Shown here: piece by piece, positions 1-64,000 of the stretch | Numbering within the stretch: the first letter of the stretch is position 1 | Layout of the letters: every line of letters starts with the position of its first letter | Assembly (NCBI GenBank): GCA_050575255.1 | Contig: JBNZDD010013568.1 | Coordinates: 1,419,243-1,483,242 of the forward strand | Reading direction: 5' to 3' | DNA: 64,000 nt | From: Harriotta raleighana | Taxonomy: Eukaryota | The notes under the pieces: generated by a model | The model's input: only the letters and a program-made list of their open reading frames with translations | What the model was told of the DNA's origin: nothing | Databases searched by the model: none | Made by a program: the position numbers and the translations under genes

Positions 1-68
1 CTGTGAAGCTCTTTGGGACATCTAGAAGATGCGAAAAGTGCTACATCAAATGCAAAGACTATTATTAT
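1..68 (+). mobile_element. 3' tail of tRNA/Deu-type SINE (tail type C)
   Basis: gtgaagctctttgggacatctagaagatgcgaaaagtgctacatcaaatgcaaagactattatt matches the 3' end of the full SINE at 25203-25523. Confidence 0.75.
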
Positions 69-3000
69 GTCAGGTGATGCTGCATTAATAAAATATTAAT
101 GGAAACACATGTATGTTTATAGTTATGGTCAGGCCTTTTCAGCTTTGTTGGTTCGTAACCACACTATTAGCAGCACTATAGGCATCCATTATCCATTGCG
201 CATGCTGGTATCTCATGGGCTGGCTCCGAAGGCTGCTTAATTTGCTATCACTTCATGAGAAGACGTGTGCTTACTCAGGGCTTTTCTCTCGTGCTGTTCT
301 TTTGAATCCCTGAGGGCAAATTTTATGCCCTTTCATCACCCAATATCTTTATACTACAGGCATATATATATAATATATAAGCAAGGGATCAATAACACTA
401 ATTGACCAGATTCTATAGAACTCGTATCAACACTGGTATTGTGGGAAAGTTAAAATAACTAGATTTCTTTTTCTCTTCCTATCTGTTTGTGCAATAGTGG
501 GGTTGTGTGTACTTATAGTAGATCTGCAATATCACACAGTATCATACAATCACTTCACAGCAATTCCCTGTGATGCTTTTTGGGACATTCTTACATTATA
601 GATGCTGCATCGAGTGCAAGGATTTTTTTTTTTCATGAGACTATTGGTTTCCTCAATAGAAGAAATTGCATTGAAGAATATTATTCTTGTTATGGGGAAG
701 AGAATTGGTGAGTTCCCTGGTTCTAAATTGGTTCTAACATGTGTTTCTCTCTTGTGTGTGCTAACTACTCAATTTTCCAGGCACAAGGCTCTCTAAATAA
801 TCTTCATTTTGCTTCCAGACCTGTTTCCCCTTGATTTTTAAGGTCTCCAACTATTAACATATACTTTGACTTCTTTGCAAGATCTTTTCTGAGCAGTAAT
901 GAGGTACATCTTTTAGCAGAATCCTATCCGATACCATGGTTCATGTGTGAGCTTTTTCTTCTTTTCCATTTTGAAGCCTTTTAATTCGAGTTCCCGAGGT
1001 GATTGAAGATAAATCCTTAACACAGTTTTCGTGAAAGGAAAGTATCATACCAGTTTAATTCAAAAGTCATTTTGTTTCAAATTGCCTGTAAAATGAGATG
1101 GTGGATATAATCTCAGTCTCATTATAATCTGCCCACAAATTGGTTTTTAATTGAAGTTTTTGTACTCGTGTCAGTCAGTGTGTATTGAGAAGCAATTTTA
1201 CAAATCCAGACAGGATCAACAGCAATTGGAAGTGTTAACTTTTCAACAATTGTAGAAATCAAAGCACCCGACCGAAAAGGCCTCATTAACCACCCCTGTT
1301 TTTAATTAATTGGCTCTACAGCTTAGTTCTTCAAAGCTCTTAACAGCCATAAGCTTTCGCAAGATTAATTATAAAAGATCCGTAATCAAAATAATTAATC
1401 TTGCCTCCGGCAGTTCTTAGGCTGGTGACCTACATGCGGAATTGTACTAAACAGCATGTGTGAAGCATTACTGACATTTTTAAAGTACAAGTTACAGGCA
1501 AGACGGAAATCGATGTATCTGGATTGTACTCCTGCCTTGGAGGAAATTAAGTGGGCTGCGCGCCGACATTCCTCATAGGATGAAACCTTTACCCGTCATT
1601 TCTCTGACAGTTTTCTTTCAGAAGGATGGTGTCGGAATCCTTTGTCTGCTGGGATATGATTCTACTGACCGATGATATCTCACCACCATTATTCATTTGT
1701 GTCTTGTCAGTGAGTATCATCCATCTATTTGATCCTTGGGTGGGTGGGTAGTTGAGGATATGGGATTATTGATCTCGGACCCGCCACAACTTTTATACAG
1801 TGCTCTTCAGACAGGGCAGCATGCCCGGCTTTAAGCGGGGAGATGCATGAGAGAACAAAATATGATGAAATGTTCTTGCAAAGGAGCTTCACTATTTCCA
1901 ACCATTCTTTCTAATTCAGTTCCTGAGCTAGGTTAACATGAGTGGTTAACATGAATCTAGTTATTGTGTATATAGTTTGGGGTTTGTCCCTCAGTAATGT
2001 CCCTCAAACATTCGCTGTCCTCTTTACTGTTGAAACAGAATGACGGGTCCTGGTTTTAAACCACTTATTTGCACACAGTTGGCTGGAAGATTATTTACTC
2101 TTAAAATTTAAAGTCATGCAGGATTTTGAAAAATTGGTAAGACACTCAGATTGGAAGCCAGTTTTTTTTTCAGAACTGTAGAAATCTAGCTTCCAAATTA
2201 AGGCTGAATTTTCCACTATTCTTTGTCATTTACAATACATTTTAAGACAGTATTGTTTAACTGTCCTTACTAATCCAGTAGGATGCTTTCGAATGCTTTC
2301 TATATTTACCATACAAAAGTACATTGGGGCAGATAGGTCGAGGGACATGGAGCAGCCATTCTGTCCCTAACCTCTAGAATTACATCCCACAACCCCTCCT
2401 CCTCTCCCTCCTTTCATACACTGGAAGAAAGGCGTCTAAGAACATAAACACATGTGACACGCTAATCAGTTTATCAGACCTTGTTGGTTCATTCTGTTAA
2501 AATAAGGTTGTCTTCTGTTTCCATGATGCTGCACATTCTTCCTCACACTTGCCTCTCACACCCACTGAATTAGAGGAAAACAATATCCAAGAATCTAGGA
2601 AGTTTTACATCTGTAAGGTGCATTGCCAATCGCGAATCTGAATAAAATATCTTTGGATTAGAAATCTCTAGGAATTTAATGTTAGCTAATTGATGCTGAA
2701 CGAGGTTCAGTTCAGATTCAACTGTGAAATTAATTAGCTAATTAAATAATGTGATTTTCCCCCAAATAAAAACAAACAGGCTGCTAATTTCCTGTCCTAC
2801 TATATAACTGAGCCTACACCTTTACCAGAAAGCTGGCTCTCTTTTTTAAGATTCCACTTCTAAGCAAACTACCTTTAAGCAGACCAAGTGATCGTTCCTC
2901 ATGTGTAAGCATTGGCAGTCATAATGTTGGCAGCTTATCTGCCATGTAACCTCGCCTGGTATTATCCTCACTGAAGAATCACATGCACGTTTTCCAGAAA

Positions 3001-4936
3001 CTCTTGTCAGCTGAGATCACGTCCCAACTGTTTAAGCAACAACTATAACACAAGGTGTGAGAGTGCTACTGAAGCCCTTGCCAGTCATAAGCAAGGCTTT
3101 GATACTTGGGGAGCTAACATGGGGTCATTTCCATTTGGATTCTTTAATAAATAAACTAGAAATTATCATGCAGGGACTATGCTGTGATGTATTTTAGGAA
3201 TCGTTTGGGGTGACTTGTTTCTGGTCGGTACAAACAAGTCGCCTCAAACGATTGCACGGAATCCCTCATTATGCTGTGTGTTGAATCTTCTTGTGCTAGG
3301 AAGTACATGGCCCTTTGACCAGTTGTGAGAGGAATGTGGGAAAGCGACTCATGAAGAAGTCTACGCATAAAATTGTTGCACATCATATGGCAACCAAATG
3401 CCAGATTCTAGCACATTTATGTGCTCCACATAATGAGTGTCCCTCAGGAAATGTACAACCATGTGGCCTGCTTCATAATTAGAATCCTGATCTGTGGAAC
3501 TGGAAATTAATTCTCCAGGCATGGGCTGTCAGGTACACTCAGCAGCTTGTGACACGTGAGTGTGTGCGTAGAGATTACATTTTTCTATGTGTGGGTTTAT
3601 CGAATAAAGAGAGTAAATAGGAAGTAAATCATCCTTCATCTCACCAGATTCTCATGAAAACCATTTTCTGACAAGAAGTGTAGGTGGCCCTTTATCTTAT
3701 CAGCTCCCTTTGACAGGAATCGAGTTGACCTAAAAGGTTATGAAATCCCATTAGCTTTGAATGTGAGCTTCCCATGCATTATAGACCAAAATACTGCTCA
3801 AACCCATCAAGCTGTAGCAGCTACTCTGCACCTGAGGGAAGAGATGTATTACTTTCCTTGCTGCTGGAGCACACGTGATAAACTGCATCTTCGGATTGTG
3901 ACTGAAATGTGTTGGGTTAACGGAATTGGTGTAGTGGGAAGGAAGGAGGCCGAGTCAGGGCTGACTTGATGCAGGGCCTTGCATTCTGTGGTTTGGCGCG
4001 TTATTGTCAGTGTTTTTTTCTCTCTCTTCCCTGTCAGTAAGTGGTGGTTAATCTGTCTGAAAGCAGGCGATAACAGCAATCTGCTTCCAGGCAGGGCACC
4101 AGTGACACTAATCTGGTTCCTGTGGGTTGACACATAAATTTAGCTCCTTCGAAAGCCCGATGTAAACCACAGCTGCTCTTTTCTGTTGAGCTGGTTTCAG
4201 TTTGAGTTTTGCTTATTATTATTTTTTAAGTGGAAAATGACAAGTACCTCAAGATAGTTCAGAGACTAATAATTGTCCCGGGTAAGATTGGTGGAGTCTA
4301 GTCTTTGGTTGCCTTAAGATTCCAACAGCGCAGATTTAGGGAGCGTTGAATGAAAAAAAAAAAAATTTTAGCTTTGTATTTCTTTTGGTTTTTGGAATTC
4401 GCTCTTCTTGCTGTCCTGGAGACGTTGACTTGTACTGGGTTACAGCTCACGGGCACAACGTTTTCTACAGGTTCTAGCACAAGTGACCATTCTTCGCCTC
4501 AGGCAAAGTAATCACATCCATATTTAATTCCATCCTCACCAGAGATCCACAAATCACTTGCAGCAGGGGGCACTGTACAGCGACCAGAGACTGATTTATA
4601 TTTATGCCCCTCAAGCATTGCACATTCGTAACAAAATGCTATCAACCGCTGGATTTGGTATACAAGTGTCTATGTCACCTACTCGATTCAGTTTCTTAAT
4701 TGCAGCTTCTAGTTTGTGAGTTTAGCTGTGACACTTTGCGTACAAATCACCCATGTGCTTCCTCAGATTTTTGCTGTCCGCAAATTACAATTTAACACAA
4801 GAACTCTGTTTTGGAAATGCCAAAAAGCAGTCCGAAAGAGCCTTTGGTTGGAGAAGGAGTCAGAAATGTGTCTCATTTCTAGTGAGCTGCTCTGTTGCTT
4901 TGCTTTTCAGCTCAATGTGGAATGTAAAGTCAATCT

Positions 4937-5135
4937 ATCAATCAATCAAAATGACATTCACTTAGCGCCCTTCACGTCGGAAGGACGTCCCAAGGCGCTG
5001 TACAGTCAAGTAGGGATCAGAGAGGTGGGAGGGGGAGGGGGAAGGAAAGCAGGAAAAAGTGACCGCATATTTGTGGGCGAAACGCGGCAGCCAAATTGCC
5101 CTCAGCAGTGTCCCACAAACAGCCATGGAAGTGAG
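4937..5135 (-). mobile_element. SINE 3' part: Deu-like body + pyrimidine spacer + L2 tail type A ending in (GATT)n
   Basis: Shares tttgtgggcgaaacgcggcagccaaattg...tcccacaaacag with the 25203 SINE (reverse complement) and carries the tail seen on the L2 at 20089. Confidence 0.75.
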
Positions 5136-5930
5136 GGGGTCAGGGGAGAAAGGGGGGAAAGATGGCAAGAGGAGGGGTCAGGGGTAGTGAGCTTGAATCA
5201 CAGCCTTGCCCAAAAGTAACCATCAGACCAGGATTCAGAGAGGAAAAGCTAGTCCAACATCCAGCAATCGGTCCCTTGGAAATGAATGAATTTCCTGTAA
5301 CTGCAATGAACAGTGGAGGAAAGGAGCAGAGGGAGCAGTTATCTGAACAGCATGCAATTATTCTAACTGCTATCTCTTGAACCTTTAAAACCAGCTCAGG
5401 GCATTTGCAAATGGAAATTGATATGCTAAATCCTGAGGCAATCCCAAGCTTTTCCAATGAATTTTATTCCGTGTTGAGGGCATGACCAATTCCGAAATCA
5501 GTGTTAGTCACAGGGACCAGGGTGATGTAGTGAGGTCCGCTGAAGTGTGTTTATGACAAGTACATCATTTGCTCAAATGCACAGAAATTCTTAAATTAAA
5601 AGCGTGTCCGAGAGGAAGTGATATTTTATCCATGCGTTTAGCTGTGTTAAACAGTGGCTTGGCTCGTAGCAACTTTGCTTGAACTCACAGGTCTGTTCCG
5701 GATTTACTGTGCCTTACATTCAATCTAGACATTTCTGTACTGTCCGTGACAAGCGCAATGGGAGGAAATGACTGAAATGATACACTGGGATGGGGATTGA
5801 GCTGCATCATTGATATTTCAAAAACAGACTTGTTGAGTTAATTTGTGATTTGGGAGTGAGAGTGATGTTGTCTTTGGTGATATGATGGGGAGTTGGATAA
5901 TCCAATCCTTCTGGAACTTCAATATTAAAG

Positions 5931-5931
<1 letters not shown>

Positions 5932-5967
<36 letters not shown>
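5932..5967. repeat. (TG)n microsatellite
   Basis: Perfect TG dinucleotide run. Confidence 0.98.
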
Positions 5968-5969
<2 letters not shown>

Positions 5970-6238
5970 GGGGAGGGTGAGGAGAAAATGAATTTTCTCC
6001 TGTTATCAAACCACCACTGTATCAGAGCTGAATTCAGCAAACGTTACCAAGGCCAGTTAGGACACTCGTCCTCTTTAACTCCGGAATTCTCAGGATATGA
6101 AAGAAGATATCTCTAGCTGTCCTGTCACTAGGTGTCGACTTCTAAGTACAGAAGGCATTAAAAGTGCAAGTGACAACAACTGCTCCCTCAACAGCACTGA
6201 CCTGGGATTCCTCCCACAATTTCTGGTTTGCATCTTTG

Positions 6239-6514
6239 AGGCCTTAAGTTCCACCTCGTTCTAGTCTGTGAGACCCATGAAAAGGGGGCTTCCAAATTAA
6301 GAGTTGAATAATTTATGGCAGATAGTGGAATTCTGAAATTAAAAAAGAAGTCGCTGGGAATACTCAGCAGGTCAGGCAGTATCTATGGAGAGAGGAAAAT
6401 GAATTTCGGGTTGATGACTGTCATCAGAACTAATTTTTTAAACAAAATTCCTCATGATTTTAAGTTTTAAGACAGAATGAGCCCACAGGCTGAGACCAGA
6501 TCAAATTTGGGGCT
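6239..6514. mobile_element. Degenerate MITE (AGGCCTGAAATT-TIR family) interrupted by a Penelope-like fragment
   Basis: Left aggccttaagttccacctcgttctagtctgtg and right cacaggctgagaccagatcaaatttggggct are imperfect inverted repeats matching the ends at 41261, 43544, 52642 and 56059. Confidence 0.55.
6341..6431 (-). mobile_element. Decayed Penelope-like pLTR fragment
   Basis: Reverse complement agttctgatgacagtcatcaacccgaaattc...tctccatagatactgcctgacctgctgagtattccc aligns with 45560-45659. Confidence 0.7.
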
Positions 6515-7343
6515 TTTAGTTTCGATTGTAGTACATTTGTGCATCATTGCAATAATAATCCTTGGAATTGATTCAACATCTGTAATGTTGAGATGCATTA
6601 ACCTGTGCAACACATGCTAATCAAGTTACTGTTATTGGTATCCTTGCCTACTCATCCAAGTACCTCCATTGCCAGATAAATAAGGCAAGTCGCTTGATCC
6701 AAAATCAGATATTACCCATCAGATTCCTGTGCCTCCACTTTGTGCCTGTAATTCAGACTTCTTTCTACTGGGACTATCTGAATTATTAAAGTATGGAACA
6801 AGAATTATTGAGCTGTTGATTCTAACACACAGGAAACACTGAAGTGAGTTTGTGCGCCATTGACCACGTGGCGTTGCGTTTGATTTAACATGCTTTTTGC
6901 ATATTTTTTGACTGCATCTATCTGGTTGTATAACTTGTCACACAGCTATTAGTGCGGCGATATCTCTGCATTACCGATAGACACATCAGTAAATTTGCCT
7001 TGTCACTAACGGACTCACAGTCTGTAATAAAACCAAAGTAATGAGTTTTCCAGGAAGAAGCTCGCAATTTCCTGTCTGCCTCATTTACAGCTGCGCAACT
7101 CTGGTGTTAATATTCTACTGGAGGAATCGGCAATGTGTTTTAAAATGGAAATCACTTACAAAGAGTTTTAGAAAAAACATTCACCACGGGGTAATCTCTC
7201 ACAATGCAGCAATTAACATCCCTTTCCACTCCAGGACTATTCTCATGTTAGCTTAGGCGTTCATGCATATTAAACCCCCTGGAGACGTTACAAATGTTTA
7301 TTTTCTCTCTCCGTCACACAAGATCTTTAAATAAAGACTATAC

Positions 7344-7420
7344 AGGCCTGAAATTCATTTAGTCTTATCCTGCAAGACAATCAGAATTGTGGGAAATTCC
7401 TAAATCTGGGATTGATTTGG
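7344..7420. mobile_element. MITE terminal fragment (AGGCCTGAAATT family)
   Basis: aggcctgaaattcatttagtcttatcctg...tgggaaattcctaaatctgg matches 41261-41340. Confidence 0.5.
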
Positions 7421-7539
7421 AATTCTGCAGTCTTGAATAATAAGACAAAATAGCCTTACATACAGCATCGCACTTTGCAGTTTATGACATGAGCTCGTCA
7501 CTTGATTGCGTCCAAGGTACCACCTCTCTGTTTATTGCA

Positions 7540-8182
7540 CTGTAAGTTATTCATCACCTGAGTCCTGTAAACATCTACTGGCAGACACTGAGATTGCTTG
7601 GCTTCTCACTGACAGCTGTCAATTGGAGACCGTGATCCAGCTCAAACAGAACTCCGCTGCCTGCATTCTTACCCGAACCAAACTTTACTCCCCGATTACC
7701 CCAGTCCTCGCCAGACTTCACTGGCTCCCTGTCACAGAGCGAATTGACTTCCAAATCCTCACTCTTGTGTTTAAATCCCTCCACTCCTTTGCACCTTGGG
7801 ACGTCCTCTCGACATGAAAGGCGCTCTATAAGTGTAATTTTGTTACTGTTGTTGTTGTACCTCCTATCTCTCTCCTCACAGCAGTACCTGCTGCCTTCGC
7901 TCCACTGGCTCTGGCCTCCTCCTTGTCCCCCGAATCCTCCTCTCCACCATCGGCGCCTTGCTTTCAGCCACTACGGCCCCACACTCTGGAACTCCCTCCC
8001 TCAATCCCTTCGCCTCACCGCCTACTTTTCCATTTGTAGGTCATGCCTGAAGACCATTCTGTTCGACCGCGACTACAGTCACCTTCTCGCTCCTGGCTCA
8101 GCCCCGGGCTCCGCTATTGTGAAGCGTTCTGAGACCGGCCGTCTGGCGTGGAGGGCGCTATCTAACCCCACGTTGTTGTTGT
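7540..8182 (+). mobile_element. 5'-truncated L2-clade LINE (RT C-terminus + tail type B), interrupted by a type-A tail insertion
   Basis: Translation QNSAACILTRTKLYSPITPVLARLHWLPVTERIDFQILTLVFKSLH and later AFSHYGPTLWNSLPQSLR are typical L2 ORF2 C-terminal motifs; ends in (GTT)n. Confidence 0.9.
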
Positions 8183-11100
8183 GATAACACTCCCTCACGA
8201 CACTTTATCTGACCCTTGTCAGAAATGAAGATGCTTGAGATCACTTGATTGATTTTTATTCGTTACATTAGAAGTGTTTTTACAGCAGTTCAGACCACAT
8301 TTTATTTTTAAATCGTCACTTTTGCTAATCTGTATCCTGTGCTCAGTTCAACTTTTCTAAGGGCAGAAAGAAATCTCCATTGGCTTAGGTGAGTGTTTAG
8401 ATCATTTCTGCATCACTGATACATCCAAAGCACGACTTTCAACTTGAACACACCAATCCCATTAAGTCTGCCAGTGAGCATGAGAGAACATGTTTAACAT
8501 GTCAGTGACTTGAAATTACAGAAAACAGGCATCCCCAGACTGCTTATCCGACGAGATACTAGTTGCAGATACAAATTATATCTGTATAAAATTGGAAACC
8601 GTAACATATAATCCAGTTGTCCTTAGAAGTCATTTAAACACTGTCTCCAGACCACATTCCCACGTGTTTAAGATAGAAGTCTTTTTGGTTATGTTGTTGA
8701 TGTCTGTTGTTAGAAATCATGTACAGTTGATTTGATTCTGTCTAGTAAGAAAGTCTTTATTGTCTTCATTTGCAATTGTGTCAATGTGACAAGAGATTTC
8801 ATCCTGCTGAGAAACACTAACTGGTAAAAATCTCAAACAAACCATCTTCAGTGCCTTGTTTGCTCCCTCTTGCTATATTCAGATTTCAGTTTAATGGCTG
8901 GTGGAGTCCAATCAACAACAGCATCAGCAAAATTACATGTATAGAGCACCTTTCATGTCGGGAGGACGTCCGAAGGCTCTTAAGAAGAGGGGGAAAGGGA
9001 GATTAGCCTGGATTCTGCTCCTTAACAATAGCCCAATGAAGTGAGAGACAAATTTTACTTGGAGGATTGTTGGCCAGGACACCGGGAGAGAGAAACTTCC
9101 ATCCCTAATGGAATATATTGTTGCTTTAAAATCCATTCAATTATACATTTGTAACCCAGTAAGTGATGAATAATATATTACATTCAAAGTAATGTGTCAT
9201 GAGATATAATATGAAATGCCTGGTGAAAATTTTGGCCATAAAGATTAAATCATTAACCACCACCATCAGCACTTCTAAAGGTTCAGTTTTGTAGTCCAGG
9301 TTTAAATCCTGGTGGAATTAGTTACTTTCGGCTGGATTAAGCAGTGATAAGGGCAGGTCACTAAAATTAACCTTCATGGGAAGAAAGGGAAAGAAAGATT
9401 AGCCAGGGTTAGCCTTAGAGATAAGGCCTCAAAAGGAAAATCAGTAAAGAAAGACTTATCTTAAATTTTAAGACTTTTATCATTTCCCCTTGAATGTTTT
9501 GGTGTCATATTCACATCACTAATCTGGTCATCCATCTACAGTACTATGTGTTCCTTTGGAGAACAGCCGCAGTAGTCGGCCAGGGCTTTCGAAATTATTT
9601 TCAGACAATTGAGTAACTTTACCAAAATGGCTGCGACTCCAAAATTGACAAAGGGAGAGGGGTACAGAATGACAAAATTACAGTTGTATAACACCTTTCA
9701 CGTTGGGGGGGGGGGACATCGAAAGGCACCGAAAGAAGCTAATAATCTTATTATATTTGGCATACCACCATTCAGTTAGGGCAGAAATCCCAAATTGCTT
9801 CATTGCCTGCACAATAAAGTGGGGTTTTGTGGGCAAATGCAAAAACACTGAAGCAAACATTCACTACTCTGAAAATTTTCTCCATACCCGCCCCTGAAAG
9901 GAAGGGTAGGGTTCCTTGAACAGTGATAAGATGTAGATGAATTTCCCTCCTTCGCCAAGGGGCGCTCAGACTAATATAGTGTTCAGTTTACTCTCCGACT
10001 TAGATTGGCTACAACAGACCAGTGTTTGGACCAACAACCTGCCAATTTGTCTGGTGGGTGTTAGGTGTGAGGAGTAATGATTACCTTTACTCCAGTTGAG
10101 ATTGATATAATAATGCTGTATATAATAATAATAATAATCCTAACATTTATATAGTGCTTCCCACATCTTATCGACATCTCAAATGCAGAATACTCGAAGC
10201 ACATCATTCAAAAAAAGGTAAGTTTCGCGATAAATTTCATCACAACAGATCTCACAGAAATGAAAAAATATTGAGGAGAAAAATCACCATCTTGCCTTCG
10301 AATGAAGCAAAACCTAAATCGTGCAACGTGAAAGGAAAGCGTTGCTGTAATTGCTTTTACTGTCTGATTCATAATTCTGAGCATCATTTAATTAGACCTT
10401 TATTGTTATTGCGAGCGTTAAGCCCTTCCAGTCAGCCACCAACAATATGTTGCTGCTGTAATTACATCTTTGGCTCTTTACTGCCGGTTAAGAGGTTGTG
10501 TTGGAAATAGCAGGAGACTTTCCAGCTGATATTTTCTGCAGCGTTAACTGTCAGAAGCTGACAATCGTTTTATCGCTGGGGATTAATCCACAGCATGCGA
10601 ACTGAGATACACAATGTTATAGTTGAAGATGCAGAGTATTTCATCATCAGCTTACAAAAAGTGCCAAACTCCCATGCTATGGGGTTTAATTTGAAAATAG
10701 GGACTGTTTTTTAAATTCGTTTTTTTTCATTATATACACACAGTATATCATGTCTTAAATTTTTATAGTATCCAAGGCTTGAAGGTTTTTTTTTGAAGAA
10801 ATTGCTGAGTCTGCAACTGTGCTTGTGTCCAACATAAATTGAAATACAGTTTCGGAGATGAATACGGGAGTGTGGAACATTTTGTAATTTGATGCTGTGA
10901 TTTCAATAAGGATGACAAGTCATCACTTTTTATAGGTCTTAATATCTTGGGGCCAAGGAGATAGGACATGCTATATTGATGCAATGCTGGTGGTTCAATA
11001 TTCATGAAATGTTGTGAAGTGCTGGCTGGCATCTTATCCAATTTAAATTAATAAACAGAGTGTTTTAAATAGCCTACAAATAACATTATTACAACCCACA

Positions 11101-12663
11101 CAGTATTGCAGCATTCCAACTCATAAATTGAAGCCAGCAATCAATGCAGGAGAGGAATAAGGGCTGTCAACATATTTGTTTTGGGCGTGAATTGCAGTTT
11201 GTAAGATCTGTAACGCCATCCAAGAGCATGTGGAGATGCAGCGGAGGATTTGCATTGATTTATAACCCACCAACTATAGTGGTGGGATTTTGTTTCAATT
11301 AACACATCAACAACAACAAAATTACATTTATAGAGCGCCTTTCAGGTTGGGAGGATGTCCCAAGGCGCTGAGCAATCAGGGGTCAGGACGCAAGCCACAA
11401 ATGAATAATTTTTTTCATATTGTATTGCTTTGAGGTATTACTGACAACTCTGATATAACACGCTTCATTAGAATGCGGACTTCATCATCTTGGTTTGGAA
11501 AAAGCACACAATCTATTTGGTGTACCCATAGCTCATCATTTTGTTTTAGAAAACACACATAATCAACCATTGAACATAATCACAGGCTAGAACTGACTAA
11601 CGAAACAGAAAAGGCTGGTGTGATAGAGGGAACATTTCTTCTAATCTTAAACGAGACTGGATGGAATTTCGGGTTGAGAGTAGGTGAAATTTGAGGTCCC
11701 ATTTAGAGGAAGCATTGCTTTTAAGCGAGTGATAGTCAACAGTAACAGACTCTGTTTGTCGAGCAGACTAAGAATCATCCCAGAATGTACCTTTACTGCT
11801 GGCTACCAACAATGTGAATTCATACTTTTACATCGCTTTCCCACAACTGTCGCAGGACAGCTGCTCTGACACATATTCCTCACAAGAGTCGTACGTGAAA
11901 GCACCAAAGAGCTCTATGTTGGCATGTTGGCAGGAGGTTGCATTGCTCCTGCCCTCCGCCTCCCTTCCACAAAGCTTTGCTATGTCGTCTTCAGGTCAAA
12001 TGCTGGCGTGTTTTTGATATCCCGTGCCAAAGCAAAGCTGATGGAAAGGCGTTAGATTGACTGAACTCAGTCGTATTTGATAGATGTTTTTTTAGATATG
12101 AAATTTAAAAGGCTGCTTCATTCAAATGTGTTTGGGCACTGCCGTCTGCCAGCTCTTATTCTGGAGTTTCTACTTTCAGTCTATCTGAGTAAGAAACATT
12201 GAAATAATGAGTGTGTGGTGGTGACCTGTTTTGATTGATACTGGTGGATTCCTGCTATTTACCCTTTGACTTTCTGAGCCCAGTGTTTGATGTTAATTGC
12301 GATGTGACAAATGACAATGCTTCTCTCCAGGATGACTCAGTTACCGAACTAGACCAGACAGCAGTAAAATGACACTAAAATCAACCCATTACTGTCTTTC
12401 AGTGACTGCTGCTTGTAATTGTGGTGTGGGTTTTAACAACTGTCTGCTTAGAGTCAGTGGCCAGCACTTGTATCTGCCTTCCTGTGACAAGATAATGAAC
12501 CTATGGAAAGAATCTTGCTCTTTCGAGAAAAAAAATAGGAGAAAGTAATCCTGGCAGTATAAAGTCATATTATTATCAGATTTAAATATTATTTAGGATG
12601 AATCTTGAGATTAATTCTGAGTATTATCCAGCTGTAGAGGCTGGTATTAGGATTTTGAGTTCA

Positions 12664-12740
12664 GAACATAGGAACAGGAAGAGAATATTTAGTCCACTCA
12701 GCCTGTTCCACCAGGTTTTGAGATCTTGTCAGATCATTTC
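12664..12740 (-). mobile_element. CR1-clade LINE 3' tail remnant
   Basis: agaacataggaacaggaagag...cagcctgttccacc resembles the reverse complement of the chondrichthyan CR1 3' end; similar to 55871-55955. Confidence 0.55.
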
Positions 12741-13796
12741 ATTCCCTTTTCTTTTCTAACGTCCTTCCACACCTCTAAGCACTCTTGAGATGCCGTCCGA
12801 CGTGGAGGGCGATATATAAATCAAAGTTTTTGTTGTTGTTATTGTTCAGGTTTACATTTAATAATCCCACAAACTCATCATATCCTACAGAGAGGAAGAA
12901 CAAAAGTCTTGTGATCTTATGATTGTTTTTTTTCATATATTAAGGCTTGAGGAATTGGTGTTGTAGCTGAGAAGTAAATGACAAATGTGTCACCGGAGAA
13001 TGTGTCACAAGATATAATGGACCTGAATCTAAGTAAGCTGTAAAGTCAATAAAATGTATGATCAATGGACCTCCTCTAAATTGACTTCAAATAAATATTT
13101 GCCTATAAGGTTGTGACTTGTAGCTGAATTTGCTGCCTTTGTTAAGCAGGTTAATGAGGCAGCAATGCAATATTTAAAAGTAACATAAATATAGGAATCC
13201 AGAATGAATAATTCATTTCTGTCAAGGAGAATATACCAGTCTAAGGCTGGTGGCGAAAAGTAGAACCACAGTTCCACTGACTTTTCATTAATGAAGCCTT
13301 AATGACAAAAAGATTCAAATAAATGTCCCACGGTTCAAAGCAAGCCGCCGTTATATTGGATTAAGTATTATATTGTGTTTGACACTTGGCACTCTACAAG
13401 TTGACGGAGGCGTACATCTGAATGATCAATCTCCTTCTGACGGTAAAAGTAGGAAAGGCTTACATTTCCTGGATTTCTACCAAGATCAATACATCATTAG
13501 CATGTAATGAGGCAGCTGACAGGGAATAAGAATTTAATGATTAGCTCCCAGAGAGTCTCGGAGTAACTTATTTTATTTATACAGTCTCCTCAAATAATAA
13601 CATTGGTGTGCTGCTCACAGCAGGTTACTAAATGACTTGTGTCTCTTTCCATAAACTATCCCAGCTGTATTTTAATTTGGGAAACATAAAGTTATCTCGT
13701 TATAAGTGAGTTGTGTTTTCTCGTTGTTTCTGTGCAAGAACTGATGGTTTAACCCATTTGAAACTGTAACATCTCTTGGTCCCAAACTCAGATCGT

Positions 13797-13911
13797 GATC
13801 ACCTTTACCTCTATTACTGGGATCACCTTTACCTCTAATACTGGGATCACCTTTACCTCTATTACCGGGATCATCTTTACCTCTATTACTGGGATCATCT
13901 TTACCTCTATT
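13797..13911. repeat. 24-bp minisatellite, about 4.8 copies (GATCAYCTTTACCTCTATTACTGG)
   Basis: Units start at 13797, 13821, 13845, 13869 and 13893 with 0-1 substitutions each. Confidence 0.97.
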
Positions 13912-15366
13912 GATAGTGAACACTGCTACTTGGAACTAGAACTTTCAAAATGTGAATCGAATGCTCATGTTGGAAATTAATGTCTCTGTAGGATGGAATT
14001 ATCATGACCCAGAAAGTATGTGTTGCTTATATCTATTTGACTAGTCCAGTTCAAAACCCTACTAATAGTGGACTGCTTATTCCGCAATCCCTTTGTCCTG
14101 ATAATCATCTGAGGCCCTCTCCTGCAGACCCCATTTCCGGGGTTGTGAAGAGTCGATTGAAGTCACACTCAAATGCATTCCTCTCCCCAGATTGCGATCA
14201 ACACATGGAACAGAATTATCAGGTAATTGATGATTGGGATCAGGACACTGGAATTATTTGCCTAACTGTCTGATGTCTGTAATGGGAAGGCAGTTGGATT
14301 GATATCTGGAAGGGTGAGCTCAAATTGGCCAGATGTTTTTCTTCTTCCAGACCTTTCTGGTGATCTTGTGTTACTGATTTGAATCCAGTCGTCTGCATTT
14401 GCCCCATTGGAACAAGCCCTGGCATTCATACCATTAAACAATATTAATCCATGAAAAAAAAACACCAAAGCGTTTCATTAATTTGAATAGTGCCTGGCGA
14501 CATAAAATCCAAGAAATGATTCTCTGGAGTTTCTCCTGTTACAACAGCCTTTTCCAGACATTGCTGTGATAGCTTTTGGGCAGACTTCACCGGGTAGAGT
14601 GTTGATCTTTTTCTGCACAGTGTCGTACTGAGCCACACCATCGTTCAGCTGTTCACGCTGAGTTTTTATTAACGCAGTGTAACAAAACTAATTTTGTTGA
14701 ACTGAACAGCTCCACAGAAATGGGGCTGTGTGAAGGGCCTTTCGGGATCAATGCGCACTAAAGAAAGCTTTGTGTCAGGGCTCAGCGCAGCTGTGGGGAG
14801 AGGGATTCAATGACATCAGGGTGAATGGCAGTCAATGAAGTAGAAGAGGACAGCTGAAGCATTTGTAACACATTGTTGAGATTGCTCCCCGCTTGCCTAC
14901 CACTGTGCTCTCTGTGTGCAGCGCTGTTCTGATTACGCTGAAGTTACATTCTGTTAATACTCCTTAAAGAAACTTATAATAATGCCAGAAGATTGTTTGC
15001 AGATGGTTGTAATTCCTTTCCCATATGCTTCATAAACGCATTAATAAATGGAAAGACAGTGACATATGTTCTGCCACACGAGATGTGGTGACAAGTCGTC
15101 TTTGCGGATGTTAATGTCAAGATTTCTTCAAGACTGAACTGAATGCAGAGGTTCCCAGCAGCCAAAAAACATGATATCCATACGTATAAGGTATCATTAC
15201 ATCGCTAAAAAGCATTTGGTCAATCTTACTGAAGCTGAAACAGTTGGACTCTGGGTGTCTTGCTTGTTGATCGTGATCTGGGAGGGTTCTATGTGGCCAA
15301 CAACAGGCCAGAAGTGTTGGGTGGGGGGTGGAGTGTACCTGATAAATCTCTGGGCCTGTTTTTAAA

Positions 15367-15535
15367 AATAATAATCCTTACATTTGATATAGCGCTTTTC
15401 ACATCGGGAGTTATGAATCACAGGGCTTCACAGGGTATTCTGTAAATTGTAAATTGGAGTGACTGGGTGTTTTATGGGCAAATGTGGCAGCCAATTAATT
15501 TGCAGATAGTAATATCCCACAAACAGCCATGAAAT
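15367..15535 (-). mobile_element. Deu-type SINE 3' half (tail C)
   Basis: aataataatccttacatttgatatagcgcttttcac...ggcagccaatt...atcccacaaacagcc. Confidence 0.75.
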
Positions 15536-15600
15536 AGACCCATGCTCTTCCCTTTCTGTGATTTTAAAACATACTACAGCATCTAGGTATCTGGTTACAT

Positions 15601-15904
15601 CAGAGGCATGTTTAAGTCTTCACACAACTCAGTGCGTTTTCCTAGGGGCCCGTCACTGACGTCACGTTTAATAAGTGCGCGTACATGCACAATTTTTTGA
15701 AATTAAGTTTTAGGCGGGTAGGATGCCTCTTTAGGTGGATCGCCTGCTCCGCTGAGCTGGGGAGAGCTCAGATATGTAACATAGATAAGAGCACAGCACA
15801 CTCAAATCCTCCCATGTAGATGATTTTTTGGCCTCCTTTGGGGGCAATAGGATGGGGCCCATCAGTGAGTTGCATCGATTGCACAGACGTTAAAAACTCC
15901 TCTG
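15601..15904. mobile_element. Non-autonomous hAT-superfamily DNA transposon, 304 bp
   Basis: Termini CAGAGG...CCTCTG with imperfect TIRs (cagaggcatgtttaagtct vs reverse complement cagaggagtttttaacgtct) and exact 8-bp TSD GGTTACAT at 15593-15600 and 15905-15912. Confidence 0.85.
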
Positions 15905-15974
15905 GGTTACATATCTTTCATGCCACATAGCAACTTAGTGCTTTGGGTAATTTGTTCCTCTTCGAACAATTTGC

Positions 15975-16150
15975 TCACTGCAATGTCTCACAAACAGCCA
16001 TGAAGTGTATCACCAATTTATGAGGACACTGAGAGATACTCTTCTCTTTTCCATGAGTGTCATAGGATTGTTAACATTTACCCGAACAGGCAAACGGGGC
16101 CTCGGTTTAGGGTCTCATCTGAAGAGAGGCACCAAATAATGCAACGATTT
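15975..16150 (-). mobile_element. Older Deu-domain SINE fragment (SacSINE1/AmnSINE-like)
   Basis: caggcaaacggggcctcggtttagggtctcatctgaagagaggcacc matches the recalled Deu-domain core (ggggcctcggtttaacgtctcatccgaaagacggcacc). Confidence 0.7.
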
Positions 16151-16386
16151 ACCCCACCAACAACTCGCTGCATGTCTCCTGGGATGGCAAGGAGGAACTG
16201 ACTATCGGGAAGTAGAGCTAGAACAGTAATACAACAACAACAACAACAACAACAAAATTACACTTATAGAGCGCGTTTCACGTCAGGAGGACATCTCAAG
16301 GCGCTGAAGGAAGCGGTGTGAGAGCAAAACTAATGGGAACAGGAAGAGGTTCTGTTATGATTTGGGGAACAATTACCATTTGGGCC

Positions 16387-16444
16387 AGAAGGGAGTGGGG
16401 GGAAGAAGGGGAGTGGGGGGAAGAAGGGAAGTGGGGGGAAAGAA
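16387..16444. repeat. 3 x about 18-bp G-rich repeat (AGAAGGGGAGTGGGGGGA)
   Basis: Direct reading of the sequence. Confidence 0.85.
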
Positions 16445-16844
16445 AGACAAGAGAACTCTTAACACACAGTGGATGTAACACATCTCCCAGTGAAGCCTTA
16501 CCACAGAGAGAAGACCATGGGATGAATGTTTCATTTGAAAGTTTTCATCTCCAAACACACCTCTGTAGATACTGCTCCATCGCCGTGTGGAAGAGAAGCA
16601 AGCGCTCTTTTTACTCCTCCTGAAATGTGTACTGAACTGTGCTTGCTGTTATGATGCATACAAAAGTCTTTGGCGGAGTATTGTGGGAGCTTTCAGTGTG
16701 ACATTGTGCACCTCTGATCTTTTGTTCTTTGGTACAGTTTTGTACTCTTCTTCTGAAACTTCAGACATTAATGCCTCTACCCTGTGCTCAGTGCAAGGAT
16801 TATTTATTATAGATAGTAGTTACTAGATTTATGTACAAGTTCTC

Positions 16845-17045
16845 CAATATAATAATCCCTCAAAAAAACCAATAATAATTTGGTCACTCAATCTGATTGT
16901 GGGACACTGCTGTGTGAAATTGGCTGCTGCGTTTCACCTACAAATGTGCAGTCAATTCACTTTTCAGGGTATTCTGTGAAGCACTTTGAGATGTCTAGAA
17001 GACGTGAAAAGCGTTACATCAACTACAAGTATTATTATTATTATT
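16845..17045 (+). mobile_element. 5'-truncated tRNA/Deu SINE (tail C)
   Basis: Colinear with 25315-25523, ends in (ATT)n. Confidence 0.85.
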
Positions 17046-17319
17046 GATTGTGTGTGTATCCTTGTAATCGTATGTGTTTGTTTGCAAATCTTGTGATTTT
17101 TTTTGCTTCTGCTCATCTTCTTTATGGATTCTTTGCTGTGTCTGGCAGTGGGTTTAAGACAAAATATTTTATATGTAGCCATGCGTATTGTTTGAGCCAT
17201 AAGTTATTAAATGTTTAAGTATGTTAAAGAAATGCTTTCTCAAAGGATTATTCCTTATAACCGGACAAAAGTGATTCAAAACCTGTCCATTTCAATCATC
17301 CGCAGTAAGATTACGTCAA

Positions 17320-17462
17320 TTTTCCTACTCTCCTTTCCCCTATCCCGTCCCCTCCACCCTTGCTCTGGTCCCTACCTGACTGTTCAGCGCCTTGGGACAT
17401 CCTCCCGACGTGAAAGGTGCTCTTGTCAATGTAATTTTGATTGATTGATTGATTGATTGATT
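17320..17462 (+). mobile_element. Pyrimidine spacer + L2 tail type A + (GATT)n
   Basis: Reverse complement of the 3' part of 4937-5135 and 22835-23025. Confidence 0.8.
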
Positions 17463-20088
17463 ACTGGAGAAAAACAACAGCTAGAATAATTTCCATTAGA
17501 GACGGAGAGTTCACGTATGCTCAGAATCTACTCTGTCAGTAAGGTAGATACTTCAAACCATGTTTGAAACATATGGCACTTAAATATTAATTGCCGTTTT
17601 CCTTATTACGCCGTTTTTTATGACTGATCCATTTTGTTCCTGTACTGACCCAGTGAGCACAAAAAAATTCATTAACCCACCATTTAAATACCTATTATCA
17701 TTCTCTTTTTAGAGCGCAGCTTTTACGACAGATTAATTCCTTAAGTACGCTGACCCAGATAATACCGAGAGAATAATTAGGCATTGGCAGGACTGTAATA
17801 ACACTTTTATCAAATGGATCTAAATGAAATGATGGTTTAATCATCCAGATGTCATTGCAAACTCTCATCTGAGTCCAGTAGTTTCAACATAAGTTTATTA
17901 CATTGGGCATTTCAATAAAATGATCTCAATTTTCCCGGATATTCATGTACTTTTACGTAATGGATTATATGGGGCGGGGGGGAATCTTCAACTGATTGAG
18001 ACGCTTAATTTGAATAGGTAGGCAGCTATATGGAGGAAAGATAGCCTCCATTTATGGAAGTTTCAGTTTAGTTTGGATGACGGATTTCATGTGTCAGACA
18101 TCTGCTGACCAAAACAAAACAGAAATGTGGATCAATAGGAATTGAAAAGATCAAGAAATAAGATGAAATAATGACCCCAATGGTCTGCACCCCTCTCTAA
18201 AAATAATCCAATACATTTATACTAATTTGAGATACGAAGTGAAATCAATCATTTTGCATACCACTACAATTAAAATGAAGTGACTGCGGTCTGAAAAATT
18301 ATCACTTTGAAGATGATTTATTGCAGTAACCATTGGTTCGGTGGGGAGGTGTGTAAAATACCACACTAAGACGTGACTTGATTGGAAAATGTATATTGCT
18401 TGAATAATGTGGCATGATTTAATAAACCACCCCTAAAGAGTAGTGATTAAGCTTCCAAACAACGCTGGATTAAACTGATGCACAGGTAGGTGAGCTGTGC
18501 AGCTAAACCAATATAAACCAAGGTAAATGGAAAAACGTGTCACAGGATGCCCTCGTACTAGAAATCTGCTGCAATTATCACCCATTAAATCTTCAACGTA
18601 GTTGGAGTACGGACGATCTCAGTGAAGTATTACAATGGCAGCTTTGCTGGATGTTTGGTAAATTCTCCAAGACTGTAAAAGTTATTGGTATCCTTAAAAT
18701 TAATCTCAAAATCAGATTAAATTAAATCACTAACTCACCACAGGTTAACCTCCACATTTAGCTACATCCTGTAGAAGGAATCAGTACACTTTATCATGTC
18801 AACGGCAGTTGAGGCCAAGATCCTGGACTGTGTTAGGACACAATTTATACTAATCCTTGCATTTGATAAAGCACCTTGTAACGTCTACGAGAAATCTCAA
18901 AGCGCTTCACAGAATATGCTGTAAAGTGAATTGACTGAATTTTGTAGGCGAAACTCGATACTGTAATGGGAGGACAACAGATACAGGTAAGGAAACACTG
19001 GATTGATGGGACACCATCTGCGGATGAGATGTTAAACTCCAGCTTCCATCTGCCTGTTCAGTTGCAATTTTTGTTTCTGAGTGGATCTGTTGCAGGGTGA
19101 AACCACTGAAACAAATTGCTTGGAAAAAAGTGGATCATTTAAAAATATGCTTGAGATTTCCTTTGTCGAAAAGCAGCCAAGATGAGTCATAAAAAATAAA
19201 TGTGTCGCCTTAATGATGCACACACTTCAATCCTAGTGACTGATCAAGTCTTTCTGACAAAATGTCATGAGCGGTGTTAGAGAGTGGGAAAGTATTCACC
19301 AAGGGGATGCAGTAAAATGTTAATCAGTATACAGGAAGTTAATTATTAATTATAATTATGATAATTATCCAAATTACAACGCATTTGGCTGTTCTAAAAA
19401 TGACCATTTTTTTGTGAACTATTGTCATGCTAATCACCATTATAATGTATTATATCCTACTTGCTTCTATTCTTTGCAACTATTCATTCATTGCTGATGA
19501 GCTCTGGGGATCGACAATGAGCGTTCCTGTATGTTGGATCTAATTGAGAAGAGATTTCCTGCAACATGTTAATGAGGAAAAACTGCTAGCTATTGTACCT
19601 AGGTGTGGTATTCAACGCGATGTAAAATAACACCAGAATCGCCATGTTACCCAGAGTATAGGATATTTATTCCTAGCTTGTCTTATACAAAGCTGATTCC
19701 TCATTGCTCACGTTTGTAGTGACTTGATACCTCAATTCCGATTGCTAAGTGTCAGCCTGCCTAAGTCATTTGTATTCTTGCCTCAGGGTAAGAAGGTTGT
19801 GGGTCAAGCTCCTGGTTGGGAAATTTCGCTCGCAGTCTAGACTCACACTCAGTACTGGTAAGCTCTAAAGCCAGTGATGCCTTACGCATAAGATAAAATA
19901 CAACTAGATTTTTGGGTCGGAGAACTTTCTCTGACTCCTGTAACTTGTTAGTCAGATGAGGATCCTGCTAGAACATTGCTTGGTAATATAGGGAATGGAT
20001 TGCACTGTATGAGTAACAGGCTATTACTCTGAGCTTTCATTTCTAACATATCCTCATTAACAGTGCATTCTCAGCACCAAATCAGACG

Positions 20089-20770
20089 CAACAACATCCA
20101 CAGAAAAATTCCGTATGTAAAGCGCCTTTCATATTGGGAGCTCATCCCAAGACGCTGGACAGTCAGTGTTTCAGACACAAGTTGATGTCGGGATCACGAC
20201 GGTGGAGAAAAGGGAGTGGAATGGGGGGGGTGACCGAAGGCACGGTCGAAGAGGAGGGTACTTGAGGCAGGACTTGAAGGGGGCTAGGGAGGGGGCGAGG
20301 AGGAGGGATTGCAGGATGGAATTCCAAAGGTTGGGGGCAGGGTGGCTGAAGGCTTGCCCTCTAATGGTGTGATGGGTGGGTGGGTCAGGGGACATGGAGC
20401 AGACCAGAGCCCGCTGAGCGGAGGGAACAGACAGATTGTTAGGGGTTTAGGAGGTTGCAGAGATAGTGTGGGGCAAGGCCATGGAGGGCTTTAAAGGTGA
20501 GGACCAGGATTTTGAATTGAATCCACTGAATAATGGGAAGCCGGTGGAGTCAGGCAAGAATGGGGTTGAAAGGGTTGCAGAGCTTGGTGCAGGAGAAGAC
20601 ACAAAGTGCAGAGTTCTGGATGATCTGTATCTTATGGATGGAAGAGTTAGGTGTGCTGAAAAGTAAAGTGTTGGCATAGGCAAGCCTGGACATGATGAAG
20701 GCATGAAAGAGACTTTCAGCAGCCTCAGGGCTGAGGTAGTGGCGGAGTTAGACACAACTGTATTACTGAA
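20089..20770 (-). mobile_element. 5'-truncated L2-clade LINE with tail type A
   Basis: Minus strand reads FHAFIMSRLAYAN...QNSA...QFKILVLTFKALHGLAPHYLCNLL (with a stop) and GQAFSHPAPNLWNSI; ends cagcgtcttgggatgagctcccaatatgaaaggcgct...gttgttg. Confidence 0.9.
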
Positions 20771-22834
20771 CAAACTCTCGCAAAACTGGTATTATGCCTA
20801 GAATTCATATAATTATCGCATCTATCACCAATTAGTAAAGCATATAAGTGGAACTAGATCAATAATTCCTCACAGTGGAGCAAATTATTCCTGTTTAGGA
20901 GCAAATTTTGGTCCCCAGTTCTCTTGAGTTGCATATTTAGAGTTGGGGAGAATTAAGACACTGTTTTGAAATTGTAATCGGAGGTGTAACAAATTATATT
21001 TGAGTGTATATTAACAGTACTGCATTGAAGTGTCAGCCTTGACTCCGGGCTCAAGTCGTAACCTGGGGGCTTGCACCCAGCAGCTGCTTAACTGATTGCA
21101 CAAAGTATGCTCAGGATTAGTCAACCTGCAATAAAATCTGAACACATGACAAAGTGTATTTGAGAAATAATGAACGATTATTTCAGAATTACAGCGCTGC
21201 AGTGTAAAGGGAAATTAACAGTGAACAGTCTAGAATTACAGTTGTTGCCCGAGTGTTTGATTGACAGAGTAACTTGAGCATCAATCACTGTTCCCATTAT
21301 CCATACCTCAGCACATGCTATTGTGCAGTGGTTGGAGTGTGTTGGAGCAGGAAACAGCACAAGATAGCGGAATGAATTAAACAGAGCTGAAAGCCTCAAT
21401 GTAGAAAGACTCCTGGGCATTGATCTGATAAAATGAGACCTTTTGGAGTGTAGTTAAGCAAGCATGTCATTGATGTTTGCAGAAATATTTGTGCTTTAGA
21501 GAGCTGTTCAGAGCAATTCTTGTCATTCTAGTGGGGTTTTTTTCCCGCAATAGTCACTACTCTTTCGATTGCAATCTGTGTATGATTTCTCGGTAAAAAA
21601 GTCTTTGAAGTTTGGCTCATTCTATATGAGAGAGAGAGAGAGAGTGAGCCCTTCAGCACAGTGCGGATTTACATTGACTTTCTTTTCATGCATCCAGCTT
21701 TATTTAAAACTGCTGCTTTGTTTTATTATGCTTCGGGATTTGAGCGATGCCACGTTTTGCCAGCGTTCGTTGTCCATCTCTGGGTGCTGTTTGAAGACGA
21801 CGGTGGGCCTTCTCTTTATCCTGCTGCAGTCCTTGGGGCCCGAGATAGGAATGGCATCTGGGCTCTGGAGATCAGTGAGAATGGAAAGACAGAATTGTTT
21901 TTCTCTAACCCTACAAAAGCCAAAGAGCGCATCTCAAAGGTCTATAATCCAACTTAGTCTTAGCGAGCGAGACTCTTAAAATTTAAGAGTACGCAGAATT
22001 GTAGAATATTCTGAATTTAGAAGATGCTTCTATCTGAGAACTATTGAAAATTCTCCCTTGTGCTGGAGAAGCAACCAAGACTGCAAGCCTCAAAAAGAGT
22101 TCCCGACGCATAAACTTCTGATCCATAGCCCAAACATAATATCTCTGCCTGTTGCAGCACTATCTGACTTGGGAGAGTAAGCAATGAACTGATTTACCAG
22201 CACTGAAGTCAGCATCATTCTTACAATAATTATATCCAGAAGGCCATAAAAAGATGATTTGATCAGTTTATTCTGCTAGAGGCTCACGTAGGCTTCCTGC
22301 AATTGAAAAATCACAGAGCTGAAAAGATTAGCCAGCATTTCGCCCCAATAAAGGTAGGACATCTCTGATTTGGACCCAGGGAACTTTCCCCTTTAAATGA
22401 CAGAGGTTAATTGGAGGTCCAAGACACATTCCGAGCTGCAACAATTTCCTGCAGAGAGAAGTGAAGATGTTTTCGCCTGAATATCTCAGATGTACCTGCA
22501 ATGAATAACAAGTGCTTCAGGCAAGAGGCAGCTCAGATTGTGGATATCAATTTAACAGCTGATCACACGGAACACGATTTCAATTAACCCCATGAATGCC
22601 ACGGGGGCAGCAGGCTTATAATTACTCTGTCAGCAATTTTTCCACCTTACACAGAAATAACCACACTTCAGTGACCAGGAAACCAACCCAGACATTCCCA
22701 GAGCTGAGCCTCGGAGAAAATAGGAAACTTTACAGATTTATAGATTAATAAAAGCACTACTTACTTTTTTACCCTTTCACAGACAATTGCATCTCAAAGC
22801 AGTGTGACAGAGGCAGTGTGAGACACTGTGCAAA

Positions 22835-23128
22835 TCAATCAATATCAATCAATAATTACAGTTATATAGCGCCTTTCATGTTGGGAGGATGTCCCAAGGC
22901 GCTGAACAGTCAGGTAGGGATCAGAGCAGGTGGGGAGAGGCCGGGGGAAGGAACGTAGGAAATTATTTGTGGGCGAAACGTGGCAACCAATTTGCGCCCA
23001 GCAGTGTCCCACAAACAGTCATGGGAGTTGGGTTAGAGGAGAAAGGCGGGTGGCGGGGGGGAGGGGGAGTCAGAGTAGAGGGAAGGAGAGCAGGAAAACC
23101 GATTGTATATTTGTGGGCGAAACGCGAA
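22835..23128 (-). mobile_element. Deu-body/type-A-tail SINE with internal partial duplication
   Basis: Same layout as 4937-5135; the segment ...ggaa...tatttgtgggcgaaacg occurs twice (about 22945-22980 and 23080-23124). Confidence 0.75.
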
Positions 23129-23159
23129 ACAAAGAGAGGAGATATGACCTTCGGCGCAG

Positions 23160-23295
23160 TCAAAGAGTCTTTCTTTTAGGAACTTTTTAAAGACAGATAG
23201 CGAGGAGCGAGGCCGGGTGTTTGTGAGGGAGTTCGAGAGAGCAAAGGCCCCTAGTAGCTGAACGCTTAAGCACTGATGGTGGGGCAGAGGGAACA
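23160..23295 (-). mobile_element. Old L2 3' region fragment
   Basis: Reverse complement ccaccatcagtgcttaagcgttcagctactaggggcctttgctctctcgaactccctc resembles the L2 'AFS..GP.LWNSLP' region. Confidence 0.55.
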
Positions 23296-23464
23296 AGCAA
23301 TACATTCTGCCTGAGTTTGCCAATAAGAGGAGGAGAACAGAAGGAGGGAAGGGAAGAGAGCAACGTTTATCACAGTTCGCCCAGCCTCTTCACAGGCAAT
23401 AAACTGCTTTTCTGACTAAATCCTTCAACAGTATTACCGGCACTCGATAGAAGATATCGGGTTT

Positions 23465-23595
23465 GGGGACTACGTGAGAAGAGATTTAGGCTGCTTTCAC
23501 CAGAGTAAAGAAGGTGGTGAGTAGATCTGATAGAAGTGTTCAAAATAGTGAAGGGTTCTAAGTTTAAATAAGGAGAGGTTTGTATTCCCTCAGGC
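23465..23595 (+). mobile_element. Decayed CR1 RT C-terminal fragment
   Basis: ttaggctgctttcaccagagtaaagaaggtggtgagtagatctgatagaagtgttcaaaatagtgaaggg encodes ...DLIEVFKIVKG, a CR1 motif. Confidence 0.65.
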
Positions 23596-25202
23596 GAACA
23601 AAATCAGATAGCTTTAGGAAAAGAGGGAGGGAAGCGAAAAATTGCAAAAGCATTTTGTAAAATTTTATTTTATTGTGTATGCAACCTCCCTCTCTGCTTT
23701 CAGAATCCTATTAAAAACTTGCTTCTTATGTGACACATTCAGTCAACTCCATCTCACACAACAACCTCCATTGCATTTCCACTCTGATTTGTAAAAAGCT
23801 GTGAGACATTATGCTAGATGAAAGGCACTGACTGGGGTTATATTCTCACATGTCACAGCATGTTATATTCTTGTGATTACAAGCCTTATACTGGCTTCCA
23901 TGTGGTATATATTACTCAGAATTAACCAGATAAAATTAAGAGGGACAACACAAAACTGGAAAGTGGAATGGTGTGACCCAAACCATTTTCATCAAATGAA
24001 AATGTCACATTGTGAATATTAGCCCACTTTGTCACTTTAAGCCACAATAAACATGTATAACCAGTAATGGATGGCTTTAAAGTAGAAGGTATTATGTGAA
24101 GTAATCCCTATTGATTTACCTTGTAGTAACTGCACTTAGGAAGCAGCTATCTGTGTAGTTACAGAGGCTGATCACGTACTGGCTGGATCCTAGTTCAGAG
24201 TGGGCTGATGTGTCAGTATTCTGAATGCCAACAGTATCCCAACATTATAGTCAGGAGAAACCATATCATCTGCACATTCAAACCTGGTCATTCCAATCAC
24301 CTAAAGCTGTCATATTCCACAACCTCCAAAACCTAATCGGCGTAATGTTCCCCCAATATTTTCTGTTCAAAAGTTACTTATTTACTTTGGCTTTTTTTTA
24401 ATTGAACTCTCTTGATCTGATCCTGGTGTAGTATTTCCAAATGGCTGCTCCAGCATTTCAGCCCCAAGTTCATTCGAAAGAGTGAGCTCGGGGCTGAAAT
24501 CCTACAGCTCCATCTCCTGTAGAGACATCTCGTACAATGCAGGAGCACGCCACACAAACCCTGGAGCATCAGCAAAGATTTATCAGCTCAAAATAGTGTG
24601 AAAGTGTGACTTGAACACACAACCTTCTAACCCATGAATGGTGAAGCAGCAGGATAATATGGGGTGGGGGGGGGGGGATGGTTTGTAGGAATGGTTTGTG
24701 GTGTTAATTCACATTTACTATATACAGTAGTGTTACCCATTAAACTTCCATTAGAGGAAGCCAACCTTCAGCACTGTGCCCTCCGCTGTTTATCAATGGT
24801 AAGTGTGTCAGGTATCTGTACTGTCAAGTGTTCTTGGAATGAATTGAGGCTGATGATTGTGTTCACAATACTATATGAATATTTCCCCTCCTGTTAGATA
24901 GGAGCATGGAGCACTGAAAATACACTCATACATAAATAATATAAGCCATTAGAAGCTCATCAACCATCAGTCCAGCAAGCTGATGCCTCACACCTTATGA
25001 ATAAAGAAACATTTTACACTGCCTGTAGCTACCATGATTTATACACCTATCAGCAAGTTGTATATTTTGGCTTGCTCCTTCCCTCCCCTACCCCCACCCC
25101 ACCACCACCACTCTTTGTTTGCCCAGTGACTCTTTGTTTTGTCGGGAAGAGGATTGAGTTGGTTAGTGTGAGCTTCACTGAATAACATTCACATTCACTA
25201 CA

Positions 25203-25523
25203 ATCTTGTAGCTCAGTGGTTAGAGCACTTGCCTTACAAGCCTGAGACCCGTGTTTCGAATCCAGGCAGGTCAGGGCGAAACCTTGGGCAAGTTTCCTTA
25301 CTCCACACACGCGCCCAATAATAATCCATCCCAAAAAACTATAATAAATTGGTCATTTCAATCCACGACTGTTTGTGGGGACGCTGCTGTGCGCAATTGG
25401 CTGCTACGTTTCACCCACAAATATACAGTCAATTCACTTTACAGTATATTCTGTGAAGCACTTTGAGACGTCTAGAAGATGTGGACAGCGCTATACCAAA
25501 TTTAAGCATTATCATATTATTAT
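25203..25523 (+). mobile_element. Full-length tRNA-derived SINE (Pol III A/B boxes, Deu-like body, L2-type tail C)
   Basis: A box tagctcagtgg 25209-25219, B box gtttcgaatcc 25253-25263, body ctgtttgtggggacgctgctgtgcgcaattggctgc, tail stem-loop and (ATT)n; many partial copies in the window. Confidence 0.9.
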
Positions 25524-25580
25524 CTCAATGCCCCACACCCCCTGAGCGCATCTCAGAGGGGTGTGGGGCATCCCTATCCT

Positions 25581-25974
25581 AGAGAGGATTGGTTTCAAGA
25601 TCCTCACCCTCGTCTTCAAATCTCTCCACTCCTCTGGACCTCCTCTCTGACCTCCTCTCTCCTCAAACCAGCACCCGTTGCCTTCGCTCCACTGGGTCTG
25701 GCCTCCTCCATGTCCCCCGAAGCCTCTGCCCCACCCTCGGCAGCCGTGCCTTCAGCCACTATGCCCCGAGGCTCCGGAATTTCCTTCCTCACTCTCTCCG
25801 CCTCGCCCCCTCTTTTTCCAGTTTCAGGTCCCAGCTGAAGATCTTTCTCTTCAACCACGCCTTTGATCACCTTTCTACCCTAGCCCCTGGCTCGGTCCCG
25901 GGATCTGCTATTGTGAAGAGCTCTGAGACGCCGCCTGGCGTGGAGGGCGCTATATAAATCAAAGTTGTTGTTGT
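25581..25974 (+). mobile_element. 5'-truncated L2 LINE with tail type B
   Basis: ERIGFKILTLVFKSLHS...LGSRAFSHYAPRLRNFLPHSLR...FRSQLKIFLF; tail nearly identical to 8090-8182. Confidence 0.9.
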
Positions 25975-26034
25975 CGTCATCTGTCCCACAGTGCTCAGTT
26001 TCCACATTGTGGTGCTGAAGTTTCGCTCTGGAGG

Positions 26035-26120
26035 TTGAGCTCAAGCTCTGTCTCGAGGTTTGAATCCAAAGTCTTTTTTACCCAGAGGCAAGAGTGCTGC
26101 CAACTGAGCCAAAGTGACAT
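26035..26120 (-). mobile_element. Head of older tRNA-derived SINE
   Basis: Reverse complement tggctcagttggcagcactcttgcctctggg...ggattcaaacc shows A and B boxes. Confidence 0.6.
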
Positions 26121-28884
26121 TACACATGAGAGTTGAGGGAAAAAGAAGCATTTAGAAGGTAATAGCGATTGCAGAAATGAATTGGCAAGGACTCCTGTGG
26201 CTTGTTTATTCTCATTCCTTTTCCAATCAACTCAGCCAGAAACGTTCACTGTAACATTAACAAATCCAAGACATTAAATGTTTGATCTCCCCTGAAGTCT
26301 AAACAAATACCCAGGAGCAGTCTGCTCAGATATCAGCCACGCATTTTGCTTCAGTGCTTGGTCAGCTTCGACATAAATTACGTTTATCTTTTATCTATAT
26401 AAATCTTTTCACAGACTTTTTTTTAATAAATGTTAATATCCAGTAAGGATATTAACCGTGATTGCAGACTAATAGCGCACAAAGTATATTTGACACCAGC
26501 TCCATCTGTAATTGCAAGGGAAGGTAGCAGCTCATTTAACAAAACAGTGTGTAACCCTCCCAGAGCCTGGTGATATTTCTATCAGATTACCCCCTAATGC
26601 ACTAAAATACCAATCATTCCACTCAGACCCCCTGCAGCACAGCATTGCAGGGATAGCATTAGGTTTAATAGCCTTGCACAGACCTAATTTCCCAAATGTT
26701 TTCATCTGAATCCTATCACTTTTAACACAGCTTCAGTGGTACAGCGAGCAGAAGCTCAGTGTCCACGAGTGGAGTGCTCACACTTTGGAGCTTTTGTTAT
26801 GCTGGTCATTAGTCCAAGTGCACGAATGATAACTCCCACAACACACAAAGCATCAGTGATTCCACTTGCACTCTGACTGTCAAGATGCTGTCTATTGCTG
26901 AACTTGAACGCAGAGGCAGCAATAACTGGAACTTGTGCACACGGTATGTAGGCTTTGAGAGAACTTTGTGGGTGAAAGCAAATGTGACAGGCAGTCAGCT
27001 CAGGCTCCAGAGGCAGAAAATCCCATTTGGAAAATTCTTCAGCCTTTCTCCAGACAGACAGTTTGGAATCTGTTGCACTTGAAAATAAACTGGCTTTCAA
27101 ATATTAAACGAGTTTATGTAAGAATTTGGATAATTCTGCACAATATAAAATTTTAAGACAAAATTGTTCTCTTGCTGGCGAAGACCTGGTAAAATTTCCC
27201 GTTGTACTGTTTTCGGTCAATTTAATGTAACAATCATTATTCGAGACTCCTTTCCAATGATAAAATTCAAAATAACAAGAACAAGCGAATTTCTGCTTTG
27301 CTTCAGTCGCTAATATCATCTCAGAATGGATTCTAGCCTCCAAGTCTCTCCCAGGAGCCTGTTATTCCTCAGGAACTGATGCATATTAATTATTCAAACT
27401 GATTCCTATCCCGGAATTACACACATCCTTGACCCCTTCTCCCCACCCGAACCAGTCCCATTAGTAAAACAGCACTAAATTCCAGGTGACAGATGTAGCA
27501 GAGGCAGATCTAGTTTGAAGCCAAGGAAAACATTTGGGAATTGAGTCAAGTTGTTTATATAAGCTTGATTTGAATTAATTTGTCTCGCTAGTTCTGAACC
27601 AGAATTAAGAAGTGTGCTGGTTGTTTATTTGAGAAGATATTACATTGTTTTGTACACATCATACAGATTGCAGTTTAAGATGAACATATGGGCCAGCTTC
27701 AGCTCTCATGTGAAGAGAAGGCTTTTTCAGACTAAAGTTACATTCTGTGGTTTTTGTGATATTAGGAAAATAAGCTTTGGGTAAACAAAAAAATTTCTTC
27801 GTAGATGCAAAATTAGTGAGACTTTTGATGTGTGAGAAAAAGCACAATCTTTTTAACATCTCTTAACGAAAAATTCAGTTGTATTTTAACAAAAAAGGAT
27901 CTTATTAAAAATGTCCAATGATCATTCACATGTGTGAAATCTGAAACCGCTCCAAGACCTCAGGAGGTTTGGGTGAAAAAGACCCTTTTGGCCCATTTGA
28001 TCATAACTTTCCAGAATATCCGTCATCCCATTGTAGCATCAAACTGTTTCTTGATTGAGTACAATGCTTGTTGCAGTTACTGCTCCAACTTGTTTGCAGT
28101 TGTAGTGTTCTACAGTAATTGCTCTAAAAAGGTACAATATAGCCGCAATCGCTTCAATTGATTTAAAAGGGGAACGTTTTTCAGATACATTTCTAATCAG
28201 AATCCAGTGCAATCCAGTTGCAAATCCAGTTTGTCTTGTGAATTTCAAACCGCAGTGTGAAGATGAGGTGGAGTTGGTGTGATAGATCTCCTTGTGTGGG
28301 CGGTGTGCTGGGAACAGGAGAGGCTTAGCCTCGTTGTAAGACATTTCCCCATCGTGTCTCTGGCTAATTCTCTTGCTCGTGATTTGGTTACGATTTCACA
28401 TCTCATTGATCAAAACAAATTTCCTCAGTAGCTTTGTGGCAAACAAACTTTCTAATATTTCTCTTCAGTATTCCTCCAGAGAGATTCCTATCTTACGCAG
28501 TCCCCCTACGGGCAGTGCAAGGCAGAGTCTAAACCTCATTTCATTATTCTTTTTCCAACTCCAGCTGCCAAGACTGTCATTTCCCTAGCATCAGTTCTGA
28601 CAACCAATAAGTTCTCTGAGGACTTTATTTTTTACTTTAAATTCAATATTATGCTTCGACAGGCAGTTTATTCCAGAAAACCCAGTGCATCTCTGCTAGA
28701 TTCAATCTCTTTTAACCAAATAATGCCCTGTGGGACATTAGCAAGCCCACTGCCAGCAGGCTTTAGCTGAGTACTGTCCATTTTCATTAACATGTTCTGT
28801 AACTTGATATCAAGTACGCAGGCTAACAAGTGCTTTGCTTTTCCTTCCTCCTTCAGTATTCCCTCTTCTCCGGAAGCTGTCAGC

Positions 28885-29100
28885 TTAGCTTGGCCGGTCA
28901 CGCTCTGATCTTCGGATCAGAAGGTTGTTGGTTCAAGCCTCCTTCTGCAATTTTAAGATCACAGTTTAGAGTTGTCTACTCCAGTTCAGTGCTGGTTAAG
29001 TGCTGCAGGCTCTGGCCTTCAGATTAGACCTTTAGCTGAGCTACTGTCTGGTTGTTTAGGTGGATGTTAGAGACCACGTGACTCTATCGGTAAGGAGAAA
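28885..29100 (+). mobile_element. Older Deu-domain SINE (head + Deu core), degenerate
   Basis: tcagaaggttgttggttcaagcc (B box) followed by ccttcagattagacctttagctgag...ggtggatgttagagacc. Confidence 0.55.
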
Positions 29101-31331
29101 AGAGGCTCAGAAAAAAATAGCAACTAGCATTCCTTCTGGAGAGGTGATTTTTCCTCCCAATAAAACTTACCAGTTGCCAGCCGGAGATGTGCTTGCTGCA
29201 AAGTGAGATGACAAATTTCCCAGCACTACACCTTTAGTGTATTTTAATAGGAATCAATAAAAGGAGCGTTTGAAATTGATGGTTTTCAGTGAGGAGAGGT
29301 AAGTGTGTACGCCCAAGAACTCTAAGCTGTAATGAATCATTTGGAGCTGATTGGACTCCCTGCTATAGCTGTTAAGGCATGCTAAGGCACCCTATAATTA
29401 AAAATTCCACTCCCTGGAGTCTACCTCACAAGGCTCATCAATCAGTCGATTAGGTATCTTCCAGGCGAGAAGCTGTGATTTCTGGATGTACAAATGTACA
29501 AATGGAAGCCATCTGTTATACGCTGCCAGGGACCTCACAAAAAATCCAATTCCATGTATATTGGAGGTAAATAAATCTTGTGTTTTTCGCAGCTCAGAGT
29601 ATTTCAAGGAGCAGCTAATGAGCCAGCCAGAGATAATCCAGTCTTTTGAGGCTCCTTGCTGTCTTTGTGGTTTTCTGTGTGGCAGAAACGCTGTAAATAA
29701 TTCACTTGCTGGCTTGAAGAAATAACTTCCAGAAGACTTTAGACTCTAGTTTAAGGCGGGTCCATTGGTCTATAATAGCACTGTCTTCTCATTCCAAGAT
29801 GTGAAAACAGGGACAAAGATGTAAAAAAAAGTCTCAATGAGATAAACAGCCAACAACTGGTAGTCAAATGGATTGAGGAATGAAATCAGAGATCGGATTT
29901 AATTCCACAGTATCCTTTGTGATGACACGTCAAAATGTTTGTGACGTTTGAGAAGAGAAGCAGCTGGCCCCCTCTGTCATCAGTAGTTGTGACTGGAAGA
30001 CAAATAACTGATATCCTACCCCTCCAACTGTGTATGAGTGTGATTATGTGTGTGTATGATTTTGAAGTGAGTGTATGTGAATGCAGTGGACAGTTCAGTT
30101 AAACACATACTCAGGTTTGAAACAAACCCGCAACATGAATACCTAGTTATCACGTATGTTATCAAACACGTGTATTAAATGGAAATTTAAGTCTGCAACG
30201 CCACACCTGCTCTGCAAAGGAGATCTAACAACAGGCCTAATCTGCAATATGAAAGGGTTAAAAAGAAACATGAGAACGCAATGGAAGTAAAGCCAGGAGA
30301 TGGAGTGCATCTTGGAGAGGGGGAGTACGCAGCCTTCGTTAGATCTGGGGTATCTGAGGCTATCTCTTTAAACATAACTGGTATTGGCAGCTAAATGCTG
30401 TATCAGAAGAAAGTTACTCAGTTTTATTGATCAATTCAAATAACAGGAAGCTCTCAATCAAACAGCCAGTACTTAAATGTCTAGGATTTGAATGGGCAAG
30501 TGTCCGAGAAGCACACATCCATTAGTCGTTGTACAGCAGTAACAATACTGCAGCAGCGAAATGGAACTCAGTCCAATCCCAGTGATTATCCAGCCAGGAA
30601 TGCGTTGTATTAATGCAGCAGTGTCAGCCCCAATGACTGAGATTTCCTTGACATCTGTTGCCTGACGTTTAACCAAGCTAAAATTACAGTCATTTGAATG
30701 AGGTGCGTATAGAGGAGTGGGGTGGTGGGTGGGGGGGGGAACGTACTTAACAGCAGCAGCATCAAGAACAATGCATTTACGAGCAAGTGGGGTTATTTCC
30801 TCAGGCCTGCCTGCAAAACAACAACAACAACAACAACAACAAAATTACACTTATAGAGCGCGTTTCACGTCAGGAGGACGTCCCAAGGCGTCCCAAAATA
30901 AACTTGCGTGACTTGAAACAAAGCCGGGTTTTCTCTTGATCACAATGCCGTCTTCATTTCATGGCATAGCTAAGGACATTTTAGATAGCTTCGCATTTGT
31001 CACTCTGTCAGCTAAAATTCAATAAACGCGGACTGTTGGGTTACATTACACTGGCTGACTCTCCCTCTCCACATATCCTGGCACATATTTTGCAGAGTGT
31101 CCACTGAGCCAGAGCGTATTTGCTTTTAATTTCACTGGGAAAAATAACATACTCTTAGCGGATATTGCATAGACTGTATATAGCAGATATTTTTGCTTGT
31201 TAATTTGAATATTTGGCACCAGCTGATTCAGTGGTAAACCATATAGGCTGCACGGTCACAGGATCCATTCCCAGTATGTACTCAGGTTAGAGTTAGATTA
31301 GAGTGGGTGATTAGAGTGGGGGAGTGAGCAC

Positions 31332-31396
31332 CAACAACAACAACAGCAACCAAATTACATTTGTATAGTGCCTTTAATGTCGGAAGGATGTCCCAA
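31332..31396 (-). mobile_element. L2 tail type A
   Basis: caacaacaac...aaattacatttgtatagtgcctttaatgtcggaaggatgtcccaa. Confidence 0.8.
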
Positions 31397-31613
31397 TTCT
31401 CTGCATTAAACTTCATCTGCCATGTGTCTGCCCACTTTACCATTCTATATATATCTTGCAGATGGTTACAATTCTCCTGACTATTTACTATTCTCCCGAA
31501 CTTAGTATCATCTGCAAACTTGGAAACTGTGCTCCCTACACCCAAGTCCAGATCATTAATATATATTAAAAAGAGCTGTGGTCCCAAAACCGATCCCCGG
31601 GGGACGCCTCTGC
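31397..31613 (-). mobile_element. CR1-clade LINE reverse-transcriptase core fragment
   Basis: Reads RGVPRGSVLGPQLFLIYINDLDLGVGSTVSKFADDTKFGRIVNSQENCNHLQDIYRMVKWADTWQMKFNAE (GVPQGSVLGP and FADD motifs) with no stops. Confidence 0.95.
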
Positions 31614-34600
31614 ACAGCTAGAAGGCTCAGCTTCCAAGGGTGTGACAGGTGGGGGGAGTGCAGGCCCGAGTTTGTTGAGTGGAAGGGAGCCGGTAGCAGG
31701 GGGGGGGGGTCAACATAGTGAGGCTGGAGGTCCCAGCAATAAGGAATGGTGAGGTGGTATATGAATTCATAGGGGGAAATGAATCAATTGAAGTTATTGC
31801 AATGGGAGATCAGGGGCTAGTGGAACCTGGCCAAGTGGCCTCCTTTGAAATGTTCTGACGTTGTGTATCACACGGGATATTGGCCCTTTGAGTCTAGATG
31901 TATATTTGCAACCCCTAGTTACGGAGATATATAAGTCATAAGTCATCGCTGCCAATTCCATGTTGACAAGCTGTGTAGAAACAAAGCCCAGAACTATGAG
32001 GCAGAGACAGAGCTGGATGGAGTGGAGTGCCTCACAGTGATGCATACATCTACCCAAACCACAAGTTGATCTGTATTTGTCATAATATATGTGCAGAAGC
32101 CCACAGACTTCTGGCGAAAGATCTTGTGGTTAGATTAACCAAGAAAGAACTTGGACGCCTGATTGCTACCAGCATTGGAGAAAGTCGTTGCTACCAGGAA
32201 ATATGAATTGCGTTCACACGGCCTGTGTGCTCGAGTCAGATACGGGGGCACCTTGCAAACCAGTTCTCACTTGTCTGATCCTGTGTCTGTTCTGTCGGCT
32301 GTGTATGTGTCACTGAACAGCCACTCCAGCCCAGTCAGCAGAAACCTCGAACAGCTGACTTTCTTGTTTTTATTTTTGAAGTTCTGCTAGTAGATCTGTT
32401 GTTAGTGCAGTTTGCAATCTGTTAACCCTCCGATTGCCAGATGAAAATCAATGTATTTGCCCGGCTGAATTCATATCATTCTGCAGTTTTACTTAACTGA
32501 GTGAGCAGAGAACACAGGCATTGTAGGCTGGCCTTTACTGCGTCCTAAATGTATTGTACCCCAACTACTGTACTAACTAGTGGATAGAGGATCTGTCCTA
32601 ACTTGTTATCAAATTCTCACCAATTAAAGCAATTTCACATCTCCCAGGACTGCACAAGAAATCAAAAGGCCCTGTAGCTTCCACTTAAAGGTGCAAACTC
32701 CCTCCTCCCGAAGTGAACGGCGCTGTATAAATATAATTTTTCTGTTGTTGTTGTTTTGCTGTTGTTGTTGTTGTTGTGAATCACTTTCCCAGGGAGGGCT
32801 TTCCTCTCTAATAGACTGATTGTGTAACTCGTGCGAGGACGGTTCTGTGCAGCTTTGTGCAAACTGACAGCACCCCAGCCAAGAATTCTTAACTGCGACT
32901 CTGCTAACCTTTATCCAGCTGGAGCCAGTGCGAGGTCAGATTTCAGCACCAGCTGTATGGTCAGCTACTCAAACGCTAGTTAAATAGATGGAAGTAGTCG
33001 GTGGGAGATACAGTAGTAAGAGCGAGTTTCAACTGATAGGAATTCTCAGACACGCTACACATGTTCTAAACAACGCCCCTGCAGCACCCCACCCTCAAAA
33101 CAAACAATACAACAGCTCTAGAAAGGCAATCAGAAGTCCACTTCACAGTACATAGCCTTGGGAGGTCCTCCCGACGTGAACGGTGCTCTATAAATATAAT
33201 TTTATTGTTGATTTTGTTGTTGTACATCCCATGAAGCTCTTTGGGACATCCACCCGATGTGAAAGTTGCTCTATCAAATGCAAGGATAAATTCTTAATTA
33301 TTATATTGATGACTACATTGAATTCGTGTGGCTGCCAATCACTTTAACCTGACCAACACATTTCACTGCATAAGCCAAGAGCAGGATCGTTTAATTTAAA
33401 GGTACAGACCTAACCAGCGTGAACCAAGGACAATCCTCTACACCTAACAGACTCTGTGAGTGACTTCACACTCCAGAGATTGAATGCAAACGAAGTCTTA
33501 TTTTGGTTCCAGGGGCACAAGATTGACGAACACAATGAAGACTAAAATGACTGGAAGGAGATGTACTCAGTTGAGGGCCCCATTGCAGAGAAGACATAGC
33601 CCAACAGTGATTGTTGTATCACTGCCACACTGCCCCCTTCTGGTGGAAGAGCAGGTGAGTACGATGCACCCTACCCTTCGCAGAATTACATGGAACGCTA
33701 CAGCAAGAAAATTGCAGCTTCCAATGTGCGACTCTCTCGAGATCATTTCTCCTTTATTCTCCTCTTCTAATCAAACCAATGAGTATCGCTGTCCTCCAGC
33801 GCTTGATCCAATTGGTCTTGCTTACGCAGCACTCCTTGAGACGTCCTCCCTCCCGACGTGAAAGGTGCTCTAGAAATTTAATTTTGTTGTTGAGTGTTGC
33901 CGGGCTATCTCACAGAGCAGAGGCATCACAGGCCTGTCAGATCCTGTACTCGCCCGGCGAACACAATCAGGAATGGGATCACAATCAGGATCTTGATCCT
34001 CTCTAGCATTTAATATACAAGTGACTGCATCGACCATTTACACGTCGAGTCATTAGGACGTTAAATACGCATGTTTCTCTGTATAAGTTAAATATGAGAA
34101 TAGAAGAGGTAGGAGTGGTAATATGAAGAACGGTGTTTATCTCTACAGCTGGTCCAGTGACTGCCAATGTGATTTATCTCACCCACGAGGTGCCTGTTTG
34201 CTCAATGCTGGACAGTGTCTGTTTTTTGTCAGGCGTACAGTCGTGATTTACCACAAAGCATGGCTTGCTTTAAACTGGTGAGACAAGATTTGTAACATTG
34301 TGATGATTATTTGGGAAGGATTAATCAGAGCAGAAGCTTGCGGGGGCAATAATTCTCCATGTCCACAGCCCTGTTACTGATTCAGAATTGCTGATTGGAA
34401 GGGATTCCTGATCGTCCAGTGAGTGGCTTATGGTTTAGCTCCACTACATGCCTCAGTGTCTGTCTGTTGGCAGCTAAGGGGACAGCTGCCTTCATCTGCT
34501 CCTTAATGGTATGATGCCTCTGGCTGACCCTTCAGGCTATCAAGTTCAGTCATGTTTCCATGGAGTCTGGGAAAGGCTAGCGGGTCAGCCTATGGGATCA

Positions 34601-35189
34601 GCTTTGATCACTTTTAGTTTATCCTAGTACAACCCAAGAGAAACCTTTGTTACCCCAAAGATCAGAAGGAATTTTACAGCCCTGTAAATTGTTCACTACA
34701 GTATAACCAAACTGCTCCTCTTCTAAGTAGAGGATTCTTTGTACCCAGTTCATAAATAAACCACCGACTCTATAACGCTTTCACTCAGGTGAAGAAGTTG
34801 CCGAGTTTGCAAAGCCTCTCAGAGAACATGGTTTATTTCCTATAACAATGAGGCGATCTCAAAGTACATTTCACAAACTTCCTGTAAAATGTAGTGACTC
34901 TTTTGTTTGTAGGTGAGCTGTTTCCATGTTACGATTTGTAAGAAACTTAGAAATACAGAAGGAAGCATTTGTCCTATCGTTGTCTCTGAAAAAGCCTGTC
35001 TAATCTCATTGTTCTGCCCTATTTCGCCTCACCCCTCACAGTCCTTGTATTCGGTACAGCGCCTTATCTCGTTGGAATGACGTCTCAAAGTGCTTCACAG
35101 GAATTACTGTGAAACGAAGCGACTGTAGGCAAAGAGGTTTCTACTTTCCTTGGCTAAGAAGTGGTACTTACTTTCAGAGACAAATTACC

Positions 35190-35440
35190 AGCAGGTCAAG
35201 ACGAAACCTTGGGCAAGTTTCCTTACTGCACACACCAGATAATAATCCCTAAAATAAAAAAAAATTCATTGGCCACTTCAATCCAGGACTGTTTGTGGGA
35301 CAGTGCTATGCACAATTGGCTACCGCGTTTCGCCCACATATAGACAGTGAATTCACTTCACAGTATATTCTGTGAAGCGCTTTGAGACATCCAGCAGATG
35401 TGATATATCAAATGCAAGCATTAGTATTATTATTACTAAT
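35190..35440 (+). mobile_element. tRNA/Deu SINE lacking the A box (tail C)
   Basis: gcaggtcaagacgaaaccttgggcaagtttccttact... colinear with 25266-25523. Confidence 0.85.
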
Positions 35441-36264
35441 ACTACTACCGCCATCAGGCTGCAACAGCTAACTACTGCCCTTTCCACTGATGCTTTTGAC
35501 TCCGCACATTACACTACCATAGGTGTGCACGGCCTTTATGAGAGGGTTTACAAAAAAGAACCTTGCCCCCCATTCCTACACACAGCTGAACTGTAGGATT
35601 TGCTCCCGTCTCTTCTGTACGGCTCCCGTCATTGCTCATTGAAAGATCTGTTGCCATCCCACCGGTAGCTGTCATGTTACACAGGAGTAACAAGCAGCTA
35701 TAAAGGCTTTCGTGCACTGTGATCAGCCTCCCCCAGAGAAAGCGAGGCAATGGAACCACATACTGTTTCTCCAGGTGAGCACTCAGTAACTATAGATATT
35801 GTGTGCTTCATTTTGATTATGTTGCTTTTGTAGCTGGAATTGGGGATTAGTCAATTGAGCGACTCACTGAGACTTGTGACCAGAGTCTCTGTCACCTCTG
35901 AATGAGAGGGTTAGCATCGGACAGATGCACCAAGAGCACACTACAGTCTTGTACTGATCAGGGAGTGAGACAGTGATGAGCTCTGGCGATCCGAAACTTA
36001 CTGGGTGTCAATCTGAATGATTTGTACCTGGGTTTGCCCGAGTGAATGGTGCACAGGCCACCAAATGCCACCCATACAGTCACAGTTGAATTAGGTGTTG
36101 TATTTCAGATTAGGAGCATTGAGGAAGATGTGGGTTCTGTCAAAACAACTCAAGAGATAGAGGAAAGCAGCAAAATTGGACTCAGTTCTTAGTTGCAGCT
36201 TGCTTGAAGATTGAGGACACATGAAGGAGGGAGTTCCTTTAGGTCTAGTCCGTTGTTGTTTTGA

Positions 36265-36480
36265 GGATAGGCTGGGAAAATCAGGGCTGTTTTATCTTGA
36301 AAATAATAATTATTGTATTTGATACATACTACATATATATTTGAAAATAGAAGATTAAGAGATTAATAAAGATTTTCAAAATTCTAGGAGATTTTGCGAA
36401 GATAAATAATGAAATATTGTACTCTCAGTGATATTTAAATTGTTAACAAGGGTCATAAAATTAGGATTATAATTCAAATT
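36265..36480 (+). mobile_element. Decayed CR1 3' fragment with a short nested insertion
   Basis: aggctgggaaaatcagggctgttttatcttg...agaagattaagagattaataaagattttcaaaattct...acaagggtcataaa; ttgaaaata duplicated at 36297-36305 and 36341-36349 around a SINE-tail-like insert. Confidence 0.55.
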
Positions 36481-39400
36481 AAATGTCTTTAATATATTTG
36501 GGTGGAAATGATCCCCACCCCACTCTGAGCTAATGGGGAAGAATTTTCTTCTGTAATATTCAGTCAGGATGTCAGGCTGAACTTTCAGTGACAGCTGGTT
36601 TTACAGTATATATCCTGCAGTGCCTGTTAGCACAACAGATGTACGGCGTAAATGATGGTGATGGAGATTGAATAGTAGCACCTGTTTCAGGAAATACTCA
36701 GCAGGGACCGGAGAGAGAGAAATCTCCCAAGATCGATCTTTACTCGAAGCATAAATATTCTCAGCACTCTGGCAGCAATGAGGTGAAGATGTGCTGGTCA
36801 GGAACCCCATTGGCTTACTTCATACCAGCACTAAATTGTTGCTCTTTGGGGCTGAGGACCTAAGCCTGCTCATAAAACCATTGGAGGAAGAATACTAATT
36901 GTGCATGATTTATGTCGGGCATAAGTACATTATATTACTGTACTTACCACTGCCTAATGAAGCAGCATCAGGTTAAGAACACATCATTCCATGTGCTTAG
37001 GAATATGCATCATGACCTGCTCTTAAATCTTGAATGAAGGCCATATCACTGGGAAAGGACAAGTTGGGATAAAAATACCACCTGGTTTACTCTTATTTTT
37101 TTAGCGTCCAGAATTTTGATGAATGCGGACAGACCAGTCTTATTTTTGAAACTGCGTTTTTTTTCCTCTGTAAAGTGTTGATGATGTTGATGATGATAAG
37201 GTGTTGACTTCTCCCGTCAATTGTGGTCTTGTCATGAAGCTGGTGGTTAACCCATCGATGAAATTCAAGGTTTAATGCCAAGCCCAGCATACCGTTCATT
37301 CACGTGGGACCATGAGATCCACAGGGTTTAATAAACATGAACTTTGAGCTCCGCAATGGTTAGATTCCTAATCACAATGCAATCGAGCAGCTGGCTTGTG
37401 TCAACGCTGAATACACAGATGTTGAGATGTTACCCAGGGCTCACAGCTGCAGGGATGACACTATAATGCGCCATCATGTTTCTCTACCTTGGCTGAACCT
37501 ATGAGGTAATATATGAGAGAAATGGTTCACAAACATACAGTTACTACAGTAGGCAACTATTTCCTGTGAAGTGCTTTGAGACATTTTGGTATTATAGGCT
37601 GGGTTGAGTTTTAATGCCCTGACCAGCAGTTCTTTGAGGTCTGGGGCATTCCCCATCTCTGTTTTTATGGGCTATAATCACAAGTAAGGGACATACCAGA
37701 TATATTTGGAGACTCAATGTTCTGTTACTGTCCATTCATTCTTATTATGTCCTATTCTTCATTCAGATAACATTCATCATTTATTCCTCAGCATGATAAG
37801 TTATCACTATGACGTTGTTTGGTTTCAGGTTCAGCTCCCTTCCTGTGTACGTACCCCTACAATCCTATAGTCACTGAGATCAGGGCTTAACTTTGATCCC
37901 TTTTTTCATGTTGCTGAGTTTTATCCGTACATTTTCCCAGGCCTCTGAGCAACTGCGTATGGGGGGCAATTTTGCTGAATCACTTAAGAGATATCTTAAT
38001 CGAGGAAACGGCGGTGGAGATTATTCCGTAAATAATTTAATAATTCTACAATACGTGGAACAGAAATTGTAACCTAAAATTGAATTTTCAGTTTGAATAA
38101 ACTCCGGCTGATGTAAAAGGCAGCGAGCTGTGGTATTGTTCAAGCCAGACAAAGTGCCCTCCTTGAGTGGTTCAGTGGGGCTTTTAAATTACATGAAACA
38201 CTTGACAGAAAAGTAAAACTCTCCTCGTGGTGTGGAGAGTCCAGGCAATTAACTTTTTTCCCCACAGGGAGGATGTCGAGGAATCCCAACGGTGCCTGAT
38301 CCGTTTATCACACAGATATATGTACAGAAGCTTAACAGAGATTTGAATAATTCAGGACATGAGGGCTGCCAAAGCTGCATAATGAGCCCGCAGTTGCTCT
38401 GAATGGCATTTTGATGGAGTGCGCAGTCGGACTGATCACGTGATCGCCTGCATTATTGAAGGGATGGCGAGAGATTTTCGGAAACTACATTCTGATGAAG
38501 TTACTTGATCAGATGGGTTGACGTTCAAACTCCAGATTTTACCAACAAAAAAAGGAACAGTTTTAAAGATAGGCTTGTGGTAATATGCCACTGCGCTCAG
38601 TGACAAGAGAGCGTTAAGTAGATCAGCTCTTCTGACCTTGATCTCGATTAAAGGATTCTCCCAGGATTCGGTAATTTCCCATTCTAGTTAATAGTCTTAG
38701 TCTCATTTCAGCGGGTCCTGTGGAACCAGCAAAGGATGGAGAGTGGACAGCAAATGAGGATGATTGCTGAGTCCAGGAACTGTTTAATCACGCCATGCTC
38801 TGCCACAACCCATCAACGGAAGTGTCAGGGGAGTGTGAATAATCACGGCCTATTGGGCAAACACACCGATTGTGTTTTAGCGAAGGAGTTTCCTTTACAA
38901 GCATATCTCTGACCACAACATGATCTGTGCCTGCCTCAGACATGGGTCTTTATTCCTAAAGGACAGCAGACAATCATGCCATCTGTTAACTCCCCTTTAG
39001 CAATGCCGCCGTGTGCGTCTGCGGATTTTCTAAAATCAGATTAAAAATAATATGCATCTTTGTGTTCAAAGTACATCTTCATCAACTCGAAACATCTCAA
39101 GCGCTGCTCTGTACTGCGATTACTGTAAAGTGTAGAGGCCATGTATTTGTAGTAGAATCCAGCACCTAATTTGTCTATAGCATAGACAACCTGGAGGTGA
39201 ATGACTAATTTAATAAAACCATGGAAATTTACAACAAAGAAGAACCTCATTAGGCTCATCATGTCTAACGCCAGCTTCCTCAGATTTTAACTTGTCTTAT
39301 TTTAAACTCATGCTGGGTTCCTCATCACCTTTTTTTTTGAATAATGCTGAAAATCCCTATAAATCTATCTGGAGTAAGATTAACAAATTCTGAAATGAAA

Positions 39401-39694
39401 GTGAATGGCACCAGCAATTAATTGAAATTCTATTGATGTAAAAGTACAGCTACAAGCACTGTTTGAAAAGAAATTGAACATTTTCATCACTGGTTAAATG
39501 AATGAAATGCTCATCAAAGAGACATTAGTGCTCGATGCTTTTGGGTTCGGATATGCAATTTGTAGACTTTGGGGTATGTTGAGGGATTGATTTACGCTCT
39601 GTTGAACAGTTTGATAACAGTTTTTTATAATTCTTAGTTATGATTAATGTGCACGGAGTCCCAGTGAATACGTTCCACACTGATCAGACTGCTC

Positions 39695-39897
39695 CACATG
39701 GGCAAGTTTCCTTACTCCACGCGCCTAATAATAATCCCTCCCAAAAAATATTGGTCATTTCAAACCACAAATATTTCAATACATTGCGGAGCCCACAAGT
39801 ATACAGTCAGTTCACTTTACAGTATATTCTGTGAAGCGCTTTGAGACTCTGAGAAGACGTGAAAAGCGCTATAACAAATGCAAGGATTATTATTACT
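39695..39897 (+). mobile_element. SINE copy with deletion in the Deu body (tail C)
   Basis: tgggcaagtttccttactccacgcgcctaataataatcc...gtgaagcgctttgagactctgagaagacgtgaaaagcgct. Confidence 0.85.
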
Positions 39898-40784
39898 ACC
39901 ATACAATTTATAGTCTCATCCAGGCTCATTTTGGTTGCACTCGTGCTTCTGAGTCAGTTGATTGTGGGTTTAGCCCCACATTGATGCTATGGAAGGCAAT
40001 GAAAGACGTCTACATAAATTGAAAGTGCTTTGGATGGTTTGTTTTAACTTGCTCTAAGAATTCCCCATATACCGTAAAAAGTGCATAAAACACATCAGTC
40101 GAACACAATCATTCATTTCCTACAGTTCATGGTAGTATAGCTTGTAAAAATGCACTGCAAGACACTTCAACTACAACACTGCCCATTTGAGGACTTGATC
40201 CTGTAGAGTTTTAGTGGGGTGCACTGAACTGACAGATGAGTGAGCACTTCCAAGGGAAACACAAACAGTAAATATTACCCTTCTCTTGAAAACTCAATTC
40301 TAGACCTACTGGGAGCTTGAATTGTTTCATGTGTGAAGGCATCTGCAAGAGGCAGACGGAAACTCAGATAAATGGGACGCTTTATTCATGCAGGTCGGAT
40401 TTTACTTTCTCCTGCATTTTGGGAAATGTGTTATTCCACTGTGTGCACGGATGGCTTCCAAGATGCGTTAAAAACTCCATTCTGCTGCAAGGCTGCTGTT
40501 CGTTTCAAAAATACATTTGGGCTTTGAAACTGCCTGACAAGGGGAATGTCGAGTAATTGTTTCAGTCGCAGGCAGTTGCTCGGTGGCTTTCAGGACTCAG
40601 CCTTTGAAAGTGCAAATTGTGGAGATTCCTATCCCACGCAACATGGTTGGCTCCTGACATCCAGTGAAATGACCCTAACAAGTCACCCAGTCACACTAAC
40701 CAGGGAAAGGCAATAAATATCAACCTAGGCGGCAGCCATAATATTCCAAGATGTATTTAAGAAATCAATAGCTGATGCCTCCAG

Positions 40785-40848
40785 GGCCTTGGGACGTCCT
40801 CCTGACGTGAAACGCGCTCTATAAATGCAATTTTGTTGTTGTTGTTGT
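40785..40848 (+). mobile_element. Tail-only L2 type-A insertion (representative of many copies)
   Basis: gccttgggacgtcctcctgacgtgaaacgcgctctataaatgcaattttgttgttgttgttg; similar copies near 8913, 11306, 16230, 30817, 32700, 33155, 33825, 54415 and 59068. Confidence 0.85.
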
Positions 40849-41260
40849 CTTCACGTTCAGCCATTCTTAAATGAATCCAGCATCTATGCCTCAATCCCCC
40901 TCCCTGGGAAAACTCTGACCTTCAAGGCCACTCACGGCCTTGCCCCCGCCCATCAGATCGATGGAAGGAAGTTCCTCTGATTTTCCAGGCAAGGGCATAG
41001 CTTGACAGTTTAAGTACCTGTAATTTGGAGCAATGTGGAATAAGAGCCAGAATTACACACCCCTTCCACATTGTATCTCATCGGGCCCTTTAAAAAAAAC
41101 TAACATCCAAATACTATACTCCAACTGTTCTGCATATCTCAATCAAGAACACGCAATTACTTTTACTTTAGAATTTGATACCGTTAAATAAATAGTGTAA
41201 TCAGCAGACTGGCCAGTGCAGCATCTATTTGAGCCTTAATTTTATAATCCAATAAAATGG

Positions 41261-41340
41261 AAGCCTGAAATTTCACCCAGTCTTAGCCTGAGAAACTATT
41301 TTATCTTAAAATGGAGGAAAATTCTGAAATCCAGTCACTA
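41261..41340. mobile_element. MITE left end (AGGCCTGAAATT family)
   Basis: aagcctgaaatttcacccagtcttagcctg is the near reverse complement of 52613-52642. Confidence 0.65.
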
Positions 41341-42091
41341 CTTCAACAGTTCGAACAATCATTTCTCCTGGCAATTGATGCTGTGTCATTTTCCATGTAT
41401 CGTTCCGCACCATGACCTTACATATCCGTCCTTCATAAGTTCCGATTTCTCAGTAATGATTGCTGCAATTATTCTCTGGATCCAGTTTATAGTCACCGTG
41501 GATAGATTGCTGTAAACAGCAAGTGATTGAAGGCGTGATAAAGGTTTTTCAGTTATCTGGATATATTACAGCACCTGCCAGTTATCTCACATCTCCAGAC
41601 TGCTACTGATGTGTGTATTATTGAGTGATCAATAAATAGCCAGCAGAAGCTATCAGTTTACACACTGGGCTGGATTGTCAGCAGTGTTAGGAACTAGATG
41701 AGATTTTTATATGAATAAGAAAGATTTTCTTGAACTGTGATGGTATCGTTTCCAGTGTTTCAGTGATAGATTAATATCAGAGATGGAGTAAGTAGCATTT
41801 AATCCGATTGCCAACAGATGCAAATCTAATGTAACTGAACGTGGAGGAAATGTACAGAGTGGTAATCCTTGAGAGGTTGACGGTGCTCACCCACTGACAA
41901 TGCAGCCAAGACAACAGCCTAAGAGGGTTCGGGGGTGTAAAGGGCAGCTGGGGATGGGTGGTGGAGGCCAGGACGTTTGTAATCATGCTCCAATGGGAAA
42001 GTTAAAGGTTGGGTCTCTAATAAGCATGAGACAAACGGGCTGAAGGGCTTTAATCCTCTGTCCCTCTCTTCTCTCAGAAAGTTTGATGTAG

Positions 42092-42282
42092 AATAATAAT
42101 AATCCTTGCATTTGATATAGCGAATTAATAACCAATTTTATTATTGTGGGTTTTTTGGGACAGATTTTTATCAGGCTTCTGGAGTAAGGAAACTTGTCCA
42201 AGGTTTCGCCTTGATCTGCCTGAATTCGAACACAAGTCTCACGCTTGTAAGGCCGGTGCTCTAACCACTGAGCTATTGAAGC
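42092..42282 (-). mobile_element. tRNA-headed SINE with central deletion
   Basis: Reverse complement: tagctcagtggttagagcacc...gtgttcgaattcaggcagatcaaggcgaaaccttggacaagtttccttactcc...aattggtt then directly cgctatatcaaatgcaaggattattatt. Confidence 0.85.
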
Positions 42283-42399
42283 TCCACAGACACTGTTCTT
42301 GTTGGAACAACAAGGTGTCCGGGAAGATCAAGAAGGTTTCAGAGGCCAGGCAAATCCCGACGTGTCTATGTTGAAAACTAGTATCTGTCTATTATCACA

Positions 42400-42648
42400 T
42401 GATAGGTGACTAAGCCTACGACCTAATGCTGTGGGACACTCAATCCCAAAATCTTCCTCCCTTATCTCTGCAACCAAAAATTCCTTTAAAAACATCTCTT
42501 TGACTCCGACTTGGTCAACCTGCCTCAACCTGTCCCNNNCCTCCCCCCCCCCCCCCCCCCCCGGCTATGGTTCCTGCTCAGTGATCCCCATCAGCTTTGT
42601 GAAGCACTTGGGGACATGGTAAAGATCTTATACAATGTATGTTTTGTT
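42400..42648 (+). mobile_element. Old L2 3' region fragment (contains NNN gap)
   Basis: cctaatgctgtgggacactc...ctttaaaaacatctctttgac...tgtgaagcacttggggacatg. Confidence 0.5.
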
Positions 42649-43359
42649 AGGCCTTTTCATTGTAAATGCCAAGATGAGATGCACTGAGTACTTTGAGAAT
42701 AGCAGAATGCTGTTTGAACATTCGCACACAAATATTCAAATTACAAATGCATATTCATTGTACGCCCCTGTTATCACAAACCTTCTGTGCCTGTGGAAGT
42801 TAATGCATGCAGAATGCTTGTGAAAGATAACATAGAGAATTAGTCTGTGGTGACAAGAGGGTGAAAGCTCTCACAAGAATGATGAAATAATAACAGAACA
42901 GCAAGCTTTCGCTTTCTTCTCCCTTCTGCAAACTGTCATTTATAATACAAAATAGACATATGCCGTGCTAATCTCCGAAGGAAAATGAAGCAGAGCAGCT
43001 CATTTTCCCACTGAGCAATCAATTGCCTGTAGCTGGCAGAGGCTATGAGCTACAGAAGAGATTCCTGACCTGTACTGAATGATTGTTATCAGAGGAAGGG
43101 CACTTGGGCCATTCATTAGTGAGTCGCCCACGGTAATTCTGCCCGGACTCTTCATTGCGTGTGTTTCTCTATCTGTAAATGCATCTGTGTGCACATTCAG
43201 GATAATTTTATATCTCAATTTACACGGTTGGAACTGGTTAACCAGAGACCCTGTGTGAGGTCCACGCCTTGATTCAGTAATGATTTGCTGCTGATCCTGT
43301 TTTCGATTGAATCGCACTTCCAGCTTCACTTTGCATCCTTGTATCCTTGAGCAAATTCT

Positions 43360-43544
43360 TTCCAGTTTAGCCCATCAGGAGCATTTTATTTTAAATGGCG
43401 CAAAGTTGTGGAAAATTCTTAAATCCAGACTTTAATCTGAAAGCCGATCCTTTTTTAAGAACTTCAGGTAAACCGACTTCCAAATCGAGACCGGATTGAA
43501 GGCAAGTTGTCCCACAGGCTGAGATCAGGTGGAATTTCAGGCCT
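43360..43544. mobile_element. MITE (AGGCCTGAAATT family), right TIR intact
   Basis: tggaaaattcttaaatccag...aaaccgacttccaaatc...caggctgagatcaggtggaatttcaggcct. Confidence 0.65.
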
Positions 43545-44184
43545 CCCGGCTGGATACGCACAAGCGTTTCTCACTTTTTAAGCGTGTTTTTGCTAGCGGT
43601 GTTCACCTGCAGACTGTCGTTTGCTGGAGTTCCTGGGGGGGGGGGAGTGCAAGAAGCCAGAAGCGTTGATTTGGAGGAAAGTGAAATGTTGAAGTCAACA
43701 CTGTTATAAAACCTAAGCAAAGTGAGCAGTCATTTATCAGCTGGAGACTGAATGCACATGTTAGCTGGATCTTTGTTTAATTAACCATACATGCCAATTT
43801 CAATCTGTTTTACAGTCTTTAGTATTTACATCATGTTTGTCAGCCATTTAAAATTGATTCCCGAATGCTCCTTTCTGCCATGCCAGCGGAAGATATTTTG
43901 GTTGAGAAAAAGTACTTTTTTTACCCCCCCCTCCCACCCCAAACATTTTTAGTTTTCACGCTCTCGGCTATGGCAGCAGATTGAGTGCTGCAACTGGCTG
44001 TGATATCTCTATATCAGGGACGAGGATATCTGCCAGGGTTCCTGAAGCCTGTCACTGCTGACCAGAGACCTCTCTGCTCAGCAAGTATGGGTATTGTGTG
44101 CGTCCATGCGTCACCTTGTTGTAATCTCGAGACATCTCAAAGTACTACACAGTACAATGTATAGCACAATGACTGTTTATTTTG

Positions 44185-44400
44185 TGGGTGAATAATGGCG
44201 AGGGAAAGACCAGTGAGGAAAGGATTGGGATTATTGAGGTCGGTGGTGATGAATGGATATGGGTTTGGCCCACGTTGGGCATGAGACACAGTTGGAGGCG
44301 GGCGATGTGGTGGAGGTGGAGGAATGTGGTCCTGGGCAGAGACCAGATGTGGGGAAGGACAGTCGGGAACCAATACTGATGCCTAGTTTGAGCACAGGTT
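44185..44400 (-). mobile_element. Highly decayed L2 RT fragment
   Basis: Reverse complement yields LGISIGSRLSF.../RTTFLHLHHIARLQLCL.../FITTDLNNPNPFLTGL, resembling L2 'LGV..D..LSF...FFHLRNIARLR...FVTSRLDYCNSLLAGL'. Confidence 0.6.
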
Positions 44401-45298
44401 TAGTGAGTCTGAAGGGTAGGCAATTGAGAAGAAAATCGAGCGCAAAATAGGGTAATGAGATGAAAACAAATTAATGCTGATATAATGATTCAAAACAATG
44501 TGATGACTTTTCTCATCACATGAAAAGCAAGTTTAGATCAGTGACTGAATTAAAATTAAGTTTTGATGAATCTTTGCAGCTGTTTCTCTATTCAACCTGG
44601 TATTCCTATTCCTAAAAGTTTCTCAACCAGAGAGCGAGAGACAGCATTAAACAGACTGTTTCCCCTCACTAACACCAGTTAGCCTCCAGAAAATGAACAG
44701 CGAAGGTGCCTTTCATGTCAGGTGGATGATTATACAGGATATCAACCTTTTAATTAATTTCCCTTCTCCATTAATTCTACTTACAAGGGTGAAATAACTG
44801 TCTTTTAACTACTAATTGGATCAAGGCAATTTGATGCTCAGCCAGCGTTCCTGGGATGTCACACAGTGTTCACAACGCGGATGACATAATTACCAGATTA
44901 ATTTTCATAAACACTTCAGAGCTGAAACATAAACATTCTTGGCCGGGAGTTGTGATAGATTTATGGAGTCCTCAAACAGATTTGCTCAGCTTTTCCCTGA
45001 CCACTTTAAAGTAATAAAGATATAAGGTGCTATTTAACTTACTACGTGTAAAGGAAGACAGCAGTTTCAGGGCTTATTAAGATGGTAGATGGTTGTGAGG
45101 ATAGACATACGTTTAGCACTTAAATTCCTTCGGCAGTGAGTAAGATTCCATGGCCACATGGATCCCGTTCTTTAGCGTGTCTCTCAATGAACTAAATACT
45201 GAGGCATCTTTTGCCATTTTGGATGTAGGAATGGAATAATTGTGGAAAAATTATTTGATCAGCAACATCCAGCGCTTAAAAAGATCTTCACAATACAT

Positions 45299-45659
45299 AA
45301 ACAAAACAATCAGAACTCCAGACATCCCTTGCCTCTCTGGTGTTTTGGCTGTTCTATCACCACTAAACACCTCTTCTCCCCAGTTTCGTTCAAACCCATC
45401 TCCTTTTGTTTCTCGCCCGTACATTGTTAGCACATTTTCAACCCATTAGTTAATACACTCTTTTTTCTTTGTCTTTTTTGTCTCCTTTGTCTTCCATGTC
45501 CTGCCCCCCCCCCCCCGTCGCTCTAATTTCCTTAAAATCTCTCCCTCCAAACATGCCCCAGTTCTGATGAAGGGTCGTGGACCCGAAACGTTGACTCGCT
45601 TTCCTTTCTCCATGGATGCTGCCTGACCTGCTGAGTTTCCCCAATAACTTCTGTTTTTC
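45299..45659 (+). mobile_element. Penelope-like element pLTR/3' fragment, 361 bp
   Basis: Exact 13-bp TSD CTTCACAATACAT at 45286-45298 and 45660-45672; pyrimidine-rich body; contains a hammerhead motif followed by ttctccatggatgctgcctgacctgctgagtt. Confidence 0.75.
45560..45596 (+). ncRNA. Minimal type I hammerhead ribozyme motif
   Basis: agtt-CTGATGA-a-gggtc gtg gaccc-GAAA-cGTT-gact: both core boxes, 5-bp stem II, palindromic ACGT stem III, 4-bp stem I. Confidence 0.7.
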
Positions 45660-46509
45660 CTTCACAATACATCTTGGCTGGTCTCTGAATAATAAAAGTA
45701 AAATAAATAGAGAATTCCACACTACTTCACCTCTTATACATCAATCTAGCTCTACGATTCCCTTTTGAATCTGCTCATTTTATTCCGCCTTCACTCCCTC
45801 CCTATTCCCAGCACTAACTGTCCTCCTGAATTGGAGTCTCTGTGTTCTCTTATTCTAGTTTTTATTTCAACACTCGCGTTTAGTTTACACATGTCGATTG
45901 GGATCCTGAATATTTCAAATAAGATCTCCCCCAAGCCTATTTTTAGTGTATACCTCAGGACATTTTGGTGGGGATTTGTGTTTGGATACTGTGAGTAAAA
46001 AAAACATTTAATTCTCTGACATTCAGGGGATGGTAATTGGACATTTATTTTAAACTAATAGCAGAACAATGTCATTTGTATGCTTATCGCTGATCATTTC
46101 CATAATTTGTTATTGAACAAAGTGGAATTACTTTCTGCTTTCCTGTTAGCTTTGTATTTGGGCTGATGGCGAATGTTTGAAGAGAAAACCTCGTGAATAT
46201 TTTATGGGAAATATGGAGAAGACAGCCAGCTTTCATGCAAACAAAGATCATTACCATGGCTGGCAGCAAATGTAAAGGAAACGAAACCGGCATGTAATGC
46301 CAATATTTGGTGTGAATAGCGAAATCTGATGATTAAATCCAAGGCTATTTGCTTCATCCGAATGACTCTGTTACATTAAAAAATTGACTTCTGTTCGTTT
46401 GTATTCATATCAATGTGAGACGCTCTTAAATCAGTCATTTAAACTCTTCACCATGGAGAAGAGGCTCACTGACACTGCCAATACCAATAGAGATCTCTCA
46501 ACACACTTT

Positions 46510-46665
46510 AAATAATAACTAAAATAATCCTTGTACTTGATACAGCATCTAAAGCTTCATGGTATCTCAAAGTGCTTCACAGGGAACTCTTGCCAAGTGC
46601 AGTGACTGTTTATTTATAGACAGACAGGATAGCCAATTTGCACATAACAATGTCTCACAAACAAT
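46510..46665 (-). mobile_element. Deu-type SINE 3' half (tail C)
   Basis: aaataatccttgtacttgatacagc...tctcaaagtgcttcacagggaa...agccaatttgcacataacaatgtctcacaaac. Confidence 0.7.
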
Positions 46666-48294
46666 TTGAAGCAATGTGAAGCGAATTACCAATTTATAAT
46701 TATAATTTGTATAGTTTTATAAATTATAATTTGCAATAAGTATGTGTAAAAANATGTCTCACAAACAATTTGAAGCAATGTGAAGCGAATTACCAATTTA
46801 TAAGTATAATTTGTATAGTTTTATAAATTATAATTTGCAATAAGTATGTGTAAAACTTGGCTACTTTAAGATGGGAATAGGATCTGGGTATATTGTACAT
46901 TTATTTGCTAATTTACAACACACAGCACTAGAGTAGTTGCATTTCACAATACTGTTAAACCCCAATTCTTCCGCTGTGAGATAGAATGTCTCCAAAAAGC
47001 AACTTTATAGGGTTTGTTGGTGAATCCAACCCTTCTCTTCGCCCCCGCAATCGTTACCAAAACTTGCGTTGAGTCACACAGAAGCTATTGAAAGTTTGGG
47101 GGTGTTTCTATGAGGATTCACACCAGAGAGAGAGCGAGAAACACTTTGAGTTTGCAGACAGAAAAAGTCATTGATGGATATTATTCAAAACTTTAATATT
47201 TAACAAAGTAACTCAAATCAAAAATCTCTCCGCTATCACTCTCCGAGTGTACAGCTGAGAGGTGTCTGTGTGAGTCCTGAGCAGATGGTGGAAATGAATG
47301 AATTTAGGTGACAGCTCCAACTAAAGCTGACACATAAAGAATGTACAAATATAGCTTTGTTTCTCACATAAGCACTCTGTCACAAATAATTTACCTGAAG
47401 TGCTCTAAATCTCTGCCGAGTGCTATTGATTGCATCCGTGGCCTTGGTGGGAAGCAATTACAATGAAATGTCAGACTGTTAATGCAATCCAGTTTAGTGG
47501 TCTATCACATCTGCTCTTCACTGCCTGACACATCCATGACAAATGTAAAATTACTAAAAGCAATGAACTCTTCTGTCTTGCATGCGTGTTCCTTTCAAAT
47601 TAGTGCTGCCATACATTACATTTCCTGTTGTGTGCTGCTCTGAGTGGATGTCTTTATGGTTTAAATGTTAGCTGTGCCTCTCTTTTATCGTCCAGTCAGC
47701 AATGAATATTCTGACGTTGGGAACATATTTAGAGGCCACATTAAGCTCTTTTGCAAGCCTGGGTGGGATGAAATTTTTTTTATCGGTGCTGCGCATAATA
47801 TTCCATTATTTTTGTCAGTGTTTTGTGTCTGTGACCTCCATTCAACACTCAGGTTAAAGAGCTGGGAGAGTGACCTGCTTTAAAATAACATTAGGGAGAC
47901 TCGGGGAGCTTGGAGTTAGTTTGCCAATTGGAGGTACACACTCAAGACTATAACAGATCATTCACTTCACGGCCGTTTATTGGATATTGCCTCTTTCACT
48001 TACATATACACCGTCACTGCCCTGTACAGAAGCACTCCGAGATTTTCTCACCATTAAAAGGGCGTTAGATCAATCGTGTGGATTAATATAAACATTGATG
48101 GGCGGCAGACTTATTTGGAATGGTCCGAAAATAAACAGAAAATCGTTCATTCGATCTGGCACAACTGCCTCTGGTATTCTCACTGACAGACATTGGGATT
48201 TGAATTTCCTCGCCTCGGGCACCGAGTGTGCAGTTTCTCTCTGGCTCGGGTGACCAAGGTTGTGGTGGTGGAGTCAGGCACTGCTTACCTCTTG

Positions 48295-48462
48295 GCATCA
48301 AACCAATTGGAGCAGTTGCCAGGAATAGCGGGGGAAGCCATTACACTGGATTGCTTTAGAAAGCAGCTTCACGCTGTGATGGGAGGACAAGAGGATGGGA
48401 TTACGGAGGGATGAGATCAGATGGGCCGGAGGATTTTCTTCATCCAAACTAATCTTGTGAGT
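48295..48462 (+). mobile_element. CR1-clade LINE 3' end
   Basis: tggagcagttgccagg...gctttagaaagcagctt...gatgggccggaggattttcttcatccaaactaatcttgtga; an inverse copy lies at 62820-63030. Confidence 0.6.
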
Positions 48463-48769
48463 TTTGCCTTCAGGTGTAGTGCTCCATCTAGTGCTCTATC
48501 TCCAGACTTCCCTGGTGCGAATTAGAGAGAAGGAATGAGTGTCAGAGCTGGGACTCAAACCCCATCCACTCTGAGTCCAGTCTTAAATTGTATTTGCTAA
48601 ACTGCTAAACCCAATAATGAGATCTTACATATTCCAAGTTTGAAACGCTGAGATTTTCATGCCTTGATCAATCTTTTTAATAAAAACACTTTACAGATTC
48701 TATTTACTTACAAAACACTCTCAATTCTCATCAAGCACTTTGAGGTGTTTCAACATAACGGGGGAACTT

Positions 48770-48902
48770 TAAAAAGTTCTTCTGCTAATTGTCCGCAAAA
48801 TATACAGTAAATTCAATTTATTGTACATTCTGCGAAGCACTTTTAGACGTCTCAACAACGTGATAAGGTGCTCTATCAAATGCATAGATTATTATTATTA
48901 TT
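48770..48902 (+). mobile_element. SINE 3' fragment (tail C)
   Basis: aaatatacagtaaattcaattt...gcgaagcacttttagacgtctcaacaacgtgataaggtgct...attattatta. Confidence 0.75.
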
Positions 48903-49424
48903 CAACTGAAAATCTACTCTGCCTCTATCCATTGCCACATAAATCCATCCAATGACTAATTACCTGCATCCTTCTCACCCGACTGTCGAACTATTGACAA
49001 TCCTGGCCTATTTCCAGCCATCGTCAGGGAGGTTGTAAATAGTGTTGGAGCTTTAAATACTTATTCTGGGAGCTCCTCATGGACAGTAACTGCTTCCTCG
49101 TAACCTATGATTAGCTTGCTCAATAATCCCTATTCTACCACAAATAGCTGCAGGCTCTGTAGAAATTGCACTCTCTTTAGATTTAATTCACAGCTTTGCA
49201 CCAAATGACACAGCTGGGCTCAGGGTTGAGAAAACATCAAATGGAATAAATTCTTATCATGCCTCAATGTCACCGCTTTAGGCAGAAGGAACCACGCCTC
49301 TTAAAGTGAACAAAAAGCCTCAATTACAAGCGTGAGGCGTGTTCAGATGTTATTCGTGTATTCACTTTATATTGAGGCTCTTGACTGTAAGGTAACTCGT
49401 GTGTTTTTATATCGTGATCTGAGT

Positions 49425-49875
49425 CTGCACATCGTACTAATGCCCAGTCCATGTCCTCTCCTCTCCAGCCCGTCATCCCCATTCCTTACTTTCGTTCCAG
49501 TTGTTCCTCAGTCCACAGCAGATAAAAAATCAAGATTCTCAACTTCGCACTGACATGTGCACAAACCTTATCTCCACCCTATCTCTGTGACCTCATGTGT
49601 CCCGCCTGCTCCAGCCCACTCCAGCTGCTCAACGAACACTGGGCTAGTTCTGTGTCCCCATCTGTTGGTGGTGGTGGAGCCTTCAACACTCTGCCCCACT
49701 GGAAGTCCACCTTGAAATCCTTCAACTTCCCTCCCCTCCCCAACTTCACAAACCATCTCTTTTGGTCATCTTTTCAGCCAAGCTTTCTCCTCCCTTCCTC
49801 AATTACAAATCCCCACCTGAGGCTCCCACTTTGAGGTCTCCTGATATGAAAGGTACTAGGTACATGTGGATTTAC
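49425..49875 (+). mobile_element. Old L2 3' end
   Basis: tcaagattctc...ccaccctatctctgtgacctc...gagccttcaac..., colinear with 25581-25974, with a degraded tail. Confidence 0.6.
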
Positions 49876-50831
49876 AGTTCAGAAAATAATATTTTAAAGA
49901 TTGAAAAATCCCTTCCCGCCTCAAATATTTTGCAGCTTTACACACAACCTCCCAAATATGGGAACATATCGCCATTAATTAGAAATTGCAAACTGACTGA
50001 AGAGCAGCGCAAGTTTTCACAACCAAGAATATTAATGGCAGTCAGAACCATTGCCCGGCAGAGAGTGTGCTGTTTTGGTTGTAACCATGCATTCCATCGC
50101 CCTTTGACTGCCTGACTGAAATATACTTTCTAGTCAACAAGAAGAATCCGAAAGACCCTCATTCCTTGTGTACGGTATCTGCCGGCACTGTTGTTCAGTG
50201 TGCACATCAGACAGCAGGTTGGTCACGGCCGCTTGTGTGATCTGGCCGTGCAGAAATCGGCTGTCACATTTGTCTACAAAGACGCAGTCACTACGTTTGG
50301 TAATTCCCCGTGGAGCTCTTTGAGGTGCTTTAACATTCCAGGAGCTGGATCAGATAGGGGGATTATTATTATCGCTTTACATTACTCACTTTTGGCACAT
50401 GCGTGAATAAATCTCGACAGGTTCAGAGACTTCAGTGACGCTTCCGAATGACCTGGTGATAATTATCCAGTTACACCCTCCAGGAGTGTTACATAAATCA
50501 TGCCAGAGCGCTGCTCACTTCATTAATGCCTCACAACAATCGGGTTTGCAATTGGATGACCACGGTGTGGTGACGTGTCTATCTCAAGTTGCAAAGGTTT
50601 GCCTGCTGGGTGCTGCAGCCGCCTCGTGGCGCACTCCCAGAAATAGAGCTTGTAATTGCACTGAAACCTGCCGATAATGAAGACCTTTGGGAATATCTAC
50701 AGGTGGTCTTCATACATCGGTATTCTTCCCTTACGCAGTTTTCAAATTGGCATCATTAATATCTTATTGGAAATGATACAGACTGCTTTTAGGGCAGACA
50801 GATGGTCTCTCGTTCCGGGCAGGTGGTCTCA

Positions 50832-50866
50832 CTCTCTCTCTCTCTCTCTCTCTCTCGCGCTCTCTC
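50832..50866. repeat. (CT)n microsatellite
   Basis: Direct reading of the sequence. Confidence 0.95.
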
Positions 50867-51459
50867 TTCCCAGGTTCACTGTGGCATTAATACAAGTCAC
50901 GAGATTATTGCCCTTTACAACACACTGAAAGCCAGATTCCTGCACAGGATGCGCATTTCAAATAACTGGCACGTTGTTGAAAACAAGAAGGAAACGCTCA
51001 TTTGGATTCATTTTCTTCAAAATTTGGAGCGTTCTGAATCAAAGGCAATTGGCCTGCGTTTGCTGTTTCTCTCTCTCCGTGCTGGCAATCGCAAACTGAT
51101 TAGAATACCCTCCAAATCCTCCGCAGGTTCCAAACTTATGTTGACGGCAACCTTCCTTTCTTCCCTCCCCTCATCCCGGATTCATTTTTGAACAATTAAA
51201 TAGCAGTTTGGGTAAATGATTGCTTTTCATATGTAGGATGTTACAGCACAGACTCTCCCACCAGCCTGAGCCTGGGTACCTACCCAACTCCCATCTGTGA
51301 CCAAGTGTGTGCGAGTGTGGTCCGACCGTGGTGGGTATTAGTCAAGAGATTCCACAATGATCGACCTGAATCGTGGGCCTCGGTTTTCACAGGTGAAATC
51401 TCAAGTCATTGGCAGGCGGTGAACCTTTCTCGAAAGGTAAAAAGGTACAAAGCATTATC

Positions 51460-51800
51460 ATTTACTCAATTGGTAGCACTGACTCAGACGATTGTGGATT
51501 CGAGGCCTACGACGGGACTTTTGAGTTTCACAATCCAGGCTGACTCACCAATGAAGTTCTGGCAGGAACGTTGCATGGTCAGAAGTGCAATTCAGTCGGA
51601 TGAGAGGTTAAACTGAGGTCCCATCTGCCTTCGGGTGGACATTACAGATTCTATGTTCTATCCGGGACATTGCTGTATGCAAGATGATTGCTGCATTCAC
51701 CTACACAGACAGTCAATACGTTTTACAATAAAATGCTTTGAGATGCCTCAATGATGCGATAAAGCATTACATCAAATGCAAGGATTATTGATTATTATTA
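51460..51800 (+). mobile_element. Older full-span Deu-domain SINE (head, Deu core, tail C)
   Basis: tactcaattggtagcact...ggattcgaggcc; tcggatgagaggttaaactgaggtcccatctgcc (Deu core); ends atcaaatgcaaggattatt. Confidence 0.75.
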
Positions 51801-52489
51801 TAAACGTGACACTTTGATAAACCTGTAGAAAGTGGCCCCCGAGTCCCACCTTTAGTAAAAGACTTATGTTGACTTTCCTTGTGCGTTTTTGCTTGATGTG
51901 CAGTTTCCATTTTCTTATTCCCTCCAGTGCCATCAATCACGGGCTGTCCTCGGGAGTTTGTGCTGACTCTTCAAGGGCGTGCTAGTCTCCAAGATTATCT
52001 GTATGCTGGAGACACAGTGACCGCTGCTTGTGTTTCACAAGGAGACAGTTCTTCTTAGTCACATCTGCCCTTGACTGTACTCTGTACTGTGACGCAGAGA
52101 ATTCAGGCGTAAGAATCACTAAAAGGAGGAGAGTACTTTTTTCAAAATCACTTTTATGGGATTGGCCACAGGATTATGGGGAGTGTGACGTGGCAAAAGT
52201 CTCAGATTGTTTGGATCTTGATTTCAAACTTCAGTGCGAGGGAAAGTTTCCATCTCTTTCATGAAAGACCTTCCTCTTCGAACGTCCCTACAGTCACCTC
52301 CCTCTTCCCCCCAACTCAGCTTCGTGCTCCGACACTCTCAAGTGCTCTGAGACGTTCCAATGCATGGGGGGGGGGTGCTATGAAAATGCAAGTTGTTGTT
52401 GATCTGAGGGAATTTCTAAAAGGTTGATTAATTTTTTTTTAAAAAAAGCTCTTTAGCTGCTTCCTCTCATCTGCCTCAGTTTGATTGAT

Positions 52490-52642
52490 CAAAAAGTTGA
52501 TCTTAACTTCGAAGTCTCTTTTCCCGCCAAAGAAATTAGCCTCCAAATCCAGGCTGAAGATTAGAATTGTCTCTTTCTGCACTATGTTGAATTTCAATCC
52601 AAATTGGTATGGCAGGCTAAGACTGAGTGGAATTTCAGGCCT
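52490..52642. mobile_element. MITE right half (AGGCCTGAAATT family)
   Basis: Ends caggctaagactgagtggaatttcaggcct. Confidence 0.65.
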
Positions 52643-53614
52643 CTGTTTTATGATGTTTGGGTCCGCTTCCCAGAATAAAGCTGCTTTGCTATAAACTCAT
52701 TTGTTTTCAGAGAATGATTGCTGAACCAGATAGAAAAAAATTGGATATTTTAAGATTATCACAATACCATGATTTATCTCAGTAAATTCCTCTCACTTGG
52801 AATAAACAACGAGATATACAGAAACAGACAGCTGTGAATGAGTTACAAAACAGTTACACAATAGAATACCTCTGACGCAGTGATAAATCACAGCTGCGTA
52901 CTGTGGTTGGAGTGGTTTACAATGTAATCTGGACTCAGACATTTGTGAAACGGCTTTTAAACTCTCTCGTTGCAGCTATTCATTACTTCAAATGATACCT
53001 GCACAACCCAAAGCTTTTTTGCTCTCAGGGAAAGACCATTTAAAAAAAAATTAATGCTCACTTTGCTAGCATTCCTCTCGCTGCTTTTGGAAGTCTACGG
53101 AATTGATTTTTCCTGCTTTCCGTGTTGCCAGCAAGAGGAATGATTTCTGATGGAACGTGGGGTGTGAGTGCAGTCTGTGCCTCACATTGCCCACTGTGCA
53201 ATGGAGCAATGCCTCAGTGCAGCTCGCTACACACTGAATTCCTGCCCATTCATACCCAAATTCAATGGGACGGTGGAAGCATCCATGGGCTTCGACCAAT
53301 TCCGCACAAACTGCATCTGTTATAAAGTTATTTTTATTAAATTGACATGCCCTGATACATATTTAAACGTACAACAACATCAACAACAACTTCGATTTAT
53401 GTAGAGCCCTCCATGCTGGACGGCGTCTCAGAGGGTCCATGATGGAGTTAAACAGCATCCATTCGTGAAACAACGCATGTTTCTCTGGTTCTGGATTTAA
53501 AGTTGGCTGTGACTGGAGTTTACGCCACATGCGCTATGAGCAGTCAGCCATCAGTCACCAGGACTAAGTCCCTCACTGCTGATTGTCTCCAGTCCCTTCA
53601 TATTGGAAGAACCC

Positions 53615-53860
53615 CTCACTGGAGGACACGATCTTATCTCAAGAGAAAATAGGTCAGAGAAGAATTTCTTGTCACTGAGAATCATGAGAATCTGAATTGT
53701 GCGGCCCCAGAAAGCCATGGGTTAGGAATCAGATGAGGGATGTAAGGGGAAGACAGTTAATTACTTGTGGAGTAAATATATTGAGAGATACGACTGGAAG
53801 TGGGATTGGGGGTAACGGGCTGAATGGCCTCTTACTGCTCCTAATTTTTCTGTATTCCTA
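53615..53860 (+). mobile_element. CR1 LINE 3' end
   Basis: ggaggacacgatctt...gagaagaatttcttgtcactgaga...cgggctgaatggcctcttactgctcctaatttttctgtattccta (typical CR1 3' stem-loop and tail). Confidence 0.7.
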
Positions 53861-55870
53861 AATCGTGACTCCACAAAAACCATGAACTTATTCTCCCTGA
53901 GTTTCTGCCTGAAGCCTCACTGTCACTCTAAATATTGGGAGAATATAAATAAATGATCATCACGCCACAAAGACCCTTCATCAGCTGCTTTCACAACTGA
54001 TCTTCAAACGTACGTCTCGCTGTGCAATATTTACTATGCCAATAAGTCGCGAGTTAGAAATTTAAAGAAAGCCCACGAGAATGATTAAAATGAGCTGTTT
54101 TCACAACTCTGACTCCATGCTCAGGCTCTGGGGACTTGGGGTCCCACAACTGAATAAATTACACAAATGAAAGATTGCTAACTAACAAAAATGTGATAAA
54201 AAAGCAACTGCATTCCCTGGGCCAAAGGAGGTTCAGTGGCTTTTGTCTTAGGAATTTTGCTTCTTGTTCCAAAGTGAAGACATTTAAGAATATTTAAGTC
54301 TATTTTGAGCAAGCTATCTGATAGATTACAGAGAAGAAAACTTTATCCTATATAAGTGATACTGTATTCAGTATCATGATGGTATAACTGAGGTGTGTGA
54401 TGGTGTGGTATAATCAGTGCCTTGGGACGTCCCTCCTGAACTTGAAAGACGCTATACAAATTTAATTTGTTCTTGTGTGTGGATTGTGTGGTGTTACTGA
54501 GGTGTGTGATTATTGATGTGATGGTGTAACCAAAGAGGAGGGGAGGATGTGCGTTTGGCATTTCGTTTTTGTTTGAAACCGTGTTCCTCTGTTTCACACT
54601 GACATTTCCAGAAATAACAGTCCCATAGTGCTGCCACGTCCTCACGATAGTATACATCAGTTTTACCTGGAGCAACCAACGTACTGGGGCCAGAGACATT
54701 ACAGAAATATCATTGTTTCCTTCAAGGCACGAGCCTTGGTGTCAACATGCTCACAGGCCCACACATCAAAGAGATATGATAGGCCTGGAAGGACCGTGCA
54801 ATCAGCTCTGATTTCTGTATTTCAGCTTCGGTCCATTACAGTCAGGATTAATTGGTTGCCATGAGATGTAAATTCATACAAGTTCATGCTGCTGCCACAG
54901 AGACTCCTTTCGGTAAGGTCTTAAATATGCCATTACACATAAATCATTAGAAGCTGCCCCCAGCCAGCATTTCTAATGGAAAAAGATGCCATTTTGCTTC
55001 TCTCTTCACTTGCGCTGGGAACCCGAGGCTACAAGGAAATTGAAATAGATGCACTTTGTTGTTTAAAGCCGGAATAGCCTGCAAATTAAACAGAAAAATG
55101 TTTTATACTTTAGTAATGCGGCGTTCCAAATTGTGTTTGAAACATGCTCCTTTCCCAGGAGTATATCCCCCCTTCCCCCCCAAATTCTCCTTTCCACCCT
55201 CAGGCTGCACATCAGCAAATGGCTCCATCCAGCCTGTGCCAGACACTGCTCTCAATGCCCGGGCTCTGCCCATACCGATCTGATCAAGGATCACTCCTGA
55301 ATATATCTGTGTACAAGGAGAGATGTGTTCATGTGGTTCCCGTTGAAAACTACTCTGGACTTTTGCCTTGAGGTACTTTACGAAGGGGACTTTTTTTCCA
55401 TGTTGTCTATTGTTACGGAAGCCGTGGCTGTGGGACTAATAACAGATTTGTGAAGTTATCTTTTAATGAGAAATCCATGATTAGTTACTGAGGTACATTG
55501 GTAGCTTTAACAGCAATTATTGTCAAAGTCATTGCTTACAAGTGAGCACTTGGAAGTGGTAGAATGGGTTTAGAATCGAAACTAGTAGAATGGGTGGTGG
55601 GTGGGTTGTACACTGGTGATGTGGAATTCTCTCCCCAAAAATGTCAGCTCCTTCAACAGAGGAGGAAAGCTGGAGGAGGAAAGTGATCATTCAAGGAAAT
55701 TAGTACATTATAAACGAAAGCACTGGCTTTATTCTGTGGTTACCTGATGTAAAAAAAAATAGCATAGCTGAGCTATATTACATTACATTTCATACCAGTT
55801 CCAAGCAGCTTGGGGTGGGAGACTCAATGTAGTAATCCATCAGAAAATAAAATCTCTGGCCTCAGTATTT

Positions 55871-55955
55871 ATAGAAACATGGGAACAGGAGTAGGCCTTT
55901 CAGCCCGTGAAGCCTGTTCCGTCAGTTAATAAGAAAATGGCTGATCTGCATCTCT
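55871..55955 (-). mobile_element. CR1 3' tail
   Basis: atagaaacatgggaacaggagtaggcctttcagcccgtgaagcctgttcc is the reverse complement of the 53815-53860-type tail. Confidence 0.7.
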
Positions 55956-56058
55956 ACTAACCCTTACAACACTCCAGGTTGTAATTGAGAGGATCAGTTA
56001 GTGAAGAAGGCTCTTGCTAACTCTGGAGACTCTGACTGGACATGATATGGATACTGTG

Positions 56059-56215
56059 AGCCTGAAATTTTACCTGGTCTCAGCCTAAAGACCATTTTGA
56101 GGTGGTGCAAAATGGTGGAAGGTCCTTAAATTCCATCTTAACCTTTTCAAGAAGACCGGCTTCCAAACTCAAACTGAATTACGCCCGTTTTATTTCCCAC
56201 TCCGCTCTCATCCAG
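56059..56215. mobile_element. MITE left part (AGGCCTGAAATT family)
   Basis: agcctgaaattttacctggtctcagcct...tggaaggtccttaaattcc...gaccggcttccaaactc. Confidence 0.65.
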
Positions 56216-57658
56216 TCTTATTCCCTGTTTCCAATCACAGAGATAGCAATTTCAAAACTAACACAATAACTCAGATTACTGTTGCAAAAACACTTCAGGA
56301 AAAGGTCACAATTTGATTGCTTTGAAACCTTATTCAATTATTAACCTCTTACCTCATCCCTGGTCAGTCATCACTTGTGTGATGTCAGGGGCAGAGAATA
56401 GTGAATCTTTGTGCGATAGGTTAGAGTATCGGAATGTAGCTGTGAAAGACAGAGAGAAAGATAGAAAGACAGAGATAAGCAAATAAAGGCAGACAGACAC
56501 AGACACACACAGACTAACAGAAAGAAGAAAACTGTTTCCAAAAAAAATAATTAACTGGAACAATTAATAATGTAGCACTTTTACATTGAATTATTTAGTG
56601 CCTCTCAGACTGACAAATCGCCAGGACAGTCTCATTCAGTACACAGCTTGTTCTCAGCCTTTGTGGAAACAGTTGCTCAGGCCAGTGTGGAGTATTGCGA
56701 GATTATTTATTTTAGCTTTGTGGCTGTTGATCAAAGTGAAGGCAATCTCCGCTAAACGCTGTAGCATCCTAAGCCACTACAAACTCCCAGAGGCTATCGA
56801 CCACATGACCTTAGCAGTCTAAATTATGCCAGGGATCCCGGGGAGTGTGCCCATGGGATTGCTGTATCCAAACACTTTAGCATACGAGAGGTCTGCTCTC
56901 TGACCTGTACAGCGACAAAGCTATCTGGAATTGTAATTGAGTTCCGAACGGGGTGCTATTTGCTGCTTGCTGCTAGCCAGTGCACAAGCAGTCTGTCTGT
57001 GATGCCTCTAAAGCCACAGTAAACACCCCCCCCCCACATCTCGATCCATCTTAATCCAATCAAACAACAATGATTTGATATCTCAAATCAAATCCAGCAG
57101 AAGACCAAACCTGCATTCGTTAGAATTATGCTCAGGCCATACATAAAAGGTACTCAGTGTTTAGTTCAGTTGCTTTCCCTTCAATCATCGCCCAGCCTTC
57201 CACCCCATCCACCGGTTGCCTCTAAGAACCACTGACTGCAGCCTCTTTGACTTGGGAGATGTTCATTGACCAAACCCAGAGATTACTGAGTGTGTGTGTG
57301 GGTGGGAGGGGGGGGGGGGGTGGTGGTGCTGGGGGCAGTTTTCCCAGAAAAGTTGAGCATTGGCCCTATCTGGTGGCTGATTGGAATATCACAGCTGTGG
57401 TGGAACACTGTTCAGTCATGTTCATCACCAGTCTTTCTCTCTCATCAAGTCAAAGGCAGAGCCCTCCCCGCACTGAGGGCACAAAACAGCCAATCTGATG
57501 AATTCGATGTTCTTGTTGCGAACCAATTAGGTCTGGTCCGTCTTCCTCTACACTTGACACCAGTTCCCGTGAAACACTTTGCGCTGTTTATCAAATGCAA
57601 GGATTATTATGAAGGAGACCTCGCAGCAGTGTATTGAGAACAATCGACTCTGTACAAA

Positions 57659-57805
57659 CACAAGATACTACAGATGCCGGAAATCTGAAACAAAANAGAT
57701 GCCGGAAATCCGAAACAAAAACCGACGAAGGGTCGTGGACCCGAAACGTTGACTCACTTTCCTTTCTCCATGGATGCTGCCTGACCTGCTGAGTTTTCTG
57801 TTTTT
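57659..57805 (+). mobile_element. Short Penelope-like insertion with inverted 5' segment
   Basis: 13-bp TSD gactctg(t/a)acaaa at 57646-57658 and 57806-57818; 57727-57796 nearly identical to 45569-45638. Confidence 0.75.
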
Positions 57806-59127
57806 GACTCTGAACAAAGTCTGACTCGGTTATGAAAACAGTTGTTTTTTTTTACATTTGGCGATTGTTGCCTGTGAAACAGTTTGAGATGTTTTGGGAG
57901 AAAGGTGAACAACTACAAGATCGTCTTTTCTTTTGGGGTTGGGTGGGAAGAATATAACAAGCAGCCTTCCTGCTTTTGCTTGTTGTACAGTGACCTCCCC
58001 CACCCCACCCCAGCTGGGAGGTCACTGTGCACAGGCCAGTTGAGGACAGCCAAATCAGGATTTGCTGTGATGTCTCCACAATCATCCAATACTTTCCAGT
58101 GGAGTGCAGTGGACTCTCCGTTTGTTAGCTTATTGTTTGGTTCGATGGTTTCCTGTCTGATCCCAGCCTTTGTGGGTGGATGACATTGGATATGGAATTC
58201 CTTTCCTAAGGCCAAAACTTCCAGATGTCACAACCCGCACTGTAAAGTTCTCTTCACTCATGATCATAACAACAACAACAACAACATTTATATGGTGCCC
58301 TTCACGCTCTCAGTGACACTCAAGCGCTTTATTGTTTTGTATCGTCGAGAAAAAGTGATGGTTTCATTTATGGCTTCACTGATCAATAGATAAGCTTAAA
58401 CATTGGTTTAAAACAACTCGTTCCGCTCCGCTCAGCGAGTCCCCACACATTTAAATGTCCTTCATGTATGGTGCTCTTTCTCTTCTCCATAATGCAATGT
58501 TAATGCCCATTAATGGTGGTTGAGGCAATGCTATTTACATAGAATTAGTGTAACTCAGGAGTGTGTTCAGCAGTGCTGATTGATATCAGCGTTAAAACCA
58601 AAATGTAAATGCCAACTCAGGTCAAAACCCCAAAGCTAAAAAGACGGATCGTGGGCCAGTGCTGAGGCTAACTAAAAGCACCTTGGAAAGACCCTGATGA
58701 AGCCTCTGCCTCAACATGATCATCCCAGCATACAAATTGCTTGTAGTCCTTTTCACTGTGTCTAAGGCAAATGGCACTCGCCATTGCAGTGTGCCTGCAG
58801 GCTCTGGCGCTGTGTGGATGGTACACAGTGTATATGTGGGTGCTAGACCCACATTAGGGACTTTGCGCCCACAGTCTGAGATGACACTCCAGTGCTGGGC
58901 TGGGGGGCACCGTGGAATGTCAGTCTTTGAATGACAGTAAAACCGTGTGTGCCTGTTTGTCGCTTCCCTCAATTCCTTTCAGGTCCATCTCAAACCCCTT
59001 TTAACTGCTCTTTCAGGTATCCTCCGTCCCTCACCTCTCTTTCGTTCCCTCCCCCCTCCTAAATACAATGCCTTGGGACGTCCCCCCAACATGAAAGATG
59101 CTATTAAATGTAATTGGTTGATGTTGT

Positions 59128-59388
59128 TGGATGTTAAAGATCCCGCAATGCTATTTGAAATCAGAAGAAAGTTGCTCCCAATCAACAATCTCATGGATAA
59201 ATTGGTCATTTACTTCCTAGCTGTGTGTGTATCTGTGTGTGGGACGTCGCTGTATGCAAATTGTTTGTTGCAACTACAATACTTACATATAGACAATCAC
59301 TACACTCAACAGAAATTCCCTGCGAAGGGCTTTGAGACATTTTCATGTTGTAGATGCTGAATGCATTGCAGTGATTATTATTATTATC
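59128..59388 (+). mobile_element. Older Deu-domain SINE 3' half
   Basis: ggatgttaaagatcccgcaatgctatttgaa...tgtgggacgtcgctgtatgcaaattg...gctttgagac...gattattattatt. Confidence 0.7.
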
Positions 59389-60089
59389 GATGGTTTCAAC
59401 ACTAACCTCCGGAGAAGACACCGACAACAATTCCATGGCACAGATCATGAAGCTAATGACTGTCTCTGGAGATTGGGTTGTCCGGCAGTTAATAAACAGT
59501 TTCTCAACACAGCAGCCCTGCTCTCCACCCACATCTCAATCTGCTATTACTTACATGTCAAAGACACGGATCTCGCCTGCTCTGTGTACCGTGATTATGA
59601 GTGACATGCTGCTATCCTGGCAGACAATTGAAAGGACAAAGAGAACAAAGCTCCTGACATTTCTGCTTGTAATCTAACACCTGTCGGGGAAGGCCGCAGA
59701 TGGAAGAAAGGGCTGACAATGACAGGATGAGAGGGAGCTGACAGCTCTGAGCGATGCAGGCGAGGAGCACTGCTGGCACTGTGTGGCCAGCCAGAGCTGG
59801 ATGACAAATTAATTCTGCACAATTTATGAGTGGAAATCATGAAGGGATTGAGTCTGAGCCTTAAGGAGGCAGCCAGCAGCTCCAGCAATTGGAAGGATCC
59901 AAATCAGCCGCAGCAGCAGAAAAACGACCGGCAGCTCATTATCCTGAAAGGTTTATAATAAGAGCGGGCAGCACTACACACACTGTACTGGTGGGGAATG
60001 AGTTCCCAATCAGAACTTGCTGAGGATGTGCATTGCACATTCAGTCCTTAATAAATCGCCATCTTGCTCTGCTCTTTTTCTCTAGACTT

Positions 60090-60290
60090 GGTGGATGTCA
60101 GTCACCTCCACTGTGGTGAAGTCACGTCTCTGAGAGCTGGATGAGTGCAAGCTTCCTGCAATTAAACGTTGACGAGACGGAAGCCATACTCTTTGGCTCT
60201 CGTCGACGTCTTCAGTTCCCTGGCTTTCACCTCCTCCACCTTCCCGAACTGCCCCTATAACTCTCCGAACTCCAACGCATCTGGCGAAGG
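60090..60290 (+). mobile_element. Internal L2 RT fragment
   Basis: From 60138 reads WMSASFLQLNVDETEAILFGSRRRL, matching the L2 'WM..NFLQLN..KTE.I.FG' motif. Confidence 0.75.
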
Positions 60291-60769
60291 ATGGTGGTCC
60301 AGTCACTAACAGTCAGCAGCTGGGTAAACCCACCTATCTTTGCATTTACTAAATCTTGTACTCAACAGCCTTTCTGTGCTGTTGCCATGGAGATGTAAAT
60401 TGACTTGATTTCCACCTGCACTTTGAGGACAATTGAAACTGAAAGATAAATCACTTCATTTTCCTACGTCAGATACTTTGATCCTGGACATGAAACCTGT
60501 GCAATGTCCATGTGTTCGCTCTGTGGTCCCAGTTGCTGACAGGATGTTGTGTGACTGCTCCAAAGCCAACTGATGCTAGAGCAGGCTGACTGGATGTAAC
60601 AGCTCTTCTCCAGTAACCTTCATTATAGTCCGCACTATGAAAAGCCGCTCGCTCAGGGGACCATTGGATTTGGCCCATCCAATTGGGCCAGCCTCCCCTC
60701 TGCTACAGAGCACAATTTCTCAAGCCACAAATTTCCCTTCATCTTAACCTATCAGGCCACCAACCAGCC

Positions 60770-60968
60770 TTAAAATGCATGGTCAGAATTTAGGGAATTG
60801 TGAAAAAAATTCATACCCTGTGTAGAAGCTGTTTTTTTTCAGCATTTTTAGAAAGAAACCGTCTTACAAATGGGTACAGGATTTAATAATCTTCTACAAT
60901 TCTCTGCCCCCTTAAAGTTTGAGACTCAACTGTATCACGGGCTAAGATTCGGTGGAATTCTGGATCTA
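60770..60968. mobile_element. Degenerate MITE (AGGCCTGAAATT family)
   Basis: gaagctgtttt...aaaccgtcttacaaa...ggatttaataatcttctac...gggctaagattcggtggaattctggatct. Confidence 0.5.
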
Positions 60969-62819
60969 GAGTGAGGAGGATGATCCATTTTGTGTGTTGT
61001 GTTTTGAGGATGGGTTTGGATTGGCAGAGATGACAGAGATGGTTTGCATTAGCAGAGATGAAAAGACAGTGTGCTTATCCTTCAATGAGTCACTTTTAAA
61101 TGAAATTAGAATTACACTGGCTCAGTCAATTTTATCTGTTCTTTTACTTTGTAAACTAGAAGTTACCAATTAACACTTCACTACAAAAAGACAGTTACTA
61201 CATTATTGTGACAATGATAGAGATTAAAGCCAGCAACCTCAAAAAGACTACTTTATTATCATGCACAATTAAATGTGTAACGGTTAGCTAATAAGCAAAC
61301 CTTTCCTGTCAGCAGGTTACTGCTTGAGAGCAATTCTGAATGATGTTTGCTGACCCGCACAATACCCGCGACAGTCTGGCATTTGGAGAACATCAGAATA
61401 TGCTTGGGAGAAAGGGTTTGTGTTGAATTTGTTGAATTGAATACTGCAAAAGTGTGATATTCAGCATATTTCCGGATAATCCATTTGTCAATAAACAACA
61501 AGTAAAGCTGGCCTCCCTAGCAAGATTTGGTATAGAGATTTTAGGGGTATGGTGGGGGGTTCATTGTCTGATATGTTTATCACTAGAATATCATAATTTC
61601 GATGTATGATATAGAAGGTGTCTTTTATCACCTAGATGTAGGGTTGAGTACCAGTTAATAGTTTGAGTAAGATTTATACTGTAATGAACGATGGATTCAG
61701 ACAGCACAGCCCTCTCTGGCTCTCAGTAGTTACTGTCCGCTAAAAACTTTCAATCAATGCCCGCACACAACCAGAACTCAAACAGGAACACAAAAGGGAT
61801 GTACACAGTTACTACATTTTGGGGCCTATCATTTATCCCTCTATCTCCTTAGCCTCAGGCTCCCACCCCGTCACTGTCAAGTGCTTTGAAACCTCCTCCG
61901 AAATTGATCAAATGCAAATTGTTATTGTAGGAGGGACTAGCACAGACTCTTTTACATATGTTACATAAGGACTCAGTCAGTACTTATTCTGTTTAGCTTT
62001 AGGCACACTGACAGCATGTACACAAACAGCCATATAGCTATACGCAAACATTTGGCAGTGCAGGTAGGTTATTTAAATTAACATTTAAAAATCAATGGAT
62101 TGGCCTGGAAACTGTGGGCCACTCGGATGGGGAAGGGAAATTTATGGATTGATTTAAAAATCTACAATAAAAGGGAAAACAGCCAGGAGAAGAGATATAA
62201 GTGAAGGCTGCTCCCCGCTTTGTGAGGCAGTTAAAGAGGCCATCATTTTTCAGACTACAATTGGAAAGGGATCTTCACTGTAATCCGATTTCATGACTTA
62301 TGGCACTTGAAAGTGACTTGATAATAAGCAAAGTGGCAGGAGATTTTATGGTAGGCTGGAAATCATCGAGAACAATCATCTGTCACACAGGGAGGCTGTG
62401 TGGGATGAAAGGGAAAATCGTTTTGACATTTAATCTTTTACAGTAAATTTCTCTGTAACTGGGCTGTTTGGAGGGGTTTTCACAGTCTCCAATAAATGAG
62501 CAAGTTTTGATTTTGCTGCTTTCCTGTTAAGCTCTGTGATGAAAGGCATCCAATTACATCCCGAGGAGCTTGTAAGAGTGAATGTTTGAGTAATAGTGTT
62601 TGCCCACTGTTGTTATCATCTGGATAAATACAAGATCAGCCTTGTACAATGGTACAGAACCATGTTATCCACTTCACAAATTGTTCAAAGTAGTCATTTG
62701 CCTCTCTGCTTCCCAGTCAGCCCTGTGTTTGGGCGATGGGTGGGAGAAGGAAAGATATATAATGCTGAAGTGATTGTATATCAGTTGGTATCATTATCTC
62801 TGCTTCATGTATGAACCAA

Positions 62820-63030
62820 GATCACAAGATTGGATGAAAAAGGCCCTTTGCCCCATCTGAAGTCCACCTTCCAGATTACCCACTGCACTGTTCTCCTGTT
62901 AGAGCATTCAGCTGTTTCTTTAATGAAACCTAGCCTAAATCACAATTCCGGGACACTGGATTTCAGTTGTTAATTACCCTCAGAGAAAAGAAATAGTTCC
63001 GGTTGTCTGTCTGAAATTGCCCTTGCAACC
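62820..63030 (-). mobile_element. CR1-clade LINE 3' end
   Basis: Reverse complement of the 48295-48462 type: tcacaagattggatgaaaaaggccctttgccccatc...cagctgtttcttaa. Confidence 0.6.
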
Positions 63031-63699
63031 CTTTCACAAACACTCAGATCCCAGCGCCCGGGCCACTATCATCTTATAATGTTATTATAATTATCAATTA
63101 TACTAATTATTCTGATTATCTTCCTGGTAACTAAACCCTCCCAGTGTTCAATTGCTCCTCTGTATTGGAAATCCTTCCTGGTGTCTGTCTATGGTATCGT
63201 TTGCACAGCCCTAAACCTGGATCCTCCTGTCCTGTTTTCTTGGTGGTATCTGTTAGGTTTTTCTCTTACAGATATAACACGTGTGCAACAGACAGTTGCA
63301 CTACCTCAGGCCAAAACAATTAACCCTGACGGTGTGGACTCCATGCTAGCTGAAAGGCATCACATTGCTAATTCTGTGGAGCTTGTTAACATAAGAGATT
63401 GGTGGAGCTAACACTCTTTTGAATACAGCACAGGGCAAAGTATCAGGCTGGTACATAGCAGGAGAAATGTAATTACAGATATTAGCAGCCATCATATAAG
63501 AAACACTAGACGAAAAAATTATCTAGCTCGCCTTTCACTACTTGGCGGTTACATGCACAAATGCCCCGAACTACCTACCAACTCATAATGTTATTTCCTA
63601 AATTAAAACTCTCTAATAATAATAATAATAATAATAATCCTTGCATTTGGTATAGAGCTTTTCACGTCTGCCAGATAGATGCCTTATGTGTGTTTGAAA

Positions 63700-63952
63700 G
63701 AACCAAAACTTCTTGCTTCTCCCTAGGGAGCCTGTTCCACTCACTGAGATACTGTTTGGATAGATTCATTCTGAATTTAACCCCCCCCCTTTCAATAGCA
63801 GGCGGCGTCCTCTGATTTGACTGTTCTGGACAAGTTGAAACAGCCTGTATATGTTGTCTTGCTCTTTGGAATCTTAAAGACCGCAATCACGTCACCTCTG
63901 AATCTTCCCTCTTCCAGCATGAACATGCTAAACTTACTTAGTCGCTCCTCAA
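63700..63952 (-). mobile_element. CR1 RT C-terminal fragment
   Basis: Reverse complement encodes EERLSKFSMFMLEEGRFRGDVIAVFKIPK (CR1 'EERL..LGLFSLE.RRLRGDLI.VFKI') and EWNRLPRE. Confidence 0.75.
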
Positions 63953-64000
63953 AATGCAGTGCAGTCCATTACCTTGGAATGCAATGAAACGAAGCTGCAA

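Follow-up and report, generated by a model that had tools for sequence, protein, structure and literature searches.

Harbouring a complete but solitary hammerhead ribozyme motif, a stretch of the Harriotta raleighana genome raises the question of how the motif came to lie there and whether it could cut a host transcript. The stretch analysed, referred to here as the window, comprises 64,000 nucleotides of contig JBNZDD010013568.1; it has 37–46% GC, many short repeats and no long open reading frame (ORF). The motif is carried by an insert of 361 bp enclosed between the copies of a 13-bp direct repeat, and an earlier note on this DNA had proposed that the insert is a ribozyme-bearing retroelement that could cleave host RNA if transcribed within an intron.

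Occupying positions 45560–45596 of the forward strand is a complete minimal type I hammerhead (Table 1). Stem I is formed by 4 bp, with a U–G pair adjoining the core, and the monomer has no stem III, in place of which is the palindrome ACGU. From hammerhead numbering, cleavage is predicted between 45592 and 45593. A descriptor of the minimal hammerhead, run on both strands, matches the window only here and finds nothing in 60 windows simulated with a third-order Markov model, owing to which we do not regard the motif as a product of chance. No hammerhead family of Rfam release 15, the models of which derive from more complete motifs, was matched at E ≤ 10 in the whole window or in 45500–45700. 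In fold predictions, the energies of which ignore Mg2+ and tertiary contacts of the core, stem I pairs with a probability of at most 0.04 in three longer sequence contexts, and core bases are paired with CGUU in the minimum fold of the monomer.

Table 1. Features of the insert and of the related copies in the window (PLE, Penelope-like element; pLTR, pseudo-LTR; TSD, target-site duplication).
Feature	Position	Strand	Remark
Copy 3, older relative	6319..6431	-	CUGAUGA retained; mismatches in stem II; stem III/cleavage site lost by deletion
Left 13-bp repeat, putative TSD	45286..45298	+	Exact; pair unique in window
5′ part of insert, pyrimidine-rich	45299..45559	+	Likely non-coding PLE 3′ sequence reaching upstream to the presumed 5′ truncation point
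Stem I, 5′ strand AGUU	45560..45563	+	
Catalytic core CUGAUGA + extra A	45564..45571	+	CUGAUGA 45564–45570; extra A (45571) between positions 9 and 10.1
Stem II GGGUC/GUG/GACCC	45572..45584	+	5 bp with G10.1–C11.1 (G45572–C45584), 3-nt loop
GAAA, palindromic ACGU, NUH triplet GUU	45585..45592	+	GAAA 45585–45588; ACGU 45588–45591; GUU 45590–45592
Stem I, 3′ strand GACU	45593..45596	+	
Conserved 3′ segment of putative pLTR, without optional tail	45597..45658	+	Common to copies 2 and 3
Right 13-bp repeat, putative TSD	45660..45672	+	Exact repeat
Copy 2, left 7-bp direct repeat, candidate TSD	57646..57652	+	
Copy 2, inverted family end with 39-nt tail	57653..57725	-	
Copy 2, forward pLTR fragment, broken off within hammerhead core	57726..57805	+	
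Copy 2, right 7-bp direct repeat, candidate TSD	57806..57812	+	Starts at 3′ end of copy 2

The 13-bp repeat is exact and occurs nowhere else in the window, and we infer it to be a target-site duplication (TSD). Exact repeats of at least 13 bp spaced 50–1000 bp apart are frequent here (16 pairs in the window, against a mean of 2.4 in 30 simulations), but the right copy begins one base past the point at which homology with the two related copies described below ends, and a 13-bp repeat starting no more than 3 bp from a fixed point was found at 60 of 20,000 random positions. The coordinates and spacing given in the earlier note for an exact 13-bp TSD around 361 bp are all correct, as is every base and coordinate that it assigned to the hammerhead (stem I, CUGAUGA, extra A, stem II, GAAA, ACGU and GUU). 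Pyrimidines make up 68% of the insert, and some 65 nt separate the hammerhead from its 3′ end. Two sub-stretches of the part 5′ of the hammerhead (45299..45559) were compared within the window and yielded no second copy, and the tested frames of this part had no match in Pfam.

BLAST and an nhmmer profile identify exactly three clear copies of the family in the window. Besides the insert itself (copy 1) there is copy 2 at 57722–57805 (+), with 2 differences from copy 1 in 71 nt, as befits the same-strand relative sharing stems II and III that the earlier note had placed at 57722; copy 3, at 6431–6319 (−), is 74% identical over 109 columns. Copy 2 is composed of a 7-bp repeat, an inverted tail, a forward fragment that breaks off within the hammerhead core and a second 7-bp repeat. 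Stem II, GAAA, ACGU and GUU/GACU are intact in the forward fragment, with a predicted site after 57750, and the segment in front of them reads AAAA in place of the 5′ strand of stem I and CCGACGA in place of CUGAUGA; most simply, this set was lost because the inversion junction falls there. Near the 3′ end of copy 2 is an 11-nt deletion. A 7-bp repeat such as that bounding copy 2 was found at 79 of 20,000 random positions, in a comparison window picked after the repeat had been seen. About 25 nt of the copy 2 tail occurs twice, on either side of a single N (57696), which probably reflects an overlap in the assembly; to the right of this N the tail runs without a break into the forward fragment. 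A similar doubling is seen at 46650–46855, where a 102-bp stretch is repeated head-to-tail with 99% identity across a single N at 46753; this is likely to be a contig-overlap artefact.

The ends of the three copies differ in character, the 5′ ends being staggered and the 3′ ends clustering at two points. One and the same T-run closes copies 1 and 2, and copy 3 extends for about 25 nt beyond it. This extension is matched, in reverse complement, by the DNA immediately upstream of the copy 2 forward fragment, with a score reached by 5 of 5,000 random window segments, draws that may include the copies themselves. The tail defined in this way measures 39 nt in copy 2 (inverted, read from the T-run) and about 25 nt at the 3′ end of copy 3, and is missing from copy 1. 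Its start resembles a splice acceptor, with a pyrimidine run followed by CAG. Primer microhomology, in which the start of the TSD would mimic the tail, was rejected, as only 7 of 14 bases agree, a level that 917 of 20,000 random 14-mers reach. At the other end, copies 2 and 3 lack the 5′ 260 bp of copy 1. The hammerhead is broken in two of the three copies (n = 3).

Within the conserved 3′ segment, an ATG at 45616 (57774 in copy 2) opens a frame spanning 45616–45657 (+) that would continue into the tail. A similar arrangement is described for Adineta Pen2a, the pLTR and tail of which encode the first 12–22 codons (PMC3846280). A two-sequence profile of the frame starting at the ATG retrieved no protein with such a start, its two matches both being unrelated tandem-repeat proteins.

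Coding sequence belonging to the element or to a host gene was sought across the window. From 993 stop-to-stop frames of at least 35 amino acids, together with exon candidates, 287 frames (140 and 147) were scanned against Pfam, giving one RVT_1 fragment, six weak matches below the cut-off and nothing else; none of the 287 links a reverse transcriptase (RT) or GIY-YIG domain to any hammerhead copy. The RVT_1 fragment, at 31285–31617 (−), has an E-value of 1.6e-6, just under the cut-off, is unrelated to the three hammerhead copies and is presumably CR1-like. Protein searches with the frames of the element itself returned four candidates for the plus strand, none at E ≤ 10, and two for the minus strand, none at E ≤ 1. 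The window contains 76 splice-site exon candidates, the highest scoring of which, at 33513–33654 (+), consists of 142 nt in one open frame and has no family match. A protein-like open frame of 123 amino acids at 21586–21954 (+) has no match in Pfam or the PDB and no homologue (Atlas top score 0.90, with low recognition); targeted searches with it and three other exon-like candidates gave nothing usable. Neither the 287 Pfam frames nor these targeted searches thus point to a host gene, although short exons may escape such searches. Compared with sequencing runs, the region 44000–47000 gave a list of 19, of which 16 contain part of the stretch and none half or more of it, and no RNA run is among the matches listed. 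A scan for bacterial promoters and terminators, which is not relevant to a vertebrate, was empty.

Other repeats abound in the window. Dispersed over it is a repeat with a tRNA-like head (25205–25523 (+), 42282–42127 (−), 35191–35433, 39699–39898, 16849–17045 and others), which is a tRNA-derived SINE family; its heads score 33.6 and 29.4 bits with the Rfam tRNA model, and ARAGORN predicts no tRNA genes. Two LINE-like 3′ fragments, at 7868–8182 and 25655–25974, are 78% alike, and both they and a frequent repeat of 60–80 bp (30815–30890, 16228–16310, 11301–11380, 40772–40851 and others) end beside (AAC)n runs; we take these to be, probably, 3′ ends of an L2/CR1-type LINE. Scans for the motif were extended to other sequence collections. 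Viral contigs had no match in either of two scans, and prokaryote genomes had none in one scan and four, in contigs of bacterial metagenome-assembled genomes, in another. The one match among metagenome contigs (L001, 6001–6026) falls in a GC-rich bacterial coding frame, which we assume to be UvrC-like, and was set aside as chance.

The minimal hammerheads of Penelope-like elements (PLEs) were defined by the sequence CUGANGAH, a G10.1–C11.1 pair, a short stem I and a palindrome at positions 15.2–16.2 (PMC4209133, Cervera and De la Pena 2014). Copy 1 fits the consensus of Fig. S3 in that paper at every position tested and copy 2 does not. Shared by copy 1 and the published class are the CUGANGA…GAAA…NUH core in type I order, an additional H base separating position 9 from 10.1 (A45571) combined with G10.1–C11.1, a stem I within the range of about 2–6 bp, the lack of stem III and the palindrome. 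Of the 56 motifs in Fig. S3, 15 have the core ending C-G-U-U of copy 1, and none of the 56 is identical to copy 1 or comes from a cartilaginous fish. The motif at 45560–45596 thus adds a new member to the class of PLE minimal hammerheads, known since 2014. According to the 2014 description, about 4,000 such motifs are present in coelacanth and 9,000 in Xenopus, most being dispersed, single and derived from truncated PLEs; single motifs are inactive and dimers weak (PMC4209133). Literature on Penelope hammerheads in sharks, chondrichthyans or elasmobranchs yielded no publication on the copy 1 family, although the supplementary tables of a 2026 preprint may include this family or a relative of it, and three short motifs of the family were not found printed in the literature searched.

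The anatomy of the copies points in the same direction. Insertions of PLEs are described as showing 5′ truncation, inverted 5′ pieces and an optional tail of 30–40 bp (PMC8557442), and TSDs of 8–10 bp are described around such units (PMC3846280). Here, the tail of 39 nt matches the published range, 5′ truncation and an inverted 5′ piece are both seen among the three copies, and short putative TSDs are represented by 13 bp in copy 1, longer than the 8–10 bp just cited, and by the 7-bp candidate in copy 2. The Poseidon element of Anolis carolinensis (PAc) and Adineta Pen2a likewise combine a hammerhead near the pLTR end with a 30–40 bp tail, an inverted 5′ piece and a short TSD, but bear ORFs, whereas copy 1 has none (PMC11167929, PMC3846280). 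For PAc, it is reported that the tail spans the distance between two RT start sites, that reverse transcription mainly uses unprocessed RNA, and that the ribozyme cleaves only with the PLE protein, with no RNA-seq reads beginning or ending at the cut site (PMC11167929, Frangieh et al. 2024). By its fit to the Fig. S3 consensus (PMC4209133) and its place in a family with PLE insertion anatomy, the Penelope-type identity that the earlier note had given the motif is borne out.

We consider it probable that the insert is the 3′ end, or pseudo-LTR (pLTR), of a PLE, left by target-primed reverse transcription that probably stopped early, and that its hammerhead, as predicted, is inert here. On the model of published PLEs, the two 3′ end points would represent two RT start sites bounding the tail. 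The TSD would go back to a staggered nick introduced by GIY-YIG endonuclease from an autonomous element, and reverse transcription of copy 1 would have begun at the inner start site, leaving it without a tail, and stopped after about 360 nt, with repair producing the 13-bp duplication. As sequence upstream of the cleavage site is retained in every one of the three copies, the templates appear to have been uncut at the motif. Within the parent element, cutting would be confined to a double hammerhead assembled between two pLTRs through the ACGU palindrome, probably aided by the element's own protein; a lone copy would have neither stem III nor a second-pLTR partner. Against this reading is that none of the 287 scanned frames of the window ties an RT or GIY-YIG domain to one of the copies, and that the length of the insert would fit a discrete family too.

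Such a family would consist of non-autonomous units of about 360 bp, PLE-derived and SINE-like or monomers of a non-LTR retrozyme, transcribed by themselves and mobilized in trans by PLE protein, and we regard it as unlikely. It would account for the clean TSD and for the lack of a coding frame in the insert, and animal non-LTR retrozymes do resemble copy 1 in being non-coding, about 300–360 bp long, equipped with a type I hammerhead and akin to PLE pLTRs (PMC7229834, bioRxiv 10.64898/2026.07.22.740005). The 361 bp of the insert compares with a mean of 363 bp for chondrichthyan retrozyme families, a value obtained from one chondrichthyan genome in the preprint that ties animal retrozymes to PLE pLTRs and reports monomers dispersed along chromosomes (bioRxiv 10.64898/2026.07.22.740005), and pLTR sequences alone are described as mobilizable in trans (PMC3846280). 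However, retrozymes are organized as tandem units with at least two motifs, those reported as expressed having canonical type I motifs in tandem repeats (PMC7229834), whereas copy 1 is a lone, minimal motif. No tandem unit with two or more consecutive complete hammerheads is present at the locus, the nearest relative being broken and 12 kb away, and neither end of the insert falls at the cleavage site, where those of a cleaved monomer would be expected. Copies 2 and 3, moreover, start elsewhere. Ordinary 5′ truncation fits better than a family of its own because the 5′ ends are staggered and the 5′ 260 bp is unique in the window, a reading that rests on three copies. Of the non-autonomous ribozyme-bearing retroelement proposed in the earlier note, the insertion in PLE manner stands and the separate non-autonomous family is, in view of the staggered 5′ ends, the less likely reading.

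In a double hammerhead, one molecule contributes the 5′ strand of stem I, the core, stem II and GAAA, and the other contributes the NUH site and the 3′ strand of stem I. A working ribozyme in a host transcript would require the core of copy 1 to cut the GUU of a partner, for instance copy 2 after 57750, or a partner in trans, and we judge this very improbable. Speaking for it, the core of copy 1 and the ACGUU/GACU of copy 2 are intact and on the same strand, the site after 57750 lying 12,158 nt downstream. As copy 2 lacks the catalytic CUGA and the 5′ strand of stem I, however, it could serve as a substrate only and is unable to help cut 45592, and the cleavage of host pre-mRNA at that position through the copy at 57722 that the earlier note had envisaged is not supported. 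Between these two, copy 1 acting on copy 2 is the sole geometrically possible cut, and one predicted to be unfavourable. Held together by only 4 + 4 intermolecular base pairs, the half-dimer of copies 1 and 2 has a predicted energy of −16.6 kcal/mol against −22.0 kcal/mol for the separate folds, and is thus 5.4 kcal/mol less stable; a dimer of copy 1 with itself is predicted to be less stable than the separate folds by 2.6 kcal/mol, and the dimers of lowest predicted energy open stem II. Neither a host gene, nor its strand, nor a transcript was found in the searches described above, and with the motif broken in two of three copies there is no sign of selection. PLE protein is reported to be able to switch such a motif on (PMC11167929), and one of nine Xenopus dimers is reported to have been cleaved (bioRxiv 10.64898/2026.07.22.740005). 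The domesticated hammerheads in amniote introns (RECK HH9 and kin) are, like copy 1, type I motifs in non-coding vertebrate DNA, but are described as canonical and as ultraconserved single loci (PMC6155905), whereas the motif of copy 1 is minimal, its repeat looks young and has sister copies with broken motifs, and the searches above gave no host gene.

That the repeat stems from a non-Penelope element, or that a hammerhead-like pattern and a 13-bp repeat coincide by accident, would suit the missing Rfam match, the missing ORF link and the 16 pairs of 13-bp repeats, but is highly improbable given the empty simulations, the full fit to the published consensus (PMC4209133), the location of the repeat at the 3′ end of the family and the anatomy of tail and inverted tail.

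As the truncated 3′ end of a PLE, the most likely reading, copy 1 in itself is of minor importance, since motifs of this kind were already reported by the thousand in the genomes of coelacanth and Xenopus in 2014 (PMC4209133). It is nevertheless a tidy example, with TSD, tail and inverted tail displayed by three copies in one window, and since Rfam misses the motif at 45560–45596, standard annotation would overlook motifs of this kind. We give very little credence to a wider scheme in which solo Penelope ends are split ribozymes within long host transcripts, forming enzyme–substrate pairs that trim pre-mRNAs and lncRNAs genome-wide, perhaps upon activation by PLE protein. If lone copies did cut host RNA through distant partners, this would bear on the in vivo role of the minimal hammerheads of PLEs, and copies 1 and 2, as an enzyme-only and a substrate-only half, would provide a natural test.
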